A program made the position numbers and the translations under genes. Under the pieces are notes generated by a model. That model worked only from the letters and a program-made list of their open reading frames with translations. It had not been told where the DNA came from and did no database searches. Positions 1 through 64,000 of a DNA stretch of 64,000 nucleotides are shown here, piece after piece. The number at the start of each line of letters is the position of its first letter. Within the stretch, counting starts at the first letter, position 1. Origin of the DNA: Guillardia theta CCMP2712 (lineage: Eukaryota; Protista; Cryptophyta); NCBI RefSeq assembly GCF_000315625.1, contig NW_005434635.1, positions 1 through 64,000 on the forward strand, given 5' to 3'.

Positions 1-2102
1 CTGCAACAAGCCGAATCAGTGGTCAAGTCGTTTGGGCCTCTGCCCCGCCCTCGCCCTACCCCGTCCTGCTACTCTCGACCCTCTGCCGCACGCTTGCTCC
101 TGACTTTGCGCAGCCTTGCCTGCCTGTCTTGCTGCCTGCCTGCGCCCCTCTTGCCTGCCTGCCTGCGACCCTCTTGCCTGCCTGCCTGCCTGCCTGTCTT
201 GGTCTGCCTCTGGCTACCGTCGCTACTCACATGCAAGACCCGTCGGCTCCTTGGCACCGGCCGTGCCCGCTGCAGTTGCCGTCTACCGTACAGCCCGCCT
301 CGCAGCTCGCCCCGTACTGGTCCTCCCGGCAAGGCGAGCAGGTCCGGCCTCCGAAGCCTCCCTTGCACTCGCACCTCCCCTCCCGACACTCTCCCCGCTC
401 CTCCCCGCCGCAGTCTGCCGCGCTGCTGCAGTAGCCTCCCGGNNNNNNNNNNNNNNNNNNNNNNNNNNNNNNNNNNNNNNNNNNNNNNNNNNNNNNNNNN
501 NNNNNNNNNNNNNNNNNNNNNNNNNNNNNNNNNNNNNNNNNNNNNNNNNNNNNNNNNNNNNNNNNNNNNNNNNNNNNNNNNNNNNNNNNNNNNNNNNNNN
601 NNNNNNNNNNNNNNNNNNNNNNNNNNNNNNNNNNNNNNNNNNNNNNNNNNNNNNNNNNNNNNNNNNNNNNNNNNNNNNNNNNNNNNNNNNNNNNNNNNNN
701 NNNNNNNNNNNNNNNNNNNNNNNNNNNNNNNNNNNNNNNNNNNNNNNNNNNNNNNNNNNNNNNNNNNNNNNNNNNNNNNNNNNNNNNNNNNNNNNNNNNN
801 NNNNNNNNNNNNNNNNNNNNNNNNNNNNNNNNNNNNNNNNNNNNNNNNNNNNNNNNNNNNNNNNNNNNNNNNNNNNNNNNNNNNNNNNNNNNNNNNNNNN
901 NNNNNNNNNNNNNNNNNNNNNNNNNNNNNNNNNNNNNNNNNNNNNNNNNNNNNNNNNNNNNNNNNNNNNNNNNNNNNNNNNNNNNNNNCTGCCCGCAAGT
1001 CGTCAGCGCCTCTGCCCCGCCCTCGCCCTACCCCGTCCTGCTACTCCCGACCCTCTGCCGCTCGCATTGCGATTAGACTTCTAAACCCTTGCCTGCCTGT
1101 CTTGCTGCCTGCCCGCGCCCCTCTTGCCTGCCTGCCTGCCTGCGACCCTCTTGCCTGCCTGCCTGCGCCCCTCTTGCCTGCCTGCCTGTTTGCCTGTCTT
1201 GGTCTGCCTCTGGCTACCGTCGCTACTCACATGCAAGACCCGTCGGCTCCTCGGCACCGGCCGTGCCCGCTGCAGTTGCCGTCTACCGTACAGCCCGCCT
1301 CGCAGCTCGCCCCGTACTGGTCCTCCCGGCAAGGCGAGCAGGTCCGGCCTCCGAAGCCTCCCTTGCACTCGCACCTCCCCTCCCGACACTCTCCCCGCTC
1401 CTCCCCGCCGCAGTCTGCCGCGCTGCTGCAGTAGCCTCCCGGCCTGCCTACCTCGCTGGTCTCGATGGAGCAGTTATGGCCCGTGTATCCCGTAGCGCAT
1501 CTGCCCGCAAGTCGTCAGCGCCTCTGCCCCGCCCTCGCCCTACCCCGTCCTGCTACTCCCGACCCTCTGCCGCTCGCTTGCTCCTGACTTTGCGCAGCCT
1601 TGCCTGCCTGTCTTGCTGCCTGCCCGCGCCCCTCTTGCCTGCCTGCCTGCCTGCCTGCCTGTCTTGGTCTGCCTCTGGCTACCGTCGCTACTCACATGCA
1701 AGACCCGTCGGCTCCTCGGCACCGGCCGTGCCCGCTGCAGTTGCCGTCTACCGTACAGCCCGCCTCGCAGCTCGCCCCGTACTGGTCCTCCCGGCAAGGC
1801 GAGCAGGTCCGGCCTCCGAAGCCTCCCTTGCACTCGCACCTCCCCTCCCGACACTCTCCCCGCTCCTCCCCGCCGCAGTCTGCCGCGCTGCTGCAGTAGC
1901 CTCCCGGCCTGCCTACCTCGCTGGTCTCGATGGAGCAGTTATGGCCCGTGTATCCCGTAGCGCATCTGCCCGCAAGTCGTCAGCGCCTCTGCCCCGCCCT
2001 CGCCCTACCCCGTCCTGCTACTCCCGACCCTCTGCCGCTCGCTTGCTCCTGACTTTGCGCAGCCTTGCCTGCCTGTCTTGCTGCCTGCCTGCGCCCCTCT
2101 TG

Positions 2103-2152
<50 letters not shown>

Positions 2153-3945
2153 TTGGTCTGCCTCTGGCTACCGTCGCTACTCACATGCAAGACCCGTCGG
2201 CTCCTTGGCACCGGCCGTGCCCGCTGCAGTTGCCGTCTACCGTACAGCCCGCCTCGCAGCTCGCCCCGTACTGGTCCTCCCGGCAAGGCGAGCAGGTCCG
2301 GCCTCCGAAGCCTCCCTTGCACTCGCACCTCCCCTCCCGACACTCTCCCCGCTCCTCCCCGCCGCAGTCTGCCGCGCTGCTGCAGTAGCCTCCCGGCCTG
2401 CCTACCTCGCTGGTCTCGATGGAGCAGTTATGGCCCGTGTATCCCGTAGCGCATCTGCCCGCAAGTCGTCAGCGCCTCTGCCCCGCCCTCGCCCTACCCC
2501 GTCCTGCTACTCCCGACCCTCTGCCGCTCGCTTGCTCCTGACTTTGCGCAGCCTTGCCTGCCTGTCTTGCTGCCTGCCTGCGCCCCTCTTGCCTGCCTGC
2601 CTGCCTGCCTGCCTGTCTTGGTCTGCCTCTGGCTACCGTCGCTACTCACATGCAAGACCCGTCGGCTCCTTGGCACCGGCCGTGCCCGCTGCAGTTGCCG
2701 TCTACCGTACAGCCCGCCTCGCAGCTCGCCCCGTACTGGTCCTCCCGGCAAGGCGAGCAGGTCCGGCCTCCGAAGCCTCCCTTGCACTCGCACCTCCCCT
2801 CCCGACACTCTCCCCGCTCCTCCCCGCCGCAGTCTGCCGCGCTGCTGCAGTAGCCTCCCGGCCTGCCTACCTCGCTGGTCTCGATGGAGCAGTTATGGCC
2901 CGTGTATCCCGTAGCGCATCTGCCCGCAAGTCGTCAGCGCCTCTGCCCCGCCCTCGCCCTACCCCGTCCTGCTACTCCCGACCCTCTGCCGCTCGCTTGC
3001 TCCTGACTTTGCGCAGCCTTGCCTGCCTGTCTTGCTGCCTGCCCGCGCCCCTCTTGCCTGCCTGCCTGCCTGCGCCCCTATTGCCTGCCTGCCTGTCTTG
3101 GTCTGTCTTGGTCTGCCTCTGGCTACCGTCGCTACTCACATGCAAGACCCGTCGGCTCCTCGGCACCGGCCGTGCCCGCTGCAGTTGCCGTCTACCGTAC
3201 AGCCCGCCTCGCAGCTCGCCCCGTACTGGTCCTCCCGGCAAGGCGAGCAGGTCCGGCCTCCGAAGCCTCCCTTGCACTCGCACCTCCCCTCCCGACACTC
3301 TCCCCGCTCCTTCCCGCCGCAGTCTGCCGCGCTGCTGCAGTAGCCTCCCGGCCTGCCTACCTCGCTGGTCTCGATGGAGCAGTTATGGCCCGTGTATCCC
3401 GTAGCGCATCTGCCCGCAAGTCGTCAGCGCCTCTGCCCCGCCCTCGCCCTACCCCGTCCTGCTACTCCCGACCCTCTGCCACTCGCTTGCTCCTGACTTT
3501 GCGCAGCCTTGCCTGCCTGTCTTGCTGCCTGCCTGCGCCCCTCTTGCCTGCCTGCCTGCCTGCCTGCCCGCCTGCCTGTCTGCCTGCCTGCCTGCTTGCC
3601 TGCCTGTCTTGGTCTGCCTCTGGCTACCGTCGCTACTCACATGCAAGACCCGTCGGCTCCTCGGCACCTTCCATGTGCGCTGCAGTTTGTGTACGAGTCA
3701 CAGAATATGTTGCAATCAAAACCAAAGGTGGTTTGTCGGCAGATATCGTTTTCTGTTTCATTTCTGTTGCTGGTTGACATGTTTCCACAATCAATGCATT
3801 CTGTTGATACATCGTTGTTTCTGTCAATTGTTTTTGTGTCTGAAGGAAGGTTTGTACCTCGGATTTCTCGGTTTCCTTCGACACACAACAACAAAGAGAT
3901 GAAAATGATCATCATCTTCCTACGATGAAAGTCCTTCCATGCCAT
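1..3945 (-). CDS. Secreted/surface EGF-like (laminin/tenascin-type) repeat protein; multi-exon, 3' part runs off the left edge of the window
   Basis: Exon 1 (3945-3641) reads MAWKDFHRRKMMIIFISLLLCVEG (signal peptide)...CRQTTFGFDCNIFCDSYTNCSAHGRCRGADGSC, followed by a GTGAGT donor. Near-identical 270-nt exons follow at 3409-3140, 2919-2650, 2454-2185, 1965-1696 and 1500-1231, plus a partial copy from the gap edge to 231. Each is flanked by GCTGAC...GGGCAG and GTGAGT and reads ICATGYTGHNCSIETSEVGRPGGYCSSAADCGGEERGECREGRCECKGGFGGRTCSPCREDQYGASCEAGCTVDGNCSGHGRCRGADGSC. The last intron (230-1) ends in TTGCAG at position 1. Confidence 0.88.
36..3668. repeat. Tandem array of 465-512 bp units (exon+intron duplications) with an internal (CCTG)n microsatellite
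   Basis: Unit starts (ctgcccgcaagtcgtcagcg) lie at 989, 1501, 1966, 2455, 2920 and 3410, giving spacings of 512, 465, 489, 465 and 490. The length variation is confined to the CCTG-rich part. Confidence 0.97.
443..988. other. Assembly gap (546 N) inside the tandem array
   Basis: Run of N. Confidence 1.
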
Positions 3946-4582
3946 CGTCTCTCCTCTCCTTGATCCTTCAGCCGCCCTTGTCTCACATCAGCGGTCCATC
4001 AATTCAACCAGCAATGACCCCACCCCCTCAAACCGTTATAGAGATTTCATAACCCTCTTCTACCCTACATACTTGTTTCAATACCGGTACTCCTGAGCTC
4101 CTTTTACCTTGTCTATCACCCCCTTGTGAGAATGTTTCGCACTCCTGTACCCCACCCGTCCTCTACAACACCACTCGGTTTATATGCGTCACAAGGCTGA
4201 AAACCCGCAACTCCCCGTGTACGGGTGGGTCATATACCCCTACCCTGTCACCCCCCTCTCCCAGTACCCCCTCTAATGGCTCACATTCATTCCAGTGCTG
4301 TGTATTGACAGGTATGCTCCGAGGCTGCTCAGCTGGCAAGAGGCGACTGCCGGGCAGGGCGTATCCCTTCTTGCATTAGTGTCTGTGCTATGACATCTTC
4401 ACTCCTGGACAGCATCTGCTGCACCCGGTGACCCCCCAGCTTCCTCTTATTGACCCCTCGTGCGCCTTGAGCCTGGATTCCAGCTGGCACAGTTACACGG
4501 ACATGAAGAATACAACGGTTTGTAACGCATATAACCACTGTCTACCTGGTAGTCAGGGCCCCCGCAGGGACACGCATTGGCC

Positions 4583-7479
4583 ATGTCGCTGTTCCGCGCG
4601 CGGGAATGGTGGAGCGCGCGATCCGAGGGGGAGGGAGAGGAGGTTAGCGGCAGCCTGCTGATAGCGAACGTAGACAACAGTCCCGAAGAGGAGGACAAAC
4701 TCGTTGTGGGAGGCTTGTCAGGAGTTCTCAGGATCTACAGGCCTGCAGGGAGGGGATACAAGCCGGCAGACCTGATGCTAGAGGCTCAACTGGGAGCTCC
4801 GATCCTGCAGGTCGAGGCCGGTCGGTTCTCCCAGCATTCTCCGAAAGAAATTGCACTTGCTGTCTTGTTCCCCAAGGCTCTGGCGGTCTTCTGCGTGTCT
4901 ACGACTGTGGTACAGGGGGAGGCGACAGATGACTCATTCATCAACTTGTCGCTGCTGTACAAGCATGAACTGAAGCGGTCTGCTTTCAATTTCACTTATG
5001 GAAGCTTCGGAGGAACCAAAGACAAGGATATCATTGCTGTTCAGTCGCTGGATGGAGAACTTCTCTTCATTGAGCACGAGCAGGTTACTTTCAGCAAATT
5101 TCTACCCAACTTCCTTGTGCCTGGTCCGATGTGTTACTTGCCGCAACCTTTTGACGCCATCGTCACAGTGAACTCTCAGTTTGAGTGTCAGTGCTTCAAG
5201 TACAGCACTCTGTCTTCTTCTTCGGGAGGCAACATTGCTTCAGAAGACGACAGGGAAAAAGAAAACAGGAGAGCTCGGACGGAGTGGACGACATGTCTTG
5301 GTGAAAGCGCGATCCAAGTGCAATGTTTCAAACCACCTGGCTACTTGACTTCTGAGAAATATGAGATAGTCATTCTCGGTGAGAGGAGTGCCTTCTGGCT
5401 CACTGGTTCTGGCTCGATCCGTGCCTCAAAGGAGATGGAACAGCCGATCACTTGCATGTATAGTTACGTTGTTCAAGCGCAGGAAAAGGCTGTCAACTTT
5501 TTGTTTGGAACTATATCTGGCCAGCTACTTGTCTATAATTACGATCTAAAGTTGCTCTGGGCTGCTTTGTTGGATTTCCCACCCATTAGCGTTGGTATAT
5601 TGTCGGCTGGTGGAGTAAGAGGACTCGTAGGAACTCTGGGGGAAAACGGCGATGTGATGCTATCATACATGGGAACTGAGCCCCCATCGCAGGTAATTTG
5701 CTCCCTCAGTTTATTTCAGCTTGTGTCTTTCGTGCTGCTCTGCTGAACCAATCAACTAGTGCTGATTTTCTTTGATTCTCAGGTGATCAACAACCATGAC
5801 AAGAAACAGCTTAATTATGAAAATATGGATGAAGAACATAGAAAATTGCTGTCAATCATACGAAAGTCTACCACTGAAAGTAAGTCTGAGCCAACAGACA
5901 GATTAATTTTACGAGCTCAAGTCCCAAATAGCATCGATACAGGCAACCCTGATCTGAATTGGCAGAACATTCAAGTTACGGTGAAATTATTCGTGTCATA
6001 TACAGGCCAAGATTCTTTGGAAAACATCAAACTTACCGTGAAAGTTCCTGAGCCATTCACGTGTAACATAGAGAACAAGGAAATCCCTTTTCTTGAAGGT
6101 GGAAGCGGTACTCCGAGGACGATCTCCTTGGTCTTCGGGGTGTCCTCGCCCAGCCTGCCTACAGGAACAGAAGTTTCTGTGGTCGCCGCGTATCAATCTA
6201 AAAGTGGCGATCCGCGAATAGTTTCAAGCTCCTTTGCCCTGCCCCTTGCATTGTGTGGACGAGGAATCCCTCCTGTCAAAGATGGAGCGTACAAAATCAC
6301 TCTTGACATCAACCAAGAGCCACCCTCTCTCCTGGCCTTGTTCGAAGATATTCCTTTTCAAGGCGGCTCTACGCTGCCGAATGTTTTCAGCTTCTTATAC
6401 CATGATGGAACACAAACCACCATCATCGTAGCCAAGAACACCAACAGATTCCGAATACAATCTGCTGCTTTTGCCTCGCTTGCTCTCCTTTCAAGTGAAC
6501 TAGCAAGGAGGTTGAAGCTACATTTTGCGAATGCTGAGGACGAATTTATGATTGGTTTCAACGATGATTTGGGGGAACAATTGAATATTTATTCCACCGT
6601 GATTGATTCGCATTTTGATGCGAGAAAAGCATTGAAGGTTGACGATCTCTCAACAATTAAATCTGATGCAATAACAATCAATGACAGAGTCTACACGATG
6701 AGTTGGAAATTTTTGCTAAAGAATTCCGAACGATCCAAAAACGTCTCCTCGTTCGATACAAAGATAGTCAGATCACATTTCTGATCTTGCATTCACTGAA
6801 TATGCTTCCAAGGGAATGCGTCGTCGCTAATGGGAATGGACAAGTTGCTTTCTATGTCATACGACCGCATAGTATCGTGCGCGGAAAAGGTAAATTCCTA
6901 ACTTTGATCTGGTGTGGCTTTGCAAATTCTTGTCTTACTGTGTCCTGTCCAGGGAGAGAAAATGCAGCAAGAACTCAAGTCACGTGCAAATCAGCTGTCG
7001 AATGCAACGCGCTTGATGTTGTTATTGTTACGGTACTGAAACATGGTGCAATGTTGAGCAACGATCGATCTGTGACTTTGCAAGTCAGATTCAAGTTCCA
7101 ACTTGATGATGATGGTTTCAACATCCTAGAGGATCACTGGAGCCCTCGAGTGGTCGATTGTGAAACGCAATACGTGAGTTGTGGAATCATAGACGCAGGC
7201 GTTGAGTGCTTTCCTTGGCACAGGGATGGGAAGAAGCTACTGAGCTCTCACTTGGCCTGCTGCTCAAGACAGCTTTGTCCAAGAGTGGACAACGAGAGGC
7301 GACGCTGCCTCAGGTGAGTCTCCCCTCCACTGCTGCACACACGAAGATGAGTGTGGACAGGAACCTCCCAAGGCTGCGGGTGACACATCGAAACTGAAGA
7401 AGCTGATGGTACAAGTGTGCGAGAGGCTGGCCGCTCAACAAGCATGAAGGGAGTCAGCACCAGCCGGGGTGACAAATAG
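4583..7479 (+). CDS. BBS9: Bardet-Biedl syndrome 9 (PTHB1) BBSome subunit, multi-exon
   Basis: MSLFRAREWWS N-terminus, VQSLDGEL, NFLVPGPMCY, LSYMGTEP, FRIQS, FRTIQKRLLVRYKD and GWEE motifs typical of PTHB1. First intron 5693-5782, several short introns later, TAG at 7477-7479. Confidence 0.95.
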
Positions 7480-7579
7480 GCGCTCACATAATTCCACTGA
7501 TATGTAACGAAGAGCACAGCTCTGTGTTTAATGATAAACAAAAGAAACTTGTCCAGTTTCCCACACCACTCTAAATGAT

Positions 7580-10004
7580 CTACCGGCAGATGTGCACAAT
7601 CTCGGCCACGGTCTGCTGCATCGACATTTCCAAATGCTGCATCTCCCTGGCAAGATCTCCGAGGCCCTCAGGCTCTGCATCCATGACTGCAAGGTCCTGG
7701 ACAGCATCCATGATATCAGTGTCATCTCCTCGTGTCTTGGCAACTCCGCGCAGGGCCTCAACAGCGCTAAAGGGTCCTGAGATCGAGGCAGCCGGATCCT
7801 CCTGCCTCGATGTGTCCTCAACCTGCAATCCTTCGGCCAAACCGACGATACCGAACTGCCTGGCTCCAAATCTCCTGTATACTCCATCCTTGGCTATCAA
7901 CTCGTCATGGGTTCCGGACTCGACAACCTTGCCACCCTGAATCACGCTGATAATGTCTGCATTGCGGATTGTAGAGAGACGATGAGCAACGACAACGCAA
8001 GTCCTTCCGACCATAAGACGATCCAAAGCTTCCTGTACCAGCTTCTCACTCTCCGCATCCAAGGAGCTGGTGGCTTCATCGAGCAAAAGGATCTTGGGAT
8101 CCTTCAACAAGGCGCGAGCAATGGCAATGCGCTGCTTCTGTCCTCCTGAAAGCATTACACCACGCTCTCCGCACTGGGCATCATAGCCTTGGGGCAAAGC
8201 CTGGATGAAGTCATGGGCATTCGCCAAACGAGCAGCCTGCTCAACGCGGGCATGAGTGCAAATCTTGGATCCGTACATGATGTTGTCCTCGATAGACATG
8301 GCAAACAGGACTGGCTCCTGCTGCACCAGACCGACCTGGTCACGGAGCCACTGGGGATCATACTTCAGGATGTCCATTCCGTCGATAAGGATGGAGCCTC
8401 CCTGGCAATCGTAGAAACGCTCGATGAGATAGATGAAGGTGGACTTGCCGCATCCAGAGGCGCCAACAAGGGCAAGAGTCTTACCAGGGGGAAGATTGAC
8501 AGAGAGGCCGTTCATGATCTTGATCTTGGGCCTGGATGGGTAATGGAAGTGCACATCCTTGAACTCAATGTGTCCTTCAATCCCGTTGGGAGCAATGTAA
8601 CCTCCATCGTAGTTGACAGCTGGAACACGATCCAACAACTCGAAGATACGACCAGAAGCTCCGATCGCCTCCATGAATTGAGGAAAGATGGAGATCAAGG
8701 AGGAGAAGGCAAACACAGACTGGAGAGCGAAAAGCATGTACGACACGAGACCACCAACAGACATCTGATTTTGGAAGATCAACTGACCACCATACCACAT
8801 CGCGACCAAGATACAAGAATCTCCAGCCAAGTTCGTGATGGACGACAATCCACCAGCAATCCACGCCCTGCGCTTGATGATGAGGTAGGAAATGTTGATC
8901 TTGTCAGCGTAATGAGAAATTTCCTTCTCTTCCATAACGTAGGAACGAACTGTACGAATGTTGGACAGGGTTTCATCGGCCTTGGAGCCAGCATCGGCCA
9001 ACGCAATCAACTCTTGCTCAGTCAAAATCTTCATACAGAAACCTTGAAGGAACATGCAAACAGCAATCACAGGGATGAGCGACAGAACAACCAAGGTCAA
9101 CTTCCAGTTGTACGTGAAAATGGCAATCAACCCAATGACAACCTGGCACAAGGGAATGAACCATCCGGCAAGATTTGCAGTCACCACCATCTGAATGACC
9201 TCGGTATCGGTCGAAAGACGGTTGAGAAGCTCACCAACTCTGACAGTATCAAAGAAAGCGACATCCTGACGAAGCATGTTTCTAAGAACCAGGGTCCTGA
9301 GGCGGCACGAGCAACGGGTTGCCGCAATGGTATACAGAACCGAGGAGAACAACGTGAGCATACAATCAGCCACGTAGATACAGAGCAAGTAAAGAGTGAA
9401 TGTAGTAACTGCCGACTTTCCTGCATTCAGGGAGGAATAATGAACGGCGTTGATGACCATACCAACGAAAATGTTCTGAGACATATGCAAAAAAGCAGAA
9501 ATGGATGCCAAAAAGGTGGCAGAAATAACGAGTGGCAACTCAGGCTTGCCGAAACGCAACAAGCGCATGACTGTTGGTTTCTTCTGCTTGTAGGTGTCAT
9601 CTTCAGGTCCATCGTAGTCACTTTCTCCCATCTCGCTCTGAGGGGGAGCATCTTCGAACTAACGAAAACGAGTCAGACTCCAATCAGGGTTAGGTATAAG
9701 GTGAGAGGAGAGAAGCCGACAGTTGAAGGAAGCAACCAGGATAAAGAGCTATGGGGAAAGAATTCCGATCTATCACGGAAAAGGATCTTGCATACAAAGG
9801 AACATCACAGAGAGAGACTTCGAGGGCTAGCAAGGATGATGGACAGAATGACTGGCCACAACAAGAGATAACACGTCGAATGAGGTCAGGAGGTGCGCGA
9901 AGGAAGAGAGGAAAAGGAGGAGGAGGAGGACTCACGGTGCTGCCATCCGTCTCGGTGTCAAGCAGCTTCCCCTCGCTCTGAGAGTAGCGATCGACCTCGG
10001 ACAT
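7580..10004 (-). CDS. ABC transporter subfamily B half-transporter (TMD+NBD; TAP/MDL1/ABCB10-like)
   Basis: Walker A GASGCGKST, Q-loop QQEPVLF, signature LSGGQKQR, Walker B ILLLDEATS, H-loop AHRLST, six-helix TMD. A 23-codon first exon (10004-9936) joins in frame via GT-AG intron 9935-9659. Confidence 0.95.
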
Positions 10005-10572
10005 TGCTGAGCTGCCGACGTGGGCAGAGGGAGAGAGGCGTCTACAAGACGGGGATTGGGAGGGGTGTCTTGCAGGGGTTGGTGGTAGATTACCGGTAGG
10101 GTAGTGGCAAGACTAGTCCCAGCCCCACTCCCATAGCCAATAATAGGGGGTAGTATGATAAATTGTAGGGTAGTGCCATCTCGGGGTGAACACTGAAAGG
10201 GTGGATAAAAGAGGGGGTAGGGGTCCAATTTTTTTTCTTTCTTGCTTTTCGCTATTCTTGGAGTTGCCCCCTCGACTACCCCACCACCTAAATACCCTAA
10301 ACCTTAGGAAGTTTTGGGGGTAATTTTGACAACAATTCAGTTTTAGTTAATTATAGCAAAATATCAAGTCTGCCTCTGAGTAGATTATTAATAGAGGCAA
10401 GGACAGAAATTGAAATTTAAGACCCCCACAGACATTGCGACCTGTCCGACCATGACGGACTTCAAGGTTCACCGGGTCCAGATCCCGGGCCCGGATGAAC
10501 TCTGCGAGAGATGTGGGGGTTGGCCCGTACCTTGTCCCGAAATAGCGGCGGCGTCGAGGCTCTTGCTCCAGG

Positions 10573-11403
10573 ATGGCGCGGGGAGAGTTCGATCGGCAGC
10601 CAATGCACGTCAGCAACGGAAGCGAGTTTGTGCTTGAAATCAGTAGGAAGAAGGATGGCAAGAGATGGTTCCGGAAAGCCGTCCTTGCTTGCGGCGTCAT
10701 CGTATCTGCAGTTGCCATCGTCGTCCTTGCGAACCGCGGAAATAGCACCATGTCTCTTGCTGCGCAGGGCATCAGCGAACATGGAGAGTGGTGCAATGGT
10801 TGTGGTCCACTTCCTCTGGCAGGTGTCGTTTCTAAGAATGCTGAGAGGATTGCTGCGAACTTGGACTCTATGCGCGCGTTGTACCAGAGTGCGAATGCGG
10901 GATTGGATGCAGCGAACAAATATGTATTGAACCTCGAAAACACCGTCGAAGACACGGAAGAAAAGCTGGCATCTGGTTTGGCAAAGTATCAAGCTGTTCC
11001 AGGCCTTGCAAACAGTATTTATGCTCCTGTGAATCCTTCAGCTGTAATCGCACGTCCTGCGGCTGTCTCAAGAACATATGTACAACCTTACGCTGCTCCT
11101 GTATATGCTGCGCCTGCTGCAGCGACATATCCTGTAGCAAGCTCTGGATATCATCAGGTTTGGGTGCCAAATAGTGACGTATACAGCCGAAGATATGAGT
11201 ATAGCTTCCCTCAAATAGTGTCATCCAGACATGCTCAAGACGGGAAGTGGGTATGGGTTCGAAGTGGTGAAGCTTTAGCGCAGCGACCTTATCCTCAACG
11301 CATTCGAAGAAGTATTAATGTCGGCTCTGGTGCTGATTCCAACTCTCGAAGACCTGAAGTCAATGTTATTTTGACTTCTCCTCAAGCTCGACCACAGTGG
11401 TGA
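10573..11403 (+). CDS. Hypothetical type II membrane protein (paralog of 11550-12362)
   Basis: 276-aa ORF with a basic stretch then one TM helix (AVLACGVIVSAVAIVVLA), a WCNGCG motif, a coiled coil, an Ala/Pro/Tyr-rich tail, and GYHQVWVP and GKWVWV motifs. Confidence 0.75.
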   Translation: MARGEFDRQPMHVSNGSEFVLEISRKKDGKRWFRKAVLACGVIVSAVAIVVLANRGNSTMSLAAQGISEHGEWCNGCGPLPLAGVVSKNAERIAANLDSMRALYQSANAGLDAANKYVLNLENTVEDTEEKLASGLAKYQAVPGLANSIYAPVNPSAVIARPAAVSRTYVQPYAAPVYAAPAAATYPVASSGYHQVWVPNSDVYSRRYEYSFPQIVSSRHAQDGKWVWVRSGEALAQRPYPQRIRRSINVGSGADSNSRRPEVNVILTSPQARPQW

Positions 11404-11549
11404 TTTTTGTTATTACAGCCGAAGAACATATTACTACATAATCTATTCTGCCTCTTATATTTTGATAAAAAGGTCGCAAAGGGCTGATTGAGCATTATGT
11501 CAATGTGCCTCCCCGCATTTGCCAACCTTCACCTTCATTTGCTCTTAAT

Positions 11550-12362
11550 TTATTCTTGATTTGCATTCTTGATCCAGACCCAATGGCCTCCTCTGTAACC
11601 TGGAGCTTTGTAATTCGCATCAACGAGGTGATGATAGAATGGCCCCACAATATAAGGATATTTCGTATCCGGATAGTAATGGTCATGAGGAAACGAACGC
11701 GTCACTTGCACCGAAGATGGGTACTGTTCTGACCACACCCAATGCAATGAACAATCAGCATCAAGCTGTCCATCGTGATCATTATCGCAGTCATCTGGGA
11801 CCCAGATCAAGTGTCTGGAATCATCAGCTACTTCATGATCCGATGGGAGAGGAAAGAAAGGAACTTCGTCAACGCCACCGCGAGGAGCTGTTGTTTTGGA
11901 AGTCTTCATCCTGTTCACAGGCACCCATTGCAAATGATATCCCTTCGGTACTTCTAGAGGAATGCCCTGAGGAGATAATCCATCCAGACTAGTCCTGCTG
12001 GAGCTCCCAGTTCTCAATCCAGGTAGGGCAAGAGATGTTTTAGCATCAAAGAACGGTGGGGGACCAAACGTATTGGTGTAAAGGTCCTTTTCACCACCAT
12101 TTGCGCTCTCGTATAAGGATTTCAAAGCCGATACGGAGGATCTTCTACCGCCATCATTTGCAAATAATTGAAGCAATTGATCCTTGTCGCTCTGTCTGGA
12201 AGTGGTTGCCATTGCCACGGTGACGACAAATATGGTAGCAATGCATGACACAATCGCCAGCAACCACCTTCTTCTCTTTGACTCTAACTCCAGCGGGCGA
12301 GCAACAACAACTCCATAAGTGCCAAAGTTGGTCCTGCCAGCATCAAATCGCGGATCTTCCAT
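11550..12362 (-). CDS. Hypothetical type II membrane protein (paralog of 10573-11403)
   Basis: 270-aa ORF with KRRR then a TM helix (WLLAIVSCIATIFVVTVAM), SLYESANGG, and repeated GYHLQWVP/RHLIWVP/LHWVW/GHWVW motifs. Confidence 0.75.
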   Translation of the reverse strand: MEDPRFDAGRTNFGTYGVVVARPLELESKRRRWLLAIVSCIATIFVVTVAMATTSRQSDKDQLLQLFANDGGRRSSVSALKSLYESANGGEKDLYTNTFGPPPFFDAKTSLALPGLRTGSSSRTSLDGLSPQGIPLEVPKGYHLQWVPVNRMKTSKTTAPRGGVDEVPFFPLPSDHEVADDSRHLIWVPDDCDNDHDGQLDADCSLHWVWSEQYPSSVQVTRSFPHDHYYPDTKYPYIVGPFYHHLVDANYKAPGYRGGHWVWIKNANQE

Positions 12363-12822
12363 CCTCGCCTGATGTTCTATCTTCCCTTCACCTACTTCAC
12401 CTACACCTTGCGTTAGCCGCTCCTAACCATGCCATGCAGCCAAAATAGACCACCCGAAACATTTCAAAACGTTTGTTGAATATTGAAAACCCCATGAGTC
12501 AAATTTCGAAATGCGATTTGATGATTGAGTAAAAAAATTAATGATATCAAGAGCCATGCTGCACAGGCCAAGTAGTCTAGAACCTACCAACAGACGAGGG
12601 AAGAGTTGAGAGAGTATGTTTTTTGATAGAGAATGACGTTTCAACCATGTTGAAATACAACTAAGAGAAGGAGATCGCTTACGGGCTTTAAAAGCTTAAG
12701 TGAGAAACTGTGAAGGTTATTTCAGACGGATTTCGTTTTATGCAATGCATGTGATGCAGCTGCGGATGTTGTACGTGTTGTTTGACTTGTATTTGAAACA
12801 GGCCGCTCCAGCAAATACATCC

Positions 12823-13050
12823 ATGCTGCGCATTTTCCGGACAGTGCCTTTGATCGTCTTGCGGGGAGATTCTGGCTGTTCAGATTGCTTTGATACGCCA
12901 CCTGCTGTTGTCGGGTGGGATCTTGGATTTCCTGACGTCACGAATCCTACCTATCAAGTCGAGCCGTACTCGTGGAAGTATATTGATGATGGTCGTGACA
13001 AGTACTGTTCCGAATGCTTTGATCAACCGACAGGCATTCCGGAATATTGA
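12823..13050 (+). CDS. Small 75-aa protein with duplicated C-S-x-C-F-D motif
   Basis: ATG 12823 to TGA 13050: MLRIFRTVPLIVLRGDSGCSDCFDTPP...KYCSECFDQPTGIPEY. The internal motif duplication argues for a real coding sequence. Confidence 0.6.
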   Translation: MLRIFRTVPLIVLRGDSGCSDCFDTPPAVVGWDLGFPDVTNPTYQVEPYSWKYIDDGRDKYCSECFDQPTGIPEY

Positions 13051-13229
13051 TAGATTTGTTGTGGACAGGGGTGTGGAGTACTTGATGTATTTTTTTCCGA
13101 AGATTTTAGATCTGCACAGAATTGCCCGTTGAACAACAGCGCATCCGATACTACCCGATTCAAAGTTTTCCTGGTGATCTGCAAGGAGAGTGTATTTATT
13201 ATTTTCAATGAACAGGCAAATTTGGTATT

Positions 13230-14114
13230 TTAGTCCATTTCTTTGTTTTCAAAGATTGCTTTCAATTCTGGAGGAAGCGAAAAGTTGTTCTTGTCCTCAA
13301 ATTCTTTCTGACTAGCATACTTGACTACATGCGGTTCTCCTCCTTCTAATGGCTCTATTATTTCCATCACTGGTTCATCATCGTTCCATGGCGTAGCCTC
13401 CTCATCCTTGTGCATAGCTGCCCTGCCGGAATCTTCTTTGACTTCCTCCTCCTCTTGTTCATCACCATCATCATCGTAGGCATAGCATCCAACAAAGCCT
13501 TTGTCTCTCCAGAATTCAGCTCCCTTCACACATTCCATCAGACTGCAAACAAAAAATAAAAGAAGCAATGACCTGGCCTTCATCATCATCCTCGTCGACG
13601 TCCTCATCGTCAGAAACGGGCTTGGAATCCGCGTTCAATTGGATTTGATTTTCTCGTTTCTGAGATGAGCTCAATTCAAATATCATATCTTTCACAGCCT
13701 TCCGACTGAAACTCGCTTTAATTGCCAGATTTTCCACTTTAGCTTGTGATTCTGCTCTTAGCTTAGAAATCGTTCCAGTTCTGCGCGTCAAGATTTCCCT
13801 TGCTTCATACGCCGATCGTTTTACAAAGTAATTTTCTCCCAGCAAAACTAACACCTCGTTGGTGTGAACCAGTTTTCCGGGCATAAATGCCATTGGTCCG
13901 ATAGGGACCATGACCTGATGCTCCACCTGCAGCAGAGTGAACAAAGAATCAGCAATACATGAAGCATCGATGAGACCTTCTTGGGTAGTTGCTTGAGGAG
14001 CCTCAAGATATTAGCGTGCTCGTCTTCGGACTTTATCAATCTCTGATATTCCAGCTTAGCTGTATCTAGCTCTGCATGCCATGTCTTCTCTGCTTGTACC
14101 CATTCCTCTGCCAT
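13230..14114 (-). CDS. URI1: URI1/Bud27-like alpha-class prefoldin protein, 3 exons
   Basis: LKQLPKK|VEHQVMVPIGPMAFMPGKLVHTNEVLVLLGENYFVKRSAYEAREILTRR is the URI prefoldin signature. Acidic middle region and a MEIIEP motif. Confidence 0.85.
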
Positions 14115-14339
14115 GTTTGTTCGCTACTACTGGAAAGCTCAAAAGATTGGATCTTAGAAAGTGGAGTCATTGTATATTTGAAATTGTCAACTTTATTTTG
14201 GTACAGCAGGTGAATCTTTATATTTTGACATTTTTAGTTGTGCCACTGTCGGGGGCCATGCAAGGCACGTGAAGCTGTGAGATAGCGAGAGCGCATGCGG
14301 CTGAGGGAAACACAAGACAGGTGTCGAGCACATCACCTC

Positions 14340-15176
14340 ATGACGAGAAACAAGTGCTTCCTACTCGCTCTTAGAGCTGTGCTGATTGCTGTGATGTGTG
14401 CTCAACCATCCCCAATAACCGCGTTCATCGCTTTCAAGCCCATCCAACTCGGTTTTCACGGGAGCGCTTGGTATCCTTATACATCTAAAACGTTTAGACC
14501 GAAGATAACAAAACCAACCAGAATGACCTTGAGTGACAGCGAGATTTGTTCTGGACCAGACCTGCAAGGGTCAAGAACCACAACTATCAAGGGCGTTAAA
14601 ACTATTGGAGTAGATCACGGCCGGCGACGGACTGGCATCTGCGCATCAGTCGGATATGCCCCTAGACCGTTGCGTGTGATTCAACACAACGATGACAACA
14701 AGTTTGTCGCAACAGAAATAGCGGAAGAAGTTAGGAAGGAGGCTGCTCAGCACATCGTGGTCGGCCTTCCCTTAGACTCGCAAGGAAGGGAAGGGGAGCA
14801 AGCGAATTACACGAGAGTTTTCGTTGAATGTTTGAAGCAAGCCTGCCCTCAATGCACAATTTTCCTCTGGGACGAGAGGTACAGCACTGTAGATGCAACT
14901 GAGAAGCTCAGGTCTCTTGGCTACAACAGCTTTGACATGAAGGGAATGATCGATGTGGTGGCGTCCATCGGGATTCTGACCGACTTTTACCACAAAGATG
15001 GAAAAGGAGCAATCGTTGCAAACCATGGAGAGAAAGCAACTTCAAGCACGAGCGCAAGGGTATCACCAGCTGCTCCAGTCAAAACTTATGAACAATGGAA
15101 GCAAGAGATCATGGCCACGGCGGATGCAACCAGCCCAACTTCCAAGAGGGGAAAGAAGAGGAAGAAATCGAGATGA
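14340..15176 (+). CDS. yqgF: YqgF/RuvX-family nuclease (putative pre-16S rRNA processing), plastid-targeted
   Basis: IGVDHGRRRTG, IVVGLPLD...G and LWDERYST motifs. The N-terminal signal peptide ends ITA-F and is followed by a transit-like region. Confidence 0.88.
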   Translation: MTRNKCFLLALRAVLIAVMCAQPSPITAFIAFKPIQLGFHGSAWYPYTSKTFRPKITKPTRMTLSDSEICSGPDLQGSRTTTIKGVKTIGVDHGRRRTGICASVGYAPRPLRVIQHNDDNKFVATEIAEEVRKEAAQHIVVGLPLDSQGREGEQANYTRVFVECLKQACPQCTIFLWDERYSTVDATEKLRSLGYNSFDMKGMIDVVASIGILTDFYHKDGKGAIVANHGEKATSSTSARVSPAAPVKTYEQWKQEIMATADATSPTSKRGKKRKKSR

Positions 15177-15241
15177 TGTCAGGATAATGAACAACTAGTT
15201 TTTTGACCGATCTTGTAACATTAAAAGTTCTTTTTGTTGAA

Positions 15242-16248
15242 TCAAGCTACAGCTCTATCATTGAATTCATCTATTAGATTCCTCTTTTCTGAAGGAGAAA
15301 GCTTCCGTCTTGTAGCAGTAATTTGGGCCCATTCTCCTTCCCCCTCTGCACCGACTCTCCAGTTCTCATGGCATCCTGTACGAATTTGTTCAAATTTTAC
15401 TCCAAACTTGGCATACTCGACTTCCAAGGCAGGAATCTGAAAGTTCCGAATCCCGCTCAAGCACAGCTTGCCAGTCTCTTCCTTGACAGCAAGCGAGAGC
15501 ACTGGAGCAAGCTTCATCAGAGGGCCAACAAGAATGTTTGCAACGACTATGTCGAATTGGAGAGAATTCATCCAGGGCTCGTCTCTAAAGACAATGCCAT
15601 CGACATCTTGAATGACTTCACGTGTGTGAAACAATTTCATCTGCATATAATGTTACGGCATGAAGACAGGGGTAAAGCAAATATCACCTGATCCGACAAG
15701 CCGTTTCTGATAATGTTTTGTTCGGCATCTTCGATTGCCTCATCATCAATATCAATACCGATGACTGATTTGCATCCAAACTTGCACGCAGAAATCCCCA
15801 GTATTCCGCTACCCGTGCCATAATCCAACATGACCTAGAAAGATCAAGTTGAGGGACTATTACGAAGAGAAAGAATGTCATCTAAACGAACCTTCTCACT
15901 GCCATGAGACAGCACTGTAGAGAGAAATTCGACACACAAGCGAGTAGATGGATGAAACCCATCTCCCCAACCATAATCGCCTGCTAGATAAATGTCCTGA
16001 ACGCTGTCCAAACCCGGTTTTGAAACTTTCTTTTCGTCTTTGACAACTCTAATCACAGGCTGTGATGTCATAGGATTGTAGAGAAGAATTTCATGATCGT
16101 CAGCTTGAGATGAACGAAGTTGAATTGGACATTGAGGGGATTTCACAAAGTTCAGTGCGCTCGGAGCAGTCGGAACAAATCCAGAAGAAGAATGTAAGAA
16201 GGACAGCAGTAAGAGGAGGAATGTTGGATGTTTGTGCATGGTCGGCAT
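15242..16248 (-). CDS. prmA: Ribosomal protein L11 methyltransferase-like, plastid-targeted, 3 exons
   Basis: WGDGFHPSTRLC, LDYGTGSGILGI, GIDIDDEAI, DIVVANIL and LCLSGI motifs. Signal peptide FLLLLLSFLHSSSG-F. Confidence 0.85.
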
Positions 16249-16966
16249 GTGCCAGCTCGTCTTCAACTCCTTCCTGCACCCTTCTGTTGCATGGCGGCCT
16301 CACCTTCGTGCATCCGAGTCTGCCCTCCGGCCCGGGCCCAGTTCCGATCGGACCGCAGCCAGTCACCCGACGGTCCGGGGGCCGGGCCGCCGCCGGGCCC
16401 GGTGCCACGGTGGTCCCGAGACGCCGGTCACCGTCTCACTGTCTCAGTGACTCGGCAGTTACTACTGAGTCACTATGACACTGTGACTCTTTACTCAAAG
16501 TTAAGTTAAAAATCAGTACGAGGACAATCAGGAGAGACGAGGAGGCTTGACCCTGTGATCCGATCGGACACCATGTCGCCGTGACAGGCCAAACGGCGAG
16601 ACAGGCTGCCAACTTGAGTTCAGTGTAACTTGACTTTGAGTAAAAGAGTTCGGAGTTCAGTGAAGGCTTCACTTGGAGTCCGATTCGAAAGCTTCACAGT
16701 AGTACTAAGCGGCGCACTGCGCGTGTCGGAAGCATGCCGCTCCGACGATGATCAGTGCGGCAGCCGCAGGGACCCGGACAATAATCGGACTGCCCCGGGG
16801 GCCCCAGAGTCCGGCCCGGCTGCGCACTGATCCGAGTGAGCCACCGTTGAGAGTACGGTCACCGGTGATCGGACCGTCCGGCAACTTCATCGGGTCGTTC
16901 CTTCCGAGTTCCGAAGGTTGACAGTTTGTCATCCCCGCGCGGAGGGAGCCGCGGGAAGCCTTGAAG

Positions 16967-17597
16967 ATGGTGCTGTTCGATGTGTGCTGCAACTTCCGGA
17001 GCGAAGACAGATTCAAGGTGAGCCCTGCTGACAGCCGGGAGATGCTTCCCTTATCAGCCCTGAGCAAGAGCGTTCAAGGAAACTCGTGCTGAGACCGCGG
17101 CATCACGATATCAGCCTATCCAAGGTCGGCAAGATGTGAGTTGACTGCCGGAGGAGTCCGAACTCCTGGCTCGGAAGAGACTGATGCTCCATCTTATTCC
17201 AGGACTTAGCAGGACGCCTGGCTGGCGTTGGAATCATCTTCAGAGCAGACGACGATGGCGCCCTGCGTGTGGAGGTGGTAGCGGCGGGCGGGTACAACAT
17301 TGTATATGTGAGGGAGGCTGTGCTGACGGAAGCCGCGCAGTCCAGCGGACAAGGTTGGGAAGATTCAGAAGGGAGACACTTTGATTTCGATAGATCGAGT
17401 TGACGTGAGGAGCATGCAACCCGAGCAGCTCGCCCCCTACATCCTCGGCAAGGTCACCCCCCGAGTCCCGTGTAGGACGGAGCTTTCCGACTGAAGTGCA
17501 TTCACAGCCGGGGTCCAAGGTGAAGCTTGGCTTCATATCTGCCACGACAATCACTGGTCAACCGGCAAGAAAATTCACTGTGGTGTGCATGACTTGA
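16967..17597 (+). CDS. Small single-PDZ-domain protein, about 5 short exons (absent from ORF track)
   Basis: Spliced reading gives ...LAGVGIIFRADDDGALRVEVVAAGGPADKVGKIQKGDTLISIDRVDVRSMQPEQLAPYILGKPGSKVKLGF..., a classic PDZ pattern, using GT-AG introns. The N-terminus is MVLFDVCC. Confidence 0.8.
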
Positions 17598-17754
17598 CGC
17601 ATGATCGTGTTAGGCATTTTATTATGTTGAGCTCGAGCGAGAATGGCTGGTGACGAGCTAAGTGAATACGGAGGTTGATTAGAACATGAGAACCTTTCCT
17701 TGTCTTGTTGCATTACATGGCATTACTTTGCTGCGAGGTCGTGTCGAGAATTTG

Positions 17755-20740
17755 TCACTCAACGTCTGAGGACTGCCAACCCCTAGCACTGATTCTTGTA
17801 GTCAACGGTAATGACCTGTTGTGTGATCCAAGCGGATTACGTGAATCTTGAGGCCGAACCAGACATCCTGCACACGTCTCTGCATGAGGATCGCAAGGGT
17901 TGCAGAGCCTCTGTGCAATCTGATCAAGTATAAGAGATTTCTGAGCACCATCTTTGAAAGTTTCAGTAGCCTTGTTTGTTTTCTTGTCCATGACCGCTTC
18001 ATCCCTACCTGATCGCGAGAGTTGAAAATTTGCATCACGATTTTTATCTCGGCGGAATGTTGGTTGCCCTTGCGCAGTCAGAGTATCCACCGAGTCGATA
18101 AAGTCAACGAGTTCAAAAAACGTGTCATCATACAAATCCTTGCATCCATTCAATGCTTCTTGTTGTTCTGGCTGTATGATGGACTCCACATTCCCTGAAT
18201 CTTCCAACAGCTGCGCCTTCGAGTGTAAGAGTGAAAAATCGTGGCCCTGAAATTTGTTTTGCAAACATCCGCTGTGGAACTGATAGGGTTGACTGATTTG
18301 TGGTTCATTTCCGCACTCCTTAACGCTATGCTGGTTCGTAACAGACTTCACAAATCCTGCCGAGGACGGAGGAGCGATACAAGTCCCTTCTTGTGTAACC
18401 CCATAATTGAAATCACTTTGTACAGATCCTGAGGAGCCTCCCTGTGTCATTTCATGAGAATCTATGAACAGGCCTTGTTCGGGATATATTGCTCTGATCT
18501 TGGAACTTGCAAACTGCAGTCCTCTGCCCTCAATGCTATTTGGAATTTGAATTTGGTTTGTATGACTCCCGGATTTACCCATCATGTAGTCCATGTCAAG
18601 ATGATTGTGATGATCTGAGTTTTCAACTACAACTTCGTTGAGATCTGGATCGTCTTTTGGGTTCGCCAGCGATTCACGCCACAGCGTCCCATCTCTCTGA
18701 TCACAAGAGCTCATACACTTGTCACCACGCAACAGGTTGACTTGAGAAGTCTCTGTAACTTGCTCCTCCGGTGTTTTCAACCCTGAGCTGATGCTGTCCT
18801 GTTTTCCTCCTCCCTCGCTCTCGGGTTCCCTAGCCTGCTCTGACTGCAAAGCGTCGGGCTCCTGCACAGCTGCTGTTGATCCATTCTGCTCGATGATGGG
18901 AAAGCAGATGGTGTTCTGCTTGTCTCCTTCACTATTCATTACACTGCCATCAACATTCATCGGGGACAATCGGTTGCACATATTTCGTGAGAAATCTTCT
19001 TGCAGGTTTGATGTTTTTATGGATTGACTTTGCCTTTCTGCACAAACTTGATTGCCAACAGCTTCCCTAAAAAGACAGCTTGGAGGAAAATCGACTGTGT
19101 GATTGATGATCGAGTTGCCGTTATCATGGCACGGCAGCAAATTGTTCGAAAATTCTTTGCCAGAATCGTTTACAATAGAGGAAGGTAAATCCAACTTACT
19201 GCGGGATCCTTTGTGGCGTTCTGACAATTGTTCCTGCATGCATTCTTGAGCACTATCTTTGGCAAAACACTGTGCATTGTTTGAAGTTTTGTCCTCCACA
19301 CACAAAGCTACGACGTTTTCAAGGCCATGACAATCACTGGAATGGTTCCTACGGAACATTTCGCTCTCGTCACACTTATTCATTTCATTTGAGCTCGGAT
19401 CAAGCGGATGCTTATCATTTCTTTGTTCCTGATGTAGCCAGTCAGAAAGAATCATACTATTTTGCATGTTCACTTCTTGAAATTGAGAATCACATCGTCT
19501 GCTGTTAGACCCGCTTGTTTGTGACGAATGCTCTTGCTGAAAGGAAAAGTCGGTCATTTTTCAAACATTGGAATTTTGGAATTAGGACCTTGTCATACGT
19601 GTGCACTAGATCTTTCGACATCTCGATCTTTGCAATCACACGGTCTGTAGTTCTCGACGATTCATCACAGGAGTCATCTATATCCTTCGGTTTGTTCTAA
19701 CAGCACGCATTAAGTTTGCATTCAAATCAGATTTGTGTACCTGGGCAATATAAGAGACATCATGTGGAGACACTTGAGACTCATTTTTTTGCAAACCCGG
19801 CTCAAGATTTACCTTATCATTGATGAAATTCAATAAAAAATCACTGGTGAATGATTTTGGGCGAATGCTCACCAGGAATGGAACGTTATTTCGATTTTGA
19901 AGCTGGGGCATTTGCATGATGCCCCCATACTTGAATGAGAGCGCTTTCGCGAATTCAGAAATTGCTTGATCGATGGTATTTGGAAGATGTGGTGAAGGAA
20001 TTGAACAATTAGGCGATGGAATTTCTTCCTACATCAAACCAGGAAAGTCAGTCAAAAATTGCAACAGGCCATAAGCGATCTACCTCATTATCCTCATTGA
20101 CAGACTTGAAGAGGTGGGTGGTGGAGTCAGTAATCACGCTTTCAAAACGTTCGCACAATTGCTTTTCTTCATGGTCATCCGAGTACAGTTTCACCTTCAT
20201 TTTGCATTCTTTGCACTCACGAACACTGAGCGTTTTTGTGAGCTCTAGTTCTTGTTCGGTTCTTTGCAGAGTTTCGTACAGATCTCTCATGCGTATTTGG
20301 TATTGACGCAAGAGATCTATTGCTTGCTCTAGTTTCAACTCCAACGCTGAGTTCTTCCCTTTCAAGTCTTCATTTTCTTGGGACAACACTCGCTTTGCCT
20401 CTCTTTCCTCGTGAAGGTCGCTCAAGGTCTCTTCATTAATTTCAGTAAGCTGCAAGATTTGTCGTAGCACATTTGCAATAGTTTGCTTATCTTGCGGACA
20501 CAAGTCAGACATGGTACAAAACTCCTGAGTCTTTTTGACCAGTTCTTCCTTTGGTTCACCACCACTCTGCAAGACCTGGCTCAGGTTGCTCATTGCAACG
20601 GTATTATTCTCCTTGCCAAGGGTTTTCGCATGCAAACTTTTCATCAGCCGATCTTTCACGGTCTTTGTATCGACATGTGAGCTTTGAAGGCCTCCAAGAG
20701 TCCTGGACTCCCTGCATACTGCCATTTCCCGTCGCTTCAT
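17755..20740 (-). CDS. KIAA1328/hinderin-domain coiled-coil protein with long disordered C-terminus, 3 exons
   Basis: MSDLCPQDKQTIANVLRQI...LEQAIDLLRQYQ resembles the hinderin motif (DLC.EDK..IANLI...LL.LYQ). ORFs 20048-20740, 19678-19917 and 17755-19557 join in frame via short GT-AG introns near 20082-20029 and 19740-19697. Confidence 0.65.
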
Positions 20741-21072
20741 TGTGCCATTAAAGGAGGAGCCGGAGCGCGGGAAACCTTCGGGTATTATCTTGAGTAAAGA
20801 TTATCTCGGGACCGGCCGCTGGCCCACTGAGCGCCGGGCCCGGCCGTGCCCGACCGGCACCGGGCAGGCTCAGTGTGACTCTTTCAACTGACACGGTCCA
20901 ACGAATCAGCCTGTGAAGGTCCAAGCGTCCTGCCAGTAACGGCGGAGCCCCGCGGGCTGTTAGGCTACGTTAGTACCGGCAGCATTGGGAACCCTCAAGC
21001 CACTGATGCAAACTTTATTCATTCGAAACTATTTGAAGAGACCAAGGCGGCCGCTATTTTCAAGTTTGGTAC

Positions 21073-23171
21073 TTAAGTTGGTCGTTCCCATTGAGTTATC
21101 TGCAACATGAAGTGAGAAAAAACGACAATTTTCACGATCGTATTTCTTTTCACCTTGAGATCATGATTCACATAGTAAGTTTTGTTGGCTGCCTTGTCAA
21201 TCTTTTCCTCCCAACCCGGAGGAAGATATGCTGGAGGTGGATGAAGGAGATCCATTTTTTGCAGTTGCTTCTCAGCCTGACATCAAGGGATCACTCGCAA
21301 ACATCAAGCACGTGATTCCCAACCTGGCTGACGTCAACCGCAGGACGTGGGTGTGGCTGGAGATTCTTGCTCAACATGTAGCTGGTCAGCTGCGTCGGGA
21401 TCTCTTGAAGGACTCTCTTCGCCAGCTCTGCTGAATTGTCTGCAACTTCGCGCAAGGCAACAAATTGTACGATGTCTCGTGAGGCTGTCTTGTCGGTCTT
21501 CATGGAGACCAGGGCTTTCTTGTCTGCATCTAGTTCCTCCATGCTGCTGAAATCTTCATTGCCCACTCCGACGATGAGGACAGAAAGAGGAAGATCGCTC
21601 CCTTCGACGATTTGATCGATGGTGTTATCCATATCGCTGATGCCGCCATCCGTTAGAATCAAGAGCACGTAATATTCCTGCGCTCCATCTCTGACCTTTC
21701 TGCAAGCCTTGTTGGCTTCGTTTATGATGTCTGCAAAATTTGTCGGCCCACTCATCTTCGCTTTCTGCAAGTACTTCTTGTACGTTTGCAAAACCCCTCC
21801 AATGCCATTCACCTGGGGGTCAGCCTGGTTTCCATTCAATGGGAAGCAGTACGACACATTGCCGTCGTCCATCTGTGCGCCGAACCCATAGGTGGCGTAC
21901 TTGTTGCTGGTGCTGTATTCCTCGAGGATTTTGCCGACCGATGAGATAGCTCGTTCATACGGATTGAGAGTCTTGGCATCATTGTAATGCAGAGAACCAG
22001 GGGTAAGCGGGTTTCCATTGGACATGGTAAAATCGATGGCAATCATAACTTCCAGTCGACAACCTCCACAAATGTAATCGAAGAAAGATGGCGTGTGGTG
22101 AACCTACGGATCATTGAAAAAACATGTAAGCAAAACAAGCTTCAAGCATGTACAGGAGTACCTGAATGTGAGAGAAAGTAAGTAGTCCCCTGTCCTTGCC
22201 ATCCGCTTTGTCTCCTTTTGTCACAGGAAACGAGATCGGTCCACTCTTCTGGAGAAGTTCCACTGTCGAGGTGGTGATTTGTCCCAGGAAGTCATGGTTT
22301 GACCTTGCATTCCAATCCCAAACTTCAAAGACCAGTGGAGTATCAAACTTGCCTAAGTTCAATATTTGCATAGGAATTTCTATCGGCTTGAAGGTCGGAT
22401 CCTTGTTATCCTTCACGACTTCAGTACTAAAGACATCTTCAAGCTCACGATCTTGGCGCCGCCTCCGGATTTTGATGTAGTGGTCACCTTTTCCAACCCA
22501 GTCTTTTGTTTTCAACCCAGCTCCACTTACAACAAATCTGAGGGAGTCATTCTGTGCCTTAGCTTCTTCCGCAAGGATTTTGATCGTGCCATGATTGGAG
22601 TTCGCCTTTCCTTTGGGATCTTGCAGAGAGCCAACAAAACATGACCCCACTGATCCCACAATCCTTCCCACTGTGGTCTCAAGAAATCCAAGAGAATCAG
22701 CATCGGATAACGTTTTGTCTGCTGAATCCACGTCGTATAACGAAAATCTGATCAGCTGTACGGTCTCAAAGACATAGACCATCTGGATTTTGGTTGAAAA
22801 TCTGCAACACATGTAAATAAGATTGTCAAAGAGTGAGGCACTTACTTGGGATTCAAATTGTTCTGAATCACTTCTGTTCGGCCAACCTGGAAAGCATCAG
22901 TCATTCATTGCTTTTTGATGTCCAAATGAAGTCTTGGATCACCTCAACCCACTCTTGCTTGGAGTTCTTTCTCTCCATCTATAACAAAATCGTTCAGAAC
23001 TTGGTAGATTGTGAAGAGAAGCGAGTACCACGCACACGGGATCTGACTTTGAGAACAAGTCCTTGTTCTTGAGGTCTCTGCGAAGTGATGAGACATTGCT
23101 CAGAAGAAGTTCATGTTGGCTCACTGGCACTCGATGGTCATGAGCAACGTGGAGTACATCTGCTGCGGCAT
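21073..23171 (-). CDS. Copine (C2-C2-vWA) with C-terminal WW domain, multi-exon
   Basis: DLFSKSDPVCV and YVFETVQLIRFSLYDVD (C2A), FEVWDWN (C2B), IAIDFTMSNG, SGPTNFA, YYVLLILTDG and RDIVQFV (copine vWA). The tail LPPGWEEKIDKAANKTYYVNHDLK|ITQWERP is a WW domain. Confidence 0.93.
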
Positions 23172-23603
23172 CTTGGTGTCCCCGCGTGTGTGGCTGGGGT
23201 GACGGCGCGACTCCTTGATATGCAAAGGGGGAAATTAAAAAGCCAATTGTAATTAGCGGTCAAATTTGACAGCCAGCTGGGGCCTCCGTTTTACCACATA
23301 TTTATTTCTTATTAATTATTTCTTACTACTTTTTATATTTCACCGTTGTGGTCTGAGGTTGATACCATTATAAGGTTAATACCGTATCCCTCAACTGCAA
23401 CCCACCTGTCACCCTATCACTTTTTACCTCCTTCACTCATATGGGGATGGTCAAATCTTTGACCGCAGCCTCCAGCTTTACTACACAAGCTCGCCGCGTG
23501 CTGGCCCATCGCCAATACCGGTAGCTACGTTCCGTTGGCAATGAGCGCGCAGGCATCGTTCGTGTACTTTCATCCTCCCATGGTATGGAATCATGCGGTT
23601 GAC

Positions 23604-26600
23604 ATGACATCAGACAACAAGGAGTCAATGGATGCCAACAACGAGGCCCTCGAGAAACAGGAATATGTCCCTCTGCTGCAGTGCATGAATGTGCTCTCGT
23701 CTTCCACGAGGTTTCGATTTGGCATTGTCAGGCTGTGCTTCTTCTTTCTTTACAATGTCATTTTTGTAGTTACACTTTTCTTACAAGTGTCGAACTATTT
23801 TGGGCCTCCAAGTTGCGGCGGATCAGGACAATGTCTATCATATTCGGCGTGGGAGCAATATCTTTACGTAGACACAATTAGAGGTGCTCTATATGAAACT
23901 TCTTGGGATCCTGCGAACTTGGTCAACAACATCTACGACATGGAAACAATGGATGATTTGAAGGGGTGGATATACAATGTGTACATACCAACCCTTCGTC
24001 CGTCAAATTCAAGCAATCCATATTATGGCATGGTACCGATTGATCCGGTTGCTGTGAAATTCTCGACGAGGCAAGGAAGGTTTTGTACAGACAACCAAGG
24101 GTTTGAATTATCCCCCAAACCTTGTCAAGGATATTACAATACCAAACCTTTCGGACCCTCTGAGGATCCAGGAAGATGGCAAAGCTATAGCGATGGAGCA
24201 CAACCAGGATACTACGGTCTTCTTGCATGGCGAGACCGTTACTTTGAGAGATCCATCAAGAACATCTCAGCAGATGGCTTTGTTTCATATCGAGTACCAA
24301 TTTACAACCCACCGTTTCTGCAAATGACCAGCAACTTAAGCAACATGAGAGTATGGAACGCTTCAACTGCTGACCAAGCGCAGAAGTTTTTTGAAACAGC
24401 GGAAGCTGACGGTCTGCTGGACAGCAATATGGTCAGTTTGACAATTTGGACCACTTTTTATTTTCCAACTACAGACATCACAGCGATGGTGCGAAGTGTG
24501 TTCGTACAGCATGACTCTGGACAAGCTAAGCTTTGTGAGGATACATGGCTGTGCTCTGACTATGGCGCATTGATGTGGACTCGAGACCTCAGACGCATGT
24601 ACACTAGCGGAAATGACATGGCCAGACTTGTTCTTGAAATCATTTTCCTTGCCATAACTCTCCTTCAACTTGTTCGAGAAGTGAAACAATTCATCAACGC
24701 GCCGGTTGTGAAAGGATCTCGCGCTGCATATTTGCTTGGAACAGGGGGATTTTGGAATTTCCTAGACATCGTTTGCTTTGTTTTCATAATAGGAATTTAC
24801 TGCCTCAAAGTCATGATGTACGTCGCTTCATCGACAGACCCGGACAGTCCAACAAGATTTTGGTCTCCTGGGTTGCCTACTTTCCTGTGGTCGTTTCATA
24901 ATGGTCTCAACGGATGGCTTATGCTGTTCCTAATTTTCCGATTTTTCAAGTATCTCGAGTTCAGCAATTCTCTTGGCATGGTCGGAGACACTTTTCAGAA
25001 AGCTGCCAAGGATCTCGCAATTTTTCTCTCTGTATTCTTGATTACGATTGTGGCATTTGCATACGCAGGTTTCTATTTTTACAGTGGAAGGATGTATGAA
25101 TTCAGCACCGTCCCAAAGTCTTTGAATACTGTTTTCAGCATAATGTTTGGCCAAGTGGATTTTCAATCCTTTGGATTCAACACCGACACGTCTTTGGGAA
25201 CATTCTCTATCGCTTTCTTATGGTCCATTACAATCATGGTTTATCTCATCTTGATCAACATGTTTCTTGCTATCATTATTGGAGCTTTCGAGTCGATTCA
25301 AGAGGACGTAAAGCGTTATAGGCTTGAAAGACTTCAAGGCAACAAGTATGTCCCCCCAGGCATCACATTCTTTGAATTCTTTCGGCCTTTGTCTACAATT
25401 GCATTTTCAGTCAAGAAAATTAAGAGAGTTCTTGCATCCTTGCAAGAAAAAGGACTGGAAGAAGGATTGTTCGTTTCGGAATTTTATCCAGAAGGTCTGA
25501 TCATGAATATGTTGCAAGACGCCGAGATCGTATCCACTCGTAGGCCGCCTATGATAGCCAGAGTATTAGGATACAACTCATTGAGGCAGGAATATTTGAT
25601 CCTATGGAAGGGAAGCAAATGCCTTTGGAGCACGCACCCGAAACTTGTTTCTTTTCAACCCAACTGGCTAAACACAGAGGAGATCAAAAGAATTGTGGAT
25701 GCACAACACAGCGATGAAAATGAGGTTTTGAACATCTCACCAATCCAAATGAAAACTTTATTGGGCATACGGGATGCTCTCTGTAAGGATGAAAAGAAGG
25801 AGGAGGAGAATTTGATTTCATGGGAGTCACGATTCATTCTTACGAGGAGAGTGCTTAATCGCAAAGCAAAGGACGATTTGAAGAGGCTGATGAACATCCC
25901 TGATATCTATGACGACACATTCTGGACGCGAGGGAGCGCAAACTTGGTCGCCTACAGCGTGAACATGGATCCAGATTATCTCGAGGCTAAGTATCGGTAC
26001 ATTGTCGGCCGTGTCAAGCAAGACAGCAACGGCCGAGTCAAGCGAGACAGCAACTGCCTAGCCGAGCGAGACAGGTTGCGGATCAAATTAGAAACAGGAA
26101 ACAAGCTGACTGCAATGGAGCTCCATGCATTGTACATCAAACGCCTATTGCCAACAGCCGTCCGTGAAAAGATCGAAGAGTCTCTGCGTGAAGCTTATGC
26201 AAAGGTTGGTCTCTCGTTGCCGAACACCTTGATACATTTCAAAATCCAAGAAGAGGTTGCGAATTTCGTTGGAGATGCTGGCTCTGAGATATGTGAGTTA
26301 TGTCTCACTAAAACGGAAGCACAGGATATCATCCACGAAAGCACACAATTGACCGATGCCTTCTTCGAAAAATTCAGCACCAGAAGACATATCAGTGACT
26401 TTCCGAACAGCTTAGGGGCTCTTGGCATTGAAGAATATTCAAGATATGCAAACGAGGAGAACTATGAGTTTGCTTATGGGAATGACAAAGATGATAGCTT
26501 GACGGACATCTCTCTGAAACAAGTGATGAAGGGTATCAAAAAGATCCAGAATCAGCTGAAGAAGCCCAAGAGTGTACCAAAACCATCTACAGCAGACTTG

Positions 26601-26609
26601 CACAAATAG
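23604..26609 (+). CDS. Polycystin-2 (TRPP/PKD2)-like cation channel, intronless
   Basis: S1, large extracellular loop, FWNFLDIV, FRFFKYLEF, DLAIFLSVF...AFAYAG, pore helix FSTVPKSLNTVFSIMFGQVDF, and S6 LILINMFLAII. The start codon is uncertain (23541/23580/23604). Confidence 0.9.
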   Translation: MTSDNKESMDANNEALEKQEYVPLLQCMNVLSSSTRFRFGIVRLCFFFLYNVIFVVTLFLQVSNYFGPPSCGGSGQCLSYSAWEQYLYVDTIRGALYETSWDPANLVNNIYDMETMDDLKGWIYNVYIPTLRPSNSSNPYYGMVPIDPVAVKFSTRQGRFCTDNQGFELSPKPCQGYYNTKPFGPSEDPGRWQSYSDGAQPGYYGLLAWRDRYFERSIKNISADGFVSYRVPIYNPPFLQMTSNLSNMRVWNASTADQAQKFFETAEADGLLDSNMVSLTIWTTFYFPTTDITAMVRSVFVQHDSGQAKLCEDTWLCSDYGALMWTRDLRRMYTSGNDMARLVLEIIFLAITLLQLVREVKQFINAPVVKGSRAAYLLGTGGFWNFLDIVCFVFIIGIYCLKVMMYVASSTDPDSPTRFWSPGLPTFLWSFHNGLNGWLMLFLIFRFFKYLEFSNSLGMVGDTFQKAAKDLAIFLSVFLITIVAFAYAGFYFYSGRMYEFSTVPKSLNTVFSIMFGQVDFQSFGFNTDTSLGTFSIAFLWSITIMVYLILINMFLAIIIGAFESIQEDVKRYRLERLQGNKYVPPGITFFEFFRPLSTIAFSVKKIKRVLASLQEKGLEEGLFVSEFYPEGLIMNMLQDAEIVSTRRPPMIARVLGYNSLRQEYLILWKGSKCLWSTHPKLVSFQPNWLNTEEIKRIVDAQHSDENEVLNISPIQMKTLLGIRDALCKDEKKEEENLISWESRFILTRRVLNRKAKDDLKRLMNIPDIYDDTFWTRGSANLVAYSVNMDPDYLEAKYRYIVGRVKQDSNGRVKRDSNCLAERDRLRIKLETGNKLTAMELHALYIKRLLPTAVREKIEESLREAYAKVGLSLPNTLIHFKIQEEVANFVGDAGSEICELCLTKTEAQDIIHESTQLTDAFFEKFSTRRHISDFPNSLGALGIEEYSRYANEENYEFAYGNDKDDSLTDISLKQVMKGIKKIQNQLKKPKSVPKPSTADLHK

Positions 26610-27108
26610 AGGGAGAAGCGCGATGCCTGAATAGATACTTGAAGGCTGAAATGAAATTGTACTATCCTTCTCTTTGTGTCTCCATCCTTAACTCATCCCC
26701 TTCACAAGCTGATGCCATTTGATTTCAATGAGTAGAGTACTGTGAAAGCTCCAATGTTGCTGATTGATCGCCTTTGATTACAAGTATCATACAGAGCCAT
26801 GTTACTGTGTTGTCAACCCGGGTAATCAGAGTCAGCCAAGTTTCATTCCGAGAACCTCAAAAGCTTCGCAAGTGTGGCAGTTGAGTGTTTTCACATCACA
26901 GGGGCAGTGATTGAGATGCGCTCGTTCGTACGGGGCCCGGGGCTGAGACCATGGCCCGTGCCGGCCGGCCCTGGTCACCCGGTGCCGGCCGGCCGGGGCC
27001 GCCCGGCAGCCGCGCCGGAGAGCAGAGTCCGATCTGAGTTTTGTTGAGTTGAGTTGGTACAATAACGGATTAGTAACGGATCGATTCCTTTATGACTGAG
27101 TTGCTTAC

Positions 27109-28548
27109 ATGTCAGTGGCACAGATGGCGCTTGCGCTGCTTCACGTGGCCTCGACCTGCGCGTTCATGGCGCCTGTCTCTTCGCCATGCCGGAGTCTTGA
27201 AGCCTCTAGAACCATGTCTCACAACAGAGCTGCGGCTCGACAGATCCTCAGGATGTCGACAGAGTCTTCGCACGTCGAAGCCCGAAGGTCGTAACTTATC
27301 GATGCCTCACCGCTGCCTCGTTGCTGACTCTTCAGCACTGCAGGACCTTCTTGAAGTCTGCACTGACACTTCCACTCACTCTCGCTGTCGGTCAACGGGC
27401 TGGAGCTGAAGTGTTCTTTGACACGGAGAGATACGGAGATAAGGAGTTGAAAGTTTCCACTATCAACAAGGTGAAACAGCAGTTTCGGGCCCTGTATGAG
27501 AAGAAACCAGAGCTTCTGGTCCCATTGTTTCGCCTTGCCATGGAAGACGCTCTCTCCTTCGATGCCGGAACCAGGGAGAACGGCCCCGATGGCTCAGTGT
27601 TGCAACGGGTTGGAGGGCCGGGAAGCGAGTACCTCAAGGAAGCTGCGGAAGAAGTTCGACGAATCAAGAGCGAGCTGAACAGACAGACCCAACTCACATC
27701 TGCTGATATCATTGCCTTTGCTGGTGCAGTGGCGATCGAAGCTACAGGTAAGAGCAGTAGTTTCTCCTCCTTGCAGTGCCTCTATGACATTCTGAATTTC
27801 CTGATGAAGGTGGCCCGAGGACCGTGGTTCAACTTGGACGTGCGGACGGTAAGCCGAGCTCGAAGAGCGGGATGTCTTCATGGGACTTCTCGGCTCCAAC
27901 GGCTGAAGGAATCCTTGGAGCCATGTCCAAGAGCGGGTTGACTGCTAAGGAAGCAGTGCTGCTGGCTGGAGCCATCGGTTCCTTGAACCAAGCAAGCCTC
28001 AACATGAAGGAGGCCATCGCTAACAAGGTGCCTGTCTAGTATGCCTGTGGTGAAAGTGACGGGAACAAGGTTGTCTGCGATGTGGAAGATCCTTCCTGCA
28101 CGTCAGAGGAAGAAGGGTACTACGGACTTTACTCCCCCGTCACCATCAGATCTGAGACGAGCAACCTTTACGGCAAGAATCGAGGTGCTAGTGCTGTGAA
28201 CTCAAACACAGGGTTCGACTCCGCCAGAATCGCCGGTTTCTTCCTCCCTTGCTCGAAGTCGCTGTTTATTCACCATGAGTGCGCAGGGTTGGCGGGTGAC
28301 GCCAAATTTAGCAACAAGTTCCTGATAGATGCAGCAAGCGGCAAGTCGGACGATCCTCTGGCCAAGGCTCTTATGTCGGATAAGGAGATGAGCAAATGGT
28401 ACCTGACTTGTTGGAGCAGTTCAGACCTGATGGCATGTGCAGGGTGATGGAGTATGGCAAGAAGGGGAACAACAACAAGTTCGTGAAGGACTGCGAGAAA
28501 TGCTATGTTGCTCTCACGGAGTTGGGCCGTTCTAACACGAGCAGATGA
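27109..28548 (+). CDS. TL29/APX4-like thylakoid-lumen heme-peroxidase-fold protein, multi-exon
   Basis: RLAMEDALSFDAGTRENGPDGSV, SADIIAFAGAVAIEATGG, VQLGRAD and FSNKF motifs of the APX fold. Presequence is a signal peptide (TCA-F), a transit peptide, and a twin-arginine ARRTFLKS...AGA signal. Confidence 0.85.
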
Positions 28549-28917
28549 TCAAAATCTCGTTTAAATGAGAAGTACAAGCAAGACACACGCATGCGACATG
28601 TTTGTCTGCCATCACTGTTCCTCAACTTTGTTCCGTCAAGTTTGCAAACTGAAATTTACAATTATTGGCATTGTGACAATCTGAGGCATCAAGCGCTCAG
28701 AGGTGAAAATCGCTTAGAAATGGTGATGCAGCTCTCAGCGAGCTTCTGTTTTTTGCGTCCACCAGGATCTAAGAGGTGATCGGAGGATGTAGGGAAGCAG
28801 GAAGGGAAGAGGGCTGAGGGGAGGGGAGGAAGGGCTGAGGAGGGGGGAGAAGGGAAGGGCTGAGGAGAGTAAGGAAGGGAAGGGTTGAGAATCATATTTG
28901 AGGGGATTCGAAGTCGC

Positions 28918-29939
28918 CTAGCTGGGAAAGCTTGGTTTCAACGTGATCACCATCCCGCCCTCTTGATCCTGCGCCACATGAGCTCAGTCAGCAGTAGCAC
29001 GGGAGGGAACTGAGCCGTTACCTTGATGGTCTGCGAGTACATGGGCTTGAGGAAGGTGAGGGGAGGGTAAAGCACTTCCTGTCAGGTTGTGCACGTGACC
29101 CCCTTCCTCCTCTGCTTTCACCATCGTCACCTGCTCATCCGGGAAAGTTGAGAGCCACTGAATGTTTGCTCCGAGCTCCATTGGACTGTCAACCTTTGAC
29201 ACAACAGAGTCAGGCAGATCTGCTGCATGTCAAAGTTCCTACGCGGATGCGGAAGAGAAGGGGAGTCCCAGAGTTCGCGTATCCTGCGGCAGAAGCTTTT
29301 GGCTGATGGAGAGGTGAGAGGAAAGGTAACCTGCGACCACTGACAGTTCCTCTGATGTCGACATGCATGCCATCTCCGTCCCTGCGATCGCTCAGCTTCA
29401 TCACAGCAACGGGCAGAGGAGGAAGAGGTCACCTCCCATCCTCAGGAAGTCCTCATTGACGGTCCTGTTCTTCATCCCCCTCCACAGATACCTGCTTGCT
29501 CTCTCAACCCTCCCAACTCCCAGCACTCCCTCACCTGCTCGTGAACTTGTTGTTTCCTGACAGGTGGACAGCTCGGAGCTTCTTGAGACCCTAGGAGGGA
29601 TTGAGGGACAAGAGAAGGGTTGAAAAGGAATGGGAGGGTATGAAAGAGGGGAGTGGAGGGTGGGGGGGGAAAAGGAGGGAAGTGAGAGGGGGAGAGAAGA
29701 GAAGAAGAGGAGGAGGGCGAGCAGTGAGCAGCAAACCTCATAGATGAAGTAGGTAGTGAGAGATCTGAAGGTTTGCAAGGTCAAGAGGTCAACACGAGCA
29801 TTTTTTATCGTCATCGCTCACAAGGGGTGGGGAGTGACTTTGGCTCTCAGAGGTCCGTTGATTGCCCTGAAAGAGCTTGTGGTATAGAGTCTGAGGGCTG
29901 CCACCTGAGGTCTGAGTCAGCCACAGTCGGCCGCTCCCC

Positions 29940-29986
<47 letters not shown>

Positions 29987-32900
29987 CGTGTCGTCTCCGT
30001 CCACACACCCCTCCTCGACTTGTCAATCTCTTGTTCAACATTCACCTCGTATTTCTGGAGCTGAGCTGTTCGAGCATACGGGTGGCTGTGGAAGTAGTCC
30101 AGTTTGTATCCAGCATGTCCCTGGCCAGGAGGGTGAGGACAGGCTTTCTTGCAGTAGTCTTGTCCCACCTTGTCGCGTGTCGTCTTCCTCCCATCATTCC
30201 CTATCATCTCCACCTCCTCCGCTGCCCCGTTGATCACGTACTCCGCGTTTTCAACATCTTCCTGCGTCACCCATTCCTGACAGTCAACGGCTGCTTGTCG
30301 GATCTGCAAGACAAGAGCATCAGCCTCGTTCCCTCCACACTCTCGTCTAGCCTCATCGAGCATCTTCTGCAAGCAAGACCCCGGATCCCTCAAGGCGTTG
30401 GATCTCTGCGGCAGCAAGTCTGACAGGGTTCGAGGGTCACCCGTCTTCTAACCTTGGTTTCGTCCATGCCGATGGCGAACAAAATCCCCAAGGCGGCGCC
30501 AGCACTGCAGTCACAGTCAGCCTCCTGCTGCACCCCAGCAGCAGGTGTAAAGATGACTCATCGGGCTCACCCCTCTGAGAAGAGCGCTTGATCCGGCATC
30601 CCGTCCGAGACAAACTTGTCCATCTTGTTCGAAAGGACTAGACCGACACCGCAACGTCGGGTCAGTACTCGGAAAGTGGGGGGAGAGAGAAATCGGATGT
30701 GAAAAGCATGAAGAAGAATCGAAAGATTAGAAGCGCACAAGTGAAAAGTTGGGCAGGAAGAGAGAGGGAAGGAAGAGGAGGATGAGCCTTGAGGGTCCAA
30801 CACCTGATCTCATCGACTTTTGTCTAAGAGAAGACAACTCTATGATATGAATAGGAGCATCGTATTTCATTGGCTCGAATATCTGGTCGGCATTCTGAAA
30901 GACGAAGTTTCCAACTCCCAGAGGCCGTGAGTTCTCATCCAACATTGCCTTCTTCCCCACCGGAAAGTATTCTGACTTCTCCCACTGCCTGTGGCGGAAG
31001 GCGAAACCTCCCGACTTAGTGTAGATATGATCACCCACAAACTCAGAAGGGCAGATCCAAGCGAAATGCGTGAAGCCCTGGGACCGGAACCTTTCCTCTG
31101 TCACTGATACCCACCGTTTCCCCTCATCGATGCTACTGATGGCTGTGTCAGGCAGCTTGGAAGGAGCTCCGACATAGAGAACTTTTGCATTTTCCTTCAT
31201 CTCTCCAAGGTAGATAGCATTGATAGCGATGATGTCGTACTTGTGATCGAAGTAGACGAATCCCCCATTGAGCAGCCAGTTACAGAAGGGATCTCCCCAG
31301 TCCATCGCACGAGGTCTTGTGCGATCCTCTGAGCCTTGTGCGATCTTGAGGGACCGGAGAAGTTGGTCGCAGCTCTTTCGAAGTTCATCACATGACCTGT
31401 GGGGCATGAAGAGGTAGCCGCCGAAGATCTCGTTCAATCTCGATTTCGTCAGACCTCCTTCAATCTTCGAGTCGTTTGCAGCAAAGAGCTTCTTGATGAT
31501 TTGAAATCTTATCCCCGGGACAAAATAATTCCCCTTTGATGACTTCCACGAATGCTTGATCACCAGGACCTTCACATGCGAGCTCGAATCCAGCAACCAC
31601 TCAGATACGATATCGATCCCGAGGATGTCATTGTCAAGGGCGTTCTTGTGCTTGCCCAACATCTCAATCTCCTCCAAGCTGAAGTTGAAAGAAATTTTCC
31701 CTTCCTCACCTTCCAAGTGCAGCAACTGGGCGAAATCTCTCAAAAGATCTTGTCTCCTGTCCTGAATAAGATGGAATGAGGTCGCTAAATCAAGTTTGAG
31801 ATTTAAGATGAGCGCAATGCCCTTTTCTTTCTTCACTTCATCTGGAGGGCTTACAACGCTCACGTCAAGGTTGAGATTGCCTTCGAACTCAGTGGAAAGT
31901 AGTGGGTAGCAGAAGGCGTAGAAATGGGCGTCTTGGGGAATCGACGCCTTCACCCGAGCTTCTGGTGGAAGCGTCACCGAGTGGATAGGAGATGCGATCA
32001 TCTCAATGTATCCCCGCTGTTCCAGACATATGTTGACGAAATCTTCTTCCTTGAGCTCCTCTTGGTCTGCATCACAAGCGTCTTGTATCTGCTTGGCAAA
32101 AGCTTCGGACAAGATTGCCCTGCAGGTTTCATCCGTGAGCAGCTTCGAGCGATAAACTGACTTGCTTTCGGGATTCGCAAGATGCTGGAACAGCCAAATA
32201 AATTCCTGAGACAGAAGGTCATATTTCAATGTCTGCAAATTCGCCATGGAGTTGTAAATGTTTCCTGTGTTGAAAGCTTGTGCGTCAAGGTTAAAACTAA
32301 TTCGATTGCCAGCCGAGTGCGTCATGTCATGCTTGTCTTGCGGATTGAGCAATTCACGGAACTTGGATATGTTGGCGCATTCTTTCACTTCCAGGAGCAG
32401 AAAAGGCGAGTTGATCATTCTAACATATCCTTTACCAGCATACGCTTGTAGACCCAGCAGCTGCATAATCCCTTCTTTGTTTGGCGTGGACTTCTTGGAC
32501 AATCGATCCAAATTGTCCCAGGTCCACGTGCTGGTGTCTTTGTCTATCAGGTTCGGCTTTTTTTTCTTAGGATCTGTGACGCACCCAGCAAATTTGAACA
32601 AGTCATGCTTCAGCTGCCTACAGTCGTCGACATCGAACAATCCTGTCAACCCTTGCACAACCTTGCGCTGTTCAGCGGATAGGGCAGGGTCTTTCACTTC
32701 TATTTCTAGTATTTGTGCCTGAGTTCCAGCCTGATTCAGCTCTCGTTGCTCTTGAAGAAGTTGTTGCTTGTACTTCTTTTTCAGTTCCTGATTATCATAG
32801 TCGTCGTGCAAGTTTTCAACAATTCTGGAAGTTTTTTCGATCAAATCCTCCTTCACGGATTCGAGCAAGGAAAGCATGAAGGTTTCCAGCTTTCGTTCTT

Positions 32901-33504
32901 TTAACATTTCTGGTGATGGGAATGTCTTTGTCATAAATCAAACATTGTCGAAGAAGACTTACCTTGAAGCTCCTTCTCCGGCGCCAGCGTAAGGAATCCA
33001 CTCTTTGCTTCCAGCATATCTTGCAAGTCCAAAAACGAGTAAAAGCAAGCAAGGGATTTTTTACTTGTGATGAAAACGTCATTTACAGCCTTGCGGAACT
33101 CTTCCCTTTTAATTATTTTCGGTTCTCCATCTTTGAGCTGCTTGATGAGCTCATCCCTTGCATCCTGTCGCCAGTTCGCGAACATGTCAAGTTTTCCAGA
33201 ATCAAGTTCCCCCTGGTGATGAGCGCAGTCATAACTCAATGCAACCATGATGGGCGAGATCTGTAGAATAAACTCATACCTGGAAGCGCTCAAGTTCTTC
33301 GGGACCCCACACCTGTTTGCTCCCTTTAAGTTTGTTGAAGACTTTGTTCATCTCTTGTAGAAACATCTCATTTTGCGAATCATTCTGTCCGCGATTCGAG
33401 TAACTTTTAAGATGAATCTCACTGCTTGTACCATCCTCTTGGCTGCTTTCTCCTGTCTTCTCCTCCCTCTCCACCCTCCTCGCACGGCTGTTCCCCGCAC
33501 CCAT
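28918..33504 (-). CDS. Large putatively myristoylated protein with C-terminal ARTC-type (R-S-ExE) mono-ADP-ribosyltransferase domain, about 14 exons
   Basis: Starts MGAGNS. The long exon joins via intron 30803-30638 (GT...ACTGAC...CTAG) in frame to VLSNKMDKF. The spliced C-terminus reads AQLQKYEVAALRLYTTSSFRAINGPLR...GLKKLRAV...YLWRGMK...GGTEMACMSTS...PLLFRI...GANIQWLSTFPDEQEVLYPPLTFL. TAG at 28920-28918. Confidence 0.82.
29942..29985. repeat. (CTG/CAG)~14 microsatellite inside intron 30045-29905 of the ART gene
   Basis: Perfect trinucleotide run. The flanking exons join as KYE|VAALRLY. Confidence 0.9.
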
Positions 33505-34396
33505 GTTGAGGAAGTTGATTCTGGCAATGGGCGCGTTGTAAAAAAACCTCACTGTCAATTGTGAGGCAGCATTGATCATATAGGGCGACCAACTACCTTC
33601 TGACTGGGGGCAGCAACGGCATTCCCGTTTCGTGTCCGACCTCCCAGGTGAACTGGTTGATTTTAGTCTCCGATACTAGCTACTGGCCGGTACATCCGTG
33701 AGGTACATTCCATGACAGACTCGATTCTCCAAGGTTGAAATGGTGGCCTATCGGCAGTCGGCCGGGACTACTTTCAGTAATGCATCAGGCCCGGTCCGCG
33801 GGCCCCGGGCCCGACCCGTCACGGTCCGAGGAGACTCAGTGACCCGGCGGCCGCGCCCACCGGCCCAGCGGACTCCGCCGGGGAGCCTCCGTAGAATATC
33901 CGCCGGGCCGTACCGTGACTCAGAGGCCCGGCGGCGTCACGTCCGATCGTAGCCGAAGACAAGGGGTACAAGAACGAAGATCAGAACAATGCTGCTCTAG
34001 GAGAGGAGGCGAGGGGTAAGGGGGAGGCAGAGAGTGAGTATGGAGGATAGTGAATGGGTATGATAGAGCAAGAACAGATTCGAGAGAGGAGCTGATAGAT
34101 TGAGTCCTACAGCATATCAGAGAGACAGATAGTACAAGTTTTAAAGGAGGGGGACAACGAGGAAAGTGAATACAGCAGAAGGTTATCGGAAAGATCGAAA
34201 GTGAGAGGCTATCCCTTCCCAACATGTTCTAGGTGAAGCTGTTCTCTGGCAAGAGTGTCCTTGTCCTGCGAGAGGAAATCGGTGCTTCATCATGGATGTG
34301 GCGTTCCATCGTGGGAACAGAAGGAAGCGAATAGGAACCATTCTGTTGTGTCGAGCACTATCTGCTCTATTTCATCATAACGTGTTTGAGCAGACC

Positions 34397-37027
<2,631 letters not shown>

Positions 37028-37435
37028 AAGCTCACCTGTACATCAACATGTTCCCCACCACCATTGAAGATGTTTGTCTAAACATCCGTGAGAGCTCCCG
37101 AACCAGCAGCTCTCAGTATCTCCTTCGCATCTCTTCCCACTGCTCTCCCTTAGCATCAACAGCAGCTCTCGCTGCAAGGCTTGCTGTCCTTGGTCTTCGT
37201 CCTCGACCTGACGGAGCTGTCACATGCCTCGAGCCACGTCCGTTCCCCCTGCCATCGGCAGCGCACAGGGGATCGTTGCTTGCCTGGGGAGGGGGGAGGA
37301 GAACTTTCAGACCTGATTGGAATTAGAGGGGAAGGGGCGCATCGAATGTGGCCGGGAGGGAAGATGTTGACGTGAGGGCAGCGAACATGGCGGAGGAGAG
37401 TAGCTGACGCGCTCAGCCTGTTGGTCGTTGGGAGG

Positions 37436-40400
37436 ATGAAGAGGAAGAAGCTGCTGCTGTTCGTCGCGCTCTCCCTCCTTGCTTCAGGCTGCTCTGTCCT
37501 CCTCAATCAGGAGGGGATAAGGAGGAGAGCCTCGGCCCTCTCACCAACTCAGCATGGCGGTCGTCGATTGAGAGGAGGAGGATGTGGGAGCTGTGTCGGG
37601 AAGTGTGGATCCTGTGGAGACGCAGAGCAGCCCGATGGGCTTGACGAGTCAGCGGGAGACTTCTTTGATGACATCATGAATGATGCAGCTGTGACTCAGA
37701 AAAGTGCCGCGGTGGTTGCCAGGGAGGAGGAGCTCAGGAAGGAGAAGATGGCGCTGGCAGCGGCAGCAGCGAGAGCAAGGGAGGACAACCGCATGCTACG
37801 ACGCATGGAACAGCCTCTGCAGAAGGAAAACTTCACTGACTTCATGCAGCGGGTGGTGACTGAATGGGTGGACATGCACTTGGACTGCTGCTGGCTGCCG
37901 GTGTTCGAGGAGCTTGATAACGACAACAGAGGAGAGTTGTCAGCTCAAGACTTTCGTCTTATGGCCAAGGCTCGCATCGACGTGCTCAACCCTGCGCTCA
38001 GTGCGATCGACGTGCAGAATTTCACCTGGGGTTCGCTGGGAGACGTTGTCAGCGAGGGAGAGATTCAGAGGATAGTAAACCGGTACATGGAGCTCGACAC
38101 AGACAAGAATGGTTTGTTCCTTTGCAGAGTTTGCGAATCGATTTCTCCAATGGACTGTTGATGGCATATTCAGCAGCATCGACGACACCATGGAAGAAAC
38201 TTTTGCACAGTAAATGAACTTGGCTTGGCCTGCCTCACAACTGATTGTACGACGCAGAGACAGTGGGAAAGTAGAGCGAGAATTTGCTGATACCTTGGAG
38301 GAGATGTATTTGCAGCTGCAGGAGCAGATGAAGCCGTTTCTGGCAGCCATTCGGAAATTGTTCTACCCGCACAGGTAACCTTGTCATGATCATCTTGAGT
38401 TCTTGCTTTCTTACAGTGGCTTTCTCCTTGCTCTTTCCAGAACTCCTTCGCAGAGGACTAAGGCACTCCTGAAGGGAAGAGTCGGAGATCCGGACACAGT
38501 CGACGAACAAGTGATGTATGAGCAGTATCCTCCAGATGTGTTGAGCCACGAGATCAATGGAACCAAACACGAACGAAGCCATCTCGAAGCTCGGGTACAA
38601 TGGTGGGCTGGAATTGATTGTGTAGATAGAGTCTGATTGTGTTTGGCTCAGGATGGAGCTTGAAGCCATTCGATATTCCATAGACTGGGATAGGAGGAAG
38701 GCCAGCGCAATTTTGACTGACGCGTTGACGGGGAATCCTTACCAGGAAGTGGATGAATCAGAAGAAGACTCAGCAGAGGACGTCTGTTACAGTCTGCTGC
38801 CGGGGTCTTCGGCCAAAGACTTGCCGTTTCGCTATCGAGGAAAACTTTCTCACTCCGTTGGCAACTACACCCAAGGATACTCTCGGATGCTGAGGGCGTC
38901 GTTGCTCATCAATAGGGCAGAGGTGAGAGGCTCTGAGCAGCCTTGAAGTGACGCTGTGGACGTGACTGATGTCCTTGCTCGTTCGGCTGCAGATCCTTAA
39001 GGAGGAATGCTCTGCAGCTACCATGACTCCTCCTTTCTGCCTCGAAGCCACTGGGGACCCCGAAGGGTGAGCGCTGCTGCCTCCTGTGAGAAAAGTTGAG
39101 AGAGAGAGCGTGCAGAGGCCCGGAATGGACAGAAGAAACTCTCAAGCTGCTGGGCCAAATGATGATGGACGTGAACGCAGCAATATACGAGGTCTATACT
39201 GGACAGAAGGAAGAGAAGAGAGAATGGCTGCAGCTTTTGGGGCGTGGAGTGCTGCGGAATGCCTTCATGCAGCGAACATTGTGCAACCAGGCAAGAGACG
39301 CCCGAGAGAGGAACGAGAGTCTTATTGATGCTTGTTCGCAGGTGTTGCGCGACAGGGACGGGATGATTCGAGACCTTCTCATCGCCTTCGAAATGAACAT
39401 GCCTGATGCCTACGAATTGGCTGCGTTCTACTACCCTCAGTGCATCTTGAAATGGCTGGATTTTGATCATACGAAAGAGAAGCATCCTTCCCTCTCGTTC
39501 TACAGAGGGTCTCTCTGCAACTGCTCCTCACTGAGTTGCCTTGAGCCTCCCAAGTTTGAGTACGAGACAGACGAGCTGCTGGACCCGGCTTACTTCGAGC
39601 CCTATCCTGCCGAGGACGAGGAGCAGATCGAGAGGACCTACAGATCCATGAATCTCTGCAACTTCTCGTCCAAGCAGCTTCAGGCCTGCAAGGAGCCTGT
39701 CAGGATTCCTCACGACTGCCGGGACTTCCAGGAGGCAATGGACCTCATTAACGCGGCGGCACGAGAAGGAGTGTCGGAGGAGTTTGAGATCCTTGTTTGC
39801 GGCCCGAGGAACTTCGCGTGGGAGGAGAAGCTGCACACCATTCTTCACGTGCCTGAATGGGTGGACCTTGAGGAGTTGGCGCAGGAGCCCTTCGTGCGGC
39901 GGAGACGGTTGGATTCCGTGAGCTGTCATGACCTCAGCCTTCTAGCCTTCTCATGGTTGACCAGGCGCCGGAACTCATGCCTCAGCTCGTTCACCTGCTC
40001 AAGACTCCTGTCAGGTTGACACCCAGCGGTCTGGACCATTACTCGTACATCGATGTTCGTTTCTTCTGTAACTTTTACGTCGCAAGTGGATCTGACGATG
40101 GGGTATCAGGAGATCGCTCTGGATGATAGGTATCGCGATTATGATGTCGCAACACAGCTCATCGCTCGTCACAACAAGAAGCTAGACAAGCCCTCAAAGT
40201 TCTACGATGTTCCTCTGTTTGGATATCTTCCCCCAAAGAAGGTTTCAGTCTCATGACCTGCCGTTGACGACTTGTAATCTGACATGTTTGTTGAAAAGTT
40301 GACCCTCAGGCTGCGAGGGTCCCCGAACGTGCAAGTGTGGGGCGAGTGGCACCTCTCCTCCATCAGCTCAGGATCAATAGAGGGGATGACCTTCAGTACT

Positions 40401-41423
40401 GTCTTCCACTACATGCGCGAACACGAGGAGATGGAGGATTACACGGTGAGCGCTGCACCCTCGCCTCCCACGGAGGTCTTACCAACACCTTCCTCTCCTC
40501 TAGTTTCTGCAAGCGGGCGGCGAATGGAACTTCACGCACGCAGACATTCGGGTGGGAGCAGGAGGGGCTCTGCTGACAAAGCAGCGGGCGCGAGCTCGAC
40601 TCACTTGGTGTTGCGTCGGGGGGGTCGACGATGCAGACTTCAGGGCCATCAATGGTGTGGTTTCAATCGACTCCAGGTTCACCTTTTATACCCAGTCTCC
40701 TCTCCTCTCTCCTCTCCTTCGTCTACCTCCGTCCACTATTTCTCCGATCTCCTTGTGTCTTCTATTCTCACTCGTATCGCAGCGCCTGCCAAGCTCATGC
40801 AGTTGTACTGGAGTTGTGCGGACTGCAGAGCGGAACGGCTGTGTTTCTGACCCACTCAGGCACGTTCAAAGGCGAGAGCTGCCTCTTCCAGCACAACTAC
40901 AACCATGTCCAGGTCAGCCTTCAACCTCCTTGTCCCTCGCTATCACTCCCTCCCCCCCCTCCTTCTCCCCCTTCTCCTCTCTGGGCTCCCCACTCCCTCC
41001 TTTCCCTCCTATCCCTTCTCTCCCTCCTCTCACTCCTTGGTTCTGCTCTGCTAGATCTTTGCCCATACCGCCGTATCTCTCACCAACTGCACCATGTGGA
41101 ACCATTCCAGCACGCTGTGGGTCGGGCATGAGCTGTGCGACGAGGAGGCGATCATCCACCTTGACGGTGTTGCCGTCTTCGGTTCGCTATGGCGCAACGA
41201 CTGGCGGCCGGCTATCTGTGACTTCAACAATGTCTTCGAGTACTCCAAGGCCGCACGCCCTGACAGGCCATACCCGCCTCAGAGGAAAGTCAGGACTGCC
41301 AGTGGTGCGGCCAGCAAGCCGAGGGCACCCACTGAGAGCGGCGGAGGACTGGGAGGATGCGGCAGTGGAGGATGTGGTAGTGGAGGATGCGGGGGCGGCG
41401 GCTGTGGGGGCGGTCTTGATTAG
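37436..41423 (+). CDS. Large signal-peptide + LRGG-motif protein with EF-hand pair and probable C-terminal pectin-lyase-like beta-helix, multi-exon
   Basis: MKRKKLLLFVALSLLASGCSVLL, RRLRGGG, EF-hand-like FEELDNDNRGELSAQDF and MELDTDKN, VRIPHDCRDFQEAM, and VWGEW...SSGSIEG...AGEWNFTHADIR..GAGGA beta-solenoid-like pattern. Gly/Cys tail. Confidence 0.6.
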
Positions 41424-41552
41424 TGATGATGTAAAATTAGTTGCGAGAGATGGCCTGGCCCGGCGCCGCACCTCAACGGTGGCCCACTATGGGCTGTGCC
41501 GCGCGAGTGACCGTACTGTGGTGCTGTGGGGCAACCCGTTCTGTGGGGCTGC

Positions 41553-41652
41553 TGTGGGGCGGGCCCGGGCTGGGGGCGGGGGCTGGGGCGGGGCTGGGGG
41601 CGGGGCAGGGGGCGAGGGGGGGGGGAAGGGGGGGGCAGTGCAGGGGGGGCGG
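41553..41652 (+). other. G-rich tract with many G3+ runs (potential G-quadruplex)
   Basis: More than 10 runs of GGG or longer within 100 nt, located between two + strand genes. Confidence 0.6.
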
Positions 41653-42039
41653 CACCTGAGTCATGGGAGGGGATGAGGGGCAAAACGGAAAATCAGTGAA
41701 GGACGTGGAGGCTGGTAGCAGTGAGCGGTAGGACGAGAACGAGGGAGAGAGAGAAGGAGAGAGGGAGAAGCTTGAGCCCGCTCTTAAGCTTTGAGAGGAG
41801 GGGGAAGAGAGAGAGAGAGAGAGAGACCTGAAGAAGCACTGACATAGAAGGATCGGGGCGTCGGGAGAGAGTGAAATTCGTTGGTGAATTCTGAGGGATT
41901 GGAGGCAGAAGGATATCGGGGCATGCGAGCTGGTGAGGTGATCGTCCCCCGACGAGCAGTCATTGACAATCCATAGGGTAAACGTCGTGATCGCTGTGGT
42001 CCTGGTATCATTCGGGGGAGACCGACAGGGCTGGAGAAT

Positions 42040-43078
42040 ATGGCATCGACTCAAGCAGCAGACCCATTCTTTAGCTTGAAGGCGGAAGTGGAAGCAGCAA
42101 TCAATGACATCGTGGAAGGCTTACCGCAATTGACACCAAGGTGAATGTGCCGCTGTTAAGTGACCGAGGGGTTGACTGAGGCATGTTTCAGAGAGGTCAC
42201 CGAGGCCATGGAGAGGATCAAATGGGACATAGAGATGATGGAGGACTCGATAGACAGGTGTCTCGAAGCACAATGATGACCTTGTTTGGTTCGCTGACTA
42301 GCAGCTCAGGGTAATGTCGAATCCTTCAAAGTTTGGGATTTCTGGCGATGAGATAGAAAGGAGGAGAATTTTCGTCAACAGCATGAAATCTAAACTGTCA
42401 AGCATTCAAAGTAATCTCTCGTGAGCTGCGCGTGTGCCTCCTCTGATCCTTGTCCCAAGGCAAAGATTCGGAGAGAAAATCGGCGAATGTAACCGGGAAT
42501 GGTATTGCAAACTCAAGAAGTACGGCGTCCGATCAGAGAGAGGCGCTTCTCGGGAATCGAGACCAGGAGAAGTGACGAGCTTTTGCGTGTTTGCTCTCGT
42601 GTGAGATTTGGCGCAGGGCTAAACAACAAGCAGCTCTCGAGGAGGATAACGAGAATTTCATTGAGAACGAAAACCTTCGCAGAGCTCTCATCATGCGTGA
42701 ACAAGATGAAAGCCTTGATGACTTGAGCCTCGCTGTCACGAGAATCGGGCAGATGGGACTGACGATTCATCATGAGCTGAAAGAGCAGGTGATTATCTCT
42801 CTTGTCCGATTCATTTCTCAGTCCTGTTGGTCGTTGATGGTTTGGTAGGAATCTTTGATTGACGATCTTCATGAACGGACAGACTATTCTGTGAACAACA
42901 TGTCGGATGTGAACAAATTGGTATCGCAGCATGTTCGAAAGTGTCCGATGTTCTTTGAATACTGATGCAGGTCAGCGAAATGCTCCAGAATCGTCAAGGA
43001 AGAAATCAGCTGTGTCTGATCTGCATCCTCACGACTGCTCTTGTAGTTGTGACAACCTTGATTTTCCTATTACCATGA
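42040..43078 (+). CDS. Syntaxin-6/Tlg1-like Qc-SNARE, multi-exon
   Basis: N-terminal DPFFSLKAEV, NPSKFGISGDEIERRRIFV, SNARE motif IMREQDESLDDLSLAVTRIGQMGLTIHHELKEQ..LIDDL, and a C-terminal TM LCLICILTTALVVVTTLIFLLP. Confidence 0.92.
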
Positions 43079-43409
43079 CAAACAAATCCAAATGAAGAGT
43101 TTTATTGAGCACTATTTACCATTTTGGATCAGAGATGTCACATGCAATGAGCAAAGCAAATACATAACACCGACAAAAGAAGAGGATTCGGAAATTCCTC
43201 TTAACTTAACCCAGAGAAGAATCAGCTATTCGTCAAGACTAAGAGGCTTCTAGATCAGATATGACATGAGAAGCAAGATCTGGAATAATACACGACAAGG
43301 ACAACATAGAGACACCATTCAGATGTCTCAATCTAGCTCAGGATTCGTCGAGATCATGGCACGTTTCGATGGCTGATTGTCTATCTGCATAGTAGAGACG
43401 CTGGAATCG

Positions 43410-44500
43410 CTATCTAGCGTATCTCTCCCACTTTCGACCGTATCGTAGTCAAGTCTCTTAGCAAAGCACAGCAACATGTCCTGATCTCTATGGTTAGTCC
43501 AACCATCTTCTTGGTCGTCTCTATCGTTACCTCACGCTTCAGTGCTCCCTTCCTAGACCTTAGGCGATCCATGTACTGATTCCATGTGCGATCGTCGAGC
43601 TCGCTTCCATTCGGTAAAATCAACTTCAACACAAAGTCAGCACAGAAACAAGTCAAAGGAAACGAGATCCTACCCGAACATGCTTCGGTTGTACCCCACT
43701 GCTTGTTCCTGCACCCCAATAATAATGCGATATAACATTCTGACTCAATTCTCTAAGCGTTTTCACCTGAAAGATGAACGTGAGCAACGAGATCTTCGAT
43801 CAAGATGAAAAAGATGCACTCACATGAAATCGAACAATCCATTCATCATTAAACTGCACTCGGACGACGGCAGTCTCTTCAGCTGCAGACATACGTACTG
43901 CTGAATGAGAAGCTAACCTAAAATCCAAAGCGTCACCTTGTTTTTATGTGGAACAAGATTCATCTTTTTAAGCCGCAAAGAAGCGGTCGGGAAAATCCTG
44001 CAGTCCTCTGTCTCCCACTCAACTTATGCCTGACTTGAAGCTTGTATTCTCTTGCTCACGTTAGCACAATTCAAATTCAACTGATATTGAGATCTAAACT
44101 TCATACACCCATTTCTATCAGCTTTCAACGCGCAGAAACACATTCAAGAAAATCATACTCTACTTTTCTAAGTGTTATCAACAACGGGAAATTACAGTGC
44201 TCGCAAGAGAAGTCCTCCTGCACTATTTCATTTTCTTTCAAACGCAAGCATCAATGCAACCCATATCTGACTGAATATACAACAAATCAAATACACTTTC
44301 ACTACATAACGAATCAAAACCAAAACACAGAAGAAAGTAGGTTCATGCACTCGTAATCTTGTTCGAGTGGAGAGGCAAGATATGGTTGTAGATGCAGAAC
44401 AGAGCAAAAATTCTAGCACGTGCCCGTTGATCCATTGAACCGGAATCGTTAGCTCCACGCAAGAATGCGACTTGTACACCAAGGATAGGAGTGAAGTCAT
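43410..44500 (-). CDS. Possible multi-exon hypothetical gene; structure unresolved
   Basis: Short coding-like segments bounded by AG/GT (e.g. AAEETAVVRVQFNDEWIVRFH, LPNGSELDDRTWNQYMDRLRSRKGALKRE). No recognisable domain. Confidence 0.35.
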
Positions 44501-45751
44501 TTCCTTGATGCAAATAGACGTTTCTCTTATGATATCTCTTATGATATCTCTTTGTCATCCCAGTCTATCTTCTCACCCCTCCTCCCTTCCGTCCCTCCGT
44601 TCTTGCGTCCCCCTGGGGCCTCCAACTCTCCAACACACTGCCCCCAAGTCTATTCAAGATTTGTTTGTCATACACATTTTTCTTGAAATCTCTGCGCTAC
44701 CATCACACATAAGCCATGGCTTCTCTCTCCCTTCGCCCTGCATTTCGCCTCGCGAGGCCAAGCCACCATGCCGCAGGGGGTTTTCCCACCCCACCCCACC
44801 TAGCATCATTCCGTCCCAGCTTCACCCCTTTTATGAACCACCCCACCACCAATATTCCCAGGGTTCTGATGGAGGAATGCCGGTAACTAATGTACCAGTA
44901 CCCGTACTATTTGATTTACGTCCTCGGCGGGGGTGCTACTTCTAGCCCCCAGTCCCTACCCACCAGCACCATCGAAATCCATTCCTGTCCACCCGGTTCC
45001 TTCTGCCCCTGTCACCACCCTGGAATAACAACAACCCCCCTGTAGTCTGAAACTACCCTACCCATCTTACACAATATCCCTGTCTAGAACCTACCCTTCT
45101 GCTATACACCTTCTACTCTTTTGTTAAAGGAGGGGTAGAGAGGGTACAGGTCTTCAAAAGTTTTTCGCAGGGGGTCGTTTCTCATTGCTTAATGCCCCTT
45201 AAAATTTCAGATGTTTCAAATAAGCTTCATTATTTTCAAAGAGTAGCTGACCCACTCAGTACGGTCGGTCACAGCAAATGTTACGCCCACAGTCCACTAC
45301 CCTACGGGTTACTAAAATAATCTTTAAGGTAAACAATTTATTGCAAAAAATGCTTTAGCTCTTGAAGAAAATGCGAGGAGGCCGAATAGTCTGAACTGCT
45401 GAGCAGTACGAAGTCGAAGAGCAGGCAGGAGGGGAGGGAGTAGAGAGAAGCTGGAGGCACAGGAATGGTCATAAGATCTCAATGTAGGCAAGAGCAGGAC
45501 ATGGAACAAAATGCTTACCGAAGCGACATGAATTTCTCAGGGGAGATACAACATGGCCAGAATGAAAGCGAAACGACTGCTGAAGCATGATGTAGTCGAA
45601 TCGAAGTCAGACGGATGAGAGAGAGAGAGAGATAGAGGGAGGGAGGGAGGGAGGGAGGGAGGGAGGGAGGGACAAACGGACGGTGAGGGAAGAAGATGGA
45701 GAGGACCGAGCATTCCAAAGACGGCACTTCTGATTTCCTTGTTTGCGAAGA

Positions 45752-48700
45752 ATGTTTCAGCAAGCGTCTTGCCTGGCGTTGCTTCTGGCAATCGATGCTT
45801 GCAACGCCTTCCAAGGCTCAACGCTGCACCTGGTTCGGCAATCTTTGAATCCTTGCATAGCCTAGTGTGACAGGATAGAAGCAGGGCCCCTCAACTGGGA
45901 GACGCGTCTCATTCTACTCTGGGAGGCTCGCTCTTAGCCAAAAGGTGATGGGAGATGAGAGGAGGGATACTTTTTCCTTCGCGTCCCTTCCACGTGTCGA
46001 CCTCCCTACCTCCGATCCCTCCGATCCCTCCGATCCCTCCGATCCCTCCGATCCCTCCGATCCCTTCGATACCTCCGATCCTCTCTGCTCGTCTGATCTG
46101 CCATACAGCTAACGGGTGCAGCTCATCGAGGCGGGATGTTGAGCTCGCTCAGCTGCTCTCAAGCAACGGAGGGGAAGGGGAGCAACAAGCTGATGCTGGG
46201 ACTTGTTTCAGGTCTCATGGCTGGAATGGCTTCTTTGGACTCAAAAGACTTTCAGGATTGCTTCTTGTCAACACAGTCTTCCAACCCCTTGCGCCATCCT
46301 TTGCGTAATTGCTGAAAAGTACGACATGAGGCTTGTTGACAAGGTGATCAGGCAAGATGTGAACCCCGTGAGCTCTACATCAAAGGCACAAGGTTGATCT
46401 CACAAGTGTTATCTTCAACTTGAACCTTAATCTTCATCTTTCAATGCCATTTCTCGGCTCCTGATGACAGAAGAAGCAGGCAGTTGCTCGAGTCAACATT
46501 GGTCGGCAACGCTCTTGGCCTCCACTGAGGATACAGGAGGGTGGGGATCATTGAGACGGGATAGGGAGATGGGTTGACTTGCAATTTCATCAGGGGTTTT
46601 GCCGACTTGCCTCCCTGCCTTCCATGGTCTAGCGGCCCTTGTGTGTCAGTGAACGGACCGTGCTTTGCGGACGAGAAGACAGGTCGGAGATGTCTGTCAT
46701 GTCAGAGAGATTGACTGTGAGGCCTGCAAGGTTGCGGGAAGTCGTTCAAGGAATGTGCTGAGAACAAGGGTAAGCAGCCTTAGAGGAGGGTGTTATGGTG
46801 GCAATTGTGAGCGGAGGAAGGGGACAGTTATGGAGGAGGAATCGATGGGGTGGGAGATGATTTTTCTTGTCTCTAGATTGTCAGAAGGGCTTGTCATGCC
46901 TTGCTCGATGCAAGGGAGAGCCAACGTGCTCGACGGGTTGCTTCGCGGCGTTTGCTGATGACAGCATGACAAACTTCCTCGGTGACGGGTCGGAGGATGC
47001 GCAAGAGCAGGAGGGTGACTATGTTGGACAGGATGTGCTCTTGAGGACAAGGAGTGCATCAACTTCCCCAAGGATCCGAAGCTTCTTGGCTGGCTGGACG
47101 ACGGAGCAGCAGGTGAGGGAGGTGAGGGGGCAGCGGAAGGCGCTGACGATTGAGCAGCTCCCAAGAAAGTCGCGAACTTTGACATCAACTCCTTGAAAGG
47201 AGACTGGATCAAGGTATGAAAATAGGAGGAGGACGTGGCGAGGGGCTGGCAAGGGGGGAGGGGAAGTGGGTGACGCGGTTGAGGTTGTTGTGTGCCTGTG
47301 TTTGTGTAGAAGAAATGGGATGGCAGAGAATGCGACGGTCATCTGCTGCTGCAGGTGCTTGGGCTTGACGACCGCTACGATTGCTTCGAGTGCCAACAGA
47401 ATCGCTTCAGGTGAGGGAGAAGGAGAGGGATTCGGAAGCACTGAGTAGGGGCAGAGAGGAGAACGGTCAATGGCGAATGGACACGACGTTCCGCCTCCCT
47501 CGAGCTCGGGGAATGAGCAAAGGTAAACGTAAAGGGCAAGACGTTTCCCCTGACATCTGCTGTCTCTTTCGTTCTCTGTGCCCCTGTGTCCATCCATGAA
47601 AAGTCTCTGTTGAGAAACCCCTGGCACCCAACACTTTCAAGTGGGAGGCATCAACTCAGGTACCGCCTCGTCGCCCTCGCCCTCTCTGTTCTTCTTCCGT
47701 CTGAAGCTCCTCTTATCTTGTTCTGACAAATGTCAAGACCCCAGACTCCAACTACCTGCAAAACGATTTGACGGAAGAGGTTCGTTGCTTGTGTGTGTTT
47801 CTTTTCTCTCTTCCACTGCCCTGCCCAGCCCTTGTCCCTGCCCTGCCCTGCCCTGCCCTTGTCCCTGCCCTGCCCTGCCCTATCATCGGCCTGTTTCTTC
47901 AGATCCGTCCTTCACAAGTGACCAGTCACTGCAGGTCTTTGTCGACAGCAAGGACGCCCGTCCAAGCATGCACACAACTGTGCGTGCGAGAGTTCAGCCA
48001 AACCCTCCGTTGCCTTTGTGCCCTCAATATTTCTTATGAGCACCTTCTCAGCTGTTCCTCCCTTGCCTTGATGTTACCTTCTTCTTTTCCTTCCATTTTG
48101 CCTTCTTCCCAGTCTCACTCTCCAGCTTCCGTACATCTGTTTCCTCAGATTTCCTACCTGTCCTTGCCCTCCCTTCTCTCCCTTCTCTCCCTTCTCTCCC
48201 TTCTCTCCTGTTCCCTCCCGCTCGCAATCCCTCTTTCCTCATCGCCCCCTTCAGGGCAAGACGTTTGGCCTCACCTTCTGGGAGAACTACTACATCGTCG
48301 GGCAGGTATGTTGTGGCTCTTCCCTTTGCTGCTCTCGACCTGAGCGCTGTGAGCAGGGGAAGGACTGGCAGTTTGTCAGATACGTTGGGCACACCTTGCA
48401 GGTCCTCTTGCTGTTCCTCGTTACCTTCCCCTTGCATCTCAACTCTCTTATTGCTCTTACCCCTTGCCGTTCCTCCTCAGGCATATATGCTTACTGATTG
48501 ACTGCATTAGGGCGGCTATAAGGGAGCTTTTGTTCTCTCCCGCACGCCGGAACTGTCTGCAAGCGCTCTGGAGGAGGTTTTGACCCTCTTTTGCTCTTGT
48601 GCGGGCTGAAGTGTCTCCGTTTGGCAGGTGAAGGCTGTAGCAACCGAGCAGGTCAGCTAGGAATATGCTGTAAGCTGTGCCATGTGACATGTACGAACAG

Positions 48701-48952
48701 GGGCTGGACCTCTCAGGTTTCTGTCGGATCAAGAACAAGGCTTGCGGAACAAGGCAGTTTGTGAGGGGAGAGAAGGGGAGGGGATGACGTGATGGGTAGG
48801 ACTGATGCTATGGCGGTCAATGACCTGGACGACTACCTCGGTGATGCGAACAAGCACGTGGAGGTCTTTCATCTGTATATCATTCTATTTAATATCATCA
48901 CGTACATGTTTTACAGTTCATGTTTGGCCGTCAAGAGAAGTTCAAGCCTTGA
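45752..48952 (+). CDS. VDL: Violaxanthin de-epoxidase-like (VDL) lipocalin protein, plastid/thylakoid-targeted, many exons
   Basis: Signal peptide MFQQASCLALLLAIDACNA-F. Cys-rich DCQKGLSCLARCKGEPTCSTGCFAAF...FLGCALEDKECI. Lipocalin motifs FDINSLKGDWIKVLGLDDRYDCFECQQNRF, SMHTT-GKTFGLTFWENYYIVG, YVGHTLQ and YKGAFVLSRTPEL, then GLDLSGFCRIKN. Confidence 0.85.
46011..46080. repeat. (CCGATCCCT)n minisatellite in a VDL intron
   Basis: About 7 tandem 9-mers. Confidence 0.9.
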
Positions 48953-49087
48953 GGCGAAAAAAAGGAGCTCCATCTCCCCCATCGATGATAATTGTGTATA
49001 TCTTGACTTACATCAAAGAGATAGCACGCATGTTGAGCGAGTAAAGACTCTTAGCCTGCCCGGGTGTGTTGAGTTTGCTTGCAATGA

Positions 49088-49939
49088 TCAGCGATCTTCC
49101 AGCTCGAGACTCCCGTCCAGCTCCATGATCGCGTCTAGCCCATCATAGTCGAATTGACTGCAAGAGAGCTCAGCGTCATACTCGCTCGCCGAGCTCGAGA
49201 ACTCCTCGCACGAGAGCAGTTGCATGTCGCCAGTGCTAATGTCTGAATCCAAGGAGCCGACGCAAGCATTCTTCCTCTTGCCTGACTTGAGCCATTCTGA
49301 CGGGTTGGGCCCGTGTAGATAGGCGACTATGCTAGAGAATTCTTCGCAGTGAGGGCTACTGACCGAGCAAGAGCTCCTGGTGCTATCATGCTGGAGCGAG
49401 TCTTCGTTGCAGCTCTCAAGGTCGTTGTCACACTCGAGCACCACGCCGACACTGTCGCTGATGTCTAGCTCTACCTTTTCGGAGATGAAGTCCACTTCCT
49501 CCGTCTTTAGCACCACTTGCTCTTGCTTCTCCGTCGCTGGATGCTTGCTCTCCTTGCAGACCTCGGAAGGCTTGGCTTGATTGGTTTCCTTGCTCTTCAG
49601 AAGCGGATTCTCTGGTCTTTGACGGGAGTATGGCCATCGAACAACACCAACGCGCCTGCATGCATTCTTCATGGCGGTAAGGGAGATGCCCAGGTGAGAC
49701 GCAGCTTCCACTTGTCGCATGTAGAAAAGAGCCTTAATGTCGTTGAGGCTCAGACTGAGGGACTTGGGACTAGACCTCTGAGATTCTCCCTTCTTCCTCC
49801 TTGGGAACACAAACGCCCGTGCGGGTCCTGCATTGAAAGACTTTCCTTTCTTTGTGACGTTTCCTCGGAAACTCCCCGGCTCATGCACGGTGGAGATGAG
49901 GAGATTTCTGAACGAGCAGTTGTTTCGTGGAGGAGCCAT
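49088..49939 (-). CDS. RWP-RK domain transcription factor, intronless
   Basis: LSLNDIKALFYMRQVEAASHLGISLTAMKNACRRVGVVRWPYSR, with an upstream VFPRRKKG and an acidic C-terminus. Confidence 0.93.
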   Translation of the reverse strand: MAPPRNNCSFRNLLISTVHEPGSFRGNVTKKGKSFNAGPARAFVFPRRKKGESQRSSPKSLSLSLNDIKALFYMRQVEAASHLGISLTAMKNACRRVGVVRWPYSRQRPENPLLKSKETNQAKPSEVCKESKHPATEKQEQVVLKTEEVDFISEKVELDISDSVGVVLECDNDLESCNEDSLQHDSTRSSCSVSSPHCEEFSSIVAYLHGPNPSEWLKSGKRKNACVGSLDSDISTGDMQLLSCEEFSSSASEYDAELSCSQFDYDGLDAIMELDGSLELEDR

Positions 49940-51076
49940 TCCTGTTTCTTTGTCAGGTGGACTTGTTCGATGGGATTGGGAGTGTCTTCGAAAGCAGGTG
50001 GATCGAGTTGCTAGTGCCTCCGATACAAACTGCTGCTTTCCTCGCTGCTCCTCTTGCTTTCTACCCTCTGTTCTAATATTATAGGTCTAATCGATTCTGT
50101 TCCTCGCTCCATGGGACTGATAACAAAAAGATTTATACATAAAACTATTGTTATTTTAAAACCTCACCTTGGCCCTTATTATCTTAAAAGTTCCACCCCT
50201 ACCGTCTCGTTTTTTGACTGTCTAGTAGGGACCCTACCCACACATTACCATCATTTTCTGTGACAATTTAACCCCCAGTATTCCTTTGTATGCTACCCCT
50301 ACCCCCGAATGAGCGTGAAACGGCATATCCTCGTACACCGTCATGTCGTGATGACATCGCAAAATTACAAGTTGTACCAGCCTGAAAGTGTTGGGAGGTC
50401 ATCAGGGGTGGGGTAGAGGTTGAAACGTTCTCTTTCTACGGGTGGGTGGTAGACATGTGTGTAACGTGACCAAACTGGTCGTTGTGATCTTGCAGCTGAA
50501 CTCGTGTCTGTGTTTCCTAAATTAATTTACGTCAAAGTCAAAAAGACTTTTTTTCGTTATATATGTATACCCGGGGGTCTCATCATAGTGCGCAACAAAC
50601 AAAACGTTGTGTTTCAATAATCTTTTATGCTGCATGTAGGGTCTCGTGTTCGTGTCCTTATCTGAAGATATCTTTTTTTATCAAAAACCCTTTTACTTCC
50701 ATGCAAATAAAAAATCCCACCCACCTCACCGTACCCCACCCACCCCTGCACCAAGATCCCCTGCCGTCAGGGATTTTCCATGGACAAAACACCCCCACCC
50801 CTCACAACAAGGGAAAAAGTGACGGTCAAATATAGGTACGTAAGAATGCGACGAACAACCCCTACCCCACCATTGTGAACTTCCCAGCTCTTTCCGTAGG
50901 TTGACCTTGTTAAGCCAGGGCCCCGGGGTGGGGGGCGCTGGGGCCGGGGGACTGTTTTGCCCGACTACGCCTACGACCACTACTCCGGTCCTTGGGTCGC
51001 ATCCGGTACAATGACGTTACAATCGTTTCCTATATTACGGTTAAACCGTTACTTGATCACGGAAGGTCACTCTGGA

Positions 51077-51630
51077 ATGGCGCGGACGCTGGTTGTGCGT
51101 GCAGCGGGCGCTGCGATTCTTGGGGCCTTAGTGTGCCTCATTGCCTTGGAGAGAGCCGGAGAAGCAAACACCTTTGCCCTTGCCGATGCTGATGGCCTCA
51201 CGGGTAAGGATGACATTGTGGCTCCGTTGATTCATTCTTGCAATGAGTAATCTTTTCCTTTGCAGTCCGAGAACCCAACGGGGATGAGATTGAGATGAAC
51301 CATCCTGGATGGCAGCAGTGGATCGATAACGTCAAAGAGTCAGGTGCTGACAGGGAGCTGCGGATGTACGAGGTTCAGGATGGAGAGTTGACAGTGAGGG
51401 AGCCCAATGGAGACGTGATTGAGATGAATCATCCAGGATGGAAGGATTGGATCAGCCATGTTGAAGACTCTGGTGCAGACAGGGAGCTTGGAATACACGA
51501 AGTGCAGAAGGGAGACGTGACGGTGCGGGAGCCCAACGGGGACATGATAGATATGGACGCCCCTGGATGGAAGGGGTGGATACGTGGGATGGAGGGATCG
51601 ACCGAGAATAGCGCACTTCCAGACAATTGA
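51077..51630 (+). CDS. Small secreted/membrane protein with about 2.7 copies of a 43-aa Trp-containing repeat, 2 exons
   Basis: Hydrophobic N-terminus (AAGAAILGALVCLIAL) and intron 51203-51265. Repeats have a 129-nt period (ATG at 51295, 51424, 51553): VREPNGDxIEMNHPGWxxWIxxVxxSGADREL. Confidence 0.8.
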
Positions 51631-52113
51631 AGACAGGCTATTGGACTAGCTATGCAAGCACAAGGCTGAAATCAGATTTCCCTTCAGGAAATGATCGTAA
51701 CTCTTCGAGTTGACCTCGTTCTAAGCTCCGAACCCCTCTTCAGAAACTGATAACGTCTGACTGTAAAGACTGACCACATGCAGTGGATACCGGAGGTAAT
51801 CTGATGGTGGTGTGTGCGACTGTGGAACCTGCAAAATCCAGCATTGCATATTGTTTCTTAAATCACATGAATTCAATTTGTACAAACAACTACAGTATGA
51901 ACTCAATTTGTATAAACGATGATCTTGAATCCGATTACGGTGTCTAAGATGCAGTGTCGATCTCGTCCAAGATGCAGTGTCGATCACGATAGCTAGCGCC
52001 TCCGTGCAACTTTTGCATTCGAACTCTTCAAGTTCGAAATATGGACATGCAGATTTCACCTCATTTGCATTTTACTGCAAGCCCCTTATCAATTATTTCT
52101 GAATCTTGAAAAC

Positions 52114-53137
52114 TCATCGCTTCCATTCATCCACCGGCGTTTTCAATGGAAGGTCAGGTGAGCTTGACGCAGTTTCCTCTGTGGCACTTGACCTTTGTAT
52201 TGTCGTTGTAGATCTTGGCACGCTCTGATCAGTCCTTCGGACAGTAATTCTTACATCGTCGTATCCATATCTGCGCACATACTATTTAGTCAGGCATGTA
52301 ATGCACAACTTCTCAGAAAATCGACACTGGGGCGAGAAGACGAAAAATTCACCTCCCCGAGTTACTCTTTATCGCCGCCATCACATTCTGAGACACAGTA
52401 TCTCAGCAATTTTCAAGCATTGCACTGAGGCGGCACCTCAAAATCCATGGAACCGCACGGAATCATCGTTCGCTTCCAGTTGCTGAACAGGGGACATTAG
52501 ATTTCCTAGACTATGCCGTGAGAGCAGTTGTACGTGTTTGCAGCTCCACCGATCCCAATGATGGGCTTCGTTGTTGAGTCAAGTATGACTGCAGACGTTG
52601 CGACAAGCTGGAATCAGGCTCACAACTATGCTATCAAGTCACGTACACTTGCCTTGTCCCCAACCAGGATCTGACCATTCCGATCGGCGTTCCCACCAGA
52701 CAGCTGACGATTGATTTAGTGTTGTGACAACATGCCCGACGTTAGGAGAACACGAGAACTCCTTCTTACAATCTCTTTGACAAACAAGCCCTTTGGCTGT
52801 CCTGCTTCGATCTCCTCGAACACGATACCAAGAGGAGTCTTCAATGTAACAGTGACATCTGCACGAAGAGTTCTGGAGCAAACAAGAAAAAGTCATTCCA
52901 CGACGAGCCCGACGAAGAGCAACTTGAGAACCTCCATATCCCCAACCTCCTCAACGAACGTGTGCTCGAGGCTTCTCGTGCAAGGTGAAACTTCGGGGAT
53001 ACGGAAAATCCTTGGGAGGGAGCGCAGATCCAGGACAGGAAGAGGAGAGAAAGCGTGAAAAAATTCTGTGAGAGGAGAAGAGGAGATAAGCTTGCTAGAA
53101 CCCCGCCTCGCACGCCTCGTCTATGTTCTTTGCGCAT
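52114..53137 (-). CDS. Plastid-targeted PDZ-domain protein, multi-exon
   Basis: Signal peptide ending SQG-F. Spliced DVTVTLKTPLGIVFEEIEAGQPKGLFVKEI|LSGGNADRNGQILVGDK|LVATSAV...NWKRTMIPCGSMDFE...AIKSN. Both ends are approximate. Confidence 0.72.
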
Positions 53138-53746
53138 TTCCCGGTCCGACAGTCCGGTTTATATCTGGGTTTATATCAAGATCATTGGATGGTCCACCAA
53201 CTTTACTGGTTAACACAAATTAAACCGGTCAGCCGGTTTTCGCGGCATTTCTGAGCAACCTGTGTCGTCGCAGGCAAAGATTTTATGGCTACGGCGTGAA
53301 GAAGTGAAGGCGCTGGAGTAGGAGGAGAAGAAGAAGCTGGAGGAAGAGGAGATGTGAGATCAGGAGAACCAGATGAGGAAAGATGAGACTCACGCGACAG
53401 ACTTAGAGGGGGGTTTTCAATCGAGATTATGCCTCTTGACCACTGCGCTGCTTCGTTCCTGCAATGTCTCCCCGGTTCTTGCTCTCTTCTACTGAAATAT
53501 TTCGATGGAATATGCTTAATCTACATTGTCTACGACTTCATCTGTTGTAACCCCCAGTTTACCCTTGTTTCTTTTGTCAATCACTTCGATTTCCCCCGCA
53601 TTCTCCTTCCGTCAGCCCTTCTAACTTCAGTTACCTAATTGAGCAGGCTGATGTATAACAACACACCAAAAGCGAGATATTGCTGAAACGATTTGTCGAA
53701 CGTTTCATACCCTCGAGTCCATCGATCCACATCAACGACTGAATGC

Positions 53747-55998
53747 ATGGGAGATAAGGACAGCTCCCAGATCGATATCCTGAAGAAGGCCCTGAAGACC
53801 CAGCGAACAGAAGCGTTGAGCCGGGAGCAGGAGCTCCAGAAACAACTCTCAGGGCTATGGCAGGTCAACATCTTGCATGCTAGTGCTCGATCATGTGCAT
53901 GATGGTTGGAACCGCAGAGAGCGGACAAGGAGAGGAAGATGCTGATGAGCCAAGTGACGCAGCTCAAGAACGAGCTGAAAGCTTCCTCGCCCAAGACTTT
54001 GTTCAATGATGTCACTTCTCGGCTTTCTGAGCTGAAAGCCACTGTCAGCAACATAAGAGATGGATCCCCACTCTCCGGTAAAGTCTCCTCCCATTTCTCC
54101 CCCAATGACTCTCTCAATTCTTTGCTGATGACATCATCTGCAGAAAAGGGCCTGTGGTCCTTCGATTCGGATGGAGAGCCCCTGAGTGAAGAGCAAAGGT
54201 CTGAAGGAGCAGCGTACTCTTATGGCTCAGGTGGAGCCTTGGAATATCGATATGAGGCGATACTGAGTAGGTAGAGAAGATGCAGTCGGAATGGGAGAAG
54301 GCGAAGCCAAGTATCGCATCAAAGGTCTGGAGGCGAAAGTTGCGGCGCAGCAGGATGAGATAAGGGAGCTGCGAGCACTGCTGACAGAAGTTTGCTCTTA
54401 TGGTTTGCAAGATGTTTGGATTGAATCTGCATGACAGAGAGATACCGCTGTGTCCAAGCTACAGCAGAGGAATGGATTGCTATCAGCAACGCTAGAAGAG
54501 AAGGAGAACGAAATCGCTGCCTTGGAGTCAAGACTGAACAAGCTTAAGAGACGGTGGTGCAGTTCTCGTCCGGATGTCGCTTCTCACGTAGATTCTCTTT
54601 GGCAGGCTGACCGAGTCAGACTCGTTCGCCCCTCGCGCTTGGGTTGTGAAGGAGGCAGTAAAGGGAGGGTACGGACTGGAAGCTGCCGGATTAATCTCCT
54701 CACCCGCCTCCTTGAACGAGAACTGGGTTGATGTTGGAGCATTTCTAGCGTTTGGACTCTCCTGAGAGCTTGACAGGCTGAGTCGGAGGATGTTGCCATG
54801 ATCCCAGCGCACGAAGAATTCGTCGCAAAGATGAAAGACAAGTCAGCCGCACCGCTGCTGGGGATGGTGGAAAGCTTCATCAAAGCCTTCATCAATAAGA
54901 ATCCAAAGGCAACCTAGACAGCGCTTCAAGGCACCAGAGTGACGTGAGTACTACTTTGCAGATGACCGACTTTGGTATGGTGCATAACTTTCTTGGCGCG
55001 ATGGAAAACCCGTTCAAGACCCACAAGGTCGAGAGTCTGAGGTGTGTTAGTAAGAAAGGTGTTCTGACGAATCCCATCAACAGCTCTGGAAAGGTGCTGA
55101 CGATGAAGACGTACAAGAAACCCTGGACGCGCTGGAAGCCTACATCCTTGGAGATGAACAGGTAGGGGACTCCTGCTGCTTTGAGCGCGTAAGGGGGGGG
55201 TGCAGGTCTTCAACTCCATTTTCAAGAATGTCGGGGAGCCGTGGGAGAGGCGCGATCACAACCTCTCCAAGAGGATGTTCTGTCTGCAGTTTGTCAAGGC
55301 CGAGGTCTGTGCTTGCGTTTGGTTGACAGTTGAGGTGATGACGTTTGAAGAACCTGGACATCAAGAAGATCCATCAGAACCATCCGGCTCTCACTTTGGC
55401 GAGAAAGATGATTCATCAGATTGATGAGGTACTCTTGTCTTGCCGGTGCAAGAAGTGATCTTACTCTCCTCCTCTCTTCCTCTCCTCTTGTGCCATCCTG
55501 TGCAGGTTCGCGCTCCGCAAGAGAAGATTGAGTGCGTATTCAGAGCAGCGAGGATCATTTACAGGATGTTGAATGAGACGAGCGGGGAGTCCGCATCTGC
55601 AGATGACTTCCTTCCGGTGCTCTCCCCCCACCACCATCCCAGCAGTTTCCGCTGATCCTCTCCTCAGATTCTCATCTTCGTCGTTCTCCGATCGCAAGCC
55701 TCCCGTCTCTACAGCTCCTTGGATTACATGGCCCAGTTCCGCAGGCCTTCAAGGCTCTCTGGCGAGCGCCACTACTACCTTGTTCAGCTGCAGGTGAGTG
55801 TTTCAACTCTCCTGCCCCCAGCTCGGTGAGAGCTGCTTGTAGACTGCCGTGGCCTTCATCGATCACATGGACGCGGCATCGATCACGATTAACCCGGAGG
55901 AGTTCGAGGTCAAGTACAAGAGCAGGGAGCGGGAGTGGGAGGAGAGGGGAGGGCAAGTCACCATCGTCAGTGAGAGTGTCTCCGATCCACGGGCTTGA
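53747..55998 (+). CDS. VPS9-domain Rab5 guanine-nucleotide exchange factor with N-terminal coiled coil, multi-exon
   Basis: RAPQEKIECVFRAARII, SASADDFLP|ILIFVVLRSQASRLYSSLDYMAQFR, GERHYYLVQLQ|TAVAFID. Confidence 0.9.
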
Positions 55999-57443
55999 GG
56001 CGGCTGCCAGAAACCGGCGGAGCCCAGTGGCCTAGGCTACCGTACACTGGCCGCGCGTCACCTCCAACTCGGGCAGAACTTAGTCACCTGTCGGGCCCGG
56101 GGCCAGCGGCGGCCGCTCGACGGTCCGAGATGGGTTCATCCGGCGGGCCGTCGACAACAGTGGAGGCTGCGCCACCGGCCACCGTGTCCGATCATCAAGT
56201 CACGAGTCGGCCGGCCGCGGCGGCCGGCGCAGCGGCCGCGCTGGCAGTGTGCCAGGCTCAGCGGCTGCTCACTGAAAGTTTGGCACTGAATAAAGATGGA
56301 CTCCCGACTCAGTCCAAACGTCACGGCGTGGCGCGGCTAGCCCGGTACCCTCAAGTTGTGACCCGGCCCTGCCAGACTCTGACTCGGCTGCCGCACTGGG
56401 CCACTGAGTCACCGTCACACTGTATGAGAGCTTCGGCCACAGTACCGGAGAACTTGGACTCTGAATGAAGCCGGAGTATTAAAACTCTCTCGCTAACTTG
56501 TTAGGCTCCCGGAGCCCGAGACGCGGGCCGGGCAGCCGCCTGCGGCCGCGGTCACCGCTTTCCGGGCCGGGCACTCCGACTCAGGCCGCTTACGGTAAGT
56601 TGGTCAACGTAGACCTCATCCCCGCTTCTGCCCTTTGCTCACTTTTTTGTGAAACGGTTATGAAACAGTACGAAAAGGTAGGGTAGTCGACGTTCCAAAA
56701 TGAAATTTCAGGGTAGGGTTGTCTCTATACCCTCCATTTGATTGAAAATATGTGTTAAATGGAGGGGTACATTTGAGTTGGTGAGGGGTGGGGTGTCATC
56801 GTTCCCTTGATCTCCTCGAGGTAGGTTGCATATTTGAACAAATTTTCTTTTTTATTTTTTTGTGCTGCATTCGATCAAGGGAGGTGGGGGTACTCAGTAT
56901 GGCACAGGCTGAGGGGGTGGCCTCAGAACAATTAAAGGCTAACCCACCCTAGACCCTAGTATATGATGGCATGTAGGGGGTTAATCATATTCCCGAGGGG
57001 TAGGAGTTGAAGTGGGGTCTTGTAAGATCATTCGAGGTAGGGTAGTATACCCCTACCCATTTATTACCTCGACACTGGTGGAAAAATAAGGGTGTGGAAA
57101 AACATGAATATTGCAATTCAGATACCCCAGCGCAATCCTTGAAATGAAGGGGTTCCCCTATAACCCCCTACCCCTTTTCTTCCTTCATATTCAGGGGTGC
57201 TTGTACCTTTAATAGTTAGGTAAATTTTCTCGGGTTGTCGTTCTTTCTTGTTCTACCGCCGCCCTTATGCAGCCGCACGCGCAAGCAGAGGCCGCCGCTT
57301 CCATGTCCTCCCCCCCGGAGCGGCCCCCCTCCTCCTCCCTTTTCTCTTACCCATCTCAACATTCTCTCCTGATCCCTGTGTCCATACCCCACAGCCCCTT
57401 GGCTAGACCAGGAGGCAGCGCGTTACGGAGACGATGCGCTCGC

Positions 57444-58391
57444 ATGCTAGTTGCAATGGCCTCCTCGCTCCTCCTGCTCCCGACCGCGCTATCTTCAGCT
57501 CCTTTGCCATGCTTCATGCAGAGCAAATCTCCTCTTCTCAGCTTGATGCAGTTTGACTCCTGCCTGTCTTTCGCCTCCAAAGCCGAGACTCTCACGCTTC
57601 GCGGTGGTGGGAACAATGGCGTGAGGGTCAGTCGGAATGGCGCGAGCATGAGCTTCGTTGCAAACAATGGCGCGAAGTCCGAGAAAGCTGGCAAAGGCTC
57701 AGATCCTGCAGTGATCAGTGCTGATGAGGCTGGTAAGAAGAATGTAACCCTCAATGTTGATATGCACAAGATAGAAGCGCTCAGGAAACTGGGCGCTTCC
57801 CTGCGCATCGGAGGCCCTGGAACAAGTCGCAGGAAGTTCAAGAATGTGCGCGCTATGAGCGACAAGGCCGAGGACGCGATGTTCCAGGGAACTCTCAGGA
57901 AGCTGGGTATCAACCAAGTTCCTGATATTAAGGAAGTTCAGTTTGTCAAGGAAGACGGAACTTGCATGGTGTTTTCAAACCCGCGCGTGCTTGCTAACAT
58001 CGGCAGCAACACTTTTGTGTGCCAGGGAGGATACGAGACTGTAAGACCGCAAGGCCTTCCTGACGAGATCGCAAAGATAATCGAGAAGAACGGGATTGAT
58101 GTCGAACGGCTCCGTAAGATTGCCAACAATGCAATCAGCTCCAAGTTGCACCCAGCAGAAGAGTCAGCGTCTATGAACCAAACAATTGCCGGGGAAGGGG
58201 TTCAGGATGCACATGTTGATACGAAGAAAGATGAAGAGCAAGACAAAGATGGAGATACTGCGAATGAGCAGCAAGAAGCCGCCGCCAGTCCGGCTGGTGC
58301 TGCGGAAGAGAACAACGATAGCCCTGTGGAGGAAGGGAAATCGGTTGCTGCAAATGAGGAGGATGGGGAACAGCAAGTGGAAGAATGTTAA
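57444..58391 (+). CDS. BTF3: Nascent polypeptide-associated complex beta (BTF3) with N-terminal signal peptide + LRGG presequence
   Basis: LRIGGPGTSRRK, TLRKLGINQVPDIKEVQFVKEDG..FSNPRVLANIGSNTFV (NAC domain), preceded by MLVAMASSLLLLPTALS...TLTLRGGG. The start could lie further upstream. Confidence 0.88.
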   Translation: MLVAMASSLLLLPTALSSAPLPCFMQSKSPLLSLMQFDSCLSFASKAETLTLRGGGNNGVRVSRNGASMSFVANNGAKSEKAGKGSDPAVISADEAGKKNVTLNVDMHKIEALRKLGASLRIGGPGTSRRKFKNVRAMSDKAEDAMFQGTLRKLGINQVPDIKEVQFVKEDGTCMVFSNPRVLANIGSNTFVCQGGYETVRPQGLPDEIAKIIEKNGIDVERLRKIANNAISSKLHPAEESASMNQTIAGEGVQDAHVDTKKDEEQDKDGDTANEQQEAAASPAGAAEENNDSPVEEGKSVAANEEDGEQQVEEC

Positions 58392-58666
58392 ATTCCGTGC
58401 GTCCTTTCTTGATGTAAATCTTCATGGTCATGTTGATCGGTACACGTCAAACCCTGTGAAGTATTTTACTCCAGCTAGCAATAAAGCGCGAGCCTCGCAG
58501 CCGCTGCTCTGGGTTGGAAGGTCTGAGACTGAGGAGTGCGCAGCAGGAGAAGCTATGGAAGCGTGAGAGGGGTGGAAGGCGAGAAGGGTCGTTGACGGAG
58601 GATCGGGAATCAGGAAGGGGGTGGGGACTGAGGAGGGGGACGAAAGGGGGCACAGGGAGGAGAAGG

Positions 58667-60774
58667 TCATCCCAGATGCTTCTCGTCCATGCCGAAGTAG
58701 AGGGGTTCGTCCGGAGGCCCAGCATGCCCGAAGTAGGGGGAGAGGGCGATGCTGCTGGCGTTGAAGCCCTTGTCCAGCAGGTCCATGCTGACTGTTCGAT
58801 AGTTGAGCTGCTGCAGGAGCTTCGCATCGTCCTCCCTGACTGTCACCCCGGACCTGCCGATGTTGGAGATCCTTGAGACGGCAGGAGCGACCATGTGGGG
58901 CGTGCAGGAGGGCTGGCAGGGGAGGAGCTGCCGCGTCTGGATGAGGTGGTAGATGCTCCAGTCCCAGCCGTCTCGGAAGTCGAGGAAGTCACTGTTGAGG
59001 ATGGAATGGAAGACGCTGCGGTTGAAGGCGAGGCCCGTGTTGACGAACCACTTCACCCTGCACGCCTTCCTCTCGTCCTCCTCCTTCTCCTCCCGCTCGC
59101 AGCCGAACTTGAGGTAGACCCCCCAGCAGCCGTCGCAGCGATCGCGAATCTTCAGCAGAGCTTGCAGCGTCAGGAGAGCGTCCGGGGTGGGCACGTGGTC
59201 TTCCTCGAGGAGCAGGACGTCTCGCTTGTAGTCGCTGAGCTCGGGGAGCATTGAGAAGACAGCGCGGAGGAGGAAGATCCAGTGCTCCTTAATGACCAGC
59301 ACGCCGTCCGAGCCCCTTCCCCCGACGCCTCCGATGGCTGGCTCGGTGGAGGGATGGAAGAAAATTCGGAGGGTGCAGAAGTCGACGGAGAGGAGCACGT
59401 CGAAGATCTCCTGTGAGGGCTTGTCGAGGCTGACGATCAGAAGCACGTCGTGAATGCCTCGCACCCTCCGCAGAGCGTTGAGGACGGAAGAAAGATAGTT
59501 GGGCCTGTCGTAGACGTACATGGCGATGGGAATGAAGAAGTTCTTCCCCCCCTTCCATGAGAAGCTGGTCGGCAGCTTGTTGAAGATGTATGGGGAATGC
59601 TGATTCCAGATCTCCTGCAGGTAGCGGTGAGGAGAGGAGGAGAAAGAAAGTAGAGAAAGAGGAGGAGCAGTGGAAGAGAGGAGAATAGGAGAGGAGGAGA
59701 GGCTAGCCGAGGAGGAAGGGAGAAAGCAGAAGATTATAGACACGCGAGGAGAACTACACGGAGAAGCAAGAGGTACCTGAAGCGCCCGCAGGGGACGGTT
59801 TCTTTCTTCTTGCTCATTCAACTGAGACGGGCAGAACTGCTGGATGACTCTCTTGAGCATGGCCTGGTCACGTCCTCGGGTCAGGCTGGAGCAGGAGCGA
59901 GCAGGAGCACCTTGCTCTTGGAGTGGTCGACGGTCTTCCTGCCCGCCACCTCCAGGCTCTTCCGCTCGCTGCTCCTCCTCAGCGAGTCCTGCAAGGTCGA
60001 GATGCTCAACTTGTCGTGAAGAATCCTGCTCTGCAGCGGTCAAATCCAAAATCGAGGGAAGTAGACGGGGAGGAGAGAAGAGAGAGGAGGAGGAGAGAAG
60101 AGAGAGGAGGAGAGAAGAGAGAAGAGAAGGGGACAGGTAGGGAGGGGAGGACAGGGGAGGAGGGTAATGGGAGAGCGAAGAGAAAGTATAGCATATCGAT
60201 GTGATTGAGAACCTCACAGAGAAACAGGATGGAAAAAACTTCACCTGCCCACGTTTGTCCTCAAATCTTCTCTTCCAGCCTATCCGTTGCGGTGGTCAAG
60301 AGTCTGCAAGTACACGTGTTTCACCTTACCCATCGCCCGAGAATCTCTTTGTATGAGTTGTCGACAAGTCGAATCGCGTCAAGGGTTGTGCTGTTGAAGC
60401 AATCTCCATAACCCTCTCTCACTGCCATAATTGAAGAAATCTCACGTGATAGTTCGATTCGACAGACCGATCACTTCGTGCGAAGTGGCTTCTTTGACAA
60501 ACACCACGAGCAATCTCTTGTACATCCAGAGAGGATAACCCTGAAGAATGTGTCGGTCAGGTCAGTATTCCTTTGTCTCTTCTCCATCAATTTCACCATC
60601 ATTCTTTATACAGTCGACTCAACCACCCTGTTTACCCACCTCCTCTTCCTCTTTAGCATGAACAGCATCATCTCCATCTCCATCTCCATCTCCATCTCCA
60701 TCTCCTCCTCCTCCTCCTCCTCCTCCTCCTCCTCCTCCTCATCATCATCATCATCATCATCAACCCTCCCCTTC

Positions 60775-60823
<49 letters not shown>

Positions 60824-60863
60824 TCATCATCATCATCATCATCAACCCCCCCCTTCCTCCTCG

Positions 60864-60895
<32 letters not shown>

Positions 60896-63061
60896 TACAA
60901 CCTTTGAGTCTGGACATCTGCCAACAGTGGAAGAGCTTGACTGGCTCGTCAGGAGTCGAGGCATCTCATCGAGACATCTCGAGTGTTGGATCATGTCGGA
61001 CAGAGAGTGTATCAGCTGTTCTCTGACGCTCTGCTCGGAACTCCTCCTGAGTCACAGCTGTCAGTCTCCTTGCTTCCTCTTTGTCAAGATACTTCTTCAT
61101 CGTCTTGAACTCGTCGCTGTCCTTCAGCAGCTGTTCAAGGCCCTCGACGTCCATGTCGCCCACTAGCAGGTGGTCTGTGTAGCTTGCCAAGCCCCTGTGA
61201 TGTGGTCAGTTTTGAGCGCATTACGATGGCGAAAATGAAAGAGAGAGGAGGGAGAGGAAGAAGAAGTTGGCAAGGGAGGACGGTGAGGAAAAGGAGGAGG
61301 AGGAGGGGAAGTTGAAAAATCAAAGAGCACAGCAAAAGCATTGCAACAAGTTCGAACCCAGGATCAGCTTCTCTTCTCAGAATCGTGAGATAAGCGTGCT
61401 TCACATGATCTTCGATGCTCGCCCTCATCTCTTGGATCCCCTGAAGGTATCAAACCTCCCCATCAGCTCCTTGACGCCTCCACCAGCTCGCCGCTCACCT
61501 TCCTCATCTCCTCCTCATCTCCCTTTCTGCCTCTTGATCTCCCTCCCATCAGTTGCCCCTGGCGTGCCCACCACCATTATCAGCCATCCCAGCATCGCTT
61601 GTATATGCAGCAACTACCATCAACTCTGCAGCATCAACCCCAAACATGACGAGCAGGTAAGAAACTCCTGCAGCCGACACTCTCAGTCCTGCCCCTCAAC
61701 GTCTTCCGCTACCTCCACAGAGCCTCCCTCCTTGACCACAGGCGATCCTGTTGAGCCCGTCCTCCCTGGAGCAGGTGGGAGAGAGGACACGAGGAACGGA
61801 TCCGTCCGATAGGCAGAAGAACAACTTCTTGTCATGCAGGCAGACCTCACCCGGGCCTCTGCCGCCGTGGCGCTCGCAGGCTCTCGCTCCTCCCTCTGCA
61901 AACTTCACGCAGTCAAGCTCTCCTCCTGGCAGTAGCAGAAGAGGTACGTTGTGTCTCCTAACACCTGAGATCGCCCTGGGATCGAGCAGCTCCTGTGACA
62001 GCCTGAGGTCCTCCGACCCGTCCAGACCCTCAACAATCCTCCTCGCCATCATCAGCGCTACTGCTGCCAGACCCCGACACACGACCCTCTCTGCAGCGGA
62101 TGGCACTGCTGCTGGGGAGGAACAGGCTGAAAGCTCAGGTCCGCTCCAGTTCCCACCTGGAAGCAACCACTGCGTCCAAGGGCACTGTCAACAAACCCGA
62201 ACACACGCGAGCATGTGTACGTGCCTGGAGCAGGGGAGGAGGAAGAGGAGCTGCTTCTTCTACTTGCCTTGCGACCTCATCCCCATGGATGTCCTTGTAG
62301 GCCTGCATCACTTGCCCTGCCGCCGTGACCTGAAAGTGGAAACAACCGACGGCATCATGGAAAGAGGACGATGTCAAGGAGGGAGGAGGGAGGGAGGTGG
62401 GAGGGAAGGGGAAGGAAAAGGAAAGAAACTGGGGAGGGAGGAGGAGGAGGGAGGAGGGAGGAGGGAGGAAGCGGAGAGGGAGCGGAGAGGGAGGAGCGAG
62501 CGAGCGAGCGAAAGAGGAGGAAGAGGTTCGTTGACTTGGTTTACCAGGAGAGATGTTGGAGTCTTGACTCGTCGTGGATTTATAGTCTGAAAAGTCTTCC
62601 CCGTCACCTTCATATGAGCAAGTGCTTGTCACGATACCAGTACCGGCGCTTTCATAGCAACGTCTTCCTGTGAGGGAGTCATGGGAAGGTGCTTGGAGAG
62701 AAGAACATGACTCACCGCATGGCGAGGAGCAGGAGATAGCGTGCTGGTCAACAGCTGCTGCTTCTGACATTTTCAACCAGTCCGTCAAGTCCGTCAGGCC
62801 CTTACCGGAGGAGAGTTCCGCATGTTCCTGTCGTCGACCGACTCGCTCAATCTTGTCCACAGCCAAAGGTTGATCGTCAACACCAAAACGCTCCCTTGGT
62901 TGTTACAGGAAGTCACTAGTGATAGTTTTGAAAACTCGGCACTGGTGCCCTTCACAGCAAAAGCGATCATTACCTGCTATCAGTAGTGGGAGAATCTTCT
63001 TTGCAAGAGAATTGGATGAAGCATTGGATCTTCTCCTAGAGCTCCCTTGGACAGAGAGCAT
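58667..63061 (-). CDS. MGAT2 (GT16)-like N-acetylglucosaminyltransferase, type II membrane, with DUF4214-like stem repeats, many exons
   Basis: Catalytic exon has VYDRPNYL, LLIVSLD, KEHW, LLLEEDH, DGWDWSI and SRISNIG. Upstream exons splice to an N-terminal TM anchor KKILPLLIA|GSVLVLTINLWLW. The stem includes VKHAYLTILRREADPG|GLASYTDHLL...LLKDSDEF. The upstream exon chain is less certain than the catalytic domain. Confidence 0.75.
60666..60895. repeat. Compound microsatellite (ATCTCC)n-(CTC)n-(ATC)n-(GTC)n-(ATC)n in an intron of the MGAT2-like gene
   Basis: Directly visible runs. Confidence 0.92.
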
Positions 63062-64000
63062 TCTTATTCCGATGGCTTCGGGCTCGGGGAGAAGACCAGT
63101 TCTCCGGTCTCACAGCGAAGCTAGAGATGGGGGGAAAGCCTTCCTCTGACGCCATGCATTCTCGCTCTTTGAAGACATGTGGATGGTATTATCACGTGAT
63201 CGACAATATCATTCCCTTCTGCTTCCTCTCAGGCCTCATCTCCTTCTCATCGCAGCATCTTGAGCATGTTCTCTCTGCAGGCGAAAACATACAAGGGACT
63301 GGATAAGCGTGTTATTGCAGCCGGAGGCCCCGCCGGGCGGCGGCCCTCCGCCCGCCCGGCCGGGTTGGCGCTGGCAACTTGATTTGACTGATCGCTGAGT
63401 AAATGATCGCCGGCCGGGCGGCCCGACGCTCCGGTCCCGGCGAGGCCGATTGTTCGTCGGCCCTGAGTAAGGGCCTGACTCATTTTCACGGCCGTCGGAC
63501 CGTGCCCCTGCAACACTGATGGCATGATTGCATGATGTGGCACAGTCGGATGATCGCATCATAAGTGGAGCCGCTGGAATAGCACTGCGATCACTCTAAC
63601 TTAGGCGCATGCTCTTCGGAAGTTCCATGCCCAATTTTGCCGTTCGAGAAATTCTCGCTATGAAGTGATGATCAGGGGATCATCATGAAGTTACCACCGT
63701 ACGGTACTGTTGCTCACCGGGTGTGTGGATCGCACTCTACTACTTCTGTTCCGCCGCTGCCACTGCTGCCACGGTTTAGAGTATTGTCGATGATTAACAG
63801 TGTTGTAAATATGATATCCATATGAGAACCCCAGGTGATGTTCTTGTCCCTGGACTCAGCGGCTATCGCTTAATTCTACTGCCCAGTTGAAGCGAAAGGT
63901 TGTTCGACACCTTCCGATGCTCAGATATGTTCGTGCTGGAATACAGCCAGCGACATAAGGAACCAAAAACATGAAAACCAAGTCATTACACTGATATGCT

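What the first reader, a model, noticed from the sequence alone, without database searches (positions are those of the whole stretch)
1..3945. The 'satellite' is a homogenised exon+intron cassette array building a variable-length EGF-repeat surface protein
Seen: on the minus strand every unit is an invariant-length 270-nt exon (phase 2 at both ends, 90 aa, 14 Cys, EGF/laminin-like with NCSGHGRC..DGSC|IC..GY.G.NC spanning the junction) plus an intron with GTGAGT donor, GCTGAC branch and CAG acceptor. All length variation (introns of 231, 220, 195, 219, 195, 242 and 230 nt) lies in the intron, mainly its (CAGG)n tract, so frame is preserved even where unit length is not a multiple of 3. Five complete copies and one partial copy are visible. 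The 546-N gap equals the 58 missing exon bases plus 488 nt, i.e. one more unit. The two exon differences I spotted are both non-synonymous (R/Q in GRC[R/Q]GADG; E/K in copy 3140-3409). Inference: recent or ongoing unequal crossover or gene conversion, perhaps seeded by the microsatellite. Symmetric exons would allow copy-number change or exon skipping to tune the length of a cell-surface protein. The ORF track misses this gene because the repeat exons have no start codon.
Basis: partly seen in the sequence, partly recalled or inferred. Interest (0 to 1): 0.88.

Follow-up and report, generated by a model that had tools for sequence, protein, structure and literature searches.

The report
Tandem EGF exon-intron cassettes in a cryptophyte gene
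The "satellite" at the start of this Guillardia theta contig is the 5' part of a gene for a secreted cysteine-rich EGF-repeat protein, built from near-identical 270-base exon plus intron units; this kind of structure is known elsewhere, the gene is already in the public annotation with a wrong model, and no spliced RNA was found.

Summary
Observation confirmed. On the minus strand, exon 1 (3945-3641) starts with ATG and looks like a signal peptide. It is followed by five complete 270-nt exons and one partial exon. They are separated by GTGAGT...CTGAC...CAG introns of 231, 220, 195, 219, 195 and 242 nt. All length variation lies in a (CAGG)n tract. The exons differ at only two sites (K/E and R/Q).

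The window is Guillardia theta CCMP2712 contig C39:1-64000, so the gene runs off the contig start. The "230-nt" last intron is cut there, and the C-terminus is unseen.

The splice model rests on indirect evidence:
- The junction rebuilds a complete EGF domain that passes Pfam cut-offs.
- Three other loci in the genome carry 270-nt exons cut at the same position and phase. Where tested (C46, C119), the introns do not align between loci. pN is below pS, and all 14 Cys are invariant.
- Intronless relatives carry the same motif uninterrupted.

The public model GUITHDRAFT_139518 (305 aa) uses a donor 27 nt upstream and breaks that motif.

No spliced RNA was found: one RNA read, and only unspliced collapsed-unit contigs. 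The N gap fits one hidden unit, but continuity and copy number are untested. Depth hints at more copies than assembled. "Surface protein" and "length tuning" remain inference. This is a new member of a known kind, of moderate interest.

The parts
3641..3945 (-). Exon 1, 305 nt. It holds the ATG, a signal-peptide-like N-terminus (basic HRRK followed by hydrophobic MMIIFISLLLCV) and a first half-unit ending ...CSAHGRCRGADGSC. The unique part is 40% GC. The last 27 nt are identical to the end of a repeat unit.
3410..3640 (-). Intron 1, 231 nt: GTGAGT donor, (CAGG)n tract, CTGAC 15 nt before the CAG acceptor.
3140..3409 (-). Repeat exon 1, 270 nt, variants K and R.
2920..3139 (-). Intron 2, 220 nt.
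2650..2919 (-). Repeat exon 2, 270 nt, variants E and Q.
2455..2649 (-). Intron 3, 195 nt.
2185..2454 (-). Repeat exon 3, 270 nt, variants E and Q; identical to exon 2.
1966..2184 (-). Intron 4, 219 nt.
1696..1965 (-). Repeat exon 4, 270 nt, variants E and R.
1501..1695 (-). Intron 5, 195 nt.
1231..1500 (-). Repeat exon 5, 270 nt, variants E and R; identical to exon 4.
989..1230 (-). Intron 6, 242 nt, with a divergent patch of about 20 nt. Its acceptor AG is the last base before the gap.
443..988 (.). Assembly gap of 546 N. It hides at least 58 nt of exon. The stated length equals 58 + 488, which is one more unit, but the real content and continuity are unknown.
231..442 (-). Partial repeat exon, 212 nt (unit positions 59-270), variants E and Q.
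1..230 (-). Last intron, cut by the contig end (at least 230 nt). It matches the other introns down to about position 36. After that it has a unique, less GC-rich 3' end with CTGAT and ...ttgttgcag, which marks the end of the array.

Best explanation
Window 1-3945 (minus strand) is the 5' part of a nuclear gene of the cryptophyte alga Guillardia theta CCMP2712. The gene encodes a secreted, cysteine-rich EGF-repeat protein. After a signal-peptide exon, the coding sequence is built from a tandem array of cassettes of about 465-512 bp. Each cassette is one 270-nt phase-2/phase-2 exon plus one G-rich intron containing a microsatellite.

Splicing at AT|GTGAGT...CAG|A joins the two halves of a teneurin/tenascin-type six-Cys EGF module that the intron splits between its 4th and 5th Cys. 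Each exon also carries a complete eight-Cys module. The protein therefore grows by 90 residues (14 Cys) per cassette.

The array arose and is kept uniform, introns included, by unequal crossover and/or gene conversion between cassettes (inferred). The array is much more GC-rich than the rest of the gene: GC3 is 0.82 in the array against 0.45 in the unique part of exon 1. This would fit GC-biased conversion, but one paralogous array (C46) does not show it.

Shown: the anatomy; the domain rebuilt across the junction; conservation of exon length, phase, intron position and all Cys across paralogous loci. Inferred: that the gene is transcribed and spliced this way; secretion; the homogenisation mechanism. 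Unknown: the C-terminal part, the true copy number, and any variation in length.
For: - Anatomy and invariant 270-nt exons. The spliced reading is open for 551 aa.
- The 31-residue junction-spanning peptide passes Pfam gathering scores: EGF_Teneurin 30.6 bits (cut-off 24.3), EGF 23.5 (21.5), EGF_2 22.3 (22.1). A single unspliced exon gives only sub-threshold hits.
- Paralogous arrays in the same genome:
  - C46:559134-564231 has at least 10 units. Seven exons are 270 nt, one is 300 nt and one is 271 nt. Introns are 211-270 nt.
  - C119:6022-7447 has exons of 270 nt and introns of 85, 216, 217 and 114 nt.
  - C39:187052-188230 has one cassette with a duplicated intron.
  - All are cut at the same codon position between ...SC and C..GYTG..C. 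All have GT...AG borders and CTGAC 15-19 nt before the AG.
- Between loci, exons align without gaps. Protein identity is 42-61% with pS 0.45-0.74 against pN 0.28-0.42. Introns align no better than shuffled sequence. All 14 Cys are invariant, including in the intronless 92-aa repeat of GUITHDRAFT_109523.
- The motif C-x5-CSGHGRC-x6-C-x-C-x8-C is uninterrupted in intronless G. theta paralogues, in a Baffinella frigidus protein and in environmental ORFs. It occurs zero times in the public model of this locus.
- The public model was rebuilt exactly from donors 27 nt upstream and an out-of-frame last junction.
- GC contrast.
- The one RNA read laid lies in exon 1, in the orientation expected for a minus-strand RNA.
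Against: - No spliced RNA was seen. The only raw-read RNA run (X8, about 6% of it read) gave one read on exon 1 and none on the multi-copy unit.
- Three runs of uncertain kind hold only a 476-496-nt collapsed unit that includes the intron, with no joints.
- No protein in the 5.8-billion-sequence collection carries the spliced junction. No metagenome or metatranscriptome contig holds the 30-nt junction.
- Open frames in copies that are about 99% identical are not independent evidence of constraint.
- One C46 unit carries a frameshift with a TAG stop, so such arrays can hold defective copies, or the assembly has errors there.
- The GC enrichment is absent in the C46 array.
Confidence: 0.72

Rival explanations
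1. The array is a silent or decaying relic. A cassette from a once-functional EGF gene was recently amplified into a GC-rich satellite. It is no longer expressed as protein, and its open frames survive only because the copies are young.
For: - Almost no RNA signal in X8, and only unspliced unit contigs in X1, X2 and X6.
- No transcript-derived protein was found.
- Unit depth far exceeds flank depth in X6 (96 against 2.3-4.4), which suggests satellite-like amplification.
- A frameshifted unit exists in the C46 array.
Against: - An intact ATG and signal-peptide exon sit directly upstream, in phase.
- All splice signals are intact in every copy.
- There is no stop or frameshift in 551 aa.
- Divergence from paralogues shows pN below pS, and all 14 Cys are kept.
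- Only 6% of one RNA run from one condition was sampled.
Confidence: 0.15
2. The public annotation is right. Introns start 27 nt earlier, at G|GTGCCG, giving an 81-residue, 12-Cys unit without RGADGSCIC.
For: The NCBI/JGI model XP_005831547.1 uses these donors. A GT is present there in every copy.
Against: - That model destroys the six-Cys EGF motif (0 complete motifs). The motif is uninterrupted in intronless paralogues and in other organisms.
- The 27 nt it drops are conserved as coding sequence in all paralogous arrays.
- GTGAGT is the better donor.
- The model also starts at an internal Met, losing the signal peptide, and ends out of frame through a donor inside an exon.
Confidence: 0.05
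3. The tandem array is an assembly artefact. One or two real cassettes were wrongly multiplied or wrongly ordered by the assembler.
For: - The array holds an N gap and lies at a contig end.
- The paralogous arrays on C46, C119 and C40 also contain gaps.
- Short-read assemblies collapse the unit into one contig of about 490 nt.
Against: - The copies differ in intron length (195-242 nt) and in linked exon and intron variants (R with G, Q with A). An artefactual duplication would not produce that.
- Depth of the collapsed unit is many times that of the flanks. This points to more copies than assembled, not fewer.
Confidence: 0.05

Closest known systems
Paralogous cassette arrays and repeat genes of Guillardia theta itself: C46:559-564 kb, C119:6-7.5 kb, C39:187 kb, GUITHDRAFT_109523 (C40) and GUITHDRAFT_81377. 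Also Baffinella frigidus T484DRAFT_1662023.
   Same: - The same 14-Cys, 89-92-residue unit with the CSGHGRC core.
- The three intron-bearing loci have 270-nt exons, the same intron position and phase, and CTGAC 15-19 nt before the AG.
- C46 and C119 are internally homogenised arrays, as this one is.
   Different: - Units are 42-63% identical to this unit at protein level.
- Intron sequences are unrelated between the arrays tested (C39, C46, C119).
- Copy numbers differ: 1, at least 3, at least 10.
- The C40-type repeat has no introns.
- Downstream parts differ: Ephrin_rec_like repeats or a Pro/Thr-rich 27-nt repeat. Here the downstream part is unknown.
Human LPA (apolipoprotein(a)) kringle IV type 2 repeat. 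This is the textbook case of a near-identical exon plus intron cassette array giving a protein of variable length (from my own knowledge, not tested here).
   Same: Tandem units containing whole exons and introns, homogenised including the introns, frame-preserving, so copy number sets protein length.
   Different: - LPA is a mammalian gene with a unit of about 5.5 kb holding two exons and a kringle fold.
- Its copy-number polymorphism is documented in populations. Here polymorphism is untested.
- Here the unit is about 0.49 kb with one exon, and the intron splits a domain rather than lying between domains.
Tenascin/teneurin-type EGF repeats (Pfam PF23106 EGF_Teneurin, PF07974 EGF_2, PF18720 EGF_Tenascin).
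   Same: The Cys spacing C-x5-C-x5-C-x6-C-x-C-x8-C and the G..G aromatic turn of the junction-spanning module. Scores exceed the cut-offs for PF23106, PF00008 and PF07974.
   Different: - These are animal extracellular matrix and adhesion proteins. No homology beyond the EGF module was shown.
- EGF_Tenascin (16.1 bits, cut-off 25) and EGF_TEN (17.3, cut-off 65) are not reached.
- This unit also alternates with an eight-Cys module that matches only DUF7949 and EGF_2, below their cut-offs.

Membership tests
EGF-like domain (Pfam PF00008 / PF07974 / PF23106) | Six Cys with canonical spacing, scoring above the curated gathering threshold. | tested here: met
   The junction-spanning 31-residue module scores EGF_Teneurin 30.6 (cut-off 24.3), EGF 23.5 (21.5) and EGF_2 22.3 (22.1). 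This holds only after the proposed splicing. The unspliced exon alone stays below every cut-off.
Laminin-type EGF (Pfam PF00053; UniProt names L1J896 'Laminin EGF-like domain-containing protein') | Eight-Cys module matching the laminin EGF profile. | tested here: not met
   An eight-Cys stretch exists (unit residues 24-66). PF00053 is not reported at E<=1 for the unit. It scores only 12.9 bits (cut-off 21) on the junction module. The best hit for the eight-Cys part is DUF7949 at 20.2 bits (cut-off 27).
Exon-intron cassette tandem array (coding VNTR of the LPA KIV-2 kind) | Tandem near-identical units, each holding a whole exon and a whole intron. | tested here: met
   There are five complete units and one partial unit. 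Exons differ at 2 of 270 sites. Introns are near-identical outside the (CAGG)n tract.
Exon-intron cassette tandem array (coding VNTR of the LPA KIV-2 kind) | Symmetric intron phase, so any copy number keeps the frame. | tested here: met
   Exon 1 is 305 nt and every unit exon is 270 nt. The spliced reading is open for 551 aa.
Exon-intron cassette tandem array (coding VNTR of the LPA KIV-2 kind) | Cassettes are spliced into one mRNA. | tested here: inconclusive
   There was one RNA read on exon 1, no joints, and only unspliced unit contigs. No spliced protein or junction was found in the databases.
Exon-intron cassette tandem array (coding VNTR of the LPA KIV-2 kind) | Copy number differs between individuals or strains. 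| not tested
   Only one assembly was available. Reads could be laid once, and not on the repeat itself.
Secreted or surface protein | N-terminal signal peptide, and for surface attachment a membrane anchor. | tested here: inconclusive
   The N-terminus has a basic stretch followed by 12 hydrophobic residues. No predictor was run. The C-terminus lies off the contig, so no anchor can be seen.

The most novel reading that the evidence does not exclude
Guillardia theta holds a family of EGF genes that expand by independent amplification of an intron-containing cassette. Each array (at least three expanded arrays plus a single-cassette relative) is homogenised separately, with its own G-rich repetitive intron. 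These introns act as the substrate for unequal exchange or GC-biased conversion. The real arrays are several-fold longer than assembled (about 20-40 units here) and vary between strains, giving secreted or surface proteins of variable length.
Probability: 0.25. Interest if true: 0.6.

Novelty: new member of a known kind. Interest (0 to 1): 0.4.

Why it matters
- It corrects a public gene model. GUITHDRAFT_139518 should start 165 nt further upstream, carry a signal peptide, and hold 90-residue units rather than 81-residue units.
- It shows that several G. theta repeat-protein genes are under-assembled and mis-annotated, because their repeats include introns.
- It gives a compact system (0.5-kb units, four loci with 1 to at least 10 copies, plus an intronless relative) for studying how intron-bearing coding repeats expand and stay uniform in a protist, and whether GC-biased conversion accompanies that.
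- It does not reveal a new kind of genetic element.

Tried and rejected
- **RNA test.** The one read-laying run was given window 3110-4500 (a single unit), because the tool refuses long repeats. It yielded one RNA read, no joints and only unspliced unit contigs. The decisive test therefore failed for lack of data and did not give a negative result.
- **Run searches.** Both run searches found no holder on record as RNA.
- **Protein search with the 89-aa unit.** Restricted to proteins of 49-156 aa, it found no candidates.
- **Protein search with P0001.** It found only G. theta models and one ENA fragment.
- **Junction scan.** An exact 30-nt spliced-junction scan of metagenome contigs gave 0 matches.
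- **Gene continues on contig C40: rejected.** C40 starts ag|gtgcgag..., with EGF repeats on the plus strand. However, another gene model (GUITHDRAFT_81377, P0003) supplies its own N-terminus for exactly that repeat type.
- **Search for the missing 3' part.** Using the C119 post-array exon as query found many Ephrin_rec_like paralogues and small repeat contigs (C383, C635, C541), but none can be linked to this gene.
- **GC-biased conversion as a general rule.** It fits C39 and C119 but not C46.
- **Literature.** Searches found nothing on EGF repeat genes of Guillardia.
- **Copy number from contig depth.** X6 shows 96 against 2.3-4.4. The tool warns that depth is not a copy number, so this is kept only as a lead.
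Full report
**What is there**

The window is G000:C39:1-64000, the first 64 kb of a 595,616-bp contig of an 87.1-Mb, 669-contig genome. Protein look-ups identify the genome as Guillardia theta CCMP2712.

On the minus strand, an ATG at 3945 opens a 305-nt exon. Its product begins with a basic stretch, then 12 hydrophobic residues, and ends ...CSAHGRCRGADGSC. After it come exons of exactly 270 nt at 3409-3140, 2919-2650, 2454-2185, 1965-1696 and 1500-1231, and a 212-nt partial exon at 442-231. The introns between them are 231, 220, 195, 219, 195 and 242 nt. Each starts GTGAGTAGCGAC and ends GCGCTGACGACTTGCGGGCAG.

The exons differ at two sites only, K/E and R/Q, and both changes are non-synonymous. 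An alignment of the introns shows that all length differences lie in the (CAGG)n/AAGAGGGGCGC tract. Outside that tract the introns are also nearly identical, apart from a few substitutions and one divergent patch in intron 6. The R/Q exon variant is linked to a G/A variant in the following intron, so two unit subtypes are interleaved.

**Gap and contig end**

The N run at 443-988 begins immediately after an acceptor AG at 989, and sequence resumes at unit position 59. The stated 546 N equals 58 + 488, and 488 lies within the observed periods of 465-512. One hidden unit is therefore compatible, and any whole number of units keeps the frame.

The gap length is an estimate and nothing bridging it was obtained. 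Short-read assemblies collapse the unit into a single contig of 476-496 nt. Continuity is not shown.

Position 1 is the contig end, so the last intron is truncated at 230 nt or more. It matches the other introns down to about position 36 and then becomes unique and less GC-rich (CTGAT...ttgttgcag). This looks like the true 3' edge of the array. The rest of the gene is not on this contig.

**Is the exon/intron reading right?**

Direct RNA evidence was not obtained. The repeat itself could not be sent to read laying, because the tool refuses long repeats, so window 3110-4500 (one unit) was laid. About 6% of the one raw-read RNA run (X8) was read. It gave a single read in exon 1, in the orientation expected for a minus-strand RNA. 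Runs X1, X2 and X6, whose kind is uncertain, hold only the unspliced unit. No joints were reported.

1. The 31 residues spanning the junction score above the Pfam gathering thresholds for EGF_Teneurin, EGF and EGF_2. The unspliced exon alone gives only sub-threshold hits.
2. The same design recurs in the genome.
   - C46:559134-564231 has at least ten units. Seven exons are 270 nt, one is 300 nt from an in-frame 30-nt duplication, and one is 271 nt with a TAG. Introns are 211-270 nt.
   - C119:6022-7447 has 270-nt exons and introns of 85, 216, 217 and 114 nt. The lengths printed are off by one because of my indexing, and are corrected here.
   - C39:187052-188230 has one cassette flanked by two near-identical introns.
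   - In all of them the intron sits at the same codon position between ...SC and C..GYTG..C. It has GT...AG ends and carries CTGAC 15-19 nt before the AG.
3. Between loci the exons align without gaps at 42-61% protein identity, with pN (0.28-0.42) below pS (0.45-0.74). The introns align no better than shuffled sequence. All 14 Cys are invariant across five unit types.
4. In intronless relatives the motif C-x5-CSGHGRC-x6-C-x-C-x8-C is uninterrupted. These relatives are the 92-residue repeat of GUITHDRAFT_109523 on C40, GUITHDRAFT_81377, a Baffinella frigidus protein and environmental ORFs.

**Public annotation**

The locus is already annotated as GUITHDRAFT_139518 / XP_005831547.1 / UniProt L1J896, 305 aa. 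I rebuilt that model exactly from the genome:
- It starts at an internal Met (position 3780), so it lacks the signal peptide.
- It uses a donor G|GTGCC 27 nt upstream of the GTGAGT donor, which removes RGADGSCIC and two Cys from every unit.
- It ends out of frame through a donor inside an exon.
- It contains no complete copy of the EGF motif.

**How it most likely works**

Each cassette adds 90 residues: an eight-Cys module plus the two halves of a six-Cys EGF module that are completed by the neighbouring exons. Because the exon is symmetric in phase, any number of cassettes yields an open frame.

Identity within the array is near-complete, introns included. Identity to the nearest paralogue (184 kb away on the same contig) is only 63%. 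This implies recent amplification and/or continuing homogenisation by unequal exchange or conversion. That step is inferred, not shown.

The identical tract starts about 27 nt before the end of exon 1 and ends about 195 nt into the last intron.

The array is 68-70% GC with GC3 of 0.82. The unique part of exon 1 is 40% GC with GC3 of 0.45, and the flanking genome is 42-56% GC. C119 shows the same contrast, but C46 does not. GC-biased conversion is therefore a possible contributor, not an established one.

**What the protein is**

It is a secreted cysteine-rich EGF-repeat protein. "Cell-surface" is not established, because no C-terminus is visible. Paralogues continue into long Ephrin_rec_like repeat regions on C119 and C46, or into a Pro/Thr-rich 27-nt repeat on C39:188.4-189.0 kb.

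**Copy number**

In X6 the collapsed unit has word depth 96, against 4.4 and 2.3 for the single-copy flanks. In X1 and X2 only the unit is assembled at all. The tool warns that such depths are not copy numbers. As a lead, this suggests that the real array, or other unassembled copies, exceeds the seven or so units in the assembly.

**Comparison and verdict**

Its mechanism belongs to a known kind: coding tandem repeats whose units include introns, with the LPA KIV-2 array as the classic case (my knowledge). The domains are ordinary EGF-like modules.

What is new is local:
- a corrected gene model;
- a family of at least three expanded, independently homogenised cassette arrays, plus a single-cassette relative, in a cryptophyte;
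- an intron that splits the EGF module rather than separating modules.

Expression, splicing, strain variation and exon skipping remain untested. Literature searches found no prior description.

An earlier scan note on this window mentioned alloxanthin. That pointed me to cryptophytes before settled the organism.

Noticed in passing
G000:C40:1-about 13000 (+), locus L032: An uninterrupted open frame of at least 4362 aa starts at the very first base of contig C40. It is made of intronless 92-residue (276-nt) near-identical EGF repeats and a second repeat type, with two N gaps. The public model GUITHDRAFT_109523 (466 aa, partial) covers only a piece of it.
   Followed up: partly
G000:C46:559615-559885 (-), locus L029: One unit of the C46 cassette array is 271 nt and has a TAG in frame. 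Another (561117-561416) is 300 nt through an in-frame 30-nt duplication. These are either real defective or variant cassettes, or assembly errors.
   Followed up: no
G000:C119:1-5946 (-), locus L030; also C383, C635: Downstream of the C119 cassette array the gene continues as a 1345-aa and then a 645-aa open frame of Ephrin_rec_like repeats, with a period of about 1.35 kb at 98% identity. It runs off the contig start. Small contigs C383 and C635 hold 98% identical copies and are probably unplaced parts of the same gene.
   Followed up: partly
G000:C39:188380-189030 (+), locus L031: A 27-nt tandem repeat encodes a Pro/Thr/Ser-rich (APTTSTT-like) mucin-type stretch. It lies directly after the single-cassette EGF paralogue.
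   Followed up: no
window 3110-3507: A lake-water run labelled METAGENOMIC RNA-Seq (X2, 2025) holds the same unspliced unit with only 3 differing letters, at depth 11.6. It holds none of the single-copy flank. G. theta or a very close relative (or carry-over) is present in that sample.
   Followed up: no
window 1-3700 and loci L029, L030, L031: All four intron families are strongly purine- and G-rich on the transcribed strand: (CAGG)n here, and GGAGG/GAGAGG-type runs in C119 and C39:187 kb. GC skew over the array is about -0.31 on the plus strand.
   Followed up: no

Follow-up and report, generated by a model that had tools for sequence, protein, structure and literature searches.

The R-S-EXE signature is given as the mark of arginine-specific ADP-ribosyltransferases (ARTs) in the part of a 2010 review that treats it (PMC3102197). 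According to that review, an intracellular arginine-specific ART had yet to be characterised, and unicellular eukaryotes apparently lacked any; a passage of later comparative work places R-S-E ARTs in some eukaryotes (PMC3482391). Here we describe a predicted gene of the cryptophyte Guillardia theta (contig NW_005434635.1; the window, meaning the whole stretch of DNA analysed, has 64,000 nucleotides) that is a concrete candidate for an endogenous cytosolic arginine ART. The literature searched contained no account of an X-linked algal ART family or of domain X, as we call a domain upstream of the ART; an ART natural-history review or its supplements may mention the family. The upstream domain X is the more novel of the two parts.

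The vertebrate ecto-ARTs (ARTC1, ARTC2.2 and ARTC5) are structurally the closest across the entire ART domain, its helical N-terminal part included, and share with the algal gene the R-S-ExE signature and a eukaryotic, intron-rich organisation. They differ from the algal protein, which is predicted to be intracellular, has no GPI tail and carries about 870 aa of N-terminal domains; identity is about 18%. The bacterial enzymes HopU1, XopAI, ExoS, Vis, C2/VIP2, SpvB and the 6drh pair (ADPrib_exo_Tox, PF03496) share the fold (Z 10-15, Foldseek E about 1e-6 to 1e-5) and the signature and act in the cytosol, whereas the algal gene is chromosomal and eukaryotic, with 16 spliceosomal introns, algal neighbours and eukaryotic relatives, and lacks a delivery or binding component. 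A broader set of protist R-S-ExE ARTs (loci L004-L013), many of which are, we believe, automatically annotated in UniProt as NAD(P)+-arginine ARTs, shows the same LWRG / GGxExxxMSTS / FPxExExLYPP layout; the X-linked group differs in its DSPM and C-terminal KPSFPS/T motifs. In a tree from a quick search without bootstrap, a limit that also applies to our domain-X tree, X-linked ARTs formed one group (21 rows, SH-aLRT 94) separate from the nine compared ARTs that have no X on their contigs.

Our preferred explanation, to which we assign a probability of roughly one half, is that the locus is one spliced gene for an intracellular, probably myristoylated arginine ART whose domain X is likely a ligand-binding switch. 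The 1150-aa product would probably be held at the membrane by myristate. Its ART would use NAD+ to ADP-ribosylate arginines of a partner protein, and domain X would act as a ligand-binding input that gates the ART in cis, with signalling or metabolic regulation at the membrane as the likely role; we infer four of these steps, namely the myristate anchoring, the choice of arginine, the binding of a ligand by X and its cis control over the ART. The parts of the gene are listed in Table 1.

Table 1. Parts of the predicted gene, in the order in which they are read
Feature	Position	Strand	Residues	Remarks
Exon 1	33280..33504	-	1-75	ATG at 33504; MGAGNS N-myristoylation consensus; possible degenerate EF-hand at end
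Exon 2	32963..33212	-	76-158	Helical N-terminal region; 49% match to P0002
Exon 3	30804..32909	-	159-860	'Orphan ORF' of the original prediction
Conserved region W	32200..32664	-	241-395	TWTWxNL and QDKHD motifs; occurs in ART-linked subfamily
Domain X, first piece	31885..32061	-	442-500	SPIHxVTLP...FxFCYP; domain-X HMM 59.6 bits
Insert within domain X	31315..31884	-	about 190 aa	Common to P0002/P0158, missing in more distant relatives
Domain X, second piece	30931..31314	-	691-818	GGFxYFD, R, GFTHFAWxxPxE, GGFA; domain-X HMM 145.7 bits
Intron 3 (linking)	30638..30803	-		Phase 1; read-through gives a hydrophobic 25-aa tail and a stop at 30727
Exons 4-8	30046..30637	-	861-988	Linker and helical N-terminal part of ART domain
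Exons 4-8 individually	30637-30571, 30504-30453, 30405-30352, 30303-30169, 30120-30046	-		
Exons 9-11	29904-29822, 29764-29737, 29590-29535	-	989-1043	VAALRLYT helix region
Exon 12	29433..29491	-		LWRG; catalytic-triad Arg1048 at 29481-29479
Exon 13	29331..29381	-		MSTS; Ser1071 at 29361-29359
Exons 14-15	29283-29243, 29193-29131	-		DSPM motif; Glu1114 (29136-29134), first Glu of ExE
Exons 16-17	29078-29022, 28968-28918	-		Catalytic Glu1116 (29078-29076); C-terminal KPSFPS; stop TAG

N-terminus and predicted location

With the start codon inferred from sequence, the protein begins MGAGNS, in which Gly2 and Ser6 fit the myristoylation consensus, as had been predicted. The MGxxx[ST] start is kept in P0002, P0003, P0038, P0138, P0043 and P0198 and is common to the closest relatives; among 19 relatives examined it stands at position 1 in six, at a nearby downstream Met in three and is absent from ten. 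On these sequences the motif is a subfamily trait, and the Guillardia protein is probably myristoylated. Exon 1 gave a weak match to EF-hand_15 (E=0.11), and relative P0038 one to EF-hand_7 (E=0.0056); an EF-like loop, FxxxDxxxxGLLD, occurs in P0003, P0038 and P0138, and its Asp residues are absent in the present protein.

A hydropathy scan, the sole method used here, detected no signal peptide: hydropathy stays at or below -1.25 in every window that begins within the first 30 residues. The best 19-residue window (1.63) lies inside the ART, and the scan revealed no hydrophobic C-terminal tail, the C-terminus being the last strand of that domain. The contrast drawn earlier with secreted, GPI-anchored vertebrate ARTCs is thus supported in both respects, and the predicted enzyme is likely intracellular.

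Domain X and its partners

The original prediction regarded about 850 N-terminal residues as unrecognised, which stands insofar as nothing in the libraries searched matched domain X and fails insofar as the region holds a definable, mobile, family-wide domain. Domain X is about 190 aa long and internally duplicated (hhalign of its halves 91.8%, score 34.2 against a best of 16.6 among 30 shuffles), and the C-terminal strand and helix of region W probably belong to it. In the present protein X is interrupted by an insert (110/192 identical in P0158, 7-17/192 in P0003, P0004, P0005, P0011 and P0018) that could alter or disable it, a possible complication for our explanation. A model of the X of P0152 was confident (pLDDT 87.0, pTM 0.83), and Foldseek retrieved nothing for it at E<=0.001 from PDB or BFVD; its best VIA Z was 3.5 among 48,161 chains and 3.2 among 991, and an absent match in these libraries is no proof of a new fold. 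Searches of Pfam, NCBIfam and PDB sequences likewise found nothing for X, the remaining matches being EF-hands of fused members. In an Atlas search by language-model features the same X scored 0.91, with 194 shared features, against the HbpS/GlcG-like haem-binding domain (PF03928), a score that is weak because the recognition value of 1957 falls below the tool's mark of 2300; with the X region of P0005 no score exceeded 0.79, and no HbpS-like match for X stood among the best 50 fold rows or the best 25 of 51 Pfam families. The two domains presumably resemble each other in a GG-x(7-9)-hairpin, and X differs in being an internal two-fold repeat.

Domain X occurs in cryptophytes, a euglenid, a dinoflagellate and a centrohelid. 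Its partners, counted over the part of 165 representatives that was scanned, with a query that biases towards ART and with many fragmentary rows, were ART (22), zeta-type kinase (9), potassium channel (5), nicotinamidase-like (5), GalT/HIT (2), protein kinase (2), ankyrin (2), UCH (1) and the start of NAMPT (1, resting on 30 residues of one protein). X may lie N- or C-terminal to its partner, five proteins carry tandem copies, and the X tree contains groups specific to a partner. The partners resemble general signalling and metabolism. A 'Sen15' label in the P0103 cluster was rejected, as it belongs to another protein without X (P0194), which is also a stray row in our alignment A2.

A domain that is modelled with confidence and matches nothing in the libraries searched thus turns up repeatedly on channels, kinases and NAD enzymes across several eukaryotic supergroups, and the version of about 200 aa in P0152 is of a size that suits structure determination and ligand screening. 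Its fusion to ion channels, kinases and enzymes of NAD recycling in unicellular eukaryotes makes X a likely signal-input module that is widespread and has gone unstudied; that it regulates by binding a ligand seems slightly the better bet, while an NAD-related nucleotide as that ligand is doubtful. A broader proposal, which we also think rather unlikely, would make X a receptor with a new fold, present across protists, that responds to a nucleotide signal, NAD-derived or other, and is wired to many outputs. If so, one input would be connected to arginine ADP-ribosylation, potassium channels, kinases and NAD-salvage enzymes, and the present gene would then encode the writer in a hitherto unrecognised system of intracellular signalling by arginine ADP-ribosylation in algae and other protists.

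One may postulate instead an immune or cell-suicide effector, whose ART, once region W and X have sensed infection, poisons an essential protein of the host or a virus. Bacterial toxins and effectors are among the nearest solved folds, zeta-toxin-type kinases are further partners of X, and ARTs gained by eukaryotes have often been recruited to immunity, according to the section of a review that covers them (PMC9503650). We nevertheless hold this scenario to be unlikely: the X-ART pairing is conserved from cryptophytes to a euglenid and the ART core changes slowly; potassium channels and nicotinamidase-like and GalT-like partners are not immune outputs; and the scanned ART-bearing relatives contain no NLR, TIR or similar domain. 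The 64-kb window yielded no second ART or X copy, the flanking genes being a peroxidase and a malic enzyme and further neighbours a polycystin channel and a copine.

Marginally less probable still is a real ART joined to an X that binds no small ligand and serves in docking or as a scaffold, for substrate recognition, oligomerisation or localisation (e.g., to the flagellum). Mobile protein-binding domains are also promiscuous and tandemly repeated, so that promiscuous fusion suits a scaffold equally well; X tolerates large inserts, and the majority of its conserved columns are Pro, Gly or aromatic, as in a structural core. Two further features of X argue for a ligand-binding switch over a scaffold: an Arg and a Glu, which like Trp and Tyr are near-invariant in X, are kept regardless of partner (97% each over 78 diverse rows), and several partners use NAD or nucleotides.

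The C-terminal ART domain

The R-S-ExE signature claimed for the C-terminal domain was recovered at R1048, S1071-T-S1073 and E1114-Q-E1116, as in ARTC enzymes and the R-S-E clade, whose mark is an Arg on beta1, Ser-x-Ser on beta2 and a Glu on beta5. The ART region was matched by 22 of 165 representatives, two or three of them truncated, and among the relatives reaching the respective columns the Arg was present in 20 of 20, the Ser in 19 of 19 and the ExE in 19 of 19; all four residues are invariant in the 19 complete relatives. The expected ARTC-class fold was tested on P0005, a relative 49% identical over model residues 694-1150, whose predicted model (pLDDT 86.9, pTM 0.83) matched rat ART2.2 (PDB 1gxy; Z 17.1, rmsd 3.0, 206 aligned), followed by XopAI, HopU1, the ART toxin/immunity pair 6drh and ExoS. 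The ART2.2 match begins at the point equivalent to exons 4-8. The public protein P0155, discussed below, scores 20.7 against Pfam ART (PF01129), where the cut-off is 22.3.

Signature and modelled fold together suggest that the domain is quite probably an active transferase, and the Glu at -2 in the ARTT loop, which is of the arginine type (E1114, with 19/19 relatives), points to arginine as its probable acceptor. A domain acting mainly as an NAD+ glycohydrolase, or on a non-arginine acceptor (another residue or nucleic acid), appears distinctly improbable. Rat ART2.2, the top structural match, is an NADase in the account given by the 2010 review (PMC3102197), the R-S-E clade includes NADases in the portion of a review describing it (PMC9503650), and X also accompanies NAD-salvage enzymes; rat ART2, however, has QXE where the X-linked family has ExE in 19 of 19, and ExE separates arginine modifiers from their relatives in the five published pairs set out in one part of the 2010 review (PMC3102197).

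Splicing, transcripts and relatives

Our exon model on the minus strand (33504-28918) gives one open frame of 1150 aa (3453 nt) from 17 exons, with its single stop at the very end. The introns are GT-AG in 15 of 16 cases and GC-AG in the other (intron 6, 30351-30304), and 11 of 16 contain a branch-point-like motif, against 0.27 per 40-nt window of exon 3. A 735-aa ORF had been proposed to continue beyond 30727, and indeed intron 3 (166 nt, GT..AG, pyrimidine-rich) joins the large exon to the downstream exons with the frame kept; the segments EVAALRLYT, LWRG, MSTS and FPDEQEVLYPP named in that proposal are all in frame. The small exons after this junction number 14, not about 11, the protein is shorter than the roughly 1200 aa predicted, and the label 'orphan' is untenable given 345 relatives at E<=0.001.

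Nor is the protein wholly hidden, as the original prediction had it: the public model GUITHDRAFT_139529 (P0155, XP_005831560, UniProt L1J928; 1141 aa, 'hypothetical / uncharacterized') already joins exon 3 to the ART exons and is the same as ours wherever splicing agrees, yet it is mis-spliced and its domains are unnamed. It lacks exons 9, 10, 14 and part of exon 2 and retains introns 6, 7 and part of intron 1. The 17-exon model mends this partial loss of the ART core. Introns 6 and 7 keep the frame, measure 48 nt each and are missing in P0158, P0003, P0004 and P0005.

Among own-species runs, X1-X4 were rejected as RNA, being continuous across introns and hence genomic. Raw-read run X5 had 39 reads over 9 kb, a few on exons 1-3; none touched the ART exons or spanned a junction of this gene. 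The run is near-blank on neighbouring genes too and therefore says nothing on splicing here. In contig runs X6-X8 both neighbours appeared with GT-AG joints spliced, and this gene gave only a 163-nt exon-3 piece (X8) and low-complexity bits, such contigs being evidence of presence, never of absence.

Single-ORF relatives match residues 693-1150 over every ART exon with 46-49% identity (E 1e-135 to 1e-146), a similarity that chance does not explain; among them P0003, P0004 and P0005 are colinear with this segment. Complete transcript ORFs with both X and ART were found, including P0018 of Euglena longa. A pattern-seeded scan turned up no relative in prokaryotic genomes or viral contigs, a weak negative limited by the pattern. 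Because the frame is open with canonical splice sites and the same fusion exists in single-ORF relatives, the locus is very probably one spliced gene. Two genes, a main product truncated before the ART by retention of intron 3, or a decaying locus is a very remote prospect: exon 3 can be read through to the hydrophobic tail, as in genomic call P0002, and P0158, the sole close transcript product, is out of frame after exon 13, but here the frame is unbroken and every one of the 16 introns has intact splice sites, P0158 is itself spliced at the equivalent of intron 3, the junction is continuous ORF in distant relatives, and pyrimidine-rich introns read as Leu/Phe/Pro/Ser from composition alone. 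P0158 lacks introns 3-12; owing to a frameshift at the exon 13/14 boundary it encodes no ExE, and its frameshifted tail scores 145 against spliced exons 14-17 and at most 64 against the unspliced sequence. The region most conserved between P0158 and the Guillardia protein is the ART core, with 85 of 95 residues identical.

A predicted single spliced gene at the X-ART locus

We modelled the locus from its minus-strand reading and an alignment of relatives. The 17-exon model spans 3453 nt of coding sequence and 1150 aa, its sole stop is terminal, and its introns (43-166 nt; 15 GT-AG and one GC-AG) carry a branch-point-like motif in 11 of 16 cases, compared with 0.27 per window in exon sequence. 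The linking intron, intron 3, falls exactly where the original prediction had placed it, while the model has 14 exons beyond it rather than the "about 11" proposed. The catalytic triad is spread over three exons (R1048 in exon 12, S1071 in exon 13 and E1116 in exon 16), and intron 15 interrupts the ExE of the C-terminal ADP-ribosyltransferase (ART) domain.

The relatives P0003 (1010 aa), P0004 and P0005 are single-ORF proteins that align to aa 693-1150 at 46-49% identity, across the disputed junction and every ART exon. The upstream domain X and the ART also occur together in a complete transcript ORF from Euglena longa (P0018) and in the same protein in P0011 and P0043, from transcript sets. 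Judged on sequence, the most telling pair for a single gene is P0002 and P0158: P0002, a genomic call, reads through the equivalent of intron 3 into a pyrimidine-coded tail, and P0158, an MMETSP transcript product that clusters with P0002 and P0157 (named Hanusia phi), runs on into exon 4 and is without introns 3-12. At exon 13/14 the frame of P0158 breaks, but the tail beyond this point matches spliced exons 14-17 when they are read in the shifted frame (score 145 versus at most 64 unspliced). The public model of the locus, P0155 (Guillardia theta GUITHDRAFT_139529), is identical to ours except where splicing differs; it already spans the linking junction, lacks exons 9, 10 and 14, and retains introns 6 and 7. 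Colinear single-ORF relatives and transcript products bear out the proposal that the 'orphan' ORF and the downstream ART exons are one gene, and we regard the locus as a real feature, very probably one spliced gene.

An alternative isoform retaining intron 3 is possible. The tail that this would add recurs, residue for residue, in P0001 (a 94%-identical relative), and P0002 has a hydrophobic but different one; pyrimidine composition and recent divergence probably account for these tails. P0001 and P0156 (ENA) represent a close copy, from another strain or a paralogue, in which ~6% of residues differ in exon 3, with similar divergence in translated introns 6-8.

Coordinates of the gene and of other features in the window
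Feature	Position	Strand	Remark
X-ART gene model	33504-28918	minus	ATG to TAG
Intron 3 (linking)	30803-30638	minus	
Read-through into intron 3	30727-30803		ART-less protein with hydrophobic 25-aa tail at end
Trinucleotide run, intron 8	29931-29996		CAG/CTG, ~22 units; poly-Gln only with intron retained
Stretch towards malic enzyme gene	33505-34480		
GC-rich part	about 33800-33990		
Low-depth contigs	33983-34243		
N gap	443-988		
Long ORF	1077-3404		
573-codon open frame	8150-9871	plus	

The ART domain and its cellular location

The ART region was matched by 22 of 165 representative relatives, and those that reach the signature residues all have the Arg (20/20), the Ser (19/19) and both Glu of ExE (19/19). 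Identity to P0158 is 85/95 in the ART core versus 114/240 at the N-terminus. The AlphaFold2 model of P0005 (pLDDT 86.9, pTM 0.83) has the ART fold anticipated for the C-terminal part: it aligns to ART2.2 at Z 17.1 (rmsd 3.0, 206 aligned), where unrelated rows reach only about 4-5, and Foldseek matches it to HopU1, C3 and others at E of about 1e-6. According to PMC3102197, R-S-EXE tells arginine-specific ARTs apart from their relatives. By motif, and by fold as modelled in this relative, the domain belongs to the R-S-E/ARTC clade, in keeping with the enzyme class first assigned. In a quick-search ART tree, with three truncated rows excluded, X-linked ARTs form one group (SH-aLRT 94) separate from nine related ARTs on metagenome contigs that lack X, and we therefore place them as a subfamily within a broader family of protist R-S-ExE enzymes.

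With its hydrophilic N-terminus and a C-terminus at the last strand of the ART, the protein does not qualify as an ecto-ART, in agreement with the predicted difference from secreted, GPI-anchored vertebrate ARTCs. Its predicted start, MGAGNS, fits the N-myristoylation consensus. Among 19 relatives examined, MGxxx[ST] stands at position 1 in six and at a nearby Met in three, and is absent from ten; across all Met-starting representatives it occurs in 10 of 153. The EF-hand-like loop of close relatives is degenerate in the model.

Domain X and its partners

Despite the lack of a significant Pfam match, exon 3 has 345 relatives at E<=0.001, and its ORF is not the orphan it was taken for. Two blocks, aa 442-500 and 691-818, recur in most of these relatives. 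Other proteins have them side by side or almost so, as a single ~190-aa domain, X, which is split here by an insert of ~190 aa. A 78-row profile of X matches 158 of the 165 representatives. X is an internal duplication (halves align 91.8%, score 34.2, where the best of 30 column shuffles reached 16.6), and its near-invariant columns include the Tyr of GGFxYFD, an Arg (97%), and the Trp (95%) and Glu (97%) of WxxPxE. The structure model of P0152, a protein that is nearly X alone, is confident (pLDDT 87.0, pTM 0.83) and found no match in any library searched; a new fold is thus a candidate, not a result. A language-model feature search (Atlas) gave a weak, unconfirmed pointer to HbpS-like haem sensors.

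Partners of X, counted as lower bounds skewed towards ART by the query, are ART (22), zeta-toxin-type P-loop kinases (9), Ion_trans_2 potassium channels (5), nicotinamidase-like enzymes (5; PncA is the best NCBIfam and PDB match, under the curated cut-off), GalT/HIT enzymes (2), protein kinases (2), ankyrin repeats, UCH and EF-hands; one X protein is fused to the first 30 residues of NAMPT/NAPRT, and five proteins each hold two or three copies. In a quick 114-row X tree, the channel-linked copies fall into one supported group and the nicotinamidase-linked copies into another, and one large group contains most ART-linked copies. The two-pore-type channels (P0110, P0114, P0146, P0150, P0154) have X N-terminal, some with EF-hand or IQ motifs, and are candidate ligand-gated channels. 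P0216-P0221 and P0129 comprise nicotinamidase-like enzymes in which X is C-terminal and one protein in which it directly precedes the NAMPT/NAPRT start; these proteins are good entry points towards the ligand of X. Named carriers are cryptophytes, Euglena longa, the centrohelid Pterocystis and the dinoflagellate Durusdinium. Three NCBI records from a MAG labelled 'Promethearchaeia archaeon' (P0162, P0163, P0200) cluster with eukaryote-type X proteins and probably reflect eukaryotic contamination of that assembly.

Proposed mode of action and neighbouring features

GAF, PAS and CBS domains are ligand-binding input modules. By analogy, X is likely another, as suggested by its unrelated catalytic and channel partners, tandem repeats, two-fold internal symmetry, and conserved charged Arg/Glu pair with aromatics. 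From its sequence signature, myristate would anchor the protein to a membrane; X, with the conserved region W (aa 241-395) and the insert, would bind a signal, as its domain context suggests; and the ART, by its signature, would then modify an arginine of a nearby partner. An NAD-related ligand, hinted at because three partners handle NAD (ART, nicotinamidase and the NAMPT start), seems rather unlikely. A defence role, considered in light of PMC9503650 (including section 3.7.1), is possible but finds no direct support: no other copy was found in the 64-kb window, and the flanking genes are ordinary.

The predicted likeness to HopU1 and ExoS lies in an intracellular arginine-ART mode of working; the X-ART protein is no bacterial toxin. 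R-S-E ARTs of microbial eukaryotes are already known, as are automatic ART labels on algal proteins. In the papers that our searches covered, we found no account of the gene, of an algal X-ART family or of X; the ART by itself is not new, and the intracellular X-ART architecture and X appear undescribed.

The gene lies head-to-head with a malic enzyme gene, ~900 nt away; part of the stretch between them is very GC-rich, and low-depth contigs occur there in two presumed-RNA runs. Near the start of the window, a long ORF adjoins an N gap; it lies in a region where strand skew is strong and ORFs return every 465-490 nt, which resembles a tandem repeat. The 573-codon open frame, which overlaps a minus-strand ABC transporter and has no Pfam match, is probably a shadow frame.
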